Positions 1-64,000 of a DNA stretch of 64,000 bases are shown in pieces. The notes below the pieces were generated by a model. The model had not been told where the DNA came from. It saw nothing but the letters and a program-made list of their open reading frames with translations, and searched no databases. Location of the stretch: contig OY761611.1 of NCBI GenBank assembly GCA_963664875.1, positions 2,848,001 through 2,912,000 on the forward strand, written 5' to 3'. Numbering within the stretch: position 1 is the first letter of the stretch; each line of letters starts with the position of its first letter. The position numbers were made by a program, and so were the translations under genes. This stretch comes from Candidatus Kapaibacterium sp. Its GTDB lineage: Bacteria; Bacteroidota; Ignavibacteria; Kapaibacteriales; UBA2268.

Positions 1-1
1 G

Positions 2-1066
2 ATATGGTATGAGTTTGATATTAGCAATCTTCCCTGATTTTTTATCAAATTCGCTTATTGTAATTCCACCATTGCCTCTGTAGCAAAATATATAATTGAA
101 AAATAATGCTTTATTTTCGTGAAAAATCTGCTTTTGGTTTGTAGGGTAAAAAGTATTGCCATACTCTCTTTCACCATTTGCATAATTGTCTGGGTTAACT
201 GTTTTAAGCATATCTATGTTGGTTTTGTCCTGATGGTCAACTAATGGCATTTTGATATAATCACCCATGTAATTATTGCCTCTAAGGTGTTCTACCTGAA
301 AATAATGCGCATAATTTTTGTATTTCAAGCCGGTGATCCAAATAGAACCATTGTCATCGATAGAAAAATCAATAGTGCCAAACCTGTCGATCTGCTTAGT
401 TTCTATTCTATTGGCATTTTTATCAAAAATGTTTACATCCCACACAGACATTATTCTTTGATAATAATGGTTGATATAGATAGCAAAATATTCTTTGTTT
501 GGCGAGACCTTTATCGAAGGAGTATAACTTAATATATTCTCACTTTCTCTGAAGTAAGATATTTCTTCAAGATACTTTCTGAATAGCACTTTCTCAGAGA
601 TTAGCTGTTTAGAACCCAAATCAAAAATTCTAAGGAAAACGCTAAAAGGAACCTGAATATTATTAGACGAAAAGCACGAAAAGAGATAAAGTTTGTTATC
701 TCTAACGTAGCTATGGAAATAGTTTTCATCTTCAAGTGATGATATACTTCCTATCGTAACTATGTTGTTATCCTCTATTTCAGAAATAGTAAATGTTGAT
801 AGATAACTTTTGATATCAGGGTTTTCTATCGGAGTCATTTTTGTTTGAGGCATTGTATTTGATTTATCGGAAATAGATATCAAATATGAAATGTTTTTGT
901 CCTCGTCCACAACTATATCACTTATCTTCTCCGGTGCATCCAATTCTGCCAACTTATCGAAATATTCATTAGATTCGACAGATAGCGAACGAATAGCTAT
1001 ATCATTCATGCAAGACATGAACAAAGTAGTGATTAGGAGAAGAATCAGACTGATTTTATAATTCAT
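2..1066 (-). CDS. Hypothetical lipoprotein, partial (runs off the left edge; absent from the ORF track)
   Basis: ATG at 1066, 12 bp past the stop of the upstream gene. Reads MNYKISLILLLITTLFMSC (signal peptide + lipobox Cys). Frame read as open to the window edge (...HENKALFFNYIFCYRGNGGITISEFDKKSGKIANIKLIPY). Confidence 0.8.
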   Translation of the reverse strand, partial: MNYKISLILLLITTLFMSCMNDIAIRSLSVESNEYFDKLAELDAPEKISDIVVDEDKNISYLISISDKSNTMPQTKMTPIENPDIKSYLSTFTISEIEDNNIVTIGSISSLEDENYFHSYVRDNKLYLFSCFSSNNIQVPFSVFLRIFDLGSKQLISEKVLFRKYLEEISYFRESENILSYTPSIKVSPNKEYFAIYINHYYQRIMSVWDVNIFDKNANRIETKQIDRFGTIDFSIDDNGSIWITGLKYKNYAHYFQVEHLRGNNYMGDYIKMPLVDHQDKTNIDMLKTVNPDNYANGEREYGNTFYPTNQKQIFHENKALFFNYIFCYRGNGGITISEFDKKSGKIANIKLIPY

Positions 1067-1078
1067 TATTCTTTCTCC

Positions 1079-2812
1079 CTACTTAGAATATATATGGAAA
1101 ACAAATTCTATACCAGTAGAAAAGTATAAACCGGGCAGAATGATGGATTTTGCCAAGAGAGAGAATGTTGGGTTGTTGCCAAGAGAAATGCTAAGTGCTT
1201 TAAGTGAAAAAATCAGACTTAATTTTTCTTTAGCATCAAATTCTCTAGAACGCAGATCTAAATTATGATAGCCTATCCCTACTTTAAAGCCGTTTGTTTG
1301 ACTGTAGAACCCATCACTTACAAAGCTCAAGGCAGCACTTGGAGTTGTTGCTGCAAGGTCAGGATCAGCTAATACATTAAAGTCAAACTCAACAGATGAG
1401 TAACGCAAATGCCCTGTGAGAGCCCACTCGCCAGCCTCTTTCTTACTAGAGTTAAGAAAATGAAGCCCGCAGCCAAACTTATTGGAATTTAAATAGGCTC
1501 CAAAGCTGACAAGTTTTATTACTTCCATCTGCACAAGTATATCATTATTCCTGCCCCAATATTCCAAGCCATTTGTCCATAATGCTCCGGCATGGAAACC
1601 GTAATTGCTTTTCTTTTCCTGATCTATATATGATATTTCAGCACCAATAGCATCTCCAAGCATTACCGGTCTTTTACCCCTGTAGATATAGTCGTCAAAT
1701 TCTTCTATGCGTTCATCTTTTTTGTCTAAGCTCTCTTTGGCATTTCTAACCATATCGTTCCATTCTTCACAATCTACAGAGTTGCCGTCAACATACTCTT
1801 CGAGTTCGGCATTTATAGTAGTGTTATAATAGTCATACTTCCCTATAGGATTGTCGAGTTCTCGAGCTTTAGAAAGGCTTGTTTTAAATTTTGATGCGTA
1901 AAGAGATGACTGCTCAGGGTTGTTTTCTTCGCAGTTATAAATCGCATAGTACAATTCATAAGATGCTTTGAAGAAATAAGCTAAAGTATAATTCGGATCT
2001 AAACTGATTGCTTTATCAATGTGAATAAGTGCCGCATCGAGATATTGCGTTTTTTCCTGGCTTTTCAGAAAGTAGTTAATTCCCTGAAATGCAGTTTCTG
2101 CCTTGCAAAGCTCAGCATAAGCTTCCTTATTAGGAGTTCCGATTATATTTTTTATTTCTTCTTTGTTTTCTTTAGCTTTTTCTATCGATGATGTGGCATA
2201 ATCTACAGAACGGAGGAAGCCTGTTGCTTCTACAGAAATAGAGACTTTCTTTGCGTAAATTGTACCAACTACTTTGCCTTGTAGATTGATACAAGGACCG
2301 CCACTGTTTCCACTATTAAGTGCGGCAGTTGTGTTAAGTGTAGAATCATTTGGAATTCCGGAGATAATACCCCAAGTAACTTTGATGTCTTTACTTCCGC
2401 CCGGGAAACCCAAAGCTAATACTTCATCACCGGGAGCAATTTTTGATTTTTCCTCAAATTCGAGAAATGGTAAATTGTCTTGGTCAATCTTCAGAACAGC
2501 CATATCCATTTCACTGTCAGACCAAAGAGTATAGGCAGGGATAGTATCTATATTGTTTCCTTTTGTGATTATAACACTGATCGCTACAGCCTCGTCTATG
2601 ACGTGGTGATTTGTGATAATATATCCGTCTTTGGAAACTATATATCCGGTACCACTCCCGTAATTTGAATTGAAGCCTAATTCGGGCAAGTCAGAAGAGA
2701 TTACTTTAACAACAGCATCTTTTGTTTTAGAGAACGCATCTTTTTTAGTTTGCCCCAAAAGTGAAAAATGGAATAGGGCAAGTGCCATGATGCTCAAAAA
2801 TAATAATTTCAT
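1079..2812 (-). CDS. Secreted trypsin-like (S1C/HtrA-type, no PDZ) serine protease with TPR-like helical region and a C-terminal beta-strand-rich domain
   Basis: Signal peptide; GSGTGYIV, TNHHV (His), DMAVLK (Asp), LNSGNSGGP (Ser); AISLDPNYTLAYF TPR-like segment; alternating hydrophobic C-terminus. Confidence 0.85.
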   Translation of the reverse strand: MKLLFLSIMALALFHFSLLGQTKKDAFSKTKDAVVKVISSDLPELGFNSNYGSGTGYIVSKDGYIITNHHVIDEAVAISVIITKGNNIDTIPAYTLWSDSEMDMAVLKIDQDNLPFLEFEEKSKIAPGDEVLALGFPGGSKDIKVTWGIISGIPNDSTLNTTAALNSGNSGGPCINLQGKVVGTIYAKKVSISVEATGFLRSVDYATSSIEKAKENKEEIKNIIGTPNKEAYAELCKAETAFQGINYFLKSQEKTQYLDAALIHIDKAISLDPNYTLAYFFKASYELYYAIYNCEENNPEQSSLYASKFKTSLSKARELDNPIGKYDYYNTTINAELEEYVDGNSVDCEEWNDMVRNAKESLDKKDERIEEFDDYIYRGKRPVMLGDAIGAEISYIDQEKKSNYGFHAGALWTNGLEYWGRNNDILVQMEVIKLVSFGAYLNSNKFGCGLHFLNSSKKEAGEWALTGHLRYSSVEFDFNVLADPDLAATTPSAALSFVSDGFYSQTNGFKVGIGYHNLDLRSREFDAKEKLSLIFSLKALSISLGNNPTFSLLAKSIILPGLYFSTGIEFVFHIYSK

Positions 2813-2838
2813 TTTGATTTCTTTATTTTCTTAAACAA

Positions 2839-4005
2839 TTAGTCATTTAGTATTTTTTTAAAGAGTTTCGGCGTTGTGCCGTAGTAAAGGTATCCATAAA
2901 AATCGGCTCTGCGAATACTGGTAAGTATTCCGTCCAGTCTGTAATGAGCTTGCTCCATTCTTGCTTCATCAGCAGCAAAACTCATCTTCGGATAGTACTC
3001 TTTTTTTAATTTGATGCGTTCGGTTTCGGGAATAATCCCGTCCGGATAATTTCGTTTTAGAATCTCTTCCTTAACTTTTATGGCATTGTCCAAAAATTCG
3101 TCGTAAGTTTTAGAAGCTAATTCTTCCTGATAATCTTGTGCTAAAGCATTGAAAAGAAGATGGTAAAAGTATGTTTTTAAATAAGCCGGTGATAAAGAGG
3201 AGGCATTTACGTATTTGTCCGATTCGTTTGCGTACTCTTTGGCTTGTAATAGCAGCTCGATTTCATCTTTAATCTTTTCAGCTTTATAACTAAGCATTTC
3301 ATTTTCGAAAGCCTTGCCAATCAACTCTATAAGTTTATAATCCTTAATGGCTCCTATCGGAGTTTTGTTGTAGTCAATATCTGCCAAAGCCGCATGAATC
3401 AAATCAATATTTACCATATAGGCTATACCTTCAGTAAATAGATTTACTTCTTTATCGACTATAACTCCTGCAAGAGAGCCATCCATTGTAATAACCGGTG
3501 CTCCAATCCCACCCGGATTGACAGCAGCGCCTACAGTTATTAGTGTATCAGCAGGACTTCCACTTAGAATGCCCCATGTGCTTTCTAAATAAGTAGAGTC
3601 TCTTCTGCCGCAATTCATAATCATTATCTCATCAATTTGAGACAAATCACTGCTTTTCTTCATCTTGATAGGCTGACATTTCAATTCAGGTACCATGAAT
3701 ATTGCTATATTATTCACAGAGTCTTTCCAAATCAAACCTGCTCCGTATGGCGTTTTGGAATTATGCCGAAAGACATTTACTATCGTACTGTCATTGACTG
3801 AATTCAAAGAAGAGAGCACAAGTTTGTTACCTATAACAACACCACTCTGTATTGCAAGGGAACTTTTGGTAGCATCTTCTGACAAGCGATGGCATTCGAG
3901 GCTTACAAGATATTCTGAGCTAGATTTGATAAGTTCAGTTTTGTTGCTATACAAATTAGAATGAGTTGAAATAAATATACAGATAGTGAGCAAAAGATAT
4001 TTCAT
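2839..4005 (-). CDS. Secreted trypsin-like protease paralog, catalytic triad degenerate (pseudoprotease)
   Basis: Aligns by eye with the neighbour (TWGILSGSPADTLIT vs TWGIISGIPNDSTLN) but has SSLNSV, NNIAIF and NPGGIGAP at the His, Asp and Ser motifs. Confidence 0.75.
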   Translation of the reverse strand: MKYLLLTICIFISTHSNLYSNKTELIKSSSEYLVSLECHRLSEDATKSSLAIQSGVVIGNKLVLSSLNSVNDSTIVNVFRHNSKTPYGAGLIWKDSVNNIAIFMVPELKCQPIKMKKSSDLSQIDEIMIMNCGRRDSTYLESTWGILSGSPADTLITVGAAVNPGGIGAPVITMDGSLAGVIVDKEVNLFTEGIAYMVNIDLIHAALADIDYNKTPIGAIKDYKLIELIGKAFENEMLSYKAEKIKDEIELLLQAKEYANESDKYVNASSLSPAYLKTYFYHLLFNALAQDYQEELASKTYDEFLDNAIKVKEEILKRNYPDGIIPETERIKLKKEYYPKMSFAADEARMEQAHYRLDGILTSIRRADFYGYLYYGTTPKLFKKILND

Positions 4006-4223
4006 ATTTCTCCTAATAAATGTAAAATCATAAAATCTGCATTTCTGTTCTTATATCGTGACAAATATAAATAAATAATTTATATTCTCTGTATAAAATA
4101 TATAATAAATACAACTATAAGGATTTATATCTTAAGATATGATAGCAGTTATATTAACAACTCGTCTTCTAAGACTGTATTTTCTCATTGATATGTTTTA
4201 TTGTTGTGGTAAGATTTACAGCG

Positions 4224-4258
4224 AAAAAAAAAGAACTACTTTTAGTTTAAGTAGTTCT
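4224..4258 (-). terminator. Intrinsic terminator of the FIST gene
   Basis: Inverted repeat agaactactt/aagtagttct followed by a T-run on the minus strand. Confidence 0.7.
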
Positions 4259-4320
4259 CTTATTTGCAAAAATTGCATGAAATGTATTAGCGGTTAGCCA
4301 AAACATTTATAAAATACGCT

Positions 4321-5631
4321 CTATTTGAAAATCAGCATTGTCGCAGTCTGATTGACATGACCAAGGAATTCTTCCCCATAAGTAGAAAAACCTATTGTCG
4401 GATAGTCAGCAAAAAGACCTGCATACTCTGTTTCAATATCTTTAGCTTTTAGTTCAAGTGTTCGAAGGATGCAATTAAAATTGATAATACCGGAGATGGA
4501 GCCGAGAGACTTTTCTGCTCTGTCTATTGCATCTTTTGTTTCTTTAATAATATCATGACTTTCCAACAGATGAAGCTCCATACCTTCCTTAACTGCACAA
4601 TAAAATTTCATTTTGGTATCGATAATTCTCTGAGGGGAGCGAACAAAAGGCTCTCCGTCAATAATGAGTCCTACCGGATTTGTTATGAAATAATCAGACA
4701 CTTCATCGGGTTCAACTCCCAAAACTCTGGCATATTCCAAGGCAGCAGGTTTATTATTGAAAGTAATTATTTCCCTGTTTTTCTCATCTACTTTTGTTGC
4801 TATTAGCACTTCGTCGAGGCATTTAAAGCTTTGAGTTTTGATAAATTGGAAATCAGTATCAGGTTTAATTACACAAAGCACAGCCGCATCTTTATAGGCA
4901 TAACCATTAGCATGCACGAAGGTTTCTTTAAACTGCAAATCATCGCCTGCAGAAGCTCCTACAAAAATCAAATCGCTAGTAGCTCCAAGCTTTTCCATTA
5001 GTTTTTCTTCGTTACCCGTTACTCCATCTATCAAGACAAGACCTGCATAAGTGTCCAAGTCAAGGCTGCTTAGAGGCTTGCTAAAATCATTTTCGAAGCC
5101 CTGAAGAGCCGGAGCAAGATTGATACCGTCAGAAAGGTTTTCAACTACTTGTACGGATATTCTCTCCATAATATGACCACCGAGACCCATTGCTACTATA
5201 TTGCCTTGCAGCATCTTTCCTGAAAATATTTCACCGGCAGTGGAGCAACCAATGACTTGTGCGTCGTTGAAAGCATATCTCATTTCAGCAGCCAGCCACC
5301 TATGATCATATTCCGAAGATGCAAAATAAATAACTAATTTCGGATTGACCGGCATTAAGCTAAAACGTATTTGGGAAACAGCTTCTATAATGTTTTTGTT
5401 AGATGTATGAAATATTTCTATATGATTCTGATTGTTATTACCCAATGCATCAGCAGCAAACTCTTCCAACTTTTTGATAACATCCTTATCATCGTCTGAA
5501 GTATATGTATAATTATCGGGATTGATGCCGCTAAGTATGAGCTTGTTGCGCATGAGATTTGCTACTAAGGGATTCCCTTTGGAACGCCTTTGTATTATGT
5601 TATCTATCATGAACTTAATCAATCCTGCCAT
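4321..5631 (-). CDS. FIST N/C domain sensory protein with an extra ~65-aa N-terminal domain
   Basis: GCSTAGEI, GASAGDDL, NCILR and GFSTYGE..HVNQT motifs typical of FIST proteins. Confidence 0.85.
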   Translation of the reverse strand: MAGLIKFMIDNIIQRRSKGNPLVANLMRNKLILSGINPDNYTYTSDDDKDVIKKLEEFAADALGNNNQNHIEIFHTSNKNIIEAVSQIRFSLMPVNPKLVIYFASSEYDHRWLAAEMRYAFNDAQVIGCSTAGEIFSGKMLQGNIVAMGLGGHIMERISVQVVENLSDGINLAPALQGFENDFSKPLSSLDLDTYAGLVLIDGVTGNEEKLMEKLGATSDLIFVGASAGDDLQFKETFVHANGYAYKDAAVLCVIKPDTDFQFIKTQSFKCLDEVLIATKVDEKNREIITFNNKPAALEYARVLGVEPDEVSDYFITNPVGLIIDGEPFVRSPQRIIDTKMKFYCAVKEGMELHLLESHDIIKETKDAIDRAEKSLGSISGIINFNCILRTLELKAKDIETEYAGLFADYPTIGFSTYGEEFLGHVNQTATMLIFK

Positions 5632-5763
5632 ATCTCTACTTTAATATACTGTAACATTTAGAAATATTTGTTTAAACCTAAAACACTAACTTACTAAAAG
5701 TTGTTTTACATTAGACACAAAAAATGCCTGCAAATTGTAAAAAAAACTGATGTTCGCTTTTTT

Positions 5764-8538
5764 TTATTTGATAATCACAAACGCAAAAGAATCTCTGCTG
5801 TCCTCAGTTTTAATTGTAACAAAGTATTGTCCCTGAGGCAATTCTGCAATGTTATGATTCATAAAGTGAATGCCTTTAGAAAACATTTTTTCTTTTTCTA
5901 AAACTGCAACTTCTTCACCAATTGAATTATTGATTGTTATTGTGTACTGTTGGGTTTTGTTTACGTGCAGTTTAATATTTAGTGTTTCTTTCGTAGGGTT
6001 TGGATATATAGAAACTTCAGCCGCAGCTTGCATCTCTCTGTTAGATGTATCTATCGAATTGAGCAACACCCCGGCTTTTGCAAACAAGTCATTTGCCTGC
6101 TTGTCATCATCGGCAAACGTTATTGCGAAAGTAAGTGAAGCAGTGTCACCGGCATCTATGTTTATCGGCCCTGCACCTATGACCATCGAACAGTCATTTA
6201 CGCTTGAGCTGAGAGCTGCAATGCCGTTACTAAGAGTAGCCCATTTTTCAGATTCAGAAAAACCGTCATAAATTGAAAAACTATTTCCACTACCGGCATT
6301 ATCTATAGGATAAAAAATGTTGTTGTACTCGGACAAGTTTTTAACATATACCTTCTCTATATCATTATTTTCAGAGTGCTGTGCTTTTGCAAAATCATAA
6401 ACAGCGTTGTAGCTCATCAAATCAGAGCCACCATTGAGACTAATGTCCCAATCGTAAAACTGGCCAAAAAGCAGTGAAGTAATCTTGTTGCCATCTGACG
6501 AGCTGATATTATATTTTACGAGCAAAATATCTGAATACTCAGGTTTGTTGGATTGGAAGACTTCCTGCTTGATATGTATATTAGTATTCATAGGAGAGTT
6601 GAAATCCGTAAATTCTGTATTGCCATAGAGGAGATTTTGCTCTTTAAAAAACTTACTAAAAGCAGAAATTTTGCTAAAGTCTCTGTTCTTAGCACCTCCG
6701 GAAGAGCCTCTTGCATTATTAGATAGATTTTCCTCCGAAACAGCTGCTATAATTGCACCTTCAAAAAGATAGTTCAGATTGTTGTAAACCAAACCATTCC
6801 CTTGGCTATTAGTAGAGAAGTCATTGTATCCTATGTTTCCTTCGCTGTTGAAAGTGGCAGTGATGTTGTTATTATCCATATCCAAATAAGAAGGATTGAC
6901 TGTAACTGAAAAGATTCTTGTATCAGTAAAACCTTCTTCCGATTCAATATAAAGATAGACGAATAATGACAAGTCCAAATTAGTGTCTTCCGGTAAAACA
7001 AAACTTAATCTTTTATCAAAAGATAGTGTTTCTTTGGAGCTGATTTTGTCGATAGTAAATGAGCTGTCTATATATTTAGGTTCCAAAGTTGAAGTGGATA
7101 TTGAGAAAGTTACGTTTTTCATGTCATCAAAATAGTTTTTGACAGTAAAATCTAAAAATACTGTATCTTTACTTTCTTCTCTAAACTGATTAAAATTATA
7201 AGAAAGTTTCGCAGATACTATATCTAATAATTGCGGATTGGGTTCTGTGATTGCTCTCATTGGATTTACTTCGCCTCTGCCCATAGCTCCCAAAAGAGGC
7301 TTTGTTGTAAAATTGTTATCTGCAGTTGCCTTTAGTCTTGCAGTTAATTCTTCAGCTGTGAGTTCAGGGTATTTTGCCTTTACCAAAGCAGCCACACCTG
7401 AAAGCACTGGAGTAGCCATTGAAGTCCCACTTTTAAAACCATAAGAATTGTCAGTAATTGTGGACAAAATAGATGAGCCAAAAGCAGCGATATCTACCGA
7501 AACACCATAATTTGAATATACTGCCTTTGAGCGGTCAGGATCTAAAGACGCAACAGAAAGAACGCCCGAATAGGACGCTGGATATATATCGGAAAAAGAA
7601 TATTCGTTGCCGGCGGCGGCTACTATCAAAGCACCATAATCCTGAGCTGCTTTAATAATTTCTTCCTCTGCTCTTGAGTAGCCGCCACCACCGAAAGAAC
7701 AGTTAATTATATCTGCTCCCATCATAGCTGCATACAATATACCTTGGTAGCCATTGTTTATTGAAGTCGAATTTGGGTTGTCCGGAGCTGCCTTAACAGG
7801 AAGAATTTTTGCATTTGGAGCTACGCCTGCTACACCAATGAAATTGTTTGTAGAGGCAGCGGAAATGCCGGCAACGTGTGTGCCATGATCTTTACCCGGA
7901 GTTGGGTCATTATCTCCGGTGCCGCTTTCTCCATAAAAATCCCAGCCTTGCCAATCATCTATATATCCGTTATTATCATCATCTATTCCATTGCTTTTTT
8001 TGTCTTTGCCGTTGGCGTCTTGTCCTATTTCACCGGGATTATGTTTGATTTTGTCTTCCAAATCGCTGTGATCTAATTCTACACCTGTATCGACTACCCC
8101 AATAACAACTTCTTCTGAGTCATCAATCAAATCCCAAACAGCGAAAATATTCATAGAATCGAGATGGTACTGCTGAGCAAGAAGCATATCATTAGGTCTT
8201 TCAACAATTTTCATTTCTGGTACTTCTTCGATATACATAAGGTCATAATTCGAATGTAAATACTCAAAATCTGAATTCGATAGATTCTCAGCTTTGTATA
8301 TTAGACTTAATGACGTATAACTCTCTTTGGATAAAGTTTGATCTAAAGCAATATTGGGTGGAACTATAGGGACTAATTTGATTTTATTAACTTTGCTGAG
8401 AGTTGTTACAATTTGAGTCAATTTCCCCTTGGTTTTAGGATTAAACTTAATATAATAATCTTTAGAAGTACTTGTTTCAGCAAAAGCGAAGTTCCAAGAG
8501 AGGATTGCAATCAGGATAATATATCTAAATAATTTCAT
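5764..8538 (-). CDS. S8 subtilisin-family serine protease with T9SS C-terminal sorting domain
   Basis: VVDTG, HGTHVAG, AAGN, GTSMATP; C-terminal IYPNP...LPQGQYFV. Start placed at ATG 8538 (MKLFRY signal peptide). Confidence 0.92.
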   Translation of the reverse strand: MKLFRYIILIAILSWNFAFAETSTSKDYYIKFNPKTKGKLTQIVTTLSKVNKIKLVPIVPPNIALDQTLSKESYTSLSLIYKAENLSNSDFEYLHSNYDLMYIEEVPEMKIVERPNDMLLAQQYHLDSMNIFAVWDLIDDSEEVVIGVVDTGVELDHSDLEDKIKHNPGEIGQDANGKDKKSNGIDDDNNGYIDDWQGWDFYGESGTGDNDPTPGKDHGTHVAGISAASTNNFIGVAGVAPNAKILPVKAAPDNPNSTSINNGYQGILYAAMMGADIINCSFGGGGYSRAEEEIIKAAQDYGALIVAAAGNEYSFSDIYPASYSGVLSVASLDPDRSKAVYSNYGVSVDIAAFGSSILSTITDNSYGFKSGTSMATPVLSGVAALVKAKYPELTAEELTARLKATADNNFTTKPLLGAMGRGEVNPMRAITEPNPQLLDIVSAKLSYNFNQFREESKDTVFLDFTVKNYFDDMKNVTFSISTSTLEPKYIDSSFTIDKISSKETLSFDKRLSFVLPEDTNLDLSLFVYLYIESEEGFTDTRIFSVTVNPSYLDMDNNNITATFNSEGNIGYNDFSTNSQGNGLVYNNLNYLFEGAIIAAVSEENLSNNARGSSGGAKNRDFSKISAFSKFFKEQNLLYGNTEFTDFNSPMNTNIHIKQEVFQSNKPEYSDILLVKYNISSSDGNKITSLLFGQFYDWDISLNGGSDLMSYNAVYDFAKAQHSENNDIEKVYVKNLSEYNNIFYPIDNAGSGNSFSIYDGFSESEKWATLSNGIAALSSSVNDCSMVIGAGPINIDAGDTASLTFAITFADDDKQANDLFAKAGVLLNSIDTSNREMQAAAEVSIYPNPTKETLNIKLHVNKTQQYTITINNSIGEEVAVLEKEKMFSKGIHFMNHNIAELPQGQYFVTIKTEDSRDSFAFVIIK

Positions 8539-8746
8539 TTTTTCAGGCCGTAAAGTTGACAAATTAGATTTAAAAAAATGGAGACTACTATAAATTCAAG
8601 TATAAATTTGACTAAAACAGCTTTTTTAGTGATAAATATTTTTGCCAAAATATAGAAATCTAAATAGCTCTCTATCGAAACTACACATAAAATACAAAAA
8701 TGTTTGAAAAATATTTTTCGTAAACTGGAATTTCTACATTATAGAT

Positions 8747-8782
8747 AAAAAAACCTCGGCAACAGATACAGTTCCGAGGTTT
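8747..8782 (-). terminator. Intrinsic terminator between the tandem subtilases
   Basis: aaacctcgg/ccgaggttt inverted repeat with T-run on the minus strand. Confidence 0.65.
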
Positions 8783-8810
8783 GTGACAATGTCAATATTT
8801 ATAAATCAAA

Positions 8811-11612
8811 TTATCTGACTACACAAAATTTACCTAAAGTAACTTCACCCTTGTGTGATATTTTTACTATATAGATTCCCGGTGCGAGGTTTAAATCGGA
8901 TAAATCTACTGTATAATTGGTTCCGTCAAGCAATGCATCTTGTTGAATGATTCTATCACCTAACATAGATACTATTTCAATTTGTGCTGCACCACGGAAA
9001 CTTTGCTTCAATTTGAGATTCAAATTTTCTGCGACAGGATTAGGGAAAACTACAAACTGATTGTCTGTTTCTTCAGCTACAGAAACTAAACCAAGAGCTA
9101 TAGATTTGAGAGAATTAGCAAGTTCAGTTTCAGAGTCAGCTGCAGCAAGAAGTACTACAAATTGCAAACTATCGTTTGCTTGAAGCACCTTATTAAAACG
9201 CATACCTATCGCCATAGCTCTATCGTTAAAGCCTACTACTTGCTTGCTGATTCCACTATTCAGAAGTTCTACAATCATTGCACTTGAAGGATTGTCAGGT
9301 AGTACATCAGTACCGGCCGCCTGAGCCACCGCTCCATCAACTGAAGAATAAGCTGCTGCAGCTACGAGAGGCATACCGTCAGAATTCTCTTTCATCATTT
9401 CGACTGCATAATTAGGCATTCCCATCAATTCCGGTGGAATTGCATCTGCAAAATATCGGGCAAGGTTATTGTCATAATCACCGTTAACATCCCAATCTAA
9501 GTAATAGCCACAAGATGGATTTGCTATATTACCGCCCGATTTATTGTAAATCGTAAAGTCGATGCGTGCGACATTGCTTACCTCAGATGGGAAGCTAACT
9601 TTCTGCTTGATTTCGATACCTACTTTATTGCCGGAAGCAAATTCATCCGAAACCAGTGAGCTACTATTGCTACTGTTCCAAGCCTCTACTGTTTTGAAAT
9701 GTCCTTGGAACGAAGTAACAGCTTTTGAGTCCCCGGCTGTAAAAATTAGTCCGGAGCCTGGTATAGATAGCTGATTGTAAGTATCCTTAAACAAAAATCC
9801 TTTGCCGTATTGAGTTTGACTTCCGGTGTAACCAAATTCACCTCTGTCGCCAAAGGACAAAGTCAAATCGCCATTTTGGAATGTAATAAAGTTTTGAGTA
9901 GGTACTACATCGAACTTAAAGAAATCATGGTAGTCACCATCTGCAAAAACATCTATACGCATAACTACCGGGCTAAATGACTCATTTGCAATTTTTATCT
10001 CGAAACCGTTTAAACCCAAGTACGAAGTAGGCTGAATTTCAGAAATAAGAACTTCTTCTTTTGTAACCTCTATAGCATTTTGAGGGTCGTAAGCCTGTGA
10101 AAGCAAAAATCTTACATTTTTCAAACCGCCTAAGTAGTTTCTTGCTTTTATCTTCAGGGAGTATGTTTCGCCAAGGACAGTTCTTAAAGACAGTTTACCA
10201 TCCTTTCCGTAAAACTCTTTATCTTCGAACCGAATACCTGCCAATGACATAGGATCAGTATTTACAACTTTTAAGAGATTGACTCTGCCCGGCAATAAAT
10301 TTGCATAAGCCCCATTTTTTGAGGAAACATCATCTGTACATTGTCTGACAAATTCAATAACCTGATTAGGATTCAGATTCGGATGCTTGCCCAAAGCTAA
10401 TGCGGCTGCACCTGCAACAACCGGAGATGAGTATGAGGAACCTTCACCCATGGTTCCGTAAGAGCTACCTGTGGTTGTGTAATTCCCTTTTCCGGGAGCT
10501 ACAATTCTAACTTGCGATCCAAATAGCGATTCGCCCGTAACTTTATCGATATTGTCCACTTCACCTACGCCTAACACTCCGTCGTATCCGGCAGGGAAAC
10601 AAACAGAGCTATGTCTGTCCGTGATGCCTTGTTGGCTATTGTTCCCACCAGAAGCTATTATAACAACACCTTTGGAAACAGCAAAGTCAATGATAGACTG
10701 ATCAATAGGAGAATAGTCTTTGATAGAGCCCCAGCTGCAATTCAGTACATCTAACTCTGCAAGAGCAGCATATCTTATAGATTCATAGCTATAAGAGAGT
10801 TGACCTTCGTTTTGAGGTGCAATTTTTATAGGGAAGAATCTTGTTTTGGCTCCAATTCCCGCAAGACCTCTATTGTTACTGTAAGTCGCACTTGCAATGC
10901 CTGCAACTTCTGTGCCGTGCGAATCAGAATGGTAAGTGTTGTCCCAGCCTGCACCATCATCTAAATGGGCAAGATTGCAACCTTTATAGTCGTCGATATA
11001 ACCATTATTGTCATCATCAATGCCGTTATCGGGTATTTCATCGTTATTAAAAGCAATATTTGCCTGCAAATCACTATGATCTTGGTTTATTCCAATATCA
11101 CTGATACCAATTACTATTTCAGAGTTACCGTCAAAAATCTGCCATGCTTCCAATGCTTTAATATTTATCAGCATATTTTGTTTATTTATGTCAGGGTCAT
11201 TTGGGGTTGAGCCGGTTATCTGTGGCAAATAGTATGGTTCTGCGATTTCTACCAAATTGGGATAATGCGAACTCAGATGAGCACAATATTCCAAAGGATT
11301 TTTACCTTCAGGCACCGGTAGGATATAAGTCCTGAAAAGAGGTTCTTCAGCTTTTTCTATTTTTTTTATTTGCTCAAAAGAGTAACTTTTTCGAGATAAT
11401 TTTGTTTCTTTGATTGAGAGATTTCTGTGCAGGAACGGGGCAGGAGAAAATTTGATATTTTCGCTTTTGCTGAGCACTTCAATATTTTCTGAATACAATC
11501 GCACAAATATTTTCTTTTCGGAAATTGTAGCTCCCGACTTAAGTGTTAAAGCCGAATTTGCACTGAATTGAATCAGGCATAAAAGTGATAAAAGAGTAAA
11601 TATCTTTGCCAT
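8811..11612 (-). CDS. S8 subtilisin-family serine protease with T9SS C-terminal sorting domain (tandem paralog)
   Basis: ISDIG, HGTEVAG, SGGN, GSSYSSP; C-terminal VFPNP...LAPGIYIV; signal peptide. Confidence 0.9.
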   Translation of the reverse strand: MAKIFTLLSLLCLIQFSANSALTLKSGATISEKKIFVRLYSENIEVLSKSENIKFSPAPFLHRNLSIKETKLSRKSYSFEQIKKIEKAEEPLFRTYILPVPEGKNPLEYCAHLSSHYPNLVEIAEPYYLPQITGSTPNDPDINKQNMLINIKALEAWQIFDGNSEIVIGISDIGINQDHSDLQANIAFNNDEIPDNGIDDDNNGYIDDYKGCNLAHLDDGAGWDNTYHSDSHGTEVAGIASATYSNNRGLAGIGAKTRFFPIKIAPQNEGQLSYSYESIRYAALAELDVLNCSWGSIKDYSPIDQSIIDFAVSKGVVIIASGGNNSQQGITDRHSSVCFPAGYDGVLGVGEVDNIDKVTGESLFGSQVRIVAPGKGNYTTTGSSYGTMGEGSSYSSPVVAGAAALALGKHPNLNPNQVIEFVRQCTDDVSSKNGAYANLLPGRVNLLKVVNTDPMSLAGIRFEDKEFYGKDGKLSLRTVLGETYSLKIKARNYLGGLKNVRFLLSQAYDPQNAIEVTKEEVLISEIQPTSYLGLNGFEIKIANESFSPVVMRIDVFADGDYHDFFKFDVVPTQNFITFQNGDLTLSFGDRGEFGYTGSQTQYGKGFLFKDTYNQLSIPGSGLIFTAGDSKAVTSFQGHFKTVEAWNSSNSSSLVSDEFASGNKVGIEIKQKVSFPSEVSNVARIDFTIYNKSGGNIANPSCGYYLDWDVNGDYDNNLARYFADAIPPELMGMPNYAVEMMKENSDGMPLVAAAAYSSVDGAVAQAAGTDVLPDNPSSAMIVELLNSGISKQVVGFNDRAMAIGMRFNKVLQANDSLQFVVLLAAADSETELANSLKSIALGLVSVAEETDNQFVVFPNPVAENLNLKLKQSFRGAAQIEIVSMLGDRIIQQDALLDGTNYTVDLSDLNLAPGIYIVKISHKGEVTLGKFCVVR

Positions 11613-11757
11613 ATTAAACCTCTATATTTTTAGATATAAGTTATTTCTATAATTAAAATTAAATATAATTATTGCGAGAAATATATACAACTATTTAGTT
11701 ATATCAGACGTATAACATTCGAACTTATAATGTACAAAAAAAATCGGGACAAATGAC

Positions 11758-11994
11758 ATGAAAATTGCAGTTGATATCAGCTATTACCCTTTAGTAGAAG
11801 AATTTAAAATTCCAATCAAAGCATTTATTTCAAAATTAGAATCGATAGAAGGTGTCGAAATTGAAAAAAATTCTATGAGTACTCAAATCAGAGGTGAACA
11901 TAGCATCCTTATGCCATTGCTTACAGAAAAGATTATAGAAGAACTCGAGTCATACAGAGCTTCGTTTGTAATCAAAATTATCAAAGGTGAATAA
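11758..11994 (+). CDS. YkoF/thiamine-binding family small protein
   Basis: VDISYYPL...NSMSTQIRGE pattern, 78 aa. Confidence 0.7.
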   Translation: MKIAVDISYYPLVEEFKIPIKAFISKLESIEGVEIEKNSMSTQIRGEHSILMPLLTEKIIEELESYRASFVIKIIKGE

Positions 11995-12200
11995 AATCCA
12001 AGGTGGATTTTTTCTTAGTTTATCAATATTAAATTCTCATATAGTCTGCTTCGCTATATATAGATTTTTATTGCACAGGGACTTATTGTATTTTGAAATA
12101 ACTAAGAATGAAAGACCTAAATCTATACCTATTATAGAAAATTAGCTTCTGAAAAGTATTGAGACCACTCAATATAAACTCAAACATCCAAAAATGAGAG

Positions 12201-12758
12201 ATGTATATGAAAACTTATTACTCATTGAGTATCTTGGCATTGTTACTGCTTTTTACCGGTATATTTGCCGAAGAAAAAGAAAACACTTGGTTTGCGGTAG
12301 AATCAAAAGGAGGGAATTATAAAATGGAATTTCCTGAGTATCCTATTGAGAGTCACATACCAAAAGTCGGAGGCGGAATAGATGCTGAGGCTTTTATTCA
12401 CGAATATTCAAGTATTCCTTATGCAGTAGCTTTTGCCTGCAAGTGTTTTGTATATGATGACTCAAAAACACCTAAAGAACGATTGGATAATGTCCTGGAA
12501 GCTTTCAAAGTGAATTACAAAGAAGGGACTTTCAAATTTGTGGATAGTGTTTCGAATAAAAATTTTGAGAATAAAGGCGTTGAATATTCCGGTATTATGC
12601 TTACATACTCTGCTCTTAAGAAAAAAGACATTAGAGGGTATCTTAGAGTGTACTATACTAAAGACAGAATCTATCTTTTTGAAGTATTAGGTGATGACTT
12701 TATTTTTGAATCTAATTTTCCTGATAGATTTTTTAATTCCTTTGAATTGCAGAAATAG
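12201..12758 (+). CDS. Hypothetical exported protein
   Basis: Signal peptide; ends ...PDRFFNSFELQK; no family confidently recognised. Confidence 0.7.
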   Translation: MYMKTYYSLSILALLLLFTGIFAEEKENTWFAVESKGGNYKMEFPEYPIESHIPKVGGGIDAEAFIHEYSSIPYAVAFACKCFVYDDSKTPKERLDNVLEAFKVNYKEGTFKFVDSVSNKNFENKGVEYSGIMLTYSALKKKDIRGYLRVYYTKDRIYLFEVLGDDFIFESNFPDRFFNSFELQK

Positions 12759-12780
12759 AAACATAGATTGAGTAAAAGAG

Positions 12781-13545
12781 ATGATTCCTAATAAGAAAAG
12801 CATGAATGTACATATTTTCCAACACATCAAATCTGATGTGCCACACAGTATAACTGACTGGTTGGAAATGAGAGGTCATAGCTACGAAATAACTAAGTTC
12901 CCTTTGGATCCTTCTTTGCCAAACGCAGAAGATATTGATTGGCTGATTGTACTGGGGGGACCTTTGAGTGTTCATGATGAGGCAAAATTTCCGTGGTTGA
13001 AAAGTGAAAAGAGTTTTCTAAAAGCAATGATAGATTCCGGCAAACCTGTGCTGGGATTTTGTTTTGGTGCTCAGCTAATTGCGGAAGCATTGGGAGCAAA
13101 AGTTTATGTTTCCAAATTCCCTGAAATAGGCTGGTTACCTGTTTATACCAAAAAGAGTATGGGTAATAGTAAAATATTCAAATATTTTCCTGACACTTTC
13201 ACTGCCTTTCACTGGCATAATGAGGCATTTTCTTTGCCGGAAGGAGCTAATGTTGTAGCTTCATCTCCTGCATGTGAAAACCAAATGATAGTATATAATA
13301 ACAATATTCTCGCTATCCAATGCCATCTCGAATTGGGAATAGCTGAAATTGAAAAATATATTGAGAAGAATGCTGATATTTTAGTAAAAGATGAATATGT
13401 GCAAACAGCAGAAGAAATAAGAAATAATATAAATTATGCTAAATTGACTCAGGATTTGCTACACGAGGTGCTTTATAAAATGGAAAAAGAAGCAAGAGCT
13501 GCTAAACGCAAAATCCTTAAAGAAAAAGAATTTGAGCTCAACTAA
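12781..13545 (+). CDS. Class I glutamine amidotransferase
   Basis: LIVLGGPLSV, LGFCFGAQL (nucleophile Cys), WH, QCHLE. Confidence 0.9.
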   Translation: MIPNKKSMNVHIFQHIKSDVPHSITDWLEMRGHSYEITKFPLDPSLPNAEDIDWLIVLGGPLSVHDEAKFPWLKSEKSFLKAMIDSGKPVLGFCFGAQLIAEALGAKVYVSKFPEIGWLPVYTKKSMGNSKIFKYFPDTFTAFHWHNEAFSLPEGANVVASSPACENQMIVYNNNILAIQCHLELGIAEIEKYIEKNADILVKDEYVQTAEEIRNNINYAKLTQDLLHEVLYKMEKEARAAKRKILKEKEFELN

Positions 13546-13758
13546 AAGCATAATACTATTTGATTATAAGAAAAGACAAAATTAGAGCTGGAAACAAAGG
13601 CAAGCAGAATTAGTATATTCGACTTGCCTTTTTTCGTATTTTGATTGGACTAAATATAGTAAAATATATTACTTGCCATTTATATTCCAATCCAATATAT
13701 TAGTGTTTTATTCGATTGTAATTTTTAGTTTGATATAAATTATTAATAGAGAAAAACT

Positions 13759-15528
13759 ATGAGAAAACTTGCTTTACTTATTCTTTTCGCACTGCTTTAT
13801 GTCTATACTACTGACGCTAAAGATATTAAAAAAGAAGACTTGCGTGAGTATGTCAAATACCTTGCTTCTGATAGCCTGCAAGGGCGTTTCCCCGGCTCAC
13901 AAGGTATTGAAGCAGCTGCAAAGTTTATAGAAAATCATTTTAAAAAAGCCGGTGTGAAGGCAATCAACGATTCATACAGACAAAAATTTGAAGTTATTAC
14001 AGGCATTGAGTTGGGTGACCACAATATAATGCGAGCAGGGGATATTGAGATTGAAGCCGGTGGTCAGTGGTTGCCTACTGCATTCTCAGAAAATGGAAAT
14101 ATCGAAGGAGAGCTAGTGTTTGTTGGGTATGGAATAACCGCCCCTGACCTGAAATATGATGACTATGACGGGATTGATGTTAAAGATAAAATTGCTGTTG
14201 CTTTGACTTCTACTCCGAAAGGAAACGGAACAGATACTGATTTCTATGCTTATAGTCAACTTCGTTACAAAGCCACCAATGCAAGAAATCATGGTGCTAA
14301 AGCTGTGATATTTGTGAACTCTGTCAAAGGGGAAGATCATGTACCTGAGTTAGAGTATGCAGCTATGACAAAAAATTCCGGTGTTGTTGCAGTCCATGCT
14401 TCAAGAGAAGCTTTTGATCAGCTTCTTGCTCCAGGAATGATACAGCAGCTGGAAGAAAGCATGATCCAATCAAATACCACTGCAAGTAAGACTTTAGAAA
14501 AAACCTTGAGCATGAATGTTGTCCTACGGGATGTTGTTTCGACTACTTCTAATGTGATTGGAGTGATCGAAGGTACAGATGCAAAATTGAAAAACGAATA
14601 TATAGTAGTTGGTGCTCATTATGATCATCTTGGCTGGGGAGGCCCCTCATCAATTTTTAAAAGTGGAAAAGCAATTCATAACGGAGCAGACGATAACGCA
14701 AGCGGGACTTCCGGCATCATTGCCTTAGCTCATAAAATTGCTGCAAAACCAATGAAACGCTCTGTTGTACTAATGGCATTTAGTGCTGAAGAAATGGGGC
14801 TTTTAGGGTCTGCATTTTATGTGAATAATCCTTTGAAAGAGCTACAAAATACAGTCGCTATGTTTAATATGGATATGATTGGAAGATTGAGAGACGACAA
14901 ATTAACACTTTTCGGTATAGGCTCATCTTCTTATTGGAAACAGATTACTGACTCTTTAGCAAAAGTCAGCAATTTGACTTTGATAGAAAACAATGAAGGT
15001 TACGGACCGAGTGACCATTCTTCATTTTATAAAGAGCATGTGCCTGTAATTATGTTCTTTTCCGGTACACACGGAGATTACCACCATCCGAATGATGACT
15101 GGGACAAACTGAATTATGAAGGCATGGAAAAAGTAGTGAATCTTGTTTATTCTTATGTTGAATGCGTAAGTAATAAATCTGAAAGACCTGATTACATTAA
15201 AGTGCAGGAGTCAGATGACAAAACTGGAAAAGGCAGACATAGCTATGGATCAGGTGCTTGGTTTGGAATTATTCCTAATTTCGAAGAATCGCCTCTCGGA
15301 TGCAAAATTTCAGGAGCAAGCCCGGGTAGCCCTGCAATGAAAGCCGGTTTGATCGAAAATGATATAATTACTACTATCAACGGCAAAGAAATCAAAAATT
15401 TGCACGATTTTATGTACACTGTAATGGAACACAAAGTTGGGGACGTCCTTGATGTAGAAGTGCTTAGAGGAAAAGACTACACAGAGAAACACACATTTAA
15501 AGTAAAACTTGCTGCAAAAGTCAAATAA
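13759..15528 (+). CDS. M28 family aminopeptidase with PA and PDZ domains
   Basis: GAHYDHLG, GADDNASG, AEEMGLLGS, NMDMIG, SDH, DYHHPND; C-terminal SPAMKAGL PDZ. Confidence 0.92.
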   Translation: MRKLALLILFALLYVYTTDAKDIKKEDLREYVKYLASDSLQGRFPGSQGIEAAAKFIENHFKKAGVKAINDSYRQKFEVITGIELGDHNIMRAGDIEIEAGGQWLPTAFSENGNIEGELVFVGYGITAPDLKYDDYDGIDVKDKIAVALTSTPKGNGTDTDFYAYSQLRYKATNARNHGAKAVIFVNSVKGEDHVPELEYAAMTKNSGVVAVHASREAFDQLLAPGMIQQLEESMIQSNTTASKTLEKTLSMNVVLRDVVSTTSNVIGVIEGTDAKLKNEYIVVGAHYDHLGWGGPSSIFKSGKAIHNGADDNASGTSGIIALAHKIAAKPMKRSVVLMAFSAEEMGLLGSAFYVNNPLKELQNTVAMFNMDMIGRLRDDKLTLFGIGSSSYWKQITDSLAKVSNLTLIENNEGYGPSDHSSFYKEHVPVIMFFSGTHGDYHHPNDDWDKLNYEGMEKVVNLVYSYVECVSNKSERPDYIKVQESDDKTGKGRHSYGSGAWFGIIPNFEESPLGCKISGASPGSPAMKAGLIENDIITTINGKEIKNLHDFMYTVMEHKVGDVLDVEVLRGKDYTEKHTFKVKLAAKVK

Positions 15529-15587
15529 TCTTGAAACTTTAAAAAAACATTAGCGTATTAGTATATAAATCATACGCCCCTTTTGGA

Positions 15588-15629
15588 GCCTGCCTGAGGA
15601 TTAAAAAAACTTCGGCAGGCACTTTTTTT
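15588..15629 (+). terminator. Intrinsic terminator after M28 peptidase
   Basis: gcctgcc...ggcaggc stem followed by a T-run. Confidence 0.7.
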
Positions 15630-15710
15630 ATAATCCTATTCATTTTGACTTTCTATTCAATATTTTAAAATGTGAAGAAGATTCAGAGTCTTTTTTGTTG
15701 AAATTGATAG

Positions 15711-16877
15711 TTAGAGTGAAAGCTCAATCTTGGTGCCGAAATCCGGCGTTGATGTAACATTTACAGCAATATTGGCTTGATCTAAAAGTTCTTTTACAAG
15801 CATTAGACCGATGCCATGCCCCTTCTCATTTGCAGTGCCAAAAGTGGGAGACATCACGGATTTAAACAGTTTCTCTAATTGTTCCTGTCCCATTCCAATT
15901 CCTTTGTCTTCAATCAGCAATTTCGAACCAGTGTACGCAATACGAAGTTCACCGTTTTGATTGGAGTATTTGATTGAATTTGAAAGGAAGTTTCTAACTG
16001 CAATCCTAAGTATTGCTGCGTTTGCAACTACTTTTGTGTTCTGAGGTATAAGCACAGAACCGGTTAGATTTTTCTCTTTGATTTGCAAGTCAAACTCTTC
16101 GAGGATATCAAAAATAAAAGAATTCAAATCCAACGCCTGCCTATCTACTCCTAAATCTCTTTTTGCTTTTGTCCAATTGATAAGTGTCTTAGTGATATTT
16201 ATAGCATTGGTAGAGGATTGATACATAATATCAACAAATCGTTTCACGGTATCGTCGCAATCATTGTGTTCCATTTCATCTTTCAAAATTCTTGCGAATC
16301 CTATGACACTATTAAGTGGGTTTGCCAAATCATGAAATATAACAGAATATATGTTTTCCTGTAATTTCATCTGCTCTGATAGCATTTCAATCAGTTTGTT
16401 TTGCTTTAGCTCTACTTCCTTTTTTTCAGTAATATCAAAGACAATGCCTGCAAGAAAAATTGGTTCGCCTTTATCAGTTCTTCTGGTTACTTTTCCTCTG
16501 TCATGGTACCACTTCCAATCACCGTTTTTTGCTTTGATGCGATACTCCACTTCGTACATAGCAGAGTTGTTATAAAGGTGGTCGCGCATATTTTGCATCA
16601 CATACTCATAGTCATCAGGGTGTAGCTTTTCGGTAAACCATTGGAAACCTACATTGTCAGGGATTTCATCATCAGAATATCCCAAAGCAGTTGCCTTTTT
16701 CTTGTTAAATTTCACAATATTAGCCTGCACGTCCCAATACCAATGCCCAAGATTACCTGTCCAAGCAAAGGCAAGGTCAAGTTCTTTTTCTTTTTCTTCT
16801 TCGTATATTTCTATGAATCTGTCACGAGAAAGGAGCTCTCGCAGAAGTTCATCTTTGCTTAGCTTTGAATAGTCCAT
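15711..16877 (-). CDS. PAS-domain sensor histidine kinase
   Basis: PAS_3 (LHPDD...EYRIKAKNGDWKW), HDLANPL H-box, NSIKYS, DKGIG, GHGIGL. Confidence 0.9.
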   Translation of the reverse strand: MDYSKLSKDELLRELLSRDRFIEIYEEEKEKELDLAFAWTGNLGHWYWDVQANIVKFNKKKATALGYSDDEIPDNVGFQWFTEKLHPDDYEYVMQNMRDHLYNNSAMYEVEYRIKAKNGDWKWYHDRGKVTRRTDKGEPIFLAGIVFDITEKKEVELKQNKLIEMLSEQMKLQENIYSVIFHDLANPLNSVIGFARILKDEMEHNDCDDTVKRFVDIMYQSSTNAINITKTLINWTKAKRDLGVDRQALDLNSFIFDILEEFDLQIKEKNLTGSVLIPQNTKVVANAAILRIAVRNFLSNSIKYSNQNGELRIAYTGSKLLIEDKGIGMGQEQLEKLFKSVMSPTFGTANEKGHGIGLMLVKELLDQANIAVNVTSTPDFGTKIELSL

Positions 16878-17047
16878 AAAGACGTAAATATTATGAGTAT
16901 AACATATATTAAATATACTATTTTAAGACGAGAATTCAAATTGTTCTATTTCAAAAAAAAATCGACTGTGAAAAGCATGATTGCTTTTGCATGTTTTCTT
17001 TATCTTCTTTAGTCAAATAAAAAAAATCGAAAAGAAAAAAAAATTGT

Positions 17048-17076
17048 TTGCTTTTTTGAATAAAAAAAGATATTTT
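17048..17076 (+). promoter_or_regulatory. sigma70-type promoter of tRNA-Gln
   Basis: TTGCTT-17 bp-TATTTT just upstream of the tRNA; used here as the local promoter reference pattern. Confidence 0.6.
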
Positions 17077-17099
17077 GTGTCACTCTTTGAGAGACAAAC

Positions 17100-17172
17100 T
17101 GCCCTGTGGTGTAACTGGCAACACGTCTGACTCTGGATCAGAAGAGTTCAGGTTCGAGCCCTGACGGGGCAG
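17100..17172 (+). tRNA. tRNA-Gln (anticodon CTG), CCA not encoded
   Basis: Acceptor TGCCCTG/CGGGGCA; anticodon arm TCTGA-CTCTGGA-TCAGA; T arm TCAGG-TTCGAGC-CCTGA. Confidence 0.97.
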
Positions 17173-17173
17173 C

Positions 17174-17206
17174 AAATCCTTCGATTAAATCGGGGGATTT
17201 TTTTTT
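17174..17206 (+). terminator. Intrinsic terminator after tRNA-Gln
   Basis: aatccttcgat/atcgggggatt hairpin followed by a long T-run. Confidence 0.8.
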
Positions 17207-17251
17207 AGTAAATACTATATTTCTCTTCAAATTATAATGTAAAAAGCAACA

Positions 17252-17731
17252 ATGATATCAAGTGATGCATTCCAAAGAGAAGAAAAACTCGTAGCTAGCA
17301 ACAGAAAAGCTCGCCACGACTTCGCGATTGTGTTTACCTTAGAGGCAGGCATAGCTTTGACCGGTACGGAAGTCAAATCTCTCAGACAAGGCAAATGCAG
17401 TCTTGTTGATGCTTATGCTGCATTCAAAAACAAAAATGATGATACATTTGTGCTTTACAACTGCCATATCAATGAATATACTCATGGTAATATCCAAAAT
17501 CATCAGCCTAAACGTGATAGGATATTACTGATAAATGCTAATGAAATCAAGAAACTTCGCAATCTGACTCAGGAAAAGGGTATGACTATCGTGCCACTTA
17601 GAATTTACTTCTCAGGTCAGTTTGCCAAAGTTGAGCTCGGCGTAGCAAAACCTAAGAAAAAATACGATAAAAGAGAAGCTCTCAAAGAAAGAGAACAAAA
17701 ACGCGAAACTCAAAGAAGTTATAAAATGTAA
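17252..17731 (+). CDS. smpB: SsrA-binding protein SmpB
   Basis: NRKARHDF...EAGIALTGTEVKSLR...KKYDKRE. Confidence 0.97.
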   Translation: MISSDAFQREEKLVASNRKARHDFAIVFTLEAGIALTGTEVKSLRQGKCSLVDAYAAFKNKNDDTFVLYNCHINEYTHGNIQNHQPKRDRILLINANEIKKLRNLTQEKGMTIVPLRIYFSGQFAKVELGVAKPKKKYDKREALKEREQKRETQRSYKM

Positions 17732-17740
17732 TTCCTGCTT

Positions 17741-18406
17741 TTATTCTTTCCAAACAAAATCGAACAAAAGAAAAGACACTGATACTATCAAACCGGCATA
17801 AGCTGTCATTAGTCGGAAATTGCTATCTCCTCCGCTTACACCGCCATCGATAGTATAGCGGAATGACTCTATACCCAAAAGAATCAGGGGCACTAAAATA
17901 GGAAAAGCCAAAACAGGAAACAAAGCGTTCTTGCTGCTGCCTTTTGCTATCAATGCAGAAATGATGGTAGTAGCACCTGCCAATCCGATAGAAGCCAAAG
18001 TAAGCGAAAGTAAAAATTCCCAAACAAAGCTTATCGATATGTAGTCGTTAAACAAAAGAAAAAGTGCCGTAGCAAAGAAATTTAGAAATATCGAAAGAGT
18101 TATATTGAATAACAATTTGCCGAAAAAGACAGAATAGGAATCAGCACTTATTTGCAAAAGGAAGCCTGTACCTCTCTCTTCTTCGCTAATAAATGATTTG
18201 GATAATCCTGTCATAGCGGCAAAAAACATTATAATCCACAAAATGCCGGAAGCTGTGGCGGTTTCCAATTTGATGCCTGCAGTTGAAAATGCAATCATTA
18301 TAATCGTAGTAAATATAAAAAGAAGAATTGCCGAAACAGCATATCTGGTCTTCAATTCACTTTTCAATTCCTTTTTAAATACAGCAAATATCTTTTTGAG
18401 ATTCAA
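17741..18406 (-). CDS. ccmB: Heme exporter protein CcmB
   Basis: KKELKSELKTR, SFISEEERGT, LFPVLAFPILVP; about six TM segments. Confidence 0.88.
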   Translation of the reverse strand: MNLKKIFAVFKKELKSELKTRYAVSAILLFIFTTIIMIAFSTAGIKLETATASGILWIIMFFAAMTGLSKSFISEEERGTGFLLQISADSYSVFFGKLLFNITLSIFLNFFATALFLLFNDYISISFVWEFLLSLTLASIGLAGATTIISALIAKGSSKNALFPVLAFPILVPLILLGIESFRYTIDGGVSGGDSNFRLMTAYAGLIVSVSFLLFDFVWKE

Positions 18407-18780
18407 ATCTTACTCCCTTGCGTATAAATTCAAACACAATATAAATAAAATCCATGAATTTCGGATTCTTTCTTTATTTACTCACATTTCTTCAGACCTC
18501 TGAACTTAGAATCAAAATGTGAAGAAATATCATTGTTATTTATTCCTAAGTGCATAAGCTTTATTGTGAGTGAATCCTTTGAGTGCTATCTTAAAGTTCT
18601 GTTGAAAAAATATCTCACTTTGTAAAGTCGGATTTGGTTATTAGTTGCGGTCATCAGACAGCAAAAAGATGCTACTTTTTTGAGGCTTTTAACGATTTGA
18701 TATTTTATATCAGAAAATCTTTTTTAAATTGCTTTTGGTAATGAATAAGTCTTTATGATAAATAAAATTGAGGGCACTTG

Positions 18781-20415
18781 ATGAAAAAGATTCTTTTATC
18801 TCTGATTTTAGCTGCTTCTGTAATGGGAATGTACCGAGCGGAAGCATGTACTAATTTCCTAATTACAAAAGGAGCCTCTGCAGATGGTTCTACAATGATA
18901 ACCTATGCTGCAGATGCAGGCGGCTTTTTAGAACCGCTTTTCTTCCTTAACCCTGCTGACCACAAACCCGGCGATATGCTTACTATACACGATTGGGACT
19001 CACATAAATATCTTGGCAAGATACCTCAGGTGCCTCATACCTATGGCGTGGTTGGCAATATGAATGAGTGGCAGGTTTCTATCGGTGAAACTACTTTCGG
19101 CGGTCGTGACGAATTGAGAGATACAACAGGTCTTATTGACTATGGTACTCTTATTCAATTAGGACTTCAAAGAGCAAAAACTGCCAGAGAAGCTATCAAA
19201 GTTATGACTGATCTTGTCAACACTTATGGTTACTATTCCGGTGGCGAATCGTTTTCGGTTGCTGACCCTGATGAAGTTTGGATACTGGAGATGATTGGCA
19301 AAGGTCCCGGCAGCAAAGGTACTGTGTGGGTTGCTCGTCGCATTCCTGACGGCTATGTAGCTGCACACGCTAATCAGTCAAGAATCCGCAAAGTCATCAT
19401 GAACGATCCTGAAAACTGTATGTATTCAAAAGATGTTATTTCTTTTGCAAAAGAGAAGAATATCGTAGTAGAACACAACGGCGAATTTAGCTTTGCAGAT
19501 ACATACAATCCTTTGGATCCGGGTGGTGCTTTGTTCTGCGAAGGTAGAGTCTGGAGATTCTTCTCTTTGGCTGCTCCGAGCAACAAACTAAATGAAGATT
19601 ATTGGAGAGCAGTTAAGGGAGCAGAGCCGTATCCTCTTTATATCAAACCGGATAAAAAACTAACTCCAAGAGACTTGCAAGCCTTCATGAGAGACCATTT
19701 TGAGGGTACAGAATATGACATGACAAAAGGTGTGGGTGCTGGTCCATTCGGTTGCCCTTACAGATGGAAAAATTTAACATGGAAAGTTGACGGCGACACT
19801 GTAAACTCCTATGGTTGGGAACGCCCAATTGCAACTCAACAGTCGGCTTTCACTTTTGTTTCTCAGATGCGTTCATTTATGCCAAGAGAAATTGGTGGTG
19901 TTTTCTGGTACGGCGTTGATGCTGCTTCTACTTCATGTTATATTCCTCTTTATTGTTCTATGACAAAATGTCCTGAACCTTTTGTTGGCGGATCTATCAA
20001 AGAATTTGATATGGATAAAGCATTTTGGGTATTTAACGCAGTTGCAAACAAAGCATACTCAAAATACTCTTACATGATAGAAGACATCAAAAAAGTACAA
20101 AAACAGTATGAAGATAAATTTGAATTATTCCAAAAGCCTATTGAAATGGCGGCACAGGAGCTTTACAAAAAAGACAAAAAAGCTGCTATAGAATATTTAA
20201 CAGATTATTCTGTTTCTTCTTCAGAAAACGTAGTAGAAGCTTGGAGACAGCTATATAAAGATTTGATGGTAAAATACAATGATGGTTACATCAATGACTT
20301 CACAGCCCCGGGCAACGAAAACGGCAGACACCCTAAAGGCGTGGGCTATGGCAACGAAACATTCAAAAGAGCAATAGAAGAAAGACCCGGTTACTATGAT
20401 GTAAAATGGCGTTAA
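18781..20415 (+). CDS. C69 family dipeptidase
   Basis: Signal peptide then ACTNFLITKGASADGS (N-terminal nucleophile Cys), MNEWQVSIGETT, HANQSRI. Confidence 0.92.
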   Translation: MKKILLSLILAASVMGMYRAEACTNFLITKGASADGSTMITYAADAGGFLEPLFFLNPADHKPGDMLTIHDWDSHKYLGKIPQVPHTYGVVGNMNEWQVSIGETTFGGRDELRDTTGLIDYGTLIQLGLQRAKTAREAIKVMTDLVNTYGYYSGGESFSVADPDEVWILEMIGKGPGSKGTVWVARRIPDGYVAAHANQSRIRKVIMNDPENCMYSKDVISFAKEKNIVVEHNGEFSFADTYNPLDPGGALFCEGRVWRFFSLAAPSNKLNEDYWRAVKGAEPYPLYIKPDKKLTPRDLQAFMRDHFEGTEYDMTKGVGAGPFGCPYRWKNLTWKVDGDTVNSYGWERPIATQQSAFTFVSQMRSFMPREIGGVFWYGVDAASTSCYIPLYCSMTKCPEPFVGGSIKEFDMDKAFWVFNAVANKAYSKYSYMIEDIKKVQKQYEDKFELFQKPIEMAAQELYKKDKKAAIEYLTDYSVSSSENVVEAWRQLYKDLMVKYNDGYINDFTAPGNENGRHPKGVGYGNETFKRAIEERPGYYDVKWR

Positions 20416-20436
20416 GATTTCAATATACTTATTTAT

Positions 20437-20475
20437 AAAAGGCTGCTTACGATATTGAAAGTGAGCAGCTTTTTT
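20437..20475. terminator. Bidirectional intrinsic terminator
   Basis: aaaaggctgcttac...gtgagcagctttttt between convergent genes. Confidence 0.7.
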
Positions 20476-20482
20476 GATATTT

Positions 20483-20923
20483 TTACACACTTTCCACAAA
20501 TTCCTTAAACTGCTTCATCCATTTCTCGCCCTGCTTTTTGAACATCCCCGGAAAGAAAATAAACAGCATTTTTGGTATCAATCCGCTGACTCGTGTATAT
20601 TCAAATTCGTAAGTGTAGCGAGTCGAATTTGGACTGAGCTCGGAGAAGCTACACTTCATTGTGTTGTCCATGTGCTTATGCTCGTAAAATGCTTCGAAAG
20701 TCTCGGGGAGATTGTTTTCTATAATCGTTTCTTTGAGTTCTAAAGGACGATTATTCATTAGGTAGTATAAGTTTGAGACAGAACCTTTTTCGCCTTTCTC
20801 ACCGCTTATATGTTCGATTTTTTGAAAGCCGTCCTGCCACTTCGCAAGACTATTTGGATCTTTAAATAACTCGACAACAAGTTCCCTTGGTTTGGCAATA
20901 TCTATATAGCCCTGATACTTCAT
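20483..20923 (-). CDS. SRPBCC (START-like) family protein
   Basis: IDIAKPRELVVELF...KWQDG...MKQFKEFVE pattern. Confidence 0.8.
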   Translation of the reverse strand: MKYQGYIDIAKPRELVVELFKDPNSLAKWQDGFQKIEHISGEKGEKGSVSNLYYLMNNRPLELKETIIENNLPETFEAFYEHKHMDNTMKCSFSELSPNSTRYTYEFEYTRVSGLIPKMLFIFFPGMFKKQGEKWMKQFKEFVESV

Positions 20924-21014
20924 ATTTATACCTCACTCTTAGCTAAGTATTATTTATATAAATACGAAAAATTGTTTATGCTATTTCAATATAACATAAA
21001 CAAGATAGAGAGAG

Positions 21015-21674
21015 TTAATAAAAGCCATTGAGCTCTTGGTATGCATTGTAGTTTTTGCAATTTGTTTCTCCCAAATCCAAATCGAGCTCACCTATTTTTT
21101 TAGCAACTTTCAGAGCGTGTGCCAGCAAATGTTCGTTTCGCTTACCAATATTGATGAGGGCAATATTCATAGATTGCTTTGCTCGGTTGGGAGCCTGCAT
21201 TATTTCTTCTTCAATTTTGTCGAGAAAATGCATCATAGTGTCGTTGTTGATAGTTTTGCCGGATTTGCAAAGAAATGAAATGATGTCGTATGCAGTTCTT
21301 TTTACGTATTCGTAAGGGCTATCTGCCCATTTGAAAGCCTTTTCTAAGGCTAAATCAGTCTTTACCACAAGGTTATTGGCAAATATCTCTGAAAGATAGT
21401 AGAAATCAATATCGTGGACCCATTTGTCTAACAAATCACTTGTCATTTGTTTTGGGTCAGCAAGGAGACAGGCAAGTAGTCTCGCTTCCATGTAAGATGT
21501 ATCCCAAAGCTCTAAAGCAACCTCATGGTTTGTCTTATATTTTTTCTTTAGCCTTCTTATACTGCCGAGTTTAATACCCAGGATTCTGTCATTAGCACCA
21601 TGTTTTTTGTAAGTTTTATAAGTTTGAGTATTAGAATAGCTAAGTAAGTCTTGGTATATAATCTCAAATGTCAT
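21015..21674 (-). CDS. DNA alkylation repair protein (AlkD-like HEAT repeat)
   Basis: GIKLGSIRRL..., ALELWDTSYMEARLLA, W..SPYEYVKR, DLGETNCK. Confidence 0.82.
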   Translation of the reverse strand: MTFEIIYQDLLSYSNTQTYKTYKKHGANDRILGIKLGSIRRLKKKYKTNHEVALELWDTSYMEARLLACLLADPKQMTSDLLDKWVHDIDFYYLSEIFANNLVVKTDLALEKAFKWADSPYEYVKRTAYDIISFLCKSGKTINNDTMMHFLDKIEEEIMQAPNRAKQSMNIALINIGKRNEHLLAHALKVAKKIGELDLDLGETNCKNYNAYQELNGFY

Positions 21675-21778
21675 TATATCTCATTCAGAATTTACAATAC
21701 ACATAAATCAAACAAATTTAAGCAGATTTTATTGTAAAAAAAAGAAATAATAACGTCTTATTTGAATAATATTAGAAG

Positions 21779-22864
21779 CTATATATATTGCATTATCACC
21801 AGCGACATGTCGTCATTTGGCTTGTTTTCTCCAAGAAACAGCATTATATCAGATATAATTGCTTCTGCTAATTCTTCTATAGAAGATTTTTTTGAATTGT
21901 TTACACACTCTTTCAATCTATCAATTCCGTAAAGCTCTTTGGTGTTATTCATTGCTTCTGTGAGACCGTCAGAATAAATAATAAAATAGTCGCCGATATT
22001 TAGTTTACATTCATTGACTTGGAAATTTACTGATTTTAGAATACCAAGAGCAGGGGATTTGCTCTGAGCAAAATTCACCTCATTATTACTTACGTACATC
22101 GGTGGCAAATGCCCTGCGTTAAAAAAAGATATATGCCCTGAATCATCAGGCTCAGCATATACTAATGAAGCAAAACTGCCTTTGGGTTTATCTCGATAGT
22201 AGATTTTGTTGATTTTTTGAGCGAGTACAGCAAGATCAGTATTATTATCAGCAAGTGCTCTAATTGTAGCCTGCAACTTGACCATAAGTAGTGCAGCTGC
22301 TAATCCTTTGCCTGATATGTCGCCCAGTGAGATTGCTCTCCTCGATTCATCAATTTCCTGATAGTCTATTATGTCACCTCCGACTTCCTTTGCAGGCCTC
22401 GAAAGCATCCAAATGTTCCAGTGATTTATTTGTTTTATGGTATCAGGCATCATCGCAAATTGCACAGCTCTGCCGGCGTGCAGTTCGTCTTGGGCAAGCA
22501 TTTTGTCTTTCAGTTCGAGCATAAGCAGAAAAATAAGTCCGGCAATAGCGGCAATTAAAACTATCGCAGCATCATCTTCACCAGATTTGATTAAATGCTG
22601 ATAGTGAAAAAACATCACCAGAGATACTACCAAAACTATTCTTCTGTTCGCTGATAGCTTTAAAAACATATCTCTCAGTAGCCAATAGACAATGTAAAAC
22701 AACCCACGAGCTTTGCTCATATTCCTTATTTTGTCTTTTTGAGAGTCGTTTAGATAATACTCTTGAGAATCTGACCAATCCTGTTTGGAATTTTTCCAAA
22801 AATCATGCTCAAGGAAATCGCTAACTATAGTTTTTCTGATTGATTTTTTGTCTTTTTTTGGCAT
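21779..22864 (-). CDS. PP2C/SpoIIE (RsbU-like) serine phosphatase with N-terminal TM helices
   Basis: VGGD, GDISGKG, NAGHLPP, YSDGLTEA, DDMSL. Confidence 0.9.
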   Translation of the reverse strand: MPKKDKKSIRKTIVSDFLEHDFWKNSKQDWSDSQEYYLNDSQKDKIRNMSKARGLFYIVYWLLRDMFLKLSANRRIVLVVSLVMFFHYQHLIKSGEDDAAIVLIAAIAGLIFLLMLELKDKMLAQDELHAGRAVQFAMMPDTIKQINHWNIWMLSRPAKEVGGDIIDYQEIDESRRAISLGDISGKGLAAALLMVKLQATIRALADNNTDLAVLAQKINKIYYRDKPKGSFASLVYAEPDDSGHISFFNAGHLPPMYVSNNEVNFAQSKSPALGILKSVNFQVNECKLNIGDYFIIYSDGLTEAMNNTKELYGIDRLKECVNNSKKSSIEELAEAIISDIMLFLGENKPNDDMSLVIMQYI

Positions 22865-22972
22865 TTGTTTTCTATCTGCTGTTAAAATATTTATTCAAAA
22901 ATAAAGTTTTTGTTTTATAATCATATAGTTTTTTTATCTTTGAAAGTTAGGGCTTTTTTACTCTCATTAATA

Positions 22973-24886
22973 ATGCAAAAAATCATGACATTTCCTGAGA
23001 GATATAGAATTACTTTTAGAATCAATATTGTAGCCTTGCTGTTGTATTTGTTGCTTCCGAATGTAGCGAAGTCATTGCAGCAAGACTCTATAGAGATAGG
23101 TTCGGAAGAGTACCATAAAATTGTAAAACAAAACTTTTTACAATCAAACCGAGAAGAATTAGATTATTGGCTGCAAAAAGGAGAAAAAAAGGGAAAACTC
23201 GACCGCGATACTTTGCTCTTAGTCAAAGTATATGAGTACTATGCTCGTAAATTTTTTGAGACAAGAGAGATTGATTTTGCCCTTGACTATATGAAACGTT
23301 CTTATCAGCTTACTAAAGCTTACAGAGACACGAGTTTAATTATAAAAAGTAACATTCTTCTTGCTACTATGTATAGCTACGGTAATGATGACTCCCTTGC
23401 TATTGATTATTTTTTAGAAGCCGAACGTTTGAATACCGTATCAAAAAAAGGAGACAATATCAATGGATTATATGTCAACCTCGCTTTGTCTTATAGAAAA
23501 ATAAAAGATTACGATAGAGCATTTCGCTATTTCAAACTTGCCAAAGAAAAAATAGACACAAATAATTTGGTTCTGTATTCAAACTACCACTTGAATATAG
23601 CAAACTTATATGCAGATTTAAAAGAATATAAAAAGGCACAGTACCACGGCAATAGCGCAATCATGATGAAAAAACGACTTGGGGATATACCCGGAACTGC
23701 CCGCTCGTTGATGACTGTCGGTTACATTTTTCTGGAGTCAAAAAAAACATATATGGCTGTGAACTACTTTGAAGAAGCCTTAGAATATGGCAAAAAGCTA
23801 AATGATGTGTTTTTATTTCAAGATGCTTATAAAAAACTATACGAATCATATTCAACTTTGAACAGACATAAAGAAGCTTTAGAAGCACATATAAAATATC
23901 ATGAAATAAAAGACTCTTTAGAATACTCTGCAAAACAAAAAGAAATCAACGAACTTAAAGCTATCACAAGACTGCAGTCAAAAAATGAGTCCTTATTGAA
24001 AGAAGCAGAACAAAAACGAGACATTGAAGACAGCTTGCAAAAACAGAAAAACATTACTTATATATTGCTAGCTTTTGTAGTTATTGCTTTGTTTCTTGGT
24101 GCATTCATTATTCAACTCTACCGCCAAAAGGAAAGATTTGCTGCTCTGTTGACTCAGAGAAATAAAGAATATCAATCGATGAATTTGAAACTTAAAGATT
24201 CTAATGCAGCTAAAGACAAATTTATGTCTATCCTTGCTCACGATATGATTAATCCATTTAATGCTTTCCTTGGGATTACTCAATTCATACAGCGCAGTTT
24301 CAATGAGCTAAGCAAAGAAGAAATAAAAGAATCTATCAATGATATAGCCGAATCTGCAAAAGGATTATATACTCTTTTGGAAAATTTGCTGAAGTGGGGA
24401 CGCTCACAGTCCGGAAGGATAAACTTTTCTCCAGAGCATTATAATCTAAAGATGTTAGTTACCGGTACTATTTCAGTGTTAAATACTAATGCTATGGCAA
24501 AAAGCATTGAACTTGTTACTGATGTGCCGGAGAGCGTCAAAGTTTTTGTTGATCCTAATATGATTACCACAGTGATTAGGAACCTTGTATCCAACGCAAT
24601 TAAATTTACACCTCAGGGAGGTAAAATAAAAGTAGAAGCTTTTCAGTCTAACAAGATTACAACCGTTACTGTTACTGACACCGGGATGGGCATATCAGAA
24701 AGCGATATTAAAAAGCTTTTTGACTTAAGTAATCACCACTCTACGGTCGGCACTTCTAACGAAAAAGGGACTGGTTTAGGTTTGATTTTATGCAAAGATT
24801 TTATCGAGAGACATGGCGGAAAGATTTGGGTAGAATCTCAAAAAGGCAAAGGTAGCGTTTTTACTTTCACATTACCGGAAATGTAG
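22973..24886 (+). CDS. TPR-repeat membrane sensor histidine kinase
   Basis: Periplasmic TPRs, one TM, AHDMINPF, NAIKFT, DTGMG, GTGLGL. Start uncertain (22910-22985). Confidence 0.9.
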   Translation: MQKIMTFPERYRITFRINIVALLLYLLLPNVAKSLQQDSIEIGSEEYHKIVKQNFLQSNREELDYWLQKGEKKGKLDRDTLLLVKVYEYYARKFFETREIDFALDYMKRSYQLTKAYRDTSLIIKSNILLATMYSYGNDDSLAIDYFLEAERLNTVSKKGDNINGLYVNLALSYRKIKDYDRAFRYFKLAKEKIDTNNLVLYSNYHLNIANLYADLKEYKKAQYHGNSAIMMKKRLGDIPGTARSLMTVGYIFLESKKTYMAVNYFEEALEYGKKLNDVFLFQDAYKKLYESYSTLNRHKEALEAHIKYHEIKDSLEYSAKQKEINELKAITRLQSKNESLLKEAEQKRDIEDSLQKQKNITYILLAFVVIALFLGAFIIQLYRQKERFAALLTQRNKEYQSMNLKLKDSNAAKDKFMSILAHDMINPFNAFLGITQFIQRSFNELSKEEIKESINDIAESAKGLYTLLENLLKWGRSQSGRINFSPEHYNLKMLVTGTISVLNTNAMAKSIELVTDVPESVKVFVDPNMITTVIRNLVSNAIKFTPQGGKIKVEAFQSNKITTVTVTDTGMGISESDIKKLFDLSNHHSTVGTSNEKGTGLGLILCKDFIERHGGKIWVESQKGKGSVFTFTLPEM

Positions 24887-24889
24887 TTA

Positions 24890-25324
24890 ATGGTAGAGTT
24901 TACTTCCTGTGGGATATTACTGTTCAAGGATGAATGGAAAAAATTTTTGCTGATGAAGCACAAAGACCGTTGGGATTTGCCTAAGGGGCATATCGAAGAA
25001 GGTGAAAGTTTCATAGATTGTGCAATAAGAGAGTTTGAAGAAGAAACCGGAATAAAAAGAACTTATATCAGGATTATTCCTGCTTACAGATTTGAATTAA
25101 TATACTTCCCGAGACTAAAAAAATATCCAAGGCAAGTAGTAAAAAAGCATCTTTATATTTATCTTGCAATATTAGAAAAAAATAAAGACATAAAACCAAC
25201 TGAGCATGAGTCCTTCAAGTGGTTTAAGTGGGATCCGCCTCATAAATTACAAGAAAAGACTATCAATCCTCTATTGGACTATACGGATAAATTTTTCAAG
25301 GCAAACGGTAAACCTAATGTTTAG
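24890..25324 (+). CDS. NUDIX hydrolase (Ap4A hydrolase-like)
   Basis: WDLPKGHIEEGESFIDCAIREFEEETG Nudix box. Confidence 0.9.
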   Translation: MVEFTSCGILLFKDEWKKFLLMKHKDRWDLPKGHIEEGESFIDCAIREFEEETGIKRTYIRIIPAYRFELIYFPRLKKYPRQVVKKHLYIYLAILEKNKDIKPTEHESFKWFKWDPPHKLQEKTINPLLDYTDKFFKANGKPNV

Positions 25325-25997
25325 ATTTTCCATTCCAATCATACAGGCTGCCGGAGTCAAATCTGCCAAAGAAGCAGAATTGATGGCGGCATGTGGCTTT
25401 AAGTATTTAGGATTTCCTCTTAGATTAGACAGGCACGCGGAAGATATAAGCGACGCAGAAGTCAGAGAAATCAATCTTTGCTATCCAAATATATATTCTC
25501 CGGTGCTGATTACTTATCTTGAAAACGGATTAGATATTGTAAAACTTTGCACTTTTACTCAGTGCAAGATAGTACAAATTCATGGAAATATTGAGCTTGA
25601 AGAATTGCAAAAAGTCAAACGCGCAGGCATAGATGTTATTAAATCTCTGGTCATTGCTGATAACAATACAAAAGAGATTTTCTATCAATTGTCACTCTTT
25701 GACAAAATGGTCGATGCTTTTATTACCGATACTTACGACCCTTCCACAGGTGCTTCGGGAGCTACAGGGAAAGTACACGACTGGGACATAAGCCGAAGAA
25801 TAGTAGAAAAAACTAAAACTCCTATAATTTTGGCAGGAGGTCTCAATCCTGATAATGTCATTGATGCTATTAGATATGTAAAGCCCGCCGGAGTAGATAC
25901 TCATACAGGCATTGAAGATGAAAACGGCAATAAGTCCGAAGAGTTAATGAGAGAATTTGTATTATCAGCAGAGTATGGTTTCCGTGAGATATTTTAA
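25317..25997 (+). CDS. trpF: Phosphoribosylanthranilate isomerase
   Basis: VQIHG, GATGKVHDW, ILAGGLNPDNV, GVDTHTGIE. Start re-placed at ATG 25317, overlapping the NUDIX stop. Confidence 0.85.
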   Translation: MFRFSIPIIQAAGVKSAKEAELMAACGFKYLGFPLRLDRHAEDISDAEVREINLCYPNIYSPVLITYLENGLDIVKLCTFTQCKIVQIHGNIELEELQKVKRAGIDVIKSLVIADNNTKEIFYQLSLFDKMVDAFITDTYDPSTGASGATGKVHDWDISRRIVEKTKTPIILAGGLNPDNVIDAIRYVKPAGVDTHTGIEDENGNKSEELMREFVLSAEYGFREIF

Positions 25998-26565
25998 AAC
26001 TATTTGTTTAGTACTTCTATTTTTACTTGCTAAAGGCGAACTTGAGGCAAACAATTCCAGACGTTACCCAAAACATCAATTTGGCTTAGGTTTTTCGTCG
26101 ATAAGCGGTGCAGGTTTGACATATCAGTTAGATGTAAGTAAAGTAAGCTCCATTCAGACCATTTTTTTTGCATACTATCAGGGCGAAGAACCGCCTGACA
26201 AAGTCAAGTTATATGCCAATATCGGTTTAGAATACCAGTATAATCTATTCAATGACAGAGAAACACGCTATTATCTCTTTTCAGGTGCGAGCTACTGGCT
26301 TATAGAAAAAAGAGATTACAAATTGGGCTATGTCAATGATATACTTACTAAGCTTGCCGAAAATGATTTGCACAGACTCTATAATTTTGGGTTAGGCATA
26401 GGCTACGAAATAAAATTTTGGGGTCATGCTGCCTTTAGTGCTTCTTTAGGTCTGCAATTTCAAAAGTCAGATGAGAGCAATCTTGATAAACTTTTCGATA
26501 GAAATCCATCCGGTACTTCTTTCTTCGGATTAGGGGGTGGGATAGGTCTTAGATATACCTTTTAA
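25975..26565 (+). CDS. Putative small outer-membrane beta-barrel protein
   Basis: Signal peptide, alternating Gly/aromatic strands, terminal GLRYTF BAM-type motif. Confidence 0.72.
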   Translation: MVSVRYFKTICLVLLFLLAKGELEANNSRRYPKHQFGLGFSSISGAGLTYQLDVSKVSSIQTIFFAYYQGEEPPDKVKLYANIGLEYQYNLFNDRETRYYLFSGASYWLIEKRDYKLGYVNDILTKLAENDLHRLYNFGLGIGYEIKFWGHAAFSASLGLQFQKSDESNLDKLFDRNPSGTSFFGLGGGIGLRYTF

Positions 26566-26648
26566 CAATACCTTTCGAATATTTATAAATAACAAGATAA
26601 ACACCTTAATTACGTGTAATTTAGTATAATTTCGTTCAGCTTCAAGAT

Positions 26649-26665
26649 TTGGCATTGATTTTGAA
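26649..26665 (+). promoter_or_regulatory. sigma54-like -24/-12 motif upstream of TPR gene
   Basis: TTGGCATTGATTTTGAA (GG-N10-GA), nearly identical to the motif before flgB. Confidence 0.55.
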
Positions 26666-26694
26666 TGTAATTATCAAAATATACTGAGGTGTTT

Positions 26695-27996
26695 ATGGCA
26701 AATAATATGCAAGAAGCGGAACTTTGGATAGATAGAGGCGACGGATTTTTCAAAGCCCAGGATTATGAAAAAGCTGTGGAATGTTTTTCCAGAGCGATAG
26801 ATATGAATCCCCGTGCAGCTTTTGCTTTTTTTAAAAGAGGCAATGCTCTTTACGCTATGGACAAATTCAAAGAGTCGATTCCTGACTATAACAATGCCAT
26901 AATATTAAACAAAGAATTCTCATTTGCCTATTTCAAAAGAGGCTCTGCTTACTACGAAATAAGACACTATCAAAATGCTGCAGATGATTTGTCAATTGCT
27001 TTGCAGCTCAATCCTGACTTATCTTTTGCTTATTACAAGCGGGGTATGTGCCGAAAAGTCTTTAAAGACTACAAAGGTGCTATCGAGGATTTTACTACGG
27101 CAATAGAAAAAAATCAAACTTATATGCTTGCTTATTTCAATCGTGCAAATTGCTATTTCGAACAGCAAGACTACGAAGTTGCTATAAAAGATTATAGTAA
27201 GGTGGTAGAGCTCGACCCGTCAAACGAACAGGCTTATACCTCAAGGGGTATTGCTCATGGTGCCCTTGGTAATTACTCCCAAGCCGTTATGGACTATTCC
27301 TCTGCTATAAATGTAAAATCAGATGCATGGTTGCCTTATAACTATCGTGGATTGGTGTATAGTAAACAAAAAGATTATTCAAAAGCTATAGATGATTTCA
27401 ACAAAGTAATTGAACTCAATCCTAAGTTGCCTGATCCTTATAACAATAGGGGTATCGCACACTTTGCTCTTAAACAGTTCGATAAAGCTATTGCGGACTA
27501 TACTCGTGCAATGGATTTGAATCCGAACTCAGCTCGATTATATTACAACAGAGCAAACTCGTACTACAACAATAAGCAGTTTTCAGAAGCCATAAATGAT
27601 TTTTCTTTTGCTTTGGAATTAGATCCTCAGTTGGAAACAGCATTTCTCGGAATAGCCAACTCGTATTTTAATCTTGGTCAATTCAAAGAGGCTATTAAAG
27701 AATATAGCAAGGCAATAACAGTCAATCCTAAACTCTTTCATGCTTATATAGGTCGTGGCAATTCTTTTATGAAGATAAAGCACTACAAAAAAGCATTGGA
27801 AGATTTTACTCTCGCTATTGAGCTGAAACCTGATAGTGCTCAGGCTTATATGAATAGGGGGATTGCATTTAGAGCAGAAAAAATGATTGACGATGCCGGC
27901 AATGATTTCAAAAAGTTTTTGGAATTTTCTCCGAAAAATACCCGCGCATCTATTCAGGTGAAACAGTGGCTCAAAAAGCAGGGAATTGCTTTCTAA
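26695..27996 (+). CDS. All-TPR protein (about 12 tandem TPRs)
   Basis: Regular 34-aa repeats of type AY.NRG....A..DF..AI.LNP. Confidence 0.92.
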   Translation: MANNMQEAELWIDRGDGFFKAQDYEKAVECFSRAIDMNPRAAFAFFKRGNALYAMDKFKESIPDYNNAIILNKEFSFAYFKRGSAYYEIRHYQNAADDLSIALQLNPDLSFAYYKRGMCRKVFKDYKGAIEDFTTAIEKNQTYMLAYFNRANCYFEQQDYEVAIKDYSKVVELDPSNEQAYTSRGIAHGALGNYSQAVMDYSSAINVKSDAWLPYNYRGLVYSKQKDYSKAIDDFNKVIELNPKLPDPYNNRGIAHFALKQFDKAIADYTRAMDLNPNSARLYYNRANSYYNNKQFSEAINDFSFALELDPQLETAFLGIANSYFNLGQFKEAIKEYSKAITVNPKLFHAYIGRGNSFMKIKHYKKALEDFTLAIELKPDSAQAYMNRGIAFRAEKMIDDAGNDFKKFLEFSPKNTRASIQVKQWLKKQGIAF

Positions 27997-28053
27997 TTAT
28001 CTTCACTATATTTGATTAGCTTTACTATCCGGGGAAGTTATATCTAAATGTGA

Positions 28054-28437
28054 TTATTGCTTATTTATAGCAGATTTCAAAAAATTCTTAAACGACAAAG
28101 ATTCAGGTAAATTTGTATTTTCGTGATATGTCTTTGCCGGTAGATTCTTTCCGATTTCTTCACTTTGCGAAATGATTTTTTGATTTTCATCGCTTAGATC
28201 TGTAATCAGACTAACATTTTTTTCGGACACACCTATCAATAGTGTTTTTTCACCAGCTTCTATTACAAATAGACTACTTTTAGGTTGTAAGTGTAGCTTA
28301 GAAACAATTTTTAGATTTAATTTGCCGGAAGAGTTCTGGGCTTTAAGAGTGTACTTTTTAAGATAATAGAACATAAGCCCTATTATCCCTACACCTGCGA
28401 CCAAGGTAAGGAGAGATTGTAGCATCGTGCTATCCAT
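28054..28437 (-). CDS. fliO: Flagellar biosynthesis protein FliO
   Basis: N-terminal TM, LQPKSSLFVIEAGEKTLLIGVSE; follows fliN. Confidence 0.85.
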   Translation of the reverse strand: MDSTMLQSLLTLVAGVGIIGLMFYYLKKYTLKAQNSSGKLNLKIVSKLHLQPKSSLFVIEAGEKTLLIGVSEKNVSLITDLSDENQKIISQSEEIGKNLPAKTYHENTNLPESLSFKNFLKSAINKQ

Positions 28438-28532
28438 AACTGTACTTCCTGTATTTGATGAATTAAGCTAACACATTCGCCGGATTGAAAGCTAAAGACC
28501 GGAAAATTATAAATATGAAATCCAAATTAAGT

Positions 28533-28580
28533 CGGCAAAAAGCCCTATGGTATTATTTCCAAACAAAATAGGGCTTGCCG
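28533..28580 (-). terminator. Stem-loop between fliN and fliO
   Basis: cggcaa..agccctat/atagggcttgccg imperfect inverted repeat directly after the fliN stop. Confidence 0.5.
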
Positions 28581-28581
28581 C

Positions 28582-29010
28582 TTATCTTCTGAGATTACGC
28601 AATCTGTCTGCAGGGTCAACCAAAGTAGTAATCCTGATACCAAAATGTTTATCGATAACTACTACCTCACCCTCTGCAACCTTTTTGCCGTTAATAAGCA
28701 CGTCAACAGGCTCAGAGACAAGTTTATCAAATTCGATCACAGAACCTCTACCTAATCGCAGAATATCACGAATAAGCATATTGGTTCTGCCTAATTCAAT
28801 AGATACAGGCAGCTGAAGGTCATATAATAATTCGAGCTTAGGATCCAATGGCGAATATATAGTATCACTTTCGCCATAATCCATGTCTGCAAATTCTGCA
28901 CTTTCTGTATCTATATCACCGGAATCATGATCCGCTTGCATCCCCTCGCCAATATCATCGATGCCTCCACTCGAAATCAGAGCATCAATCTCTTCCTGAG
29001 TCATTGTCAT
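28582..29010 (-). CDS. fliN: Flagellar motor switch protein FliN
   Basis: [15 protein letters not shown]...[22 protein letters not shown]. Confidence 0.95.
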
Positions 29011-30041
29011 TTTTTATCCTCCTTGTATGTAATATCCTGATCGACTAAGTCATCTTCTGTAAGCGGACGGGTAACTCGCACCGCCTTTTTGCCATCGACG
29101 CTTCCTGGTCTGCCGGCAAGTTTTCTTTTATCACTAATGATGAGTTCGATTTCCTGATTTATGCGTTTATTTAGTTTAACAACATCACCAATTTTCAAAT
29201 CCATCAATTCTTTAACTGATATAGCTGCTTTACCCAATTCGGCAATTATCGGCAAATAAGTAGTTGACATTTGCTGATTGAGTATATTCATATTGTCTTT
29301 TTTACGAGCTGCAGAGAGTTTCACTGCCGAAGAAGTTACCTGCTGTCTGTTAAGCTTAGCTAGAACTTCCTCCAGAGCAAACGTAGGAAAACAAAGATTC
29401 ATCAGGTAAGTATTCGTTCCGATATTCACATCGAAAGAAACTACCACCACAATCTCTGATGAAGGTGCGATTTGCACAAAATCTGCTTCCATTTCCAAAC
29501 GCTGAAACTTAAACTGCAAATCCGCAATTGCTTTCCATGCATTTCTCAAATCAGAAAGAGCATGCTCCACTATGCTGCGAATAACAGCCTGCTCTATTGG
29601 TGTGATTGTGCGTGCATTAGATTGAGTTTCTGCAGCGCCACCAAGTAATCTTTCAACAATAGTCAGTGCAAGCTGAGGGCTAATTTCCAAAATACCGCTA
29701 CCATCCGTGCCCTCTATGTCAAAAACATATAAGCAGCTTGGATTGGACACAGACAAAATAAACTCGGAATAGAATAACTGATCCACAGATGTTACCGTTA
29801 TGGGAACAACCGTTTGCAGTTTAGAAACGAGATAATAACCAAAAACCTCTGCAAAACTTTCGTGTACTGTCTGCAGTGTTCTTACTTGGTTTTTGGAAAT
29901 ACGGTTAGGTCGTCTAAAGTCATAGTTAGAAATATCGCCCTTAGGCAAATTCCCACCAAGCACCTCTTCGACATCGACCCTACCGCTGGTCATCTCCGAG
30001 AGTAAACTATCTATCTCATTTTGCGATAAAACGTCAGTCAT
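29007..30041 (-). CDS. fliM: Flagellar motor switch protein FliM
   Basis: [22 protein letters not shown]-terminal SpoA domain. Confidence 0.97.
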
Positions 30042-30072
30042 AGCCTTCCTTTGCTACAAGATTACAATCATC

Positions 30073-30720
30073 CTATTGAATCAAAAATTCAACCAACACT
30101 ACATCTCTCAAATAGATTTTGTGTTTTTTATATACAACTCTTATGTCATCTCTAAGTTTTGTTCTGAGAGCTTCTCTGTCTTGAAGCTGCTCAACAGTCA
30201 TTGAGCCTATTGTGTTATTGATTACCCCTTTGACTCTCGCCATGACCGGATCAGGCCCCGCAGGAGCACCACCACCGTGACCTCCGCCACCTTCTTCTTC
30301 GCCCTCAGTGTGTTTTTTTCTATACTCTAACCCCAAATTTAGTATCACAAAAGATGTACTACCTTTCGGGTTAGTAGTAATTCTGCCGGTTTCCATAAAC
30401 TCAACATTATCGTCACCGTGCAAAACATTTTCTTCTTCCAAATCATCTACAGATGCTTCATCGCCTTCTTCTGCGTGTTCATCTGAGGACTTATGTTTAT
30501 TATCGACCTTTTCCGTATGTTCTTTACCACCTTCTTGTGGCTCTGCAGCAGTTGGCTGCCCGACAAAGAACTTTATAGCCAGTATAATGATAACTGTATT
30601 TAAAATCAAACCACCCGCAATCACACCAATCCACATTGGAGTAGAAAGTCCACCTCCGCTTTTCTTGGGTTTTTTCGTGGGCATTTCCGGTTCTTGTACG
30701 CCTTGTTGTTCTTCAGCCAT
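30073..30720 (-). CDS. fliL: Flagellar basal body-associated protein FliL
   Basis: Single TM, acidic linker, ITTNP..., terminal EFLIQ; precedes fliM. Confidence 0.88.
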   Translation of the reverse strand: MAEEQQGVQEPEMPTKKPKKSGGGLSTPMWIGVIAGGLILNTVIIILAIKFFVGQPTAAEPQEGGKEHTEKVDNKHKSSDEHAEEGDEASVDDLEEENVLHGDDNVEFMETGRITTNPKGSTSFVILNLGLEYRKKHTEGEEEGGGGHGGGAPAGPDPVMARVKGVINNTIGSMTVEQLQDREALRTKLRDDIRVVYKKHKIYLRDVVLVEFLIQ

Positions 30721-30823
30721 TGTGTACTTCTGTTATATTATTAAACATACTATTCCGTAATATCAATAAAGTTAGCTTGAAAAGCAAGCTATAAGGCAAA
30801 ATATTTTTATCCTTATTCTTTAC

Positions 30824-30840
30824 AACGAAAATAATGCCAA
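30824..30840 (-). promoter_or_regulatory. sigma54-like motif upstream of fliL
   Basis: Minus strand TTGGCATTATTTTCGTT (GG-N10-GT). Confidence 0.45.
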
Positions 30841-30999
30841 TCTATGGTATGTTTACTAAACAACTTATATATAAAGAGGGCGGTAAGGGAAGCCGGATAA
30901 AGTAGTGTCGAATAATTGTCAAACTAAAAAAGTATGAGGCTAATAATATCCATTATTGTAGTAATAGCAGATGTTTTCTTTTGGGCTTTATATTATCTA

Positions 31000-31040
31000 A
31001 AAAAACAACCGGTTCAAAATAATTCTGACCGGTTGTTTTT
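31000..31040 (-). terminator. Intrinsic terminator of TPR gene
   Basis: aaaaacaaccggt/accggttgttttt inverted repeat. Confidence 0.75.
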
Positions 31041-31075
31041 ATAAATGCTTTTATGTAAAATGCTTCGGACTATTG

Positions 31076-32521
31076 CTAATCTTCTAAAGCATCTAAAATA
31101 TCAAGTACTATTTTTTCTACAAGTTCTTCTTTGTAGCCTTCTTCTGCAAGATCTTCAGCCAATACAGGAAGAATGTTGTAGTCTAATTCGCAAGCTTCAG
31201 TAAAAAAGTTTACAGCACTGTCATACTTGTCTCTGCTTAGCTCTATGCGTCCGATATAGTAATAAGACTCTGAATGCTCTGGGCTAAGCTGAATGCTTTT
31301 ATTCAAAGCGTGTTCTGCCTTTTTAAAAAACTTGAGTTCGTAACAAGTACGTGCATAATCGAACCAACAATCTGCATTATTAGGATTGACATCACAAGCC
31401 TTTTCATAAGCCTTGCAGGCTTTTTTTAGTTCGTTATTGTTGTAGTATGCATCACCAAGAGAGTATAGCACTTCGAAACTATACGGATTGATTTCAAGAG
31501 CCTTATTGTAGTCATCTATTGCTTTGTCGAACGATTCGATTGCGTCGTAGCATATCGCTCTGCCAAAGTAAGAAGAACTTTTTTTAGGATTTTTAGTCAA
31601 AATCTGAGTAAAGATTTCAATTGCAGCTACGTAGTTCCCTGCATCGCCAAGTGCACTTGCAAGAAACTGTTTGGCTTCCAAATCATTGGGATTGACAGCA
31701 AGAGCTCTACGGAAACAATCAGTAGCTTCTTCCAACTGCTCGAGGTGCATCAAAGAGTGACCTTTATGTACCCAAGCATCAGCGAACTCCTCTTCAATCA
31801 GCACCGCATAGTCAAAAGCTTTTATTGCTTCCTCGTACTTCCCTGTGTGATTGTAGAGCAAACCACAATTATACCATAAATCACTATCGAATGGGTTTTC
31901 ATCAACAGCTTTGATGTAATACTCCAATGAGAGTTCAAATTCGCCAATGCAATTATAGGAATAAGCTATTTCCTGATATACATCTTTGACAAACTCTTTG
32001 GATTGGGCTAAATATTGAAATATCTCAACAGCCTGAAGGTGGAATTCGTTTTGCTGCAAAATAGCAGCTTTGGAAAACATAGCCTCTTCATTGCCACTAT
32101 TGTACTCCAAAACCGAATTAATCATCTCCAAAGCTTCTTTATGGTTGCCAAGCGAATCAAGAACTGCAGCTTTATGAATTAGCATGTCCTGATCCATTGG
32201 GTCAAAAGTGAGTGCTTTGTCCACTGCCTCCAAAGCTTTTTTATAATCGCCCAAACCGGCATGGCACATTGATTTTTTATACCATGGGTCAGAAGAAAAT
32301 TGATTGTATTCCAGCAGATAACTGACAAATGACAGAGCGTCAGAATAGTCTTCCTTTGTTAGGCAGTAATCTATCATTTTGTCGAGTGTTTCAGGATCAG
32401 GCAATTCCGAAGAATCGAGCTTGCGTTTACGCATGTTCTTTTTGTAGAAGCGGACTTGTTCGTCCATCTCCTCATTGAATTCATTCAATTCAAAATCATC
32501 AAATCCGGTCATTCCTGACAC
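31076..32521 (-). CDS. TPR repeat protein
   Basis: Multiple TPRs (WYNCGLLY...YEEAIKAFDYA). Confidence 0.9.
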   Translation of the reverse strand: MSGMTGFDDFELNEFNEEMDEQVRFYKKNMRKRKLDSSELPDPETLDKMIDYCLTKEDYSDALSFVSYLLEYNQFSSDPWYKKSMCHAGLGDYKKALEAVDKALTFDPMDQDMLIHKAAVLDSLGNHKEALEMINSVLEYNSGNEEAMFSKAAILQQNEFHLQAVEIFQYLAQSKEFVKDVYQEIAYSYNCIGEFELSLEYYIKAVDENPFDSDLWYNCGLLYNHTGKYEEAIKAFDYAVLIEEEFADAWVHKGHSLMHLEQLEEATDCFRRALAVNPNDLEAKQFLASALGDAGNYVAAIEIFTQILTKNPKKSSSYFGRAICYDAIESFDKAIDDYNKALEINPYSFEVLYSLGDAYYNNNELKKACKAYEKACDVNPNNADCWFDYARTCYELKFFKKAEHALNKSIQLSPEHSESYYYIGRIELSRDKYDSAVNFFTEACELDYNILPVLAEDLAEEGYKEELVEKIVLDILDALED

Positions 32522-32787
32522 CTAACATTAAAATACGACAGCACACATAAAGCAAATTGCAAAAAGACCTGATAAGAACAACACAATTTTGTGTTAAGTT
32601 ATATTAATCGACATTCCGAACACAGTTTAAAAAATATTCTAATACATAAATAGTAACATCTTAAATATTGAAAACAATTTTGACAGCGATGTGAAACGAA
32701 TAGTTAAGTGTATAAATTGAGAGTTTTATCCGTGAATTTGCTTATTGCTTCTACTGTATAGACACGAAAAAAAAGAATAAGTTACAA

Positions 32788-32821
32788 CAAAAAAACAGTG
32801 GCTTTGATAAACCACTGTTTT
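32788..32821 (-). terminator. Intrinsic terminator of the yicC operon
   Basis: aaaacagtgg/ccactgtttt inverted repeat with T-run on the minus strand. Confidence 0.7.
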
Positions 32822-32846
32822 AAAATAGACTTATATTATAATAATA

Positions 32847-33722
32847 CTACTCTATGTTCTGCACTTGCTCTCTGATTCTTTCCAATTCTTCTTTGACACC
32901 AACTACAAGCTGAGAAATATTGGCATCATTGATTTTTGAACCGATAGTGTTGATTTCTCTGTGCATTTCCTGAAGCAAGAAATTGATTTTCCTTCCTGCT
33001 GATTCTTTTGATTTCATAGCATCAACAAAGAATTTGATATGAGAATTGAGTCTTACTGTTTCTTCTGAGACGTCTAATTTATCTGCGAGAACAACTATTT
33101 CCATTTGCAGGCGTTGCTCGTCTATCTCATCTGATTCGAAGAGCTGAGCAATTCTCTGACGCAATCTGTCTCTTTCTTGCGGAACTCTTTCGAGAGCCAT
33201 AGATTCGATTTTATCAACAGTAGTTTGAATGCTTTTTACTCTCATGCTCAAATCTTTTGCAATTTCTTTGCCTTCTTTTTTGCGCATTTCGTCTAAGTTT
33301 TTGAGAGCTTCTTTCAAAGCTTTTTCTACAAGCACGTACTGTTTCTCTTCGTCTTCGGAGTTGTCTTTTTGGTAGAACATATTAGAGAAATGTAGAACAT
33401 GTTCGATTTTTATAGCTTCTCTTAGTTTCAATCTCTTTCTTAGCTCAGAAAGGTCATTGAAGCAGCTTTCAGCTAAGTCGTGATTCATTACAAACTGTTT
33501 GGATGCATCTACCAATTCTATATTGACATTGACGTTGACGCTACCCCTGCTTATAATAGTTCTTACAGCTTCTCGTATTTGAAGCTCTTTGTGCTGTAGA
33601 TTGCGAGGCATTCTTGTGCTTACTTCGAGGTATCTTCCATTAAGACTTTTCACCTCGACCGTTACGGAAATGCCGTCTTCTGTAATTTCGGCTTTACTAA
33701 AGCCGGTCATGCTTTTAAACAT
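32847..33722 (-). CDS. yicC: YicC/YloC family endoribonuclease
   Basis: SMTGF, KSLNGRYL, DVSEE..RL.SH, GRKINFLLQEMHREINTIGSK, IREQVQNIE. Confidence 0.95.
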   Translation of the reverse strand: MFKSMTGFSKAEITEDGISVTVEVKSLNGRYLEVSTRMPRNLQHKELQIREAVRTIISRGSVNVNVNIELVDASKQFVMNHDLAESCFNDLSELRKRLKLREAIKIEHVLHFSNMFYQKDNSEDEEKQYVLVEKALKEALKNLDEMRKKEGKEIAKDLSMRVKSIQTTVDKIESMALERVPQERDRLRQRIAQLFESDEIDEQRLQMEIVVLADKLDVSEETVRLNSHIKFFVDAMKSKESAGRKINFLLQEMHREINTIGSKINDANISQLVVGVKEELERIREQVQNIE

Positions 33723-33753
33723 TGCTTTTTAACCTAATAATAATACATCTATA

Positions 33754-34302
33754 TTAATCTTGGGGCAGTTGGTCGCGATATTCAGAAACATATTTCATGT
33801 AGTTATATGGTGTTTTAGACACTCTTTCGAGCTCTGTTTCTGTCAATTTACGAATAACTTTCCCGGGCACACCGGCAACTAATACTCCTTCCGGTACTTC
33901 AAATCCTTCTTTTACTACTGTACCTGCGGCAATCAAAGAGTTTGAGTTTACAACCGCACCGTCGAGAACGATAGCGCCAATGCCGATTAAACAATTATCT
34001 TTTAAAGTGCAACCGTGTAAAGAAACTGAATGAGCTATTGATACATTCTTTCCGATTTCCAAAGGGTGTTTACCATTTGTTACATGTAGCATACAGTTGT
34101 CCTGTATATTGGAGCGATCACCGATTTTAATATGGTGAACGTCGCCACGAATAACTGTGTTGTACCAAACAGAAACATCTTCGCCAATCTCTACATCACC
34201 TATAATTCTCACTCCTTCACAAAGGAAAGCACTATCGTGAATTTTAGGGAACATACCTTTATAGCCAATCAAGCTTGCATTTTTTCCGGTTTCTAATTTC
34301 AT
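33754..34302 (-). CDS. Gamma carbonic anhydrase family protein
   Basis: Hexapeptide repeats, RGDV, SNIQDNCMLH, AHSVSLHGC. Confidence 0.93.
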   Translation of the reverse strand: MKLETGKNASLIGYKGMFPKIHDSAFLCEGVRIIGDVEIGEDVSVWYNTVIRGDVHHIKIGDRSNIQDNCMLHVTNGKHPLEIGKNVSIAHSVSLHGCTLKDNCLIGIGAIVLDGAVVNSNSLIAAGTVVKEGFEVPEGVLVAGVPGKVIRKLTETELERVSKTPYNYMKYVSEYRDQLPQD

Positions 34303-34330
34303 ATCTCTATCTTTCTGATGTTTTGTGTAA

Positions 34331-35578
34331 CTAATCTAAAATTTTATTGAGTTGTGTGTCTTCTGTCCTAATAATACAAAGACTATCTGCTCCTGCAAAA
34401 ATTATATTGCCATGCTCACTTACTGTTGGTTGCAAATTAAGAATAGGTGCATTGGAGAGGGAAAGTACTTTATAAAGATTTCCTTTATCTTTTTGCAGGA
34501 AAAATACTCCAATGGCATCCGGATTAGTGCCAACCAAGGCTATTTCATAGTTTGCTACCATAGGCGGCATTGGTACAGAGATATTTAAGTATTGCTTCCA
34601 TTTCTGATTGCCGGTCGAATCGTAGCAGTACACTCCTGTTTTTGCTCTACCCATGCCTGAATTGTAAGCAGTAACGTAAACATTTCCTTCTTTGTCTGTA
34701 GCTATATTGCGGAGCATAGCGGGAAGCATTTGTTCCCATTTCTTATTTCCAAGTGTATCGAAAGCAATTAGGTAGGAATCTCTACCTTTGCCGTTTTCTT
34801 TTAGTCCGCCCACAAAAATGGTGTTGTTGCCAAATGCCGGTTTTTGAATAAGTCTTGTATTTGCTACCATTTTTTGCCAAACTATCTTTCCGCTTTTATC
34901 TAAGAGAAGCAAACTATCGCTTTTTCCAAACTCGTTATTTGACAGACCTAAGATTGCATTTTCGCTGTTAGTTTCGGGTACTATCTCCAAAGGCTTCAAT
35001 CTTGTGTTGTAGCGCCAGATTTCTTTACCGTCAAAACCGAATTTGATAAATTCTCCTGTGCTTGCTGCAAGCAAAATACCAGATCTGCCTGCGATTAAAT
35101 CAGTAAATGAGTAGTATCTTGTTTTGTTACGGATTATCTGCTTTTTCCAGCGTAGTTTGCCTTTGTAATCTAAAGAATAAAGACAATCGTCTGATGCGAT
35201 AAAATAAATATTTTTATCCAAGTCAGCAGCAAATGTGCCTACCGGAAAAATGCCTTCATCCAATTTGTAATTCCAAAGTGCAGAAATATAGGTCATCAAA
35301 AATATATTTCCGGACTTATCTGCAAACACTGTCTCATTTTCTGAAATGGATAATGGTGGTATCACTGCACCTCGTGCATTGATTACAACAGAATCCTGCT
35401 TCTGAATATTAACATCTGCGTAGGAAACTTTGTGGTACTCTTTGAAGAATTTTTCGTATCGCTGATAATTATTATTGCCGTTTGGACCTCCATATTGGCT
35501 GTAAGGCAGCATCTCCTTTTCTTCGGAGCACGCAGACAATCCTACGACGATGCAAATCAGTGTTAGAAATTTCTTCAT
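34331..35578 (-). CDS. PQQ-like beta-propeller lipoprotein
   Basis: LSAC lipobox; repeated D..G..(K/I)W blades. Confidence 0.8.
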   Translation of the reverse strand: MKKFLTLICIVVGLSACSEEKEMLPYSQYGGPNGNNNYQRYEKFFKEYHKVSYADVNIQKQDSVVINARGAVIPPLSISENETVFADKSGNIFLMTYISALWNYKLDEGIFPVGTFAADLDKNIYFIASDDCLYSLDYKGKLRWKKQIIRNKTRYYSFTDLIAGRSGILLAASTGEFIKFGFDGKEIWRYNTRLKPLEIVPETNSENAILGLSNNEFGKSDSLLLLDKSGKIVWQKMVANTRLIQKPAFGNNTIFVGGLKENGKGRDSYLIAFDTLGNKKWEQMLPAMLRNIATDKEGNVYVTAYNSGMGRAKTGVYCYDSTGNQKWKQYLNISVPMPPMVANYEIALVGTNPDAIGVFFLQKDKGNLYKVLSLSNAPILNLQPTVSEHGNIIFAGADSLCIIRTEDTQLNKILD

Positions 35579-35579
35579 A

Positions 35580-36623
35580 TTACTTTACATCCCTTACAAT
35601 TCTGATACCGCAAAGCATTTTTTCAAGATTTTTAGTTCTGAAAGCAGAGCGACATTCGGTATTGCCTGATTGATAATTGCCGCCTCGGACGACTCTTTCG
35701 CTTCCCTCTGTTGCTCCCTGCGGGTCTTCATTAGGGGAAGAAGAGTAGTAGTCAGGAGCATATAAGTCAAAACACCATTCGCTTACATTTCCGTGCATAT
35801 CAAAAATGCCAAAATCATTTGCTGTTTTTTTGCCAATCGGCTGCAGTTGCATACCGGAATTAGCAGAATACCATCCCATATCTTCTAATCTTCCGTTTCC
35901 GGAAAAATCATTTGATTTGCCTGCTCGGCACAGGAATTCCCATTCTGCTTCAGTTGGCAGTCTCCAGCCATTAGCAGTATCTATTACGGTTACTACTTCA
36001 CCTTCAATCAGATATGCAGGGGAGTAATCCATTTTCTCAGAAAGGAGATTGCAAAAAATTACAGCATCTAACCAGCTAACATTATGTACCGGATAATCAG
36101 AAGCTAACATTTGCGAAGGATTTTCACCTGTGATTAGCTTGTAGAATCTCTGTGTTATTTCGTATTTGGCTACTTCGAGAGTTTTTGTGATAGTTACCTG
36201 ATGGATTGGTCTTTCATCTTCGTTTCCTGTAACCGACCCCATTGGGTATGTATTTCCGGATACTACAACAAGTGGCAAATCAGGAATCGCAGAAATCTTA
36301 ATTGGCAGAAGATTGGAATGCTCTCCGCTTTTGTCTATATAAATATCTGTAGAAAATGCTTGAGTTGGTACTTCAAACATAATTTTGTTACTAGACCAAA
36401 AAATACATCTGTCTGAAGTCATGGCAAAAGTTGAGTCGAAATTTACTGAAGAATTAGTGCCATTGCCGAGATTATTTCCCCAGATAGTGATAGTGTCACC
36501 AATATAAGTATCTGAATTTTCAATATTTCTAATTTCAAATATTCCTTGTTCGACAACGATATCTTCATTGCTGCAAGCACTCATAAGCCATGCGAGGCAG
36601 AACAAAACTGCTATATATTTCAT
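35580..36623 (-). CDS. Formylglycine-generating-enzyme (SUMF1) fold lipoprotein with N-terminal IPT/TIG-like domain
   Basis: MSAC lipobox; RLPTEAEWE, NDFGIFDMHGNVSEWC, RVVRGG. Confidence 0.88.
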   Translation of the reverse strand: MKYIAVLFCLAWLMSACSNEDIVVEQGIFEIRNIENSDTYIGDTITIWGNNLGNGTNSSVNFDSTFAMTSDRCIFWSSNKIMFEVPTQAFSTDIYIDKSGEHSNLLPIKISAIPDLPLVVVSGNTYPMGSVTGNEDERPIHQVTITKTLEVAKYEITQRFYKLITGENPSQMLASDYPVHNVSWLDAVIFCNLLSEKMDYSPAYLIEGEVVTVIDTANGWRLPTEAEWEFLCRAGKSNDFSGNGRLEDMGWYSANSGMQLQPIGKKTANDFGIFDMHGNVSEWCFDLYAPDYYSSSPNEDPQGATEGSERVVRGGNYQSGNTECRSAFRTKNLEKMLCGIRIVRDVK

Positions 36624-36942
36624 ATCTAAAAACTTAATTCTTAATTATACCTTTTCGTAGATAGTAAATATAAAAAAAATTTGCGTATTAAAGTTATATA
36701 GTTTGTTGCGAATCGTTGCTTAGCTATTTGATTGTCGCCAAATACGAGAAGGAGACTTGCTCATAATGTACGAGAAACCTTTATTGTTTGATCAATATTG
36801 CTTTTAGGCGAAAATCCTTTGTAGAAAATCAGGTTTTACACAAAAGAATTATAATATTTATAATTTATTGCTTGCTTAGCTAAATAGAAATTTACTAAAT
36901 TGTCGGCAAATACTTTATGTACCATTTTATTTGAATAGGTTT

Positions 36943-38721
36943 ATGGCAGGGAAAACTTTTGTTGAAAAGGTATTAAAAGCTCCCGTGGGAGCTATTGTTT
37001 TTGAAAAACCCGATATAGTCTTAACTCATGACAATACTGCATCGATTGCGTCAACTTTTAAAAAAATGGGCGGAGAAAAAGTTATAGATGCTAATCAGCT
37101 ACTTGTTGTTTTAGACCACAATGCACCACCGACCAATGCAAAACTTGCTACTCAATATCAGGATATTAGAAATACTGTAAATGAGCAAGGTATTTCCAAA
37201 TTCCATGATGCCGGCGATGGGATCTGTCATCAGCTGATGGCAAACTATGCGAAACCGGGTATGATTATAGTCGGAAGCGACAGCCACACCTGCACAGCCG
37301 GTGCATTTAATGCTTTAGCTGCAGGCATAGACCGCACGGAAGCAGCAGGTCTTTGGAAGCGAGGTGAGACTTGGTTCCGTGTACCGGAATCAATCAAAAT
37401 TACTTTAACAGGTAAGCTACGTGAAGGAGTGCATGCAAAAGACCTATCCTTATATATCATTGGCAAAATTAGCTCTGCCGGAGCTAACTATATGTCTATC
37501 GAATACCATGGCGAGGGAGTAGCTACTCTCTCTATCTCTGATAGGATGACTATTGCAAATCTTGCAAGCGAAATGGGGGCAAAAAATGCAGTATTCCCTT
37601 CAGATAAAGTGCTCCACGAGTATCTTGGTGCCGATATAGAAGGCGTGTGGGCTGATGATGATGCTAAATATGCTTTTGAAATGCTGATAGATTTGAATGA
37701 GATAATTCCACTAATTGCTGCTCCGCATCATGTAGATAATGTGAAATCGCTCAAAGAACTCGAAGGCACTGATATAGATCAGGGGCTCATAGGCACGTGT
37801 ACCAATGGAAGAATTGAAGATTTGCGAATAGCTGCAGAAGTGCTTAAGGGCAAAAAAGTAAAACCGGGATTCCAGTTGCTGGTAGTTCCTGCTTCAAAGG
37901 AAATATATCTTCAGGCAATAAAAGAGGGGATACTTACTACTTTACTCGAAGCAGGTGCAAATGTCTTGAGTTCTTCTTGCGGACCTTGCCTTGGTACAGG
38001 TCAGGGTATTCCTGCAGATGGATATAAGGTAGTCTCCACTGCCAATAGAAACTTCCTTGGTAGAATGGGAAATAAAAATTCTGAGGTTTATCTCGCTTCG
38101 CCGGAAGTAGTAGCATATACTGCAATCAGTGGAAAACTTGGACATCCGAATTTAGAAAGTCTGACAGGCAAATTCGAGATTGCTGAAAAATCTGAAGGAA
38201 GTACGATTTTAATTGATGCTAAGGATATCCGCAAACAAAATGGTGTTTGGGATTACTCAGATGTTGATAATTTGAATACAGATCAGATGTTTGCCGGCAA
38301 TTTAACTTATAACATACTCAGCTCTGACGCTGAAGCGATAATGCCACACCTGTTCGCAGGATTTGATGAGAATTTCACAAAATTAGTAGCAGAGGGAGAT
38401 ATTATAGTTGCAGGTGATAATTTTGGTTGCGGAAGTTCGAGAGAGCATCCTGCAGTAGGCTTGGCTCATGCAGGAGTCAAAGCCGTGATAGCCAAATCTG
38501 TCAATAGAATCTTTTATCGTTCCTCTGTAAATCAGGGTTTACCTATTATTATCCTGCCCGAATTTGTTGATAATTACAAAGCAGGGGACTCTATCCAGCT
38601 GGATATGTCAGCCGGAATTTTAAACTTAAATGGAAATACCTTTTCTTTTGCTCCACTTCCTGAAGAGTTAGTAAAAATATTTGAATGTAAAGGGTTGGTA
38701 AATTATCTAAAATCAATATAG
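36943..38721 (+). CDS. Fused large+small subunit homoaconitase/isopropylmalate dehydratase (LeuC-LeuD or LysT-LysU type)
   Basis: DHN, GICHQ, GSDSHT, GTCTNG, CGPCLG, TANRNF, then swivel domain NTDQ...NFGCGSSREH. Confidence 0.9.
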   Translation: MAGKTFVEKVLKAPVGAIVFEKPDIVLTHDNTASIASTFKKMGGEKVIDANQLLVVLDHNAPPTNAKLATQYQDIRNTVNEQGISKFHDAGDGICHQLMANYAKPGMIIVGSDSHTCTAGAFNALAAGIDRTEAAGLWKRGETWFRVPESIKITLTGKLREGVHAKDLSLYIIGKISSAGANYMSIEYHGEGVATLSISDRMTIANLASEMGAKNAVFPSDKVLHEYLGADIEGVWADDDAKYAFEMLIDLNEIIPLIAAPHHVDNVKSLKELEGTDIDQGLIGTCTNGRIEDLRIAAEVLKGKKVKPGFQLLVVPASKEIYLQAIKEGILTTLLEAGANVLSSSCGPCLGTGQGIPADGYKVVSTANRNFLGRMGNKNSEVYLASPEVVAYTAISGKLGHPNLESLTGKFEIAEKSEGSTILIDAKDIRKQNGVWDYSDVDNLNTDQMFAGNLTYNILSSDAEAIMPHLFAGFDENFTKLVAEGDIIVAGDNFGCGSSREHPAVGLAHAGVKAVIAKSVNRIFYRSSVNQGLPIIILPEFVDNYKAGDSIQLDMSAGILNLNGNTFSFAPLPEELVKIFECKGLVNYLKSI

Positions 38722-38747
38722 ATTTTCTGATAATATAATATATTAAC

Positions 38748-38773
38748 AAGCTCGATTTTTTATCGAGCTTTTT
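38748..38773 (+). terminator. Intrinsic terminator
   Basis: aagctcgat/atcgagctt followed by a T-run. Confidence 0.75.
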
Positions 38774-38977
38774 TGTTGTAATCAGTATAATGTATCATAA
38801 GAAATGTCTCGAAATTACGTAAATACACGCAACTTTATCGTGTTGCTAATGAAAAGTGAAGTTGGAATCTTTAACAATATTGTGTTAAATGTTGATAATT
38901 TTATTGTATATTGTTCGGATTGTAACTAAATTGTATTTGTGCGTAGAAAAGAGAATTTTATTTAGCCGGAGTGTAGA

Positions 38978-41900
38978 ATGTGTGCAAAAACACATCCAAC
39001 AACTAGTATTTTAATAAGTTATGATAAACTCCTTGGTAAATTTGTAGATAAGTACAATTTACCGATTTGTCTTTATGATAATAGTGCAGATGATTATCTT
39101 TGGGTAGCCCAAAACGATAAATTATCAAAAGAGTATGATAATTATTTTAATCATGTTAAAAATAACATTAAAGAGATTGTTGAGAGCGAATCCTCGCTAT
39201 TTTCATCAGGCAAACATTCTATACTACGTTATAAAACTTCGGACAACAGATTCCTAATCATTTCTGCTCCATTTTATGCGGATAATCAGATACAGATAGA
39301 TACTCCTATTGGTATTATCGAAAAAATGCCGTCATTGGAAGCTATCTCGATGGAACAGCAGGATATAGATTATATAAGTGAGAAATTTAGTTTCTTTGCA
39401 GAACTCTTAGAAGAAAATATACGACTCCGCGAAGAACTATACATAAAAAGCACACCAAAAACTGATTGGGAGCAATACGAAAATCTCCCTTTTCCTATAA
39501 TAGAAATAGATGCAACCGGCAGATTCCTAAATGCGAATCCGGTTTTCGCTCAGGATACACAACTGCCAATTAAGAATATTTTGGGTAAAAATATATCTGA
39601 TATTTTATCTCTCGAAGGTAAAAAATCGTTTGAGTTAGCTATGCCTTCAATAGCTTCTCTCGAAGCAAGAGTTATTGACTTAGAGATTCAGCTCAATACT
39701 AAAATAGTTTATTTTCGTTGCGGTTTACTAAGTCACAAAAATAACTCTTATACTTTAGGCCTAATGGACATTAGCTCTCAGCTAAAAAAAGACATAGCTC
39801 AAATCAATACCAAAAATAGAATGGAAGTGATTCTTAATTCTATTGGTGATGGAGTAATAGCCACAGATACAAAGGGTAAAATCACCGGAATGAACTCTGT
39901 AGCTGAGTATATGACCGGCTACAAAGAAGAAGAAGCTATTGGTATGGAACTTGAGCAGGTATTTAAAATTTTTAGTGCAATCTCAAAAAAACCGGTAGAT
40001 AACCCTGTCAGAAAAGTACTTGAAAATGGACAGATTGTTGGTCTTGCAAATCATACAGAGCTTATAGCAAAAGACGGTAGAGTATTTCAGATTGCTGATT
40101 CTGCAGCACCTATTAAGTTCGAAAATGATATATATGGCGTTGTCTTAGTTTTCAGTGATGTTACCGAAAACTATGCTATGCTGAAATCGCTCGAAGAAAG
40201 TGAAGTCTTTTACCGGACTCTGTTTGATAGTGCTAACGACGCAATCATTATATCCGACGAATCCGGAAAGATTGTAGATGTTAATGTCAAATCTGTTTCT
40301 ATGTTTACAAAATCCAAATCAGAATTTTTGCAGCTCAGACTTACTGATTTGTTTGATATTGATTTAGAAAAATTGCATTTAGATGGCTATGATGGAACTG
40401 TTGTCAAGGTAGAAAAAGAGTATCACAGTACACTAACCCATCAGTTGTCATTAGAATTGTCGATTTCTGCTTTTAATGTCAAAGGAGCCAAGAAATATTT
40501 GGCTGTTATCAAAGATATCAGCGACAAAAAGGAAGACGAACAAATGATTATCCGTCAAAAAGAAATGATGGAACTTATCATTGATTCGATACCTCAGTAT
40601 ATCTTTTGGAAAAATAACAATTCGGTTTATACCGGTTGCAATGCAAACTTTGCTGAATTAGCAGGCCTAAAAGACGTTAATGATATTATTGGTAGGACGG
40701 ACTACGAACTTCCTTGGCAAATGGATGAGGTTGTTTCCTTCAGAGACTATGACAAACAAGTGCTCGAACAGAAAAAAGTCATTAGCAGCATAATAAATAG
40801 ACTGACAAAAGCGGACGGCAGCCAAATAATTACTGAAACTACCAAAATCCCATTGACAAACGAAGATGGCAAAGTTATCGGTATTTTGGGAATGCTTTCT
40901 GACATAACCGAAAAACATAGATACGAAGCTACAATCAAAGAGTCTCAAGAGAAATTTAAGACAATTTTCGAACAAAGCCCTTACGGCATTTGTCATTTTG
41001 ACACTACGGGAACTATTACAGATCTAAATGGTTCGCTTATAGCTATGTTGAATCTGTCCAAAGATGAAATATTAGGTTATAATATAATCGATGATTTGAA
41101 AAACAATCAGTACGTCAGCAAACAGGCAAAAGCTGCTTTGGATAATGGAATAAGCTTTTTCAATGGCGAATTTAAAATAGTAACAGAACATCAAAACAGA
41201 CAAATCTGGGTAAAAGCTATCTTCAAGCGTCTTGGTTGTAAAGATGATGCTGCCGGCGGTATTGCTATAATAGAAGACTTCACTGACAAATACATAGCTG
41301 AAACAAAATTACGTAAAACAGAAGCTCTCCTTAGCTCTGCAATCGAATATATGGCTTCAGGTGTTGTTATCACCGATTCCAAAGGTGAATTTATCAGAGT
41401 AAATCGTGGTGCTTGTGAAATTTTGGGAGACACAGAAGATAATCTTTTGGGCAAATCTCCTTCAAATCCTTCTAAAAACTGGTGGATTTATACCCTTGAG
41501 GATAAACCATTTAATTTAGAAGAATTTCCACTTACACGGGCTATAAGAAATGGTGAAAAAACAAGAAACTTAGAGCTTTACGTTAAACGCCGCGATGGTG
41601 TGAAAAGATGGATTTTACTAAATGCTTCTCCTGTTTGGGACAGCACAGGTGCTATTATAAGTGCTGTGGTAATCTTTCAGGATATTACTGCTCGGAAACA
41701 TGCAGAAGGTCAGATACTCAAGCTCAATGAAAAGCTTGAAGATATGGTCGAATCAAGAACAGAGCAGCTCAAAGATGCTTTGGAAGAATTGCGTTACGAA
41801 GTGGACGAACGCAAACGTGCAGAAATAGAACTTTACAAAACTCAGGAAGAGCTTAGGATCTCCTACGAAGCCGAAAAAGAGCTTAACGAGTTGAAAACAA

Positions 41901-42562
41901 GATTTATCTCTATGGTTTCCCATGAGTATCGCACTCCTCTGACTGTAATCCTATCTTCAACTTATATTTTGGATCAGTTCTACCAGATGCAGGATTATCG
42001 GGGATTTTCAAAGCAGATAGATCATATTCAGAGTGCTGTGAAATCAATGACAGAAATGCTGGAAGATGTCCTTGTAATTGGCAGACAGGAATCGGGCAGA
42101 GTAGAAATTTTTAGCGAGAAATACGATATAGTTGACCTTTGCCTCGAGATTAAAGATCAAATGGAAGCACTTTTCAAAGGTGAGCACGATATTGTTATCG
42201 ACTCGTCATCGCCGAAGGTTTATGTTAGAACAGACAGCAAAATTTTGTTGCATATACTAAACAATCTGGCTTCTAATGCCTGCAAATATTCTCCAAAGGC
42301 AGAAAGCGTTAGAATAAAAATTCGTGAATCCGAAGAAGAAATCTCAGTAGCAATAATTGATAAAGGCATAGGCATACCTGAGAAAGAGCAGAAATCAGTC
42401 TTCGAACCATTTTTCAGAAGCCATAATATAGGTACAATCCCGGGCACCGGCTTGGGGCTTGCCATCGTAAAACGATTTGTGGATATGCTTGATGCGAGAC
42501 TTACTTTGCAAAGTAAAGAGCACGAAGGTTCAACTTTTACTTTGTTCCTCAAGAAAAATTAA
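38978..42562 (+). CDS. Cytoplasmic multi-PAS (about six) sensor histidine kinase
   Basis: PAS starts NLPFPIIEID, NSIGDGVIATD, DSANDAIIISD, DSIPQYIFWK, EQSPYGICHFD, EYMASGVVITD; SHEYRTPL, NACKYS, DKGIG, GTGLGL. Confidence 0.92.
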   Translation: MCAKTHPTTSILISYDKLLGKFVDKYNLPICLYDNSADDYLWVAQNDKLSKEYDNYFNHVKNNIKEIVESESSLFSSGKHSILRYKTSDNRFLIISAPFYADNQIQIDTPIGIIEKMPSLEAISMEQQDIDYISEKFSFFAELLEENIRLREELYIKSTPKTDWEQYENLPFPIIEIDATGRFLNANPVFAQDTQLPIKNILGKNISDILSLEGKKSFELAMPSIASLEARVIDLEIQLNTKIVYFRCGLLSHKNNSYTLGLMDISSQLKKDIAQINTKNRMEVILNSIGDGVIATDTKGKITGMNSVAEYMTGYKEEEAIGMELEQVFKIFSAISKKPVDNPVRKVLENGQIVGLANHTELIAKDGRVFQIADSAAPIKFENDIYGVVLVFSDVTENYAMLKSLEESEVFYRTLFDSANDAIIISDESGKIVDVNVKSVSMFTKSKSEFLQLRLTDLFDIDLEKLHLDGYDGTVVKVEKEYHSTLTHQLSLELSISAFNVKGAKKYLAVIKDISDKKEDEQMIIRQKEMMELIIDSIPQYIFWKNNNSVYTGCNANFAELAGLKDVNDIIGRTDYELPWQMDEVVSFRDYDKQVLEQKKVISSIINRLTKADGSQIITETTKIPLTNEDGKVIGILGMLSDITEKHRYEATIKESQEKFKTIFEQSPYGICHFDTTGTITDLNGSLIAMLNLSKDEILGYNIIDDLKNNQYVSKQAKAALDNGISFFNGEFKIVTEHQNRQIWVKAIFKRLGCKDDAAGGIAIIEDFTDKYIAETKLRKTEALLSSAIEYMASGVVITDSKGEFIRVNRGACEILGDTEDNLLGKSPSNPSKNWWIYTLEDKPFNLEEFPLTRAIRNGEKTRNLELYVKRRDGVKRWILLNASPVWDSTGAIISAVVIFQDITARKHAEGQILKLNEKLEDMVESRTEQLKDALEELRYEVDERKRAEIELYKTQEELRISYEAEKELNELKTRFISMVSHEYRTPLTVILSSTYILDQFYQMQDYRGFSKQIDHIQSAVKSMTEMLEDVLVIGRQESGRVEIFSEKYDIVDLCLEIKDQMEALFKGEHDIVIDSSSPKVYVRTDSKILLHILNNLASNACKYSPKAESVRIKIRESEEEISVAIIDKGIGIPEKEQKSVFEPFFRSHNIGTIPGTGLGLAIVKRFVDMLDARLTLQSKEHEGSTFTLFLKKN

Positions 42563-42627
42563 AAATTGCGAAAGTGGGAAGATTCTTGTCTTTTTTATTT
42601 GATTTAGGGCAAATCTCCCACCTGCAT

Positions 42628-43263
42628 TTAGATTTTACTGAGTTTACCCACAATTACCCCCAATATTTGTAAGTCGCGTTCCAAATCTCCATTTATCACA
42701 GAAAAACCTTTTCCGGCAGGATGAAGTTCATATCCAAAAAGATTGCTTACATACTCACGTATGATATATCGTTCGCCTATTTTTACAGCTACTAGATTGC
42801 CATTTTCAGGAGTAATAGCTTTATCAGCTATAACAACATCTCCCGGGTTTAATCCTTTCAGCAACATAGATTTATCTATCACAAAAAGAGCCACTGCTTC
42901 TTCTGAAATTCCGAAAAATGCTTTATCTACAGCAAGGGCTGTTTCAGTAAACTCTTTTGGCGTATTGAAGATTTTTAGCCCTTCGGTTTGATTTATAGCC
43001 ACTTCTTCAGTAGTTTTTCTACCGGCTTTTTTGATTATTTTAATACCTCTCGAGGCACCCTTGGCAATTCTTTTAATATATCCTTTCTTTTCGAGTACAG
43101 TAAGTACCTGATGTACGCCATTCGTAGAAGCGAAACCAAATTCATTGCAAATATCTTTGATAGTAGGAGGCATATTGTCGCGCTTAATCACGCGTTTGAT
43201 ATAGTCGAGTATCTCTTTCTGCCTGTCTGTGAGCTGGTTTTTGTTTTTTCTTCCAACAGCCAT
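42628..43263 (-). CDS. lexA: LexA-like repressor with degenerate S24 peptidase domain
   Basis: LTDRQKEILDYI...PPTIKDIC..FGFASTNGV...LEKKGYI...SRGI winged helix; C-terminal SM...GD...NG..V fold, but no Ala-Gly cleavage site and Arg at the catalytic Lys position. Confidence 0.8.
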   Translation of the reverse strand: MAVGRKNKNQLTDRQKEILDYIKRVIKRDNMPPTIKDICNEFGFASTNGVHQVLTVLEKKGYIKRIAKGASRGIKIIKKAGRKTTEEVAINQTEGLKIFNTPKEFTETALAVDKAFFGISEEAVALFVIDKSMLLKGLNPGDVVIADKAITPENGNLVAVKIGERYIIREYVSNLFGYELHPAGKGFSVINGDLERDLQILGVIVGKLSKI

Positions 43264-43334
43264 TTTATTGCTTCCGCTATGTGAAATAGATTGATATTTA
43301 TTATAAAGACGCATTAGGTTCTGAAAGAGTATTC

Positions 43335-43351
43335 AGTAAAAATTGTGCCAA
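43335..43351 (-). promoter_or_regulatory. sigma54-like motif upstream of the LexA-like gene
   Basis: Minus strand TTGGCACAATTTTTACT (GG-N10-AC). Confidence 0.45.
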
Positions 43352-43505
43352 AAATCCTACCCATTATTGCAATATTTTCATAAGTAAAATATGTAAAAAA
43401 ATAATATTGACAATAGAAATAATGAAATTGCCGATTATGCAAAAAAATGAGACATATTGGAGTGGATAAGTATTTTTCAAAAAACGTAAAAACTTTTTTT
43501 CCTAT

Positions 43506-43554
43506 AAAGTGGTGATTTGTGTTATTTGCATACATCAAAGTGGGAGAAAGTGGG
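43506..43554 (+). promoter_or_regulatory. MraZ operator direct repeats
   Basis: AAAGTGGGAG-AAAGTGGG with 10-bp period (43537-43554) plus AAAGTGG at 43506, upstream of mraZ; matches known GTGG(G) MraZ boxes. Confidence 0.8.
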
Positions 43555-43614
43555 TAATGTTCCCATGATAATTCCAAACTATGCCGGCTAAAAAACAAAT
43601 TTGACAATCTGACT

Positions 43615-44061
43615 ATGGCTTTTTTTAAAGGACAAGAACTTTACTCTATGGATAGTAAAGGGAGGGTCAATATACCTGCAAAAATGCGTAAAGGTATATC
43701 GCCCGAAGCCAATGGCACCTTTACTGTTACACGTGGTAAGGATAAGTGTATCGAAGCTTATCCTCTCGACGAATGGAAGAAGTACGAAGAAAAGTTCGAA
43801 GCCCTCAATCAATACGATCCGCAGAACAGACGCTTCCTAAGGATGATATTGATGTGGTCAGAAGAAGTCAATTTGGATAGTCAGCAGCGAATTACTGTTC
43901 CAAAAAAATTGTTGGAATACGCAGGCATCAACAGCAAAGTGTTGATTTGCGGTATGGGTGATCATATTGAATTATGGGATCCTGACGAGTTTGACAAATA
44001 CTTAGATAGTGAAGATATTAGCTACGAAGAAGTTTCCGGTACTGTGATGGGCGAAGAGTAA
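43615..44061 (+). CDS. mraZ: Transcriptional regulator MraZ
   Basis: DSKGRVNIPAK, LDSQQRITVP, GMGDHIELW. Confidence 0.96.
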   Translation: MAFFKGQELYSMDSKGRVNIPAKMRKGISPEANGTFTVTRGKDKCIEAYPLDEWKKYEEKFEALNQYDPQNRRFLRMILMWSEEVNLDSQQRITVPKKLLEYAGINSKVLICGMGDHIELWDPDEFDKYLDSEDISYEEVSGTVMGEE

Positions 44062-45071
44062 TGAGCAAAAAGAAAGCATCACAGCACAAGTCAGGCAGGA
44101 CGCGAATAGACAAAAGCATGGCGGCAGAGTATAATTACCATTTGCCGGTAATGCTCAAGGAAACAATCGATTTTCTGGTTACAGACACCAATGGTATTTA
44201 TATAGACGGAACGCTCGGAGGTGGTGGGCATGCGGCCGAGATTTTGCAAAGGATAGATTCTGGGGGGAAACTATACGCCTTTGACAAACACAGCACTGCT
44301 ATCGAGCATTGTAATGCAAGATTTGCTGAAGAACTCATAAGAGGAACTTCGAGTCGTCTCCGTTTATATAATTACTGCTATTCGGAAGTCTGCAACTTTG
44401 ATGAAATTAGGGGGCAAATATCAGGTCTCTTGTTGGATCTTGGCGTTTCCTCAAAGCAGTTAGACACAGACTCTCTCGGACTTAGCTACAGAGTGGATTC
44501 CAAACTCGATATGAGATTTGGAGATACTGGTTTGACAGCAGGAGACCTGTTATATTCCGTTTCCGAAGATGAACTAATCGAGATACTCCGCAATTATGGC
44601 GAAGAGCCTATGGCTCGCAGAATAGCCAAAGCCATTATTCTCAAACGCAATGCTAACTCAATGAATACTACGTTCGATCTACGAGCGGCAGTAGAGTCAT
44701 GTGTGCCGACCGCACTCCATTTTAAAGCAATGTCGCGTGTATTCCAGGCTATTCGCATAGCAGTCAATCAGGAACTAAAGGTGCTGGAAGATACTTTGAA
44801 AGGAATAATTCCTATGTTGGCACCGGGCGGAAGAATAGTAATTTTATCATACCACTCTTTAGAAGACAGAATAGTAAAAAGTATATTCAAAGAATATTCA
44901 AAAAAAATAAAAGTCAACAAACAACATCCCGACTACAACAAAGAAGGCAACTTGCCACCTCTAACCTTGCTTACTCCTAAGCCTATGCTTCCGAGCGAGC
45001 AAGAAATCCAAATCAACCCACGAGCAAGAAGTGCGAAGCTCAGAGTAGCAGAGAAGACTGTGGTGGAGTGA
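44061..45071 (+). CDS. rsmH: 16S rRNA m4C1402 methyltransferase RsmH
   Basis: HLPVM, DGTLGGGGH, DLGVSS.QLD, FQAIRIAVNQE, SYHSLEDR, NPRARSAKLR. Confidence 0.97.
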   Translation: MSKKKASQHKSGRTRIDKSMAAEYNYHLPVMLKETIDFLVTDTNGIYIDGTLGGGGHAAEILQRIDSGGKLYAFDKHSTAIEHCNARFAEELIRGTSSRLRLYNYCYSEVCNFDEIRGQISGLLLDLGVSSKQLDTDSLGLSYRVDSKLDMRFGDTGLTAGDLLYSVSEDELIEILRNYGEEPMARRIAKAIILKRNANSMNTTFDLRAAVESCVPTALHFKAMSRVFQAIRIAVNQELKVLEDTLKGIIPMLAPGGRIVILSYHSLEDRIVKSIFKEYSKKIKVNKQHPDYNKEGNLPPLTLLTPKPMLPSEQEIQINPRARSAKLRVAEKTVVE

Positions 45072-45255
45072 CGATTACTTCGATACTTCGACAAACTCAA
45101 TACATCTCCTGCTTTTCTCGCTCAGTGATTCTAGATAGTGGCGTTTTTTTGCCGAAAGCTACATCTTATTAAACTTAAATACTGTAAATAATGCCTTATT
45201 GTGTGCTCGTCTCGTTAGTCAAAAATTACATCTTATTATTAAATTATGAGAGTTT

Positions 45256-45284
45256 TGCCGCAAGCTAAAGCATGCGGTTGCACT
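45256..45284. repeat. REP-like palindrome, left copy
   Basis: TGCCGCAAGCTAAAGCATGCGGTTGCACT; internal hairpin CCGCA-A-GC(TAAA)GC-A-TGCGG; exact reverse complement of 45876-45904. Confidence 0.9.
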
Positions 45285-45379
45285 GTAGATACAATTTATG
45301 TCTATTTGAACCATCTCATATTTTAGCTATGAAGGAAACTATAGTATATCTTTTTGTACAAATTTTGTGAATTGTTAAT

Positions 45380-45865
45380 ATGGTACAAAAAAACAAGATA
45401 TGGCATGTGACCTGGGTTACTCGTAATAGTAGAATTAGCGAAAGGATGACTCTATATAAGGTTAAGCTTGAAAATCCAGTCATACTCACTGATGAAATGC
45501 GTAATATTATTGTAGAAAGTATCAAACGAAAAACACAAGAAGAAGCATTGGAAATCTATGCTTTTAATGTACTACTTGATCATGTCCATATTCTTATTAA
45601 ATCATCTGAAACTGAATTTGAAGAAATTGTTCGTAAATTAAAAGGGTATTCTTCTTATCAAATATCCAAAACTCTGGGTTACACATTAAAAAGTCAAGGA
45701 AAGCAGACAAAAATATGGGCTAAAAGCTTCAGCAAAACTTTAATCAGAGATATGAACCATCTTGGTGAATCGGTAAACTATATAAAAAACAATCACCTAA
45801 AACATGGTGTTTCTCAATGTAAAGCACTCTCTGTGTTCTCTCCAAGTACAATAAAGCAGTATTAA
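45380..45865 (+). CDS. IS200/IS605-superfamily Y1 HUH transposase, RAYT-like
   Basis: WHVTWVT, DHVHIL (HUH), LKGYSS, IWAKSF, NYIKNN (catalytic Tyr). Confidence 0.88.
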   Translation: MVQKNKIWHVTWVTRNSRISERMTLYKVKLENPVILTDEMRNIIVESIKRKTQEEALEIYAFNVLLDHVHILIKSSETEFEEIVRKLKGYSSYQISKTLGYTLKSQGKQTKIWAKSFSKTLIRDMNHLGESVNYIKNNHLKHGVSQCKALSVFSPSTIKQY

Positions 45866-45875
45866 ATTATATGAG

Positions 45876-45904
45876 AGTGCAACCGCATGCTTTAGCTTGC
45901 GGCA
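45876..45904. repeat. REP-like palindrome, right copy
   Basis: AGTGCAACCGCATGCTTTAGCTTGCGGCA, 10 bp after the transposase stop. Confidence 0.9.
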
Positions 45905-45962
45905 TTTTTAACTACTGATTTTTTTACTTGCTATTAACAATATTTTTACATATTTTTACTTC

Positions 45963-46037
45963 CAGCGATTAAGATTTCCGAACGGGTTTTGCGTATATTT
46001 AGCAGCACTAATTAGCACGAGCCTGTTCGGTTTTTTT
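45963..46037 (+). ncRNA. Candidate ~75-nt small RNA or terminated leader
   Basis: TTGCTA-17-TATTTT promoter (45928-45956), then stem CCGAACGGGT/GCCTGTTCGG (45978-46030) followed by T7; no ORF. Confidence 0.45.
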
Positions 46038-46256
46038 ATTTTGCCCTCAAAATGTCTATACTTTTAGTCAAATCTGGTTTATTCATTATTCCGGTTTATT
46101 GCTGAAAGTTACCGATATATCCTATCACATTCGATGTTTTTAATGCCAACGATTTATTACCGAGATTAGACTTTCGTATCTTATGATTTCTAAGAAAAGC
46201 TAAGAAAGATAAATTTGTATTTGTTATCAAACTGTATTATATATCACATTATTCAA

Positions 46257-46994
46257 ATGACAGATGAGAATCAAATGCACACAAAGCTGACTGCAAACTC
46301 AGAAGTATCTGCACATCAGGCAGACTACCTAAGACGCTTAAAACTTAGTAGTTTCTTTGATATAATGCAGGACGGAGCATACAAAAATGCTGACGATTAT
46401 GGCTATGGTTTTTACGATATGGACGACAAGGGTCTCGTATGGGTCATTTCAAGAATCAAAGTAATCTGGGAGAATGACGCATACTTTGAAGACTCGCTCA
46501 AATTTTCTACTTGGGCAAAAGGTCTTGAGCGCCTATTTTTTAAGCGTGACTATGTTTTGGAATCTCAAGGAAAAACTATAGCAAAAGCCACAGCGTTGTG
46601 GCTGATTATTGATGAAAAAACTCGCCGGCCTCAAAGACCCAATGTTATAACGGATTACCAAACTAAATTCATAGACGAAAGTGCAATAGACGAAATTCCT
46701 CGCAAGATTGACATCATAGAAGATACTGAATTCGTTTTTACTAAATCAGTAAGGCATTGCGATATTGATATCAATGGTCACATGAACAACGAAAGATACG
46801 TAGAACTTGCATTAGATGCCCTTCCAAAGGAGCATTTCGAGAGAAAGCTAAAAACATTCGAGATAGAATTTAAACAGGAATGTAACTTTGGGGACGAACT
46901 TATATTAACCCGAAAAATTTTCGACAATTCTGTTTATGTTAGAGCGTGTAATGACTTAGGGGAATGCGTTTTTGCATCAATATTTGAGTTTTAA
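46257..46994 (+). CDS. Acyl-ACP thioesterase
   Basis: WVISR, RRPQR, DIDINGHMNNERY; double hotdog fold. Confidence 0.9.
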   Translation: MTDENQMHTKLTANSEVSAHQADYLRRLKLSSFFDIMQDGAYKNADDYGYGFYDMDDKGLVWVISRIKVIWENDAYFEDSLKFSTWAKGLERLFFKRDYVLESQGKTIAKATALWLIIDEKTRRPQRPNVITDYQTKFIDESAIDEIPRKIDIIEDTEFVFTKSVRHCDIDINGHMNNERYVELALDALPKEHFERKLKTFEIEFKQECNFGDELILTRKIFDNSVYVRACNDLGECVFASIFEF

Positions 46995-47066
46995 GAAGTA
47001 AAGTTTGGTACAATCCTAAAAAAATAATTACACAGTTTGATAAACTTTTAACAAAATCACACGCAC

Positions 47067-48026
47067 ATGAAAAGAATCGGTATTTTGACAAGTGGGGGCG
47101 ACGCTCCCGGAATGAATGCTCATGTAAGAGCGGTCGTTCGTACTGCTCTTGCTCGGGGAGTTGAAGTCTATGGAATTATAGGCGGTTACTCAGGCATGAT
47201 TGAGGGCAATTTCGAAAAGCTCGGCAGAAAAGAAACTGCCAATATTATTGCTCGCGGTGGCACTATCCTTAAAACAAGCCGCTCCAAAGAATTTATGAAT
47301 GCCGGCGGACGTGCAGCAGCCGCTGACAGTATTCGTGAGGCAGGTATCGAAGGTATTATCGCTTGCGGCGGTAATGGAACATTGCAGGGTGCTCACGCGC
47401 TTTGGGAAGAGCACGGCATTCCGATTGTCGGCACTCCCGGCACTATTGATAACGACCTTTACGGAACATACTATACTATCGGCTATGATACTGCTCTTAA
47501 CACAGCTGCAGAAGCAATTGACCGAATTCGTGACACTGCTGATTCGCATGGTCGTGTTTTCTTAATTGAAGTAATGGGCAGACATGCCGGCTTTATAGCA
47601 ATGGATGTTGGTATCGCCACGGGAGCTGAGTTCATAGCAGTTCCTGAGTCACTAACTAATATGGATACACTCTATCAGCGAATACTCAAGCAAGGCAAGA
47701 CACGAAGAACTATCGTTATCGTTGGTGAAGGTGACGAAAACGGAGGAGCCACTAAAATGGGGCAAATTCTTCAGGAAAAATATGATATCAATCCGAAAGT
47801 AACAATACTAGGGCATATCCAACGTGGTGGCAGCCCAACTGTTAGAGACAGAGTTCTCGCAAGCCACCTTGGAGTAGAAGCAGTAAATGCCCTTTTAGAC
47901 GGTAAAACAGATGTAATGATTGGCAGAAAATATCACGAAATCCAATATACCCCTCTAAAAGATACCTGGACGAAGAAAAAAGAGCTTTGGAAGTATCTAA
48001 TCGATCTTTCCGATATGTTAATATAA
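47067..48026 (+). CDS. pfkA: ATP-dependent 6-phosphofructokinase
   Basis: LTSGGDAPGMNA, GGTIL, PGTIDND, EVMGR, LGHIQRGG. Confidence 0.97.
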   Translation: MKRIGILTSGGDAPGMNAHVRAVVRTALARGVEVYGIIGGYSGMIEGNFEKLGRKETANIIARGGTILKTSRSKEFMNAGGRAAAADSIREAGIEGIIACGGNGTLQGAHALWEEHGIPIVGTPGTIDNDLYGTYYTIGYDTALNTAAEAIDRIRDTADSHGRVFLIEVMGRHAGFIAMDVGIATGAEFIAVPESLTNMDTLYQRILKQGKTRRTIVIVGEGDENGGATKMGQILQEKYDINPKVTILGHIQRGGSPTVRDRVLASHLGVEAVNALLDGKTDVMIGRKYHEIQYTPLKDTWTKKKELWKYLIDLSDMLI

Positions 48027-48048
48027 CAACGTACATCAGTAGTTTATT

Positions 48049-48086
48049 GCTCTCTATTCTAATTTGCAGGATAGGGAGTTTTTTTT
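48049..48086 (+). terminator. Intrinsic terminator of pfkA
   Basis: ctctctattct/aggatagggag hairpin followed by T8. Confidence 0.75.
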
Positions 48087-48106
48087 GTGAGAAAAAGTAA
48101 TTTATA

Positions 48107-48135
48107 TTGTTTATTAAAATATTTTTTAATACTTT
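48107..48135 (+). promoter_or_regulatory. Candidate sigma70 promoter of the small-peptide gene
   Basis: TTGTTT-17 bp-TACTTT; predicted start near 48141. Confidence 0.45.
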
Positions 48136-48254
48136 TTATAGAGGTGCTAAGGGCTGTATAGGTTTAACAATCTCACACTTGAAAAAGTTTAAAGAGATTA
48201 GAGTAGGTAAGCACTAAATGCGCTTACACTTGTTAAACCGATATTGGAGGTAGT

Positions 48255-48416
48255 ATGCAAAATACCACTGAAAATACAAAAAAGAGCGGCAGCCCTGACA
48301 AGCCCCACCGCTCTTTTTTGAAATACTTAACTCAAAGCATTGAAGCTGTGAGTAAGTTAACGTCGCTAGCTAAAGGGATTAAATCTCTTTTAAAAGCGAT
48401 AAGTGAGATATTCTAA
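48255..48416 (+). CDS. Unannotated 53-aa peptide with C-terminal amphipathic helix; candidate type I toxin
   Basis: GGAGG Shine-Dalgarno at 48246-48250, ATG 48255, TAA 48414-48416; MQNTTENTKKSGSPDKPHRSFLKYLTQSIEAVSKLTSLAKGIKSLLKAISEIF. Below the length cutoff of the ORF track. Confidence 0.7.
   Translation: MQNTTENTKKSGSPDKPHRSFLKYLTQSIEAVSKLTSLAKGIKSLLKAISEIF
48277..48320 (-). terminator. Terminator hairpin inside the peptide ORF
   Basis: Perfect 13-bp inverted repeat CAAAAAAGAGCGG/CCGCTCTTTTTTG; the stem extends by G-U pairs only on the minus strand. Confidence 0.75.
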
Positions 48417-48466
48417 TCTCGCAATTGGATGTCCCTTTTCTTTCGAGACGAGGGGCATCCTCTTGT
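48277..48466 (-). ncRNA. Candidate antisense RNA (~190 nt, putative antitoxin)
   Basis: Minus-strand promoter TTGGAT-17-TATATT (48501-48473) and minus-strand terminator at 48320-48277. Confidence 0.6.
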
Positions 48467-48470
48467 TATT
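48427..48470 (+). terminator. 3' hairpin/terminator of the peptide mRNA
   Basis: GGATGTCCCTT-T-TCT(TTCG)AGA-C-GAGGGGCATCC with UUCG loop and plus-strand G-U pairs, followed by TCTTGTTATT. Confidence 0.7.
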
Positions 48471-48472
48471 GT

Positions 48473-48501
48473 AATATACTAAGTAATTGATATATATCCA
48501 A
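48473..48501 (-). promoter_or_regulatory. Candidate sigma70 promoter of the antisense RNA
   Basis: TTGGAT-ATATATCAATTACTTAG(17)-TATATT on the minus strand. Confidence 0.55.
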
Positions 48502-48589
48502 ATAAGGAAACCTTTTTAAATATATACCTGTACTGTTTTTTTAGAATTGAAAATATTATTGAGCGTTAGCTTATACTATCAACTATCAA

Positions 48590-49129
48590 TTATTCAATGA
48601 TTGTATAAATAGGGCCTTTGTTTGTAAGTTCGCTTGCTACTAATTTCACATCAAATCCATCCATAAATCCAAACTGTTTATCTTTATAAGTTTTGATTTT
48701 TTGTGAAAATGTATTTTTATCTGCTTCTTTTATTCTAATCAGTGTAAGGTGCGATTGGAATTTATGTTTTTCGCGAGCAAAGCCAATTTTTTCTAACTTT
48801 GATTCTATTTGACCGGCTATTTTGTTTAATATATTTGCTTCCGAAAAGACAGGAACATAAAGAAGACGAGGATTGTGCAAATTGGGAAATGCTCCTACTC
48901 CCGAAAATGATAGATTGCGTTTGAAATGCTTTAATTCGTCTTTCAAAGCATCCTTTATCTCCGGAATCTTTGACTCTTCTGTGTCCCCGAGGAATTTGAA
49001 AGTAAAATGCAGATTGGAGTGTTCGACCCATTTACCTTTAATGCAGCCTGCAAAATCATCTTTGATGTCATCTAATACAAATCGGAATATATCCTGATCG
49101 ACAAAAGTAGCGAGAAATAATCTTTTCAT
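48590..49129 (-). CDS. thpR: RNA 2',3'-cyclic phosphodiesterase
   Basis: Two HxT motifs (NLHFTFKFLG, HLTLIR), RLFLA start, GPIY end. Confidence 0.93.
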   Translation of the reverse strand: MKRLFLATFVDQDIFRFVLDDIKDDFAGCIKGKWVEHSNLHFTFKFLGDTEESKIPEIKDALKDELKHFKRNLSFSGVGAFPNLHNPRLLYVPVFSEANILNKIAGQIESKLEKIGFAREKHKFQSHLTLIRIKEADKNTFSQKIKTYKDKQFGFMDGFDVKLVASELTNKGPIYTIIE

Positions 49130-49141
49130 TTGAAAAACCTG

Positions 49142-50335
49142 TTAGAAATCAAATTCAGCTTTTAATAAAGGCAAAATACTATATTCTTTTTTTTCTGCAA
49201 TGAAATAAATTGCACCGAGCTTGAAAGAAATATTATAAAAGTTGTACTGTATTGCGTTGCTAAGGATATAAGCCTTGCCTTGTGCTTCTTTTAGCATACT
49301 TGCTTCGCTTGTATAGTAAAAATTATTGTAGAGTCTAAATACTCCTGCCAAGTTCAAAATATTAGAAGCAAAATCTTTTTCCATCTCTGACTGGTAAGAA
49401 TACAATACAGAAATGTTATTCTCATCACTACCGAAATTAAGACCTAAATGTAAAAGTCCCGGCATTTTACCCTCTTTATGGAATGCAATTGCTTCTGCAA
49501 ATAGTTTGAGAGACTTTGTTAAAGGAACAGCCCCCTTTACTGAAAAAGATATTGGGTACTTTCCGCTTTGTTCGTAAAGTATTGGCATTGCAAAGCCTCC
49601 GCCTATTTGCAGCCAGTGGCTGATGTTATAACTAACAGTTGTATAATATAAATCTATAACTTCAGCCTTCACTTCTTCTGCATTCCCAATGTATGCTGAG
49701 GGTAAAAATAAATATCTGCTACTAAAGCGGTTTATTATATTCTGATAGTCAAACATTGTATCACCATTAATGCTGATGATGCTTTCAAGGTTCAAATGTA
49801 AAGTATCATTGTCTCTAATTGCACTACAAGCTGCTGAGTTCAGCCCGACTACCCTGCAATCAAAATCCCCGTATTCATAGGTACGGAGTGTTATGCTTTC
49901 TCTCTTATTTTTGATAAGTTGTATCAGGTTAAAAAGTCTAATATCGGGGAAGTCGTCAGAATACTTATCTTCAATCACATCAATTGGCAACTGCATGATT
50001 CCTGCACCTGTGTCTAAAAGAATTTTGTCTTGACTTAATCCGAAGAAGATGCCTTTGCATTTTTCAATTCTTTTTAAATAAATTGGCAGGCCTTTAGGCA
50101 ATATCTCTAACTTTTCGCGGAAAGATAACTCCGGGAGAGAAAAGAGCATCTCTATTCTGTTTTTTGGAATATGCTTTAGTTTGTTATTGTTAAAAATTGA
50201 AATATTGAGACTATCGTGAGAGTTTATCTTGCCGATGATTATATGCCTTGAATTTGTAACAAGAATATCTATGCTCATGGCAGAATGTAGCATTGTAAAC
50301 AGTAATCCGGCAATGAGTATTGCATAATTTGGCAT
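49142..50335 (-). CDS. Hypothetical exported protein, probable C-terminal outer-membrane beta-barrel
   Basis: Signal peptide, short repeated N-terminal beta modules, RYLFLPSA, terminal Phe. Confidence 0.7.
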   Translation of the reverse strand: MPNYAILIAGLLFTMLHSAMSIDILVTNSRHIIIGKINSHDSLNISIFNNNKLKHIPKNRIEMLFSLPELSFREKLEILPKGLPIYLKRIEKCKGIFFGLSQDKILLDTGAGIMQLPIDVIEDKYSDDFPDIRLFNLIQLIKNKRESITLRTYEYGDFDCRVVGLNSAACSAIRDNDTLHLNLESIISINGDTMFDYQNIINRFSSRYLFLPSAYIGNAEEVKAEVIDLYYTTVSYNISHWLQIGGGFAMPILYEQSGKYPISFSVKGAVPLTKSLKLFAEAIAFHKEGKMPGLLHLGLNFGSDENNISVLYSYQSEMEKDFASNILNLAGVFRLYNNFYYTSEASMLKEAQGKAYILSNAIQYNFYNISFKLGAIYFIAEKKEYSILPLLKAEFDF

Positions 50336-50547
50336 TGGTTTGGATTCTAATCATCAAACATAATTGCAAATATAAATCAAATGATGTATTCTAAAGAAAT
50401 AACTTCAAGCTTTTTCCGTAAATTTGTTTGGTAGGCAAGGAATTTATAATCACACCTTGCCTTATACGATTTAGAATAGTATATTGATATTATGTAATCA
50501 TATCTTTTGACTGAACAGAAAATATCAACTTTCAAGATAGAGCTATT

Positions 50548-51729
50548 ATGAAAATAGAACAGATAGAAATCAAAAACTTTAAAGCGTTCAAACATGCGGT
50601 CATGAAAGATATACCAAACCTTTGTGTGGTTGTTGGTGCCAATGGTACTGGGAAATCAACACTGTTCGACGTTTTTGGCTTTCTAAAGGATGCAATGACA
50701 GACAATGTAACATCTGCCCTAAATAAAAGAGGTGGATTTGTCCAAGTTGTAAGTAGAAATATTGATAAGCCGATAGAACTTGAAATTAAGTTTAGAGAAG
50801 ATAAAGATAAGCCTCTAGTTACATATCATTTGATAATTTCACTCGAAGCGGGAAAGCCAGTGGTCGAAAGAGAAATATTAAAATATAGGAGAGGTAGCAA
50901 AGGGAAACCTTGGCACTTTCTAGACTTCTCCCGTGGTAGAGGCTCTTCAATCACAACAGAGTTAGAATATTTAGAGGATGAAACAAAAGAATTAGAAAGA
51001 CAAGATCAAAAGCTTTCTAGACCAGATATTCTTGCAATTAAAGGCCTGTCTCAATTTGAGCAGTTTCCAGTAGCTGTCAAGTTTGGTAAATTAATTGAAA
51101 ATTGGCACATCTCCGATTTCCATATTACAAGTGCTAGAACTATTCAAGATGATGCATATGCGGAACATTTGTCTAGAGAAGGGGAGAATTTGTCATTAGT
51201 AACGAAATACTTATATGATCAGCATCATTTTGTTTTTCTATCTATACTTGATAAATTAAAAAGCAGAGTTCCTGGAATTACTTCAGTTAGTGCAAAAACT
51301 ACCGAAGAAGGGAGGGTCTTACTTAAATTCCAAGATGGGAGTTTCAAAGATCCATTTTTAGCAAGATATGTATCAGATGGTACAATCAAAATGTTTGCTT
51401 ATTTAGTATTGTTATATGACCCAGCACCTCACCCTCTACTTTGCATCGAAGAACCCGAAAACCAGCTTTATCCCAAGTTATTAGTCGAGCTTGCAGAAGA
51501 GTTTCGGTTGTATGCAAACAAAGGCGGTCAGGTTTTTGTCTCAACTCACTCACCGGATTTTCTAAACGCTATGAAAATTGAAGAAGTTTTTTGGTTGGAG
51601 AAAAAAAACGGATATACCGGAATTAAGCGTGCTTTTGATAACGAGCAACTCAAAATATACATGGAGAACGGTGATCAAATGGGGTATCTCTGGACTCAGG
51701 GATTTTTTGAGGAGGTTGACACAATATGA
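50548..51729 (+). CDS. ABC-type AAA ATPase (AAA_21/AAA_15, OLD/AbiEii-like)
   Basis: IEIKNFKAF, Walker A GANGTGKS, signature VSDGT, Walker B IEEPEN, H-loop STHSP. Confidence 0.92.
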   Translation: MKIEQIEIKNFKAFKHAVMKDIPNLCVVVGANGTGKSTLFDVFGFLKDAMTDNVTSALNKRGGFVQVVSRNIDKPIELEIKFREDKDKPLVTYHLIISLEAGKPVVEREILKYRRGSKGKPWHFLDFSRGRGSSITTELEYLEDETKELERQDQKLSRPDILAIKGLSQFEQFPVAVKFGKLIENWHISDFHITSARTIQDDAYAEHLSREGENLSLVTKYLYDQHHFVFLSILDKLKSRVPGITSVSAKTTEEGRVLLKFQDGSFKDPFLARYVSDGTIKMFAYLVLLYDPAPHPLLCIEEPENQLYPKLLVELAEEFRLYANKGGQVFVSTHSPDFLNAMKIEEVFWLEKKNGYTGIKRAFDNEQLKIYMENGDQMGYLWTQGFFEEVDTI

Positions 51730-52283
51730 TGCATCTTGTGTTTTTTGTAGAGGAGCTTTCTGCTAAAGAATTCATAGACAAACTAATTCCGAGAATATCT
51801 ACAGAAGTTACGTTCAAAACAATTCCCTTCAATGGGAAGCAGGACTTAGAGAAGAATTTATTCAAAAAAATGAAGTATTACCTCGTATCCAATTCCTATT
51901 TCTTTGTTGTACGAGATCAGGATTCGGGTGACTGTATTAAAATAAAACAGAATCTTTCCGACATCTGTAGAGAAACAGGCAAACAGGATTATATAGTAAG
52001 AATTGCTTGTAGAGAATTAGAAAGCTGGTACTTGGCGGATTTATCTGCTGTCGAAAATGCTTTAGACATTAAAGGCATTGCTAAACTGCAAAACAAATCT
52101 CAATATAGGCAGCCTGATAATTTAGAAAATCCTTCCAAAGAGTTGGAGACACTGACTAAAGGCCAATATCAAAAAGTATCAGGTTCAAGAAAAATAGCTG
52201 ATTTTATTGATTTGAATAATAATCGCTCTAAAAGTTTTTATCATTTTGTGCAAGCCGTTCGTCGCATTAGCACAGCTTCCTGA
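51726..52283 (+). CDS. DUF4276-family TOPRIM-like protein
   Basis: FFVEE (TOPRIM Glu), RDQD (DxD), ACRELESWYL, NRSKSF; ATGA overlap with the ATPase stop. Confidence 0.82.
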   Translation: MMHLVFFVEELSAKEFIDKLIPRISTEVTFKTIPFNGKQDLEKNLFKKMKYYLVSNSYFFVVRDQDSGDCIKIKQNLSDICRETGKQDYIVRIACRELESWYLADLSAVENALDIKGIAKLQNKSQYRQPDNLENPSKELETLTKGQYQKVSGSRKIADFIDLNNNRSKSFYHFVQAVRRISTAS

Positions 52284-52376
52284 CATATTGCATCCTATTT
52301 CCCTTTTTTATCTGCTTTTAGCTGTGATTTTCCGTAAATTTGTTTAATTGAAAAAATAATTATTGGCGGAAGAGAT

Positions 52377-53015
52377 ATGGAAAAGAAATTTCTCGTAATT
52401 GGTCTGACCGGCGGTATAGGCTCCGGCAAATCCGAAGTTGCAAAATACCTTTTGGAGCAAGGCTATCCTGTAATTAGTTCTGATGAGAACGCAAAAAAAA
52501 TTATGGCTGAAGACAAATCTCTGCAGCAGGATATCAAAAAGACTTTTGGCGATGAAGCATATCTCGAAGATGGAACTCTTAATAAAGAATTCCTAGCAAA
52601 AAAAGTTTTCGGACGCGATAAAACCTCTGAAGATAACTTAGAAAAACTTAACCAACTTGTGCATCCCCGCACAATAGAGCTAATGGTAAATACAGTTGAC
52701 AACTACCGCAAAGAAGGCAAAGAAATAGTCTTTGTTGAGTCTGCTCTCATTTTTGAAATTGGGATAGATGACGGCTTTGATTATGTAATAGCGGTAGATG
52801 CGAAAGAAGATATAAAAATCAAGAGGGTAATGGAAAGAAGCAGCATCAGCGAAGAAGAAATCAAATACAGAATGAGTCGCCAGTTAAGCTCCGAAGAAAA
52901 GCTAAAAAGTGCCGACTTTTCAATAGAAAACAACGGCAGCATAGCACAGCTACGCTCAACTGTAGATTTTCTCATGGACATTGTCAAAGAGTTACCACCA
53001 AAAGAGTTTGAGTAG
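52377..53015 (+). CDS. coaE: Dephospho-CoA kinase
   Basis: IGLTGGIGSGKS, LNQLVHP, RMSRQ, ADFSIENNGS. Confidence 0.95.
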   Translation: MEKKFLVIGLTGGIGSGKSEVAKYLLEQGYPVISSDENAKKIMAEDKSLQQDIKKTFGDEAYLEDGTLNKEFLAKKVFGRDKTSEDNLEKLNQLVHPRTIELMVNTVDNYRKEGKEIVFVESALIFEIGIDDGFDYVIAVDAKEDIKIKRVMERSSISEEEIKYRMSRQLSSEEKLKSADFSIENNGSIAQLRSTVDFLMDIVKELPPKEFE

Positions 53016-53017
53016 GA

Positions 53018-54124
53018 TTACACAACTACCTCAAACTCAAAACGTCCCCAAACTTCACCATTTATCTGCAAGGATAAATAGTGTTCGCCTGTGTATAATT
53101 TGCGGGTTGTTCGTTCCTGAAAGGAATATTTCTTTTCTAAATGGCGGGTTTCTGCTGAATCGATGTGTAATTTTTTCAGTTTAAAGACTTTTGGAGCATT
53201 TTTACCGTTGGCTTTTTTGAACTCAATAATAAAGTCTATCATGAAATCTGCTGCTTCTCCGGTGTTGCTTATATCAAAAGAGAAAATCTGCTCTTCTCCG
53301 ATTTTAACTTCCGGTTTCAGCTTGAAATTATTTATTTCAAATTTCGCAGGAGCAATTCCCATAAGCTTTAATGCAGCAAGATAGCCTTGCTTTATAAGTG
53401 TTCTTAATGCGTGCGAAGTCAGCCATTTCATTTCAGGTGTAGAAATTTCTTTATTCCATCTTTCTAAAGTGTCGCAGACTATTTGAGGATTGTCTTTTGA
53501 AATATCATTCAAATTATTAGCCACCGAGCGCCTCACATAAAGTACTTCGTCGTTTTTGAGTAGCTCCAATAAATCTATCACCGGCTTTGGATCTTTGACA
53601 AACTGATGCAGTCTTGAGCCAAGTGGCAAACGTGGGCGAGTGCCCTCAGATACCAATCGTCTTACGTGCAAATTTTTATCCTTAGCCCACTCTGCAAGAA
53701 GTACCTGCATCTTATCAGGATATTTCTCTATAAATGGTCTGATGTCTCCTTCTGCTGTAAAACGTTTGGTCATTTCGTAAAGAGCATTTGTAGAAATTTC
53801 AAAGTGTTCTAATCCGTTGCGAGCCACAAAGTGAGTCAGAGGCATAATTATAAAATTATCAAATCCGCTAAGCTCGCTTGTATCTAATTCTGGTGGAAGT
53901 GCTTTGATTAGAACATTTAATGACTCTGCATAGTCTTTTGGAAGATGCTTCTCAAGAGAATAAGTTATAAGTAGCATTCTGTCTTTATAGTTCAAAGCGT
54001 CTATATCTTTGGCTATTTCATTTACAAATTTGTTGCTGTCGAAGTCAGCATATACAGCTTTTATCCAAGAGGCAAGTTCTTGAACTTTTGCAGTGTTGAA
54101 AACCGTCCGAAATTCAAAATCCAT
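53018..54124 (-). CDS. DNA alkylation repair enzyme (AlkC-like HEAT + C-terminal Ig-like domain)
   Basis: TKRFTAE..IRPF, HVRRLVSEGTRPRLP, YVRRSVANNLNDISK, KVFKLK, TTRKLY.G.H. Confidence 0.88.
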   Translation of the reverse strand: MDFEFRTVFNTAKVQELASWIKAVYADFDSNKFVNEIAKDIDALNYKDRMLLITYSLEKHLPKDYAESLNVLIKALPPELDTSELSGFDNFIIMPLTHFVARNGLEHFEISTNALYEMTKRFTAEGDIRPFIEKYPDKMQVLLAEWAKDKNLHVRRLVSEGTRPRLPLGSRLHQFVKDPKPVIDLLELLKNDEVLYVRRSVANNLNDISKDNPQIVCDTLERWNKEISTPEMKWLTSHALRTLIKQGYLAALKLMGIAPAKFEINNFKLKPEVKIGEEQIFSFDISNTGEAADFMIDFIIEFKKANGKNAPKVFKLKKLHIDSAETRHLEKKYSFQERTTRKLYTGEHYLSLQINGEVWGRFEFEVVV

Positions 54125-54285
54125 GTTTTAGGCTCTCTATTTTGTTTTGATTTATATCGAATATACTTCTTGTATATTGGAGAAAAACTTACCTGATTAA
54201 CCAATAACTGCAATGGAAAAAAAAGAGTTTTCTTTTAGTATGGATAGATAGTATCTTTGGAGCTTATTATCATAAAATTCTTCAC

Positions 54286-55140
54286 ATGGGCAATATGCGA
54301 TTTTCCCTACACGATACTGCTGTAAAAGTTGGATTAACTAAAAGGACTATCAGAGCCTTAGAGATTAGATATGCTGCAGTAAAGCCTGTTTATGATTTAC
54401 ACCAAAAACCGTTTTACTCTGCAGAAGACTTAGAACGCTTAAAATATTTTTCTGAAGCAATTAAATTAGGCATGGATGTTAAAACTATTGCACATTGCAC
54501 TAATGATGAGCTCGAGCTAAAAGTGAAGCTGTATAAGATTGACAATCAACATCCGCTTTTTGACAATCTACAAGAGGCAGTTTCTATGGTTGAAAATTAC
54601 GATGCCTTTAGTCTGCAAAAACTGCTATACGATATGAGGATTGAGCTCAGTAGAGAGAAACTTATATATGATTTTATACTGCCATTGGTTACTATTAAAT
54701 CAATCTCCGGATTAGAAAAATCATTTGTTGAGACTGAATTACTGTCTTTTCTTGCAGATATTATAAAATCTTCGAAAACAAAAGAATACCATCCGCATCT
54801 AATCCTCTTTTGTCATCATGACAAATTTAAAACACTTCTCTTTGCCGTAGCAAGTTTGCTTTCAGGTTTTAAAATAAATATCTCATTTGCAGCAACCACT
54901 AATCTGAAATCTTCGATTTATAACATTTGTTATAAAGTAAACTGCGAGGCTGCATTGCTTTTAGGTCCTTATAAAAAAGAAGTTTACGATAATCCTCCGG
55001 ATCATATTCCTACTTATTTTGAGATAGTTGATATTTCGGCACAGGAATTGATAAATACAGAATTCTCGCAGGAGAATTTTGTTCTTAAAGATAAAGTCGA
55101 AAAAGCGATTGAAAATATAAAGAAAGCTCTCAACCTATAA
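54286..55140 (+). CDS. MerR-family regulator, CarH/LitR-like with degenerate cobalamin-binding domain
   Basis: GLTKRTIRALEIRY..V.P...YSAEDLERL HTH; NYD..L..LL...L....LIYDFILPL cap domain; no W-x9-EH or ExHxxG motif. Confidence 0.7.
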   Translation: MGNMRFSLHDTAVKVGLTKRTIRALEIRYAAVKPVYDLHQKPFYSAEDLERLKYFSEAIKLGMDVKTIAHCTNDELELKVKLYKIDNQHPLFDNLQEAVSMVENYDAFSLQKLLYDMRIELSREKLIYDFILPLVTIKSISGLEKSFVETELLSFLADIIKSSKTKEYHPHLILFCHHDKFKTLLFAVASLLSGFKINISFAATTNLKSSIYNICYKVNCEAALLLGPYKKEVYDNPPDHIPTYFEIVDISAQELINTEFSQENFVLKDKVEKAIENIKKALNL

Positions 55141-55250
55141 TCCGATGGCTATATAACACCACCTTGTAATATTAGCCACTAATGGTCGAAATTAACCTGA
55201 CTTGAATATTAAAATATCCGTTTTTGCCAAAAAATAAGAGTATTTGCTCT

Positions 55251-55267
55251 TTGGCACTTATTTTGAA
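55251..55267 (+). promoter_or_regulatory. sigma54-like promoter of the flgB operon
   Basis: TTGGCACTTATTTTGAA (GG-N10-GA), 29 bp before flgB. Confidence 0.65.
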
Positions 55268-55296
55268 GTAGTGCTTTAAGCAGATAATACGTAAAG

Positions 55297-55731
55297 GTGG
55301 AAAAAATGGTATTTAGAAATCATTTATTCAAAGACAGATTGCCTCTGATGAATAGAGCTTTAGATGCTTATGCTGTGAGAAACAGGACAACGGCAAAGAA
55401 TATAGCTAATGTCAACTCTCCGCACTACCGACCTGAGAATGTGAAATTCGAAGAGTTTTTCCAAAATCAGGAAGTAGTAGTAAAAGGCGAAAGCTCTGAT
55501 GGTGGAGTCTCTATTCCTTTGGGCAAAGTAGAATACGAAGATGTAGAAGGCGAAGTGCAAAATGCACCTGTTCCAAAACCGGAAATTTATTTCTCGGGCG
55601 AAACACATGTCAATATTGACCGCGAAATGTCAAAAATGGCTGAAAATCAAATCCGTTTCAGATTTGGCTCGCTAATGGTAAATAAGTTTTTCCGCGGAAT
55701 GTCTTCTTCTATATTTGGAACTAAAGAATAA
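55297..55731 (+). CDS. flgB: Flagellar basal-body rod protein FlgB
   Basis: ALD...R....AKNIANVNSPHY, VNIDREM..MAENQI. Start may be ATG 55306. Confidence 0.93.
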   Translation: MEKMVFRNHLFKDRLPLMNRALDAYAVRNRTTAKNIANVNSPHYRPENVKFEEFFQNQEVVVKGESSDGGVSIPLGKVEYEDVEGEVQNAPVPKPEIYFSGETHVNIDREMSKMAENQIRFRFGSLMVNKFFRGMSSSIFGTKE

Positions 55732-55782
55732 GTATTTATACTGTTGCAGGTTTGTTTTTTTTGAATCATATTAGGTGCGAAT

Positions 55783-56268
55783 ATGCCTGAAAATATATTT
55801 TCATCGTTTGACATTAGCGGTCAGGGCATGAGTGTGCAAAGAATGCGTCTTAGCTCAGTTGCAAAAAATATTGCTAATGCCAACACGACAGTTGGAGAGG
55901 ATGGCAATCCTTACCAGAGAGAAGTTGTTGTAGTTAGGGCAATTCCCGATAGCCCGTTCGAAGACGAAGTGCAAAATCAGATAGCTTTGAAGCAGTCCGA
56001 TTCTTCACATGCTTCCAACGCCAGACCGGGAACTTATCCTCCAAACTACGATGTGCTAAAAGCAGCAGTTGCACGAGACAACTCTCCGGCAAGACTTGTT
56101 TATGATCCTAATCATCCACACGCCGACGACAACGGATATGTCAGGATGCCTAATATCAATGTTGTTACGGAGATGGTAGAAATGATTACAGCCCAAAGAG
56201 GCTTCGAGGCAAATACAGGAGTAGTTGATGCTACTAAGAATATTGCTAAAAACTCTTTGGAAATTTAA
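55783..56268 (+). CDS. flgC: Flagellar basal-body rod protein FlgC
   Basis: NIANANTT, YDPNHPHAD.NGYV.MPNINVVTEMVEMITAQRGFEAN. Confidence 0.96.
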   Translation: MPENIFSSFDISGQGMSVQRMRLSSVAKNIANANTTVGEDGNPYQREVVVVRAIPDSPFEDEVQNQIALKQSDSSHASNARPGTYPPNYDVLKAAVARDNSPARLVYDPNHPHADDNGYVRMPNINVVTEMVEMITAQRGFEANTGVVDATKNIAKNSLEI

Positions 56269-56299
56269 TGGGGGGTTATAATTTATAACCGAGGTATGT

Positions 56300-56599
56300 A
56301 TGAAGGTATCATCTGTTGAATCATATATCAATAGCGTTTACTCTCAGGGGCTAAATGCCACCAGAGTAAACGGTGGAATCAATAAAACTCAGCAAACTGA
56401 GCAAATCGCAAAAACTCAGACTGAGAAAACCGATTCCAATAAAACTCAGGATTTAATATCGCAACAGGAAAGAGAATTTTTTAAAAGTATGTTTCCTGAA
56501 AGCTCGGAGCAAATTGATAAACATATCATTTTCAATCGAAATGGTAAAGTTACTGCTCCAAATCTAAATAAAGGTATGATAGTGGACGGCAGAATATAA
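56300..56599 (+). CDS. Hypothetical 99-aa protein inside the flagellar operon
   Basis: GAGG RBS, clean ORF between flgC and fliE, ends NKGMIVDGRI. Confidence 0.75.
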   Translation: MKVSSVESYINSVYSQGLNATRVNGGINKTQQTEQIAKTQTEKTDSNKTQDLISQQEREFFKSMFPESSEQIDKHIIFNRNGKVTAPNLNKGMIVDGRI

Positions 56600-56671
56600 T
56601 ATCTGCTATTCGCTCCTGCTTTTGCTATTTTGGCAAGGATGCCATGTTTTACTAACGAAAGGAATCGCATC

Positions 56672-56980
56672 ATGGTAGTTAATGAACTCGCTGCGGGTAA
56701 GCAGTATTTACCCATCGTACAGCAACGCACCAATGAGCTGGAATTGCCCAGACATGACGGCGTTACATTCAAAGACACTTTATCTGAATTGGTGGATGAT
56801 GTCAATTCCCTTCAGGTCGATGCTGCTGAGCAAAAAGAAAAGCTCATCAAAGGCGAACCTGTGGACTTGCATGATGTAATGATTTCCGCTCAGAAAGCTA
56901 AAACAAGTTTTGAGCTTTTGCTTGAGTTGCGCAACAAAGGTATGGATTTGTATCGCGAAGTTATGCGTATGCAGGTCTAA
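56672..56980 (+). CDS. fliE: Flagellar hook-basal body protein FliE
   Basis: F.D.L...V..VN, DLHDVMI..QKA, RNK....Y.EVMRMQV. Start at ATG 56672 after GAAAGGA. Confidence 0.95.
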   Translation: MVVNELAAGKQYLPIVQQRTNELELPRHDGVTFKDTLSELVDDVNSLQVDAAEQKEKLIKGEPVDLHDVMISAQKAKTSFELLLELRNKGMDLYREVMRMQV

Positions 56981-57018
56981 GTTTATTCTTTTTTGTTAAC
57001 GCCAATGAGTAGGGTACG

Positions 57019-58821
57019 ATGGCTGAAAATAAAGTTATAGAACAAACCAGAAATTTCTTTTCTAATTTGTCAATGATGCAGAAATGGCTCTTTGGAGCTG
57101 TAGCCGGGGCTATTTTGCTGGTTGGGGCTTATTTTGCTCTTTCGCTTAACGAAGACAAAGTCGAAATGGGGATGCTTTATAAATCTTTAGAGCCGGCAGA
57201 AGCCTCAAAAATAGTGGACTACCTAAAAACAAGTGAAATACCTTATGAGCTGACTGAAAACGGTACTGCTATTCTTATCGACAAAAATAAAGTTTATGAT
57301 ACAAGAATTGCATTAGCAGGTCAGGGATTGCCGGAATCCGGAGTTGTTGGTTATGAGCTTTTTGACAAAACAAATCTCGGTATGTCCGAATTTGTACAAA
57401 AGCTCAACCATAAAAGAGCTCTCGAAGGTGAGCTTGCACGCACCATCAGCTCTATGGAAGAAATCAAGAGAGTAAGAGTTCACATCGTTATCCCTGAAAA
57501 AGCATTGTTTAAAAAAGATCAACGTTCTCCAACTGCTTCTGTAACTCTTCACCTTAATTCCACACGCAGCGATAACAAATTGAATATAGAAGGTATTCAA
57601 AATTTGGTTGCTTCAAGTGTCGAAGGTATGAAAGTTGAAGATGTAAGCGTGGTCGATCAAAGAGGTAAGCTGCTTTCAGAAGCTCCTTTCGACGAGACTA
57701 CTCTTGCAGGCAAAACTGCTTTGCAACACGAACAGCAAAGAAGAGTCGAACAGCACCTTACAAGCAAAGTTCAGTCTATGCTTGATAATGTTATTGGCAC
57801 CGGTAATTCTAATGTAGAAGTTAATGCGGATCTTGATTTTACAAGTATAGAAAAAACTATTACCGACTATGATCCCGAACGCCAGGTTGTTAGAAGTGAA
57901 CAAAACATTGTCGAAAAAAGTGCATCTTCTGATTCACTGAGCTATCCTGCTGTAAATATGTCGAAAGATCAGGCGAATAACATACAGAACTATGAAATTT
58001 CCAAATCTGTGGAGCATATTGTCAATTCTGTGGGCAATGTGAAACGCCTTTCTGTTGCTGTTATGATAAATGGTACACACGAAGTTATTACCAACGAACA
58101 GGGACTCAAAGAGCTAAAATATGTACCCCGAAGCGATGAAGAAATGCAACAATTCCGTGACTTGGTTCAAAATGCGGTAGGATTTGCACCCGATAGAGGA
58201 GACAATATTTCTGTTTTGAATATCCCGTTCGATACTTCATGGGAAGAAGACGCTCAGCAGATAATTCAGGAACTACCTTGGTGGCAAATAGAAGAAAACC
58301 AAAAGCTAATATTACTTGGTTTTGCTATCTTGCTTACTATGCTGATATTCTGGAGAGTACTAAGGTCAAAACTAATCAAAGAAAGAATGCGTATTGCACT
58401 TTCATTGCCTGCTGATGTAACTATGGGTTTAGATGAAATCGGAGAAGACGAACAGGACGAAGAAGACGAAAGACTTGACGAAGAAGAGCAACTATTCGAA
58501 GAGCTCGACTTAGATGAAGATGAAATGATGTTGCTTCCTGCTGAACTGCCCGAACAGCTACTTTTAGAAGGTGAAAAGCTGGTAAAAGAAAAAGAAGAGG
58601 AAATGGAATTAGATGAAACTGAAGAAATAGATTCCGAATCTTTGGCTGCAAGAGCAAGAGCTTCATTAGAACAAGCTGACTCACCGGAACTTACAGAAGA
58701 AACTTTGATGAAAATTGAAATAAAACAAAAAGTAGAAAATTACCTCGCTGAGGATACCGAAGATGCTGTAAAACTGATTAGATTATTATTATCACAGGAT
58801 TTAGATATTCGAGGCTACTAA
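57019..58821 (+). CDS. fliF: Flagellar MS-ring protein FliF
   Basis: GYELFDK, RALEGELARTI, RVHIVIP, LVASSVEG, RGDNISV; two TMs. Confidence 0.96.
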   Translation: MAENKVIEQTRNFFSNLSMMQKWLFGAVAGAILLVGAYFALSLNEDKVEMGMLYKSLEPAEASKIVDYLKTSEIPYELTENGTAILIDKNKVYDTRIALAGQGLPESGVVGYELFDKTNLGMSEFVQKLNHKRALEGELARTISSMEEIKRVRVHIVIPEKALFKKDQRSPTASVTLHLNSTRSDNKLNIEGIQNLVASSVEGMKVEDVSVVDQRGKLLSEAPFDETTLAGKTALQHEQQRRVEQHLTSKVQSMLDNVIGTGNSNVEVNADLDFTSIEKTITDYDPERQVVRSEQNIVEKSASSDSLSYPAVNMSKDQANNIQNYEISKSVEHIVNSVGNVKRLSVAVMINGTHEVITNEQGLKELKYVPRSDEEMQQFRDLVQNAVGFAPDRGDNISVLNIPFDTSWEEDAQQIIQELPWWQIEENQKLILLGFAILLTMLIFWRVLRSKLIKERMRIALSLPADVTMGLDEIGEDEQDEEDERLDEEEQLFEELDLDEDEMMLLPAELPEQLLLEGEKLVKEKEEEMELDETEEIDSESLAARARASLEQADSPELTEETLMKIEIKQKVENYLAEDTEDAVKLIRLLLSQDLDIRGY

Positions 58822-58887
58822 TATGAATCAAACAAATTCGTATTAAACTTAAACAGGCAATTTCTTTGAATTGAGGCAATAAAAAAA

Positions 58888-59907
58888 ATGGCAAAATTTA
58901 AAAACATACAAGAACTTACCGGCAGGCAAAAGGCAGCTGTGCTTCTTATGTCTATGGATGTGGACGTAGCTGCGAAAGTCTTTCAGGAACTTGAGATGAA
59001 GGAAGTAGAACAAATTGCGGTGGAGATTACTAACCTTCGCGATTTGCCGCCTATGATAGTAGAAGACGTTATCGACGAGTTTTATCAGTTGATGACCGCT
59101 TCCAGTTATATGATAGAAGGTGGTTTAGAGTATGCACAGGTGCTGTTGGAAAAAAGTTATGGTTTAGAGCAAGCTCGTGAAATTATAGAAAAAATCAGAG
59201 TGCTGACTACTGTTCGTGGTTTTAATATTCTTAAAAAAGCAGATCCTCAGCAACTTGCTAACTTTTTATCAAAAGAGCATCCGCAAACTATTGCCCTTAT
59301 TTTATCGCATCTAACACCCGATCATGCTGCGGAAGTGCTTAACGAATTCAAAGAAGATGTACGTTCTGAAACAATTCACCGTATAGCTATCCTCGGAAAG
59401 GTTTCGCCTCAGTTAGTTTCCGAGATAGAGCATGTCGTAGATCAAATTGCAGAATCTACACTATCGCAAAACCTTGCTACAGCCGGTGGTGCTCAGATGG
59501 TAGCTAATATCCTCAATAAGAGTAACAATGCTACCGCTAAGCAAATGCTCGAAAGTATCGAAGAAAAAGACTATAATATGGCTCTCGAAATCAAACGCAT
59601 GATGTTCCTTTTCGAAGATATTATCCTTATCGACGACAAAGGTATCCAAAGGATTCTTCGAGATGTGGACAAAAGAGACCTTGCTCTCGCACTCAAAGTT
59701 TCAGAAGAAAAAATCCGCGAAAAAATCTTCAAAAATATGTCAGAGCGTGCGGCTCAGGTGGTCAGAGAAGAACTCGAATTTATGGGACCAGTCAAACTCA
59801 AAGAGGTCGAATCAGCACAAATGCGTATTGTTGATGTGATTAAAGAACTTGAAGAACAGGATGAGATTGCTATTGGCGGCAGAGGCAAAGAAGATATCTT
59901 TGTATAA
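58888..59907 (+). CDS. fliG: Flagellar motor switch protein FliG
   Basis: QKAAVLL, EHPQTIALIL, MFLFED, NMSERAA, GPVKLKEVE.AQ. Confidence 0.97.
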   Translation: MAKFKNIQELTGRQKAAVLLMSMDVDVAAKVFQELEMKEVEQIAVEITNLRDLPPMIVEDVIDEFYQLMTASSYMIEGGLEYAQVLLEKSYGLEQAREIIEKIRVLTTVRGFNILKKADPQQLANFLSKEHPQTIALILSHLTPDHAAEVLNEFKEDVRSETIHRIAILGKVSPQLVSEIEHVVDQIAESTLSQNLATAGGAQMVANILNKSNNATAKQMLESIEEKDYNMALEIKRMMFLFEDIILIDDKGIQRILRDVDKRDLALALKVSEEKIREKIFKNMSERAAQVVREELEFMGPVKLKEVESAQMRIVDVIKELEEQDEIAIGGRGKEDIFV

Positions 59908-59943
59908 TCATTTATGCCGTTTCAGGAAATGGGAGTGTGAAAA

Positions 59944-60837
59944 ATGACCAAAATTGTTGTAAAGGTTCCTAGAAAAAAATCGAAAGTCAAGATAATTCGC
60001 TCTCAAGACATAATCGAGCAGGAATTAGAAAAGAAAAGGCTGAGGGAGTTAGAACTTCGTAGGCGAATTGAAGAGGAAAGACAAATACATGCCGTGCATG
60101 AGTATGTCGAAATTCCTGTGGCAGAACCTGAGCCCGAACCGGAACCGGAGATTGTAGCGGAGCCGGAGATTGAGGTTGCCCTAAAGACAGAAATACCACA
60201 TCAGCATTTCACTGAGACTTTTGTGATATACGATCATGAAAGCCCTGTCGAAATCAATCTGAGTAACATCAAAGAAGAAACTGTACCGCTCGATGTTGCG
60301 ATGACTGAGGTGCAAAATGCTTATGACCGTGGATTTTCAGATGGGCAAAAAGCAAGCGAAGCGGTATTTGTTACCGAAATTGAAGATTATAGGAAATGGA
60401 TGCTTCGTATAGATAAAGTTGTTGATGAAATGCGTGAATCATTTGCTGACGAATTAGTCAAATTCGAAAAAGTTCTTTTAGATACAGCTACCATGATTGC
60501 CGAGCATATTCTTGAACACGAAATTTCTCAAAATTCCGAAATTGTTATCGAGCAAATCAAAAAAGTTATCCGAGATGTCGAAGACGAAAATGTATATGAG
60601 GTGAGACTCAACAGCGAAGATGTGTTTATTCTAAAAGAAATTAAAAGCAGCGTCTTTGCTAATAAAGAAAAGTACCCTGATGTGAAATTTATTTCTGACG
60701 ATCGTATTCGCCCGGGTGGGTGCATTGTTCAAACCTCTGCAGGCACTATAGATGCAAGAATATCGAGGCAAATAGAGCGAATCAAAATTGCTTTGCGAGA
60801 AATAATGAATGACCCGGAATTAAAAGCACAAATGTAA
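59944..60837 (+). CDS. fliH: Flagellar assembly protein FliH
   Basis: AYDRGFSDG, GGCIVQTSAGTIDARI; position between fliG and fliI. Confidence 0.9.
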   Translation: MTKIVVKVPRKKSKVKIIRSQDIIEQELEKKRLRELELRRRIEEERQIHAVHEYVEIPVAEPEPEPEPEIVAEPEIEVALKTEIPHQHFTETFVIYDHESPVEINLSNIKEETVPLDVAMTEVQNAYDRGFSDGQKASEAVFVTEIEDYRKWMLRIDKVVDEMRESFADELVKFEKVLLDTATMIAEHILEHEISQNSEIVIEQIKKVIRDVEDENVYEVRLNSEDVFILKEIKSSVFANKEKYPDVKFISDDRIRPGGCIVQTSAGTIDARISRQIERIKIALREIMNDPELKAQM

Positions 60838-60843
60838 ACAATT

Positions 60844-62169
60844 ATGATAAATCCTGATATACTCAGAGCCAAACTTAATGATGCAGTCAAAACTGTTAAA
60901 TCAACAGAAATGACCGGCAGACTTAATAAAGTGATAGGAATGGTACTCGAAAGCGATGGACCTAAAGCACCTATTGGTCAGATTTGCCATTTGAGAGATA
61001 AAGAGGGCAATATCATATCAAAATCTGAGATAGTTGGGTTCAAAGATAGTAATAAGATTTTATCCATGGTGCTCGGTGATTTATATAATATTACTCCCGG
61101 CATGGATATAGTTGCAACCGGAGAAACGCTGAAAGTGGGTGTGGGCGATAGATTTCTCGGAAGAGTTTTAGATGGACTTGGCGAACCTATGGACGGCAAA
61201 GGTCACATCTATTCCTCAGAGAAGCGATCTATTTATGCTCAGCCTCCGAATCCGCTTCTACGAAAAAGAATTACCGAACCGATATCTACCGGAATTAAAG
61301 CTATTGACGGGATGCTCACCATGGGCAAAGGTCAAAGGGTTGGTATCTTCGCAGGTTCAGGTGTCGGTAAATCTACTTTACTTGGCATGATAGCAAGACA
61401 AACTTCTGCCGATATTAACGTTATTGCTCTAATTGGGGAACGTGGAAGAGAGGTCAGAGAGTTTATCGAAAAAGATTTGGGCACAGAAGGATTAGCAAGG
61501 TCGGTAGTTGTTGTTGCAACTAGCGATGCTCCTCCTTTAGTTCGTGTTAAAGCTGCCTTAGTAGCAACGAGCATTGCTGAGTACTACCGAGATAAAAGTA
61601 TGGACGTGATGCTGATGATGGATTCGGCGACAAGGCTGGCAATGGCACAGAGAGAAGTTGGTCTAACCATCGGCGAACCTCCTACCACGAAAGGCTATAC
61701 ACCTTCTGTATTTAGTTTGATGCAAAATACAATGGAAAGAGCAGGTACTTCCGAGCACGGCTCCATAACTGCACTATATACTATTCTTGTCGAAGGTGAT
61801 GACATGAACGAACCAATAGCCGACACTGCCCGTGGTATTTTAGATGGGCACATAGTGCTTTCCAGAAAGTTGGCTTCAGCAGGGCATTACCCTGCTATTA
61901 GTGTTCTTGATAGTATTAGCCGTGTGAAAAATGATATTGCTGACAGAGAACACCTTCAGGCGTCTCAGAAAATACAAACTTTGCTTGCTACTTACGCCGA
62001 TGCAGAAGATTTGATTAGTGTCGGGGCTTACCAGAGAGGAAGTAGCCCTAAAATCGATAAATCAATACAGATGATAGACAGAATCAATAGCTTTTTAATG
62101 CAGGAAGTCCTTGCGTCGCATAATTTATCAGACACTATCAGGGAATTAAAAGAGCTTGCAAACCAATAG
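60844..62169 (+). CDS. fliI: Flagellar export ATPase FliI
   Basis: AGSGVGKST, GERGREV, GEPPTTKGY, LDGHIVLSR, HYPAI. Confidence 0.97.
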   Translation: MINPDILRAKLNDAVKTVKSTEMTGRLNKVIGMVLESDGPKAPIGQICHLRDKEGNIISKSEIVGFKDSNKILSMVLGDLYNITPGMDIVATGETLKVGVGDRFLGRVLDGLGEPMDGKGHIYSSEKRSIYAQPPNPLLRKRITEPISTGIKAIDGMLTMGKGQRVGIFAGSGVGKSTLLGMIARQTSADINVIALIGERGREVREFIEKDLGTEGLARSVVVVATSDAPPLVRVKAALVATSIAEYYRDKSMDVMLMMDSATRLAMAQREVGLTIGEPPTTKGYTPSVFSLMQNTMERAGTSEHGSITALYTILVEGDDMNEPIADTARGILDGHIVLSRKLASAGHYPAISVLDSISRVKNDIADREHLQASQKIQTLLATYADAEDLISVGAYQRGSSPKIDKSIQMIDRINSFLMQEVLASHNLSDTIRELKELANQ

Positions 62170-62309
62170 GTCCTGAATAAAACTATTGATATGGACGAAA
62201 AGTCGGGTTAAAAAACACGGAGTTGTTTACTAAGGTGATTTTTCGAAGAATTAGTTACAAGATTAGGCAAAATAAAACTTAAAGATATTATCTTATTTAT
62301 AGTACAGCG

Positions 62310-62753
62310 ATGGCAAAAAAATTCAAATTCAGATTAGATCCTCTTCTTCGATTGAAGAGCCATAAGGTTGAGCGAGCTAAGGAAATGCTTAGTGAAGTCA
62401 GCCAGATGCGTTTTATGAAAGAAGATGAGAAAGAAAAGAATTTGGCTTATCTCAAAGAAATGCTTAATACCGGCAAAAAATCCGGAAACGTATTGCAAAT
62501 GCAGGCAGCAAGCTATCATAATGCTTATGTTCGTTCACAAATAGAAAAATTGCAAAAAGAAATAGATAAACTTAAAGAAATTGAAAACATAAGACGACAA
62601 CAACTAAATAAAGCGATGCAGGAAGAAAAAGTTCTTACTAAGCTGAAAGACAAAAAAGAACACGCTTATCTGCATGATGTGCTAAAAGAAGAAAATGCCT
62701 TTATTGACGAAATAGCTATCCTTCGTGGCAATCAAAAAAGAGGAGAATCCTAA
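62310..62753 (+). CDS. fliJ: Flagellar export protein FliJ
   Basis: FKFRLDPLLRLK N-terminus, coiled coil, E...IDE end; follows fliI. Confidence 0.9.
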   Translation: MAKKFKFRLDPLLRLKSHKVERAKEMLSEVSQMRFMKEDEKEKNLAYLKEMLNTGKKSGNVLQMQAASYHNAYVRSQIEKLQKEIDKLKEIENIRRQQLNKAMQEEKVLTKLKDKKEHAYLHDVLKEENAFIDEIAILRGNQKRGES

Positions 62754-63472
62754 TGGAAATGAATATCAAAAAAGCAGCAATGATTATTGTAGGTATCAGC
62801 TTTTCGCTGACGCTGACAGTGCTTGCTGTAATTGGTATTTACCAGTGGGATCCGACTTTAATGGGACTGCCACCTCATCCTCAGGATACTACTCAGGTTG
62901 TGGAGCTTCCTCCGCCACCGCCAAAGCCAGTAGAATCTATTAAAACAGTAGAAATCACAGAAGCCCAGTTCAAAGAAATGGAAGATGAGCTCATAGCTAA
63001 GCATAGGATTGTACAAAGCAAAGATTCACTTGCCAAAGCTAATAAGCAACTTCAGGATTCCATAAAGAAGCTGGTAGCTATGGGCAAAAAGTATAATGAC
63101 TCTATCAAATCTGTTTCAAAATATCTTGACAGTGCCAAGCTGGCAAAATCTCATTTGTCTGATTCTTTGGCAAAGCTTGCCGCTAAGGTGAAAAAAGATT
63201 CCATCAAAATATTGCTTAAGCAAAATAAAATAGATAATCTTCAGGACTATCTTGTTGCCAAAGCAGATTCATCTGAAACAGAAAACTTCAAAGTGTTTGC
63301 TAAAATGTACGATGCTACTAATCCTGCAGATGTTGCCAGAATATTAGAACAAATAGACGAACGCGACGCTGCTGTAATCCTCAAACTTATGCAAAAAAAG
63401 AAAGCTGGCAAGGTTCTTGAATCTATGACTCCTGAGAGTGCTGCTGCAATATTGTTATTGGGTAGCGAATAA
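62753..63472 (+). CDS. MotE/FlbB/YlxF-like flagellar protein (TM + coiled coil + MgtE-N-like helical domain)
   Basis: AKMY....P.DVARILE...AAVILKLM..KKAGKVLESM.PE.AA; typical position after fliJ. Confidence 0.8.
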   Translation: MEMNIKKAAMIIVGISFSLTLTVLAVIGIYQWDPTLMGLPPHPQDTTQVVELPPPPPKPVESIKTVEITEAQFKEMEDELIAKHRIVQSKDSLAKANKQLQDSIKKLVAMGKKYNDSIKSVSKYLDSAKLAKSHLSDSLAKLAAKVKKDSIKILLKQNKIDNLQDYLVAKADSSETENFKVFAKMYDATNPADVARILEQIDERDAAVILKLMQKKKAGKVLESMTPESAAAILLLGSE

Positions 63473-63510
63473 AAAAATTAGGAATGTAGATTTTAGTGCA
63501 AGGACGCACC

Positions 63511-64000
63511 ATGCAAATCTTCCCTGTAAATAATGCCGGAAACCAAATCTCTACAAATGCGGAAAAGCGATATGCCGAAGAGGCAGCTATGGCTTTGGCG
63601 AGTATGGGTAACCTGTTTAGCGATGTGCTGAATAATATTCAGGCAGATAAGTCAGCAAACCAAAATAAATCTGATGCTAATTATAGCCAAAATGTTAAAG
63701 AAGATAACTCTTCGCAAAGAAAAGCAAACAACGGAGAGGTGGAGAATAACATCAAATCGGCTGATAATAGCCCAAAAAAATCAGAGACTACAGACAATAA
63801 ATCTGAAGAAAGTAAAAATTCCACATCCACTGAAAAAAAATCTGAAGATACAAAAATGTCTAAATCTGACAGCATATCTTCCGTTAAGGCAGACTCTAAT
63901 CAATCTAAACAAACCACTTCCGTAAGCGTTAAGTCTGAGCTCCCTCAAACAGGCACACAGACGGGCGAACAGACAAGCTTACAAGAGCAGATGGATTTTG
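63511..64000 (+). CDS. fliK: Probable flagellar hook-length control protein FliK, N-terminal part (runs off the right edge)
   Basis: AGGA RBS, ATG 63511, open low-complexity S/N/K/E-rich frame (MQIFPVNNAG...LFSDVLNNIQ...). Identity inferred from gene order only. Confidence 0.6.
   Translation, partial: MQIFPVNNAGNQISTNAEKRYAEEAAMALASMGNLFSDVLNNIQADKSANQNKSDANYSQNVKEDNSSQRKANNGEVENNIKSADNSPKKSETTDNKSEESKNSTSTEKKSEDTKMSKSDSISSVKADSNQSKQTTSVSVKSELPQTGTQTGEQTSLQEQMDF

Follow-up and report, generated by a model that had tools for sequence, protein, structure and literature searches.

A possible antisense-overlapped orphan peptide gene in the pfkA–thpR gap of a Kapabacteria-like genome

Results

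The 500-nt gap between pfkA and thpR, found solely in the present Kapabacteria-like genome, is tentatively read here as the zone in which two convergent units overlap at their 3' ends; of these, the plus-strand unit would be a strain-specific small gene. According to this reading – held with less than even confidence – the gap carries an orphan peptide gene that may be translated and overlapped by antisense RNA. Three features led us to a possible antisense-controlled peptide gene: an unusual fold, a well-signalled open reading frame (ORF) and the terminator of the neighboring operon, which crosses that ORF. Coordinates refer to the window, that is, the whole 64,000-nt stretch of DNA that was analysed.

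A newly joined pair of flanking genes

The left flank is pfkA (6-phosphofructokinase; 47067–48026, plus strand; Pfam PFK, E 3e-101), which is 95–97% identical across four genomes of the same genus. It is followed by an intrinsic terminator of its own, T1 (48049–48087, plus strand), which the terminator scan reports as a 12-bp stem and a T8 run; homology to the same-genus genomes stops at 48084–48089 in three of the four loci and at 48025 in the remaining one. The right flank is thpR (a LigT-type 2',3'-cyclic phosphodiesterase; 48590–49129, minus strand; Pfam LigT_PEase, E 4e-21), 80–83% identical across the same four genomes. With its stop at 48590, thpR is the second and last gene of a two-gene minus-strand unit, the partner being a 397-aa gene at 49142–50335 with two minus-strand TAnnTTTG sites upstream of it (50355–50374). 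The gap is a synteny break at which pfkA and thpR are newly joined: it is absent from the four same-genus genomes and from 129 genomes of the family. Reconstruction of the join as an inversion gave no simple reciprocal junction, because in one relative (G001) the neighbor of thpR maps at 1.77 Mb in the present genome, while the neighbor of pfkA has no homologue here. A match to HEC-01B, a candidate defence gene, lies 2 kb from the gap and an IS200-like transposase 2.4 kb from it. The sole gathering-level Rfam match across the whole window is a tRNA.

A well-signalled ORF of atypical composition

An ORF of 53 codons preceded by a perfect Shine-Dalgarno sequence had been reported in an earlier note on this DNA, and both are present: the ORF occupies 48255–48416 (plus strand) and GGAGG stands at 48246–48250, 4 nt ahead of the ATG. 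The 3' end of the 16S rRNA has CCTCC, genes of this genome show a G peak at positions -12 to -7, and a 4-nt spacer between GGAGG and ATG is typical, being the genome's mode (seen in 13 of the 66 long ORFs that have GGAGG). When the gap was shuffled 5,000 times with dinucleotide composition preserved, an ATG ORF of at least 53 codons arose in 322 shuffles, and such an ORF with a preceding GGAGG in three. Genome-wide, GGAGG is found on 3 of 356 small intergenic ORFs, against approximately 0.9 expected. The codon usage and codon-position GC of the ORF are atypical and unlike those of the genome's genes: its codon score of 0.061 per codon corresponds to the 4th percentile for windows of real genes and to the 73rd for small intergenic ORFs, and GC1 (0.34) is lower than GC3 (0.415), the values for the genome's genes being 0.46 and 0.31 (1.3rd percentile).

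The 53-aa product consists of 20 hydrophilic N-terminal residues and a 33-residue cationic amphipathic helix. The amphipathic character ascribed to it previously is borne out by a helical hydrophobic moment of 0.64 over 18 residues, a value that ranks fifth among the 356 small intergenic ORFs; of 2793 small ORFs lying within long genes, 1.2% attain it. AlphaFold2 predicts one helix (residues 15–52), with pLDDT of 93–98 for residues 21–53, and the net charge is about +5. No transmembrane segment is found in the peptide, its best 19-residue Kyte-Doolittle mean (0.86) lying below the usual threshold of 1.6; if made, the peptide is most likely located on or in the membrane surface. Searches with the peptide gave only DUF4543 in Pfam (E 0.048, under its cut-off), no match at E up to 1 in NCBIfam, best matches of E 0.019 in PADLOC and 0.13 in PHROGs (no toxin family among them), and a best score of 0.84 in the ESM Atlas, under its useful range. 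A leaderless bacteriocin was considered and dropped by reasoning, since the flanks are pfkA and thpR, with neither a transporter nor an immunity gene.

A terminator of the neighboring operon inside the ORF

Within codons 8–22 lies T2 (inverted repeat I2; 48277–48320, minus strand), a bidirectional terminator of the form A6-stem-T6. The 13-bp inverted repeat claimed for this position is perfect (48277–48289 / 48308–48320; CAAAAAAGAGCGG / CCGCTCTTTTTTG) and is indeed the stronger on the minus strand, with -25.1 kcal/mol against -19.4 on the plus strand (z -6.1 and -6.5 on the two strands); G-U pairs lengthen the stem to 19 bp on the minus strand only. T2 has the A-tract, GC-containing stem and T-tract of a bidirectional intrinsic terminator, and the class to which it belongs – 58 perfect A5-stem-T5 hairpins in the genome – is intergenic in 54 cases and wholly within a long ORF in one. 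In G001 a T2-type hairpin is found approximately 75 nt past the thpR stop, common to thpR and a convergent neighbor. Judged by sequence, T2 is probably the terminator of the thpR operon.

No minus-strand terminator-like site was found between 48590 and T2, so the thpR 3' UTR would itself be the antisense RNA, and with such readthrough a separate antisense gene is not required. With the minus-strand terminator standing inside the ORF, roughly 140 nt of coding sequence, together with the 3' hairpin, would be covered by whatever RNA is made from the minus strand; the implied antisense cover of the plus-strand unit is 140–190 nt. Of the convergent overlapping transcripts proposed earlier, the layout stands (Shine-Dalgarno, ORF and 3' hairpin on one strand, facing a minus-strand terminator in the ORF), but the need for an antisense gene of its own does not, given that thpR has no earlier terminator. 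Chance ORFs across terminators are common, since 7 of the 54 intergenic hairpins of the T2 class sit inside some ATG ORF of 40–119 codons; among the other ORFs that span such terminators, none of six has GGAGG. Two properties of T2 count against reading the ORF as a gene: on the plus strand (-19.4 kcal/mol, then U6) it could end the mRNA past codon 22, and hairpins of its type are almost never tolerated in coding sequence here (1 of 58).

An exceptionally folded plus strand

The plus strand of 48141–48470 folds at -108.6 kcal/mol (z -6.67), below all 1109 random 330-nt windows sampled from the genome, and the best 200-nt window of the gap ranks third against 3065 windows from all gaps of at least 200 nt. 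The other top-folded windows of the genome are repeated elements, unlike that of the gap. The minus strand of the gap is strongly folded too (z -6.19); five of the six stem-loop elements are nevertheless more stable on the plus strand, T2 alone favoring the minus. The leader forms a predicted three-way junction (48157–48243, plus strand) closed by an inverted repeat (I4) of 14 nt with 93% complementarity, with a fold of -30.2 kcal/mol for 48141–48262 (z -2.46, 3 of 200 shuffles as good). Three successive hairpins follow in the 3' two-thirds of the ORF (48325–48424, plus strand), where the fold of 48321–48426 reaches -33.7 kcal/mol on the plus strand (z -5.12, 0 of 200 shuffles as good) against -25.9 on the minus (z -3.65). 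Heavy folding of this kind within an ORF is unusual for coding sequence and counts against the gene reading. Ten nucleotides past the stop codon begins T3 (48427–48460, plus strand), a 14-bp UUCG-capped hairpin that the earlier note had recognized and that pairs better on the plus strand, as was then held (-24.7 vs -17.8 kcal/mol). Its broken U-rich tail, CUCUUGUUAUUG, is a poor U-tract beside that of T1, and the terminator scan lists just the upper part of T3 as terminator-like. The z-scores of hairpins T2 and T3 range from -4.4 to -6.5.

At E up to 10 the best Rfam match in 47500–49200 is L10_leader (24.2 bits vs a gathering threshold of 44), which lies over the pfkA terminator; nothing credible was found in the gap. 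In the 129 family genomes no credible relative was obtained with single-sequence covariance models (R1 and R2): the four weak matches to R2 are as many as chance would give, and those inspected, two in number, lie in a gene or in an unrelated gap.

Promoters

The promoter signal in use in this genome is the Bacteroidota element TAnnTTTG, which occurs upstream of genes in 372 sense vs 226 antisense copies; neither orientation is preferred for TATAAT or TTGACA. No exact copy of TAnnTTTG is present in the gap on either strand, only sites with one mismatch. The plus-strand candidate TTGTTT-17-TACTTT (48107–48137) is weak: it matches the sigma-70 consensus at 6 of 12 positions, is absent from the promoter scan list, and overlaps a one-mismatch TAnnTTTG site, TACTTTTT (48130–48137), which as a one-mismatch -7 element has TTG 20 nt upstream. 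The weak minus-strand candidates (48473–48524) comprise a sigma-70-like site, TGGATA-16-TATATT (48500–48473), which matches 9 of 12 positions and is in the scan list, and a one-mismatch TAnnTTTG, TATATTTA (48524–48517). With 11 promoter-like sites in the region against 7.2 ± 2.6 in shuffles, there is no excess. The promoters that had been proposed for the two strands are thus not upheld, neither rising above chance when judged by shuffles and by the lack of an exact TAnnTTTG.

An orphan locus

Among 1.84 billion representative proteins the sole relative of the peptide is a metagenome variant (P0001) identical at 52 of 53 residues (D15Q). P0001, which is carried by four JGI contigs, retains the ORF, and the codon changed in D15Q (48297–48299) accounts for three of the four bases in the apical loop of T2 as folded on the minus strand. 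Within its own genome the locus is single copy, its DNA and its peptide each matching only themselves, with no paralogues. In 40 relatives, DNA searches gave no match to the gap longer than 52 nt (nine relatives have matches of 20–52 nt, mostly A/T-rich), and peptide searches gave six matches at E 0.05–0.7, several with in-frame stops or within long ORFs. The one peptide match in the 129 family genomes (E 0.018) falls within an oppositely oriented gene of 318 aa and is no homologue. Metagenome contigs contain no match to the peptide nor to a 24-nt exact pattern; viral contigs, phages and plasmids likewise gave no match. Runs X2, X4 and X7 carry identical sequence over the locus and thus show no variation, and a wastewater metatranscriptome (X1, 0.05 of sampled words present) gave no contig over 47500–49200. 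That the ORF is a fragment of a longer gene was rejected, the HMMER search against proteins of all lengths having returned P0001 alone. A MITE or REP-type repeat was likewise rejected, as the genome contains the sequence only once: it has one DNA match, to itself, and its 12-mers are unique outside A/T runs.

Discussion

If the locus works as an antisense-overlapped gene, a plus-strand RNA of approximately 320 nt (~48141–48465) would begin downstream of the pfkA terminator, carry the chain of six stem-loop elements, GGAGG-ATG and the 53-codon ORF, and end in the UUCG-capped hairpin; the peptide would have a disordered N-terminus ahead of its 33-residue cationic amphipathic helix. RNA of the thpR operon would extend ~270 nt past the stop to the A6-stem-U6 hairpin (48320–48277), and this 3' UTR, whether or not there is also a separate promoter for antisense RNA, would be complementary without a mismatch to the final 46 codons and to the 3' hairpin. 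The genome contains a gene for RNase III (112 bits, above the family cut-off), which could cut the duplex that the two RNAs may form, while T2 on the plus strand would be expected to cut short any transcript that is not translated. Little peptide would then be made, and the less of it the more the thpR operon is transcribed.

An alternative explanation is that the gap is non-coding 3'-end territory: rearrangement left ~500 nt of unique DNA, T2 is just the terminator of the thpR operon, the other hairpins are 3' UTR stabilizers or relics, and the frame is accidental. We consider this fairly unlikely, although much agrees with it. The orphan locus lies at a synteny break, with no promoter above chance and a minus strand that is also strongly folded, its ORF differs from the genome's genes in codon score and codon-position GC, and bidirectional hairpins, which fall inside ORFs of 40–119 codons often enough when intergenic, are found wholly inside a long ORF only once in 58. 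Against an accidental frame stands the combination of GGAGG at modal spacing, ATG and 53 codons (3 of 5000 shuffles) with a top-1.2% amphipathic helix, which is jointly unlikely; in addition, GGAGG is missing from all six other terminator-spanning ORFs, five of six stem-loop elements favor the plus strand, and a plus-favored hairpin begins 10 nt past the stop codon. The same improbability of a GGAGG-led chance ORF with an amphipathic product argues against a structured plus-strand regulatory RNA, non-coding or dual-function, in which the ORF would play a secondary part or the exposed GGAGG region would serve for pairing or as a decoy, and from which T2 on the plus strand could release an sRNA of ~180 nt (48141–48325). 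A structure exceptional for the genome, the favored plus strand, and the succession of three-way junction, single-stranded GGAGG region and terminator hairpin all suit such an RNA. It is improbable, however, in view of the missing Rfam match, the two covariance models without a relative in the family, the lack of conservation and hence of covariation, and a local chain of hairpins without the long-range architecture of most large ncRNAs.

The earlier note had named the locus a type I toxin-antitoxin (TA) or antisense-controlled peptide module. The second wording fits better; the TA part finds no support, given the lack of a transmembrane segment, homologues and paralogues. In a true type I system a membrane-damaging toxin would be repressed, through RNase III cleavage or translational block, by an antisense sRNA with its own promoter (~48510 or 48466 to 48277), and this we regard as very unlikely. 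A strong Shine-Dalgarno sequence, RNase III in the genome and a highly folded mRNA are compatible with it, the mRNAs of type I toxins being strongly folded, and the variable neighborhood, with its HEC-01B match and transposase, suits TA loci. In the sections of PMC6562991 that treat them, the 3'-overlapping type I pairs of Bacillus subtilis share 100–140 bp, comparable to the 140–190 nt of complementarity that the convergent layout described here would give, and type I toxins are hard to detect by homology searches. The same sections describe the toxins as small (<60 aa), hydrophobic and equipped with an alpha-helical transmembrane domain, as TxpA, BsrG and almost all others are, and it is here that the peptide departs (19-residue maximum 0.86). 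It also matches no toxin family in Pfam, NCBIfam or PADLOC and is single copy in its genome, the antisense promoter is not above chance, and a minus-strand RNA would already be explained by thpR readthrough.

Measured against known systems, an antisense-overlapped peptide gene at this locus would share with txpA/RatA and bsrG/SR4 convergent units with predicted RNAs complementary to each other in their 3' portions for more than 100 nt, an antisense terminator inside the sense unit, and an ORF of fewer than 60 aa in a strongly folded predicted mRNA, with RNase III available. Unlike theirs, its peptide has a cationic amphipathic helix behind a 20-residue hydrophilic head in place of a transmembrane domain; the locus is unrelated in sequence to known toxin families, single copy and in no recognizable prophage, and its antisense RNA may be nothing more than the 3' UTR of thpR. 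T2 has the exact A-tract, GC stem and T-tract form of the bidirectional terminators of convergent genes, but lies 270 nt past the thpR stop inside a Shine-Dalgarno-led ORF, and reaches 19 bp on the minus strand only. RNAIII of Staphylococcus aureus is a dual-function RNA that also encodes the amphipathic delta-haemolysin; like RNAIII/hld and psm-mec RNA, the plus-strand unit would be an RNA a few hundred nucleotides long, with several hairpins and a short amphipathic-helix ORF lacking a signal peptide, although homology is absent, the peptide exceeds theirs in length and has an additional hydrophilic stretch at its N-terminus, and dual function here is putative. As in overlaps of the 'excludon' type, an extended 3' UTR antisense to a neighbor could lower that neighbor's expression, but here it is an orphan ORF of 53 codons that is overlapped, and only as far as a terminator within it.

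The most specific proposal – a TA-like module in Kapabacteria with a non-transmembrane cationic amphipathic helix as toxin and the thpR-operon 3' UTR, ending in the toxin ORF, as antitoxin – is a long shot. If true, it would be the founding type I TA-like example in Kapabacteria, which belong to the FCB group (Fibrobacterota-Chlorobiota-Bacteroidota), and would couple release of the peptide to loss of transcription of the thpR operon, a housekeeping RNA-repair operon. In the phylum-level group concerned RNA-based regulation is almost undescribed; a full-text literature search on type I TA and antisense RNA in Bacteroidetes returned, judged by title, nothing on the subject. The gap is one unconserved locus from a lineage not in culture, and so of modest present value. 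It illustrates gene rearrangement creating antisense-overlapped orphan genes, and if the peptide is made it would be the product of a lineage-specific small gene wired to its neighbor's 3' UTR and to a terminator in its own frame. If instead the ORF is untranslated, it provides a useful caution: 7 of 54 bidirectional terminators would lie inside chance ORFs of 40–119 codons.

The pfkA-thpR gap and its reading frame

The genome, of which the window covers bases 2848001-2912000, is a single contig of 3.83 Mb (GC 36%); judged by pfkA similarity, it is closest to metagenome-assembled genomes that bear the labels Candidatus Kapaibacterium, Kapabacteria or Ignavibacteria. In it, the convergent genes pfkA (47067-48026, +; Pfam PFK, E 3e-101) and thpR (48590-49129, -; Pfam LigT_PEase, E 4e-21) are separated by a gap of 500 nt (48090-48589). 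At 45380-45865 (+), 1.2 kb 5' of pfkA, is an IS200-like Y1 transposase of 161 aa (Pfam Y1_Tnp, E 7.5e-13). The segment 50548-52283 (+) encodes a 393-aa AAA ATPase with an end-to-end match to PADLOC HEC-01B (E 2.8e-196) and further matches to HEC-01A models, and a 185-aa ORF (51726-52283) whose start overlaps the ATPase gene by 4 nt. The pair probably forms a candidate anti-phage defence system of two genes, 2 kb away from the ORF considered here.

As the earlier note had described, the gap holds an ATG ORF of 53 codons (48255-48416, +) and a perfect Shine-Dalgarno (SD) sequence, GGAGG at 48246-48250, with the ATG 4 nt further on. The 3' end of the genome's 16S rRNA reads ...CACCTCCTTTC; upstream of 2113 long ORFs the frequency of G reaches 0.35 at -10/-9, and GGAGG precedes 3.0% of them vs 0.7% of random positions. 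When GGAGG falls within 25 nt of a long ORF the spacer is 4 nt in 13, and 4-6 nt in 40, of 66 cases. Dinucleotide shuffles of the gap (n = 5000) produced an ATG ORF of at least 53 codons 322 times, such an ORF with a 4-mer SD 24 times, and with GGAGG three times. Genome-wide, among the 356 ATG ORFs of 45-70 codons that lie between genes, 3 have GGAGG at -16 to -4, the expectation being ~0.9 (from 9551 ATGs heading short frames in non-genic DNA).

The predicted peptide is amphipathic, as proposed: residues 1-20 are hydrophilic and residues 21-53 form an amphipathic helix (18-residue hydrophobic moment 0.64; net charge ~+5), with single-sequence AlphaFold2 predicting one helix over residues 15-52 (pLDDT 93-98 for residues 21-53). 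The moment ranks 5th among the 356 small intergenic ORFs; of 2793 small ORFs situated within long genes, 1.2% reach as high a value. No window of the peptide comes near transmembrane hydrophobicity (maximum 0.86). Codon log-likelihood is 0.061 per codon, compared to 0.227 +/- 0.094 in real-gene windows and 0.005 +/- 0.122 in small intergenic ORFs, and GC3 exceeds GC1, the opposite of the order in genes of the same genome; codon usage and codon-position GC are thus evidence against coding.

RNA folding

The opposite strand preferences of two hairpins, earlier deduced from G-U pairs, hold on folding both strands: the internal hairpin T2 (48277-48320) gives -19.4 kcal/mol on the plus and -25.1 on the minus strand, and the UUCG-capped downstream hairpin T3 (48427-48460) gives -24.7 and -17.8 (0 of 200 shuffles fold better than any of the four). 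Between them, the ORF interior (48321-48426) forms three further stem-loops (plus strand -33.7 kcal/mol, z -5.12; minus strand -25.9 kcal/mol, z -3.65), and the leader folds into a three-way junction (z -2.46). The whole plus-strand unit is exceptionally folded, a feature absent from the earlier, sequence-only description: 48141-48470 (+) reaches -108.6 kcal/mol (z -6.67), lower than any of 1109 random 330-nt genome windows, and its GC-corrected residual is -36.7 vs -29.7 in the best of these; for 48270-48590 (-) z is -6.19. Set against 3065 windows of 200 nt (100-nt steps, all 850 gaps of at least 200 nt), the target would come 3rd with its best window (48271-48470) and 7th to 245th at other offsets; the finer 10-nt steps used on the target are to its advantage. 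Of the top 12 windows elsewhere, two contain tRNA pairs, several are palindromic elements present in more than one copy, and one or two just contain strong terminators; unlike several of them, the ORF locus is unrepeated in the genome.

Two repeat families were encountered in this comparison. A ~200-nt repeat at L119, L120 and L122 (genome ~3688891, 3306020 and 3369678), with terminal inverted repeats GGCTGTCTCATAAGTC... / ...GACTTATGAGACAGCC and a long internal palindrome, is among the genome's most folded windows, has no Rfam match and looks MITE-like. The second family (L121, L128 and L130; genome ~3223671, 3392340 and 156095) comprises REP-like, GC-rich palindromes with units AGCCCGGGGCAACGCCCCGGG and GAGCCCTGTAAGGGCG.

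Promoters and a possible source of antisense RNA

The proposed plus-strand promoter, TTGTTT-17-TACTTT, shares 3 + 3 of 12 positions with the sigma-70 hexamers and is unlisted by the promoter scan; on neither strand did promoters rise above chance (11 promoter-like sites in the region vs 7.2 +/- 2.6 in shuffles). In 1095 upstream regions TATAAT (315 sense vs 341 antisense) and TTGACA (60 vs 53) show no orientation bias, whereas TAnnTTTG is biased (372 vs 226) and peaks 40-50 nt 5' of start codons. The organism therefore uses this motif, the Bacteroidota-type -7 element, its enrichment being measured in this genome; no clear -33 element emerged among 246 aligned sites. The genome pairs TAnnTTTG with moderate SD use. 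Neither strand of the gap carries an exact TAnnTTTG, which is weak evidence against a promoter because most upstream regions also lack the exact motif; one-mismatch sites include TACTTTTT (48130-48137, +) and TATATTTA (48524-48517, -).

The 13-bp perfect inverted repeat reported inside the ORF is there (T2; arms of 13 + 13 nt, 18 nt apart). Perfect A5-stem-T5 hairpins number 58 in the genome: 54 lie outside long ORFs, three overlap one partly and one is wholly inside. Since long ORFs cover 86% of the genome, these hairpins are genuine bidirectional terminators excluded by coding sequence. A second such hairpin in the window (31001-31040) likewise has arms 18 nt apart. From the thpR stop to T2 there is no minus-strand terminator-like site, so transcription of the thpR operon (TAnnTTTG sites at 50355-50374, -) should continue for 270 nt into the gap before stopping at T2. 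Such readthrough would account for an antisense RNA with no need for a further gene. In the related genome G001 a T2-type hairpin ~75 nt 3' of the thpR stop is common to thpR and its convergent gene.

Comparative evidence

pfkA is 95-97% and thpR 80-83% identical in the other four species of the genus, but the genes are non-adjacent: none of the four has them within 1.5 kb, the distance being 546 and 551 kb in G001 and G004, with separate contigs in G002 and G003. The adjacency is peculiar to this genome. Nucleotide homology on the pfkA side ends at 48084-48089 for three of the loci and already at 48025 for the remaining one, and restarts on the thpR side at 48586-48590; the G001 gene 3' of pfkA (405+ aa protein) lacks a homologue in this genome. 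Across 40 relatives gap DNA finds only 20-52-nt matches, mostly A/T-rich, in nine. The peptide gave no significant match in the 40 relatives or in 129 family genomes; the sole match in the latter (E 0.018) sits within an opposite-strand gene and was rejected. The peptide matches no family in Pfam, NCBIfam, PHROGs or PADLOC. Judged by these alignments, the locus is an orphan at a synteny break.

The only match among 5.8 billion clustered and 1.84 billion representative proteins is P0001, a 53-aa protein on four contigs of JGI/IMG metagenomes that differs solely by D15Q. Three of the four bases in the loop of the minus-strand T2 hairpin come from codon 15 (48297-48299), so the change leaves both stems intact; because it also falls in the disordered head of the peptide, this one data point is compatible with either constraint.

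Weighing the readings

We tentatively favour an orphan peptide gene that is translated and overlapped in antisense, with no assumption of toxicity. GGAGG at modal spacing, a frame of this length, an amphipathic helix and a hairpin just past the stop are each unlikely in junk DNA, as is the extreme, mainly plus-favoured folding; an mRNA that is folded, encodes a small peptide and has an antisense overlap would cover both the ORF-side and the RNA-side signals. Against such a gene stand the atypical codon usage, the in-frame T2, and the lack of a promoter and of conservation. An ordinary gene would hardly tolerate T2. Translation-coupled antitermination is well established, and a ribosome translating the ORF would melt the plus-strand T2. 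A chance ORF within terminator or 3'-UTR territory is somewhat unlikely. Of the 54 intergenic A5-stem-T5 hairpins, 7 fall in an ATG ORF of 40-119 codons, so accidental frames across terminators are common; among the seven, only the 53-codon ORF has GGAGG. A structured or dual-function plus-strand RNA, to which the folding would also point, we consider improbable.

The earlier note had proposed a type I toxin-antitoxin (TA) system. In its layout, the favoured reading resembles a 3'-overlapping type I TA pair (PMC6562991). The genome also encodes RNase III, needed for duplex cleavage. The peptide has no transmembrane helix, the only structural trait typical of type I toxins that sequence allows one to test, and matches no toxin family, and we therefore do not file the locus as type I TA, although it may function like one. 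That it is a true type I TA with an antitoxin gene of its own seems very doubtful. In a literature search on type I TA with antisense RNA in Bacteroidetes no title concerned such systems in the group, which is not proof of absence in print.

Another of the three small intergenic ORFs with GGAGG lies at L131 501-647 (genome 3027973-3028119, -), where a 129-aa gene ends 88 nt upstream. In Pfam its product (query one codon off) gave only sub-threshold matches to generic transmembrane families. Its 48 residues comprise a hydrophobic stretch at the N-terminus and a tail rich in Lys, a predicted shape closer to a small membrane protein or type I toxin than that of the 53-aa peptide.
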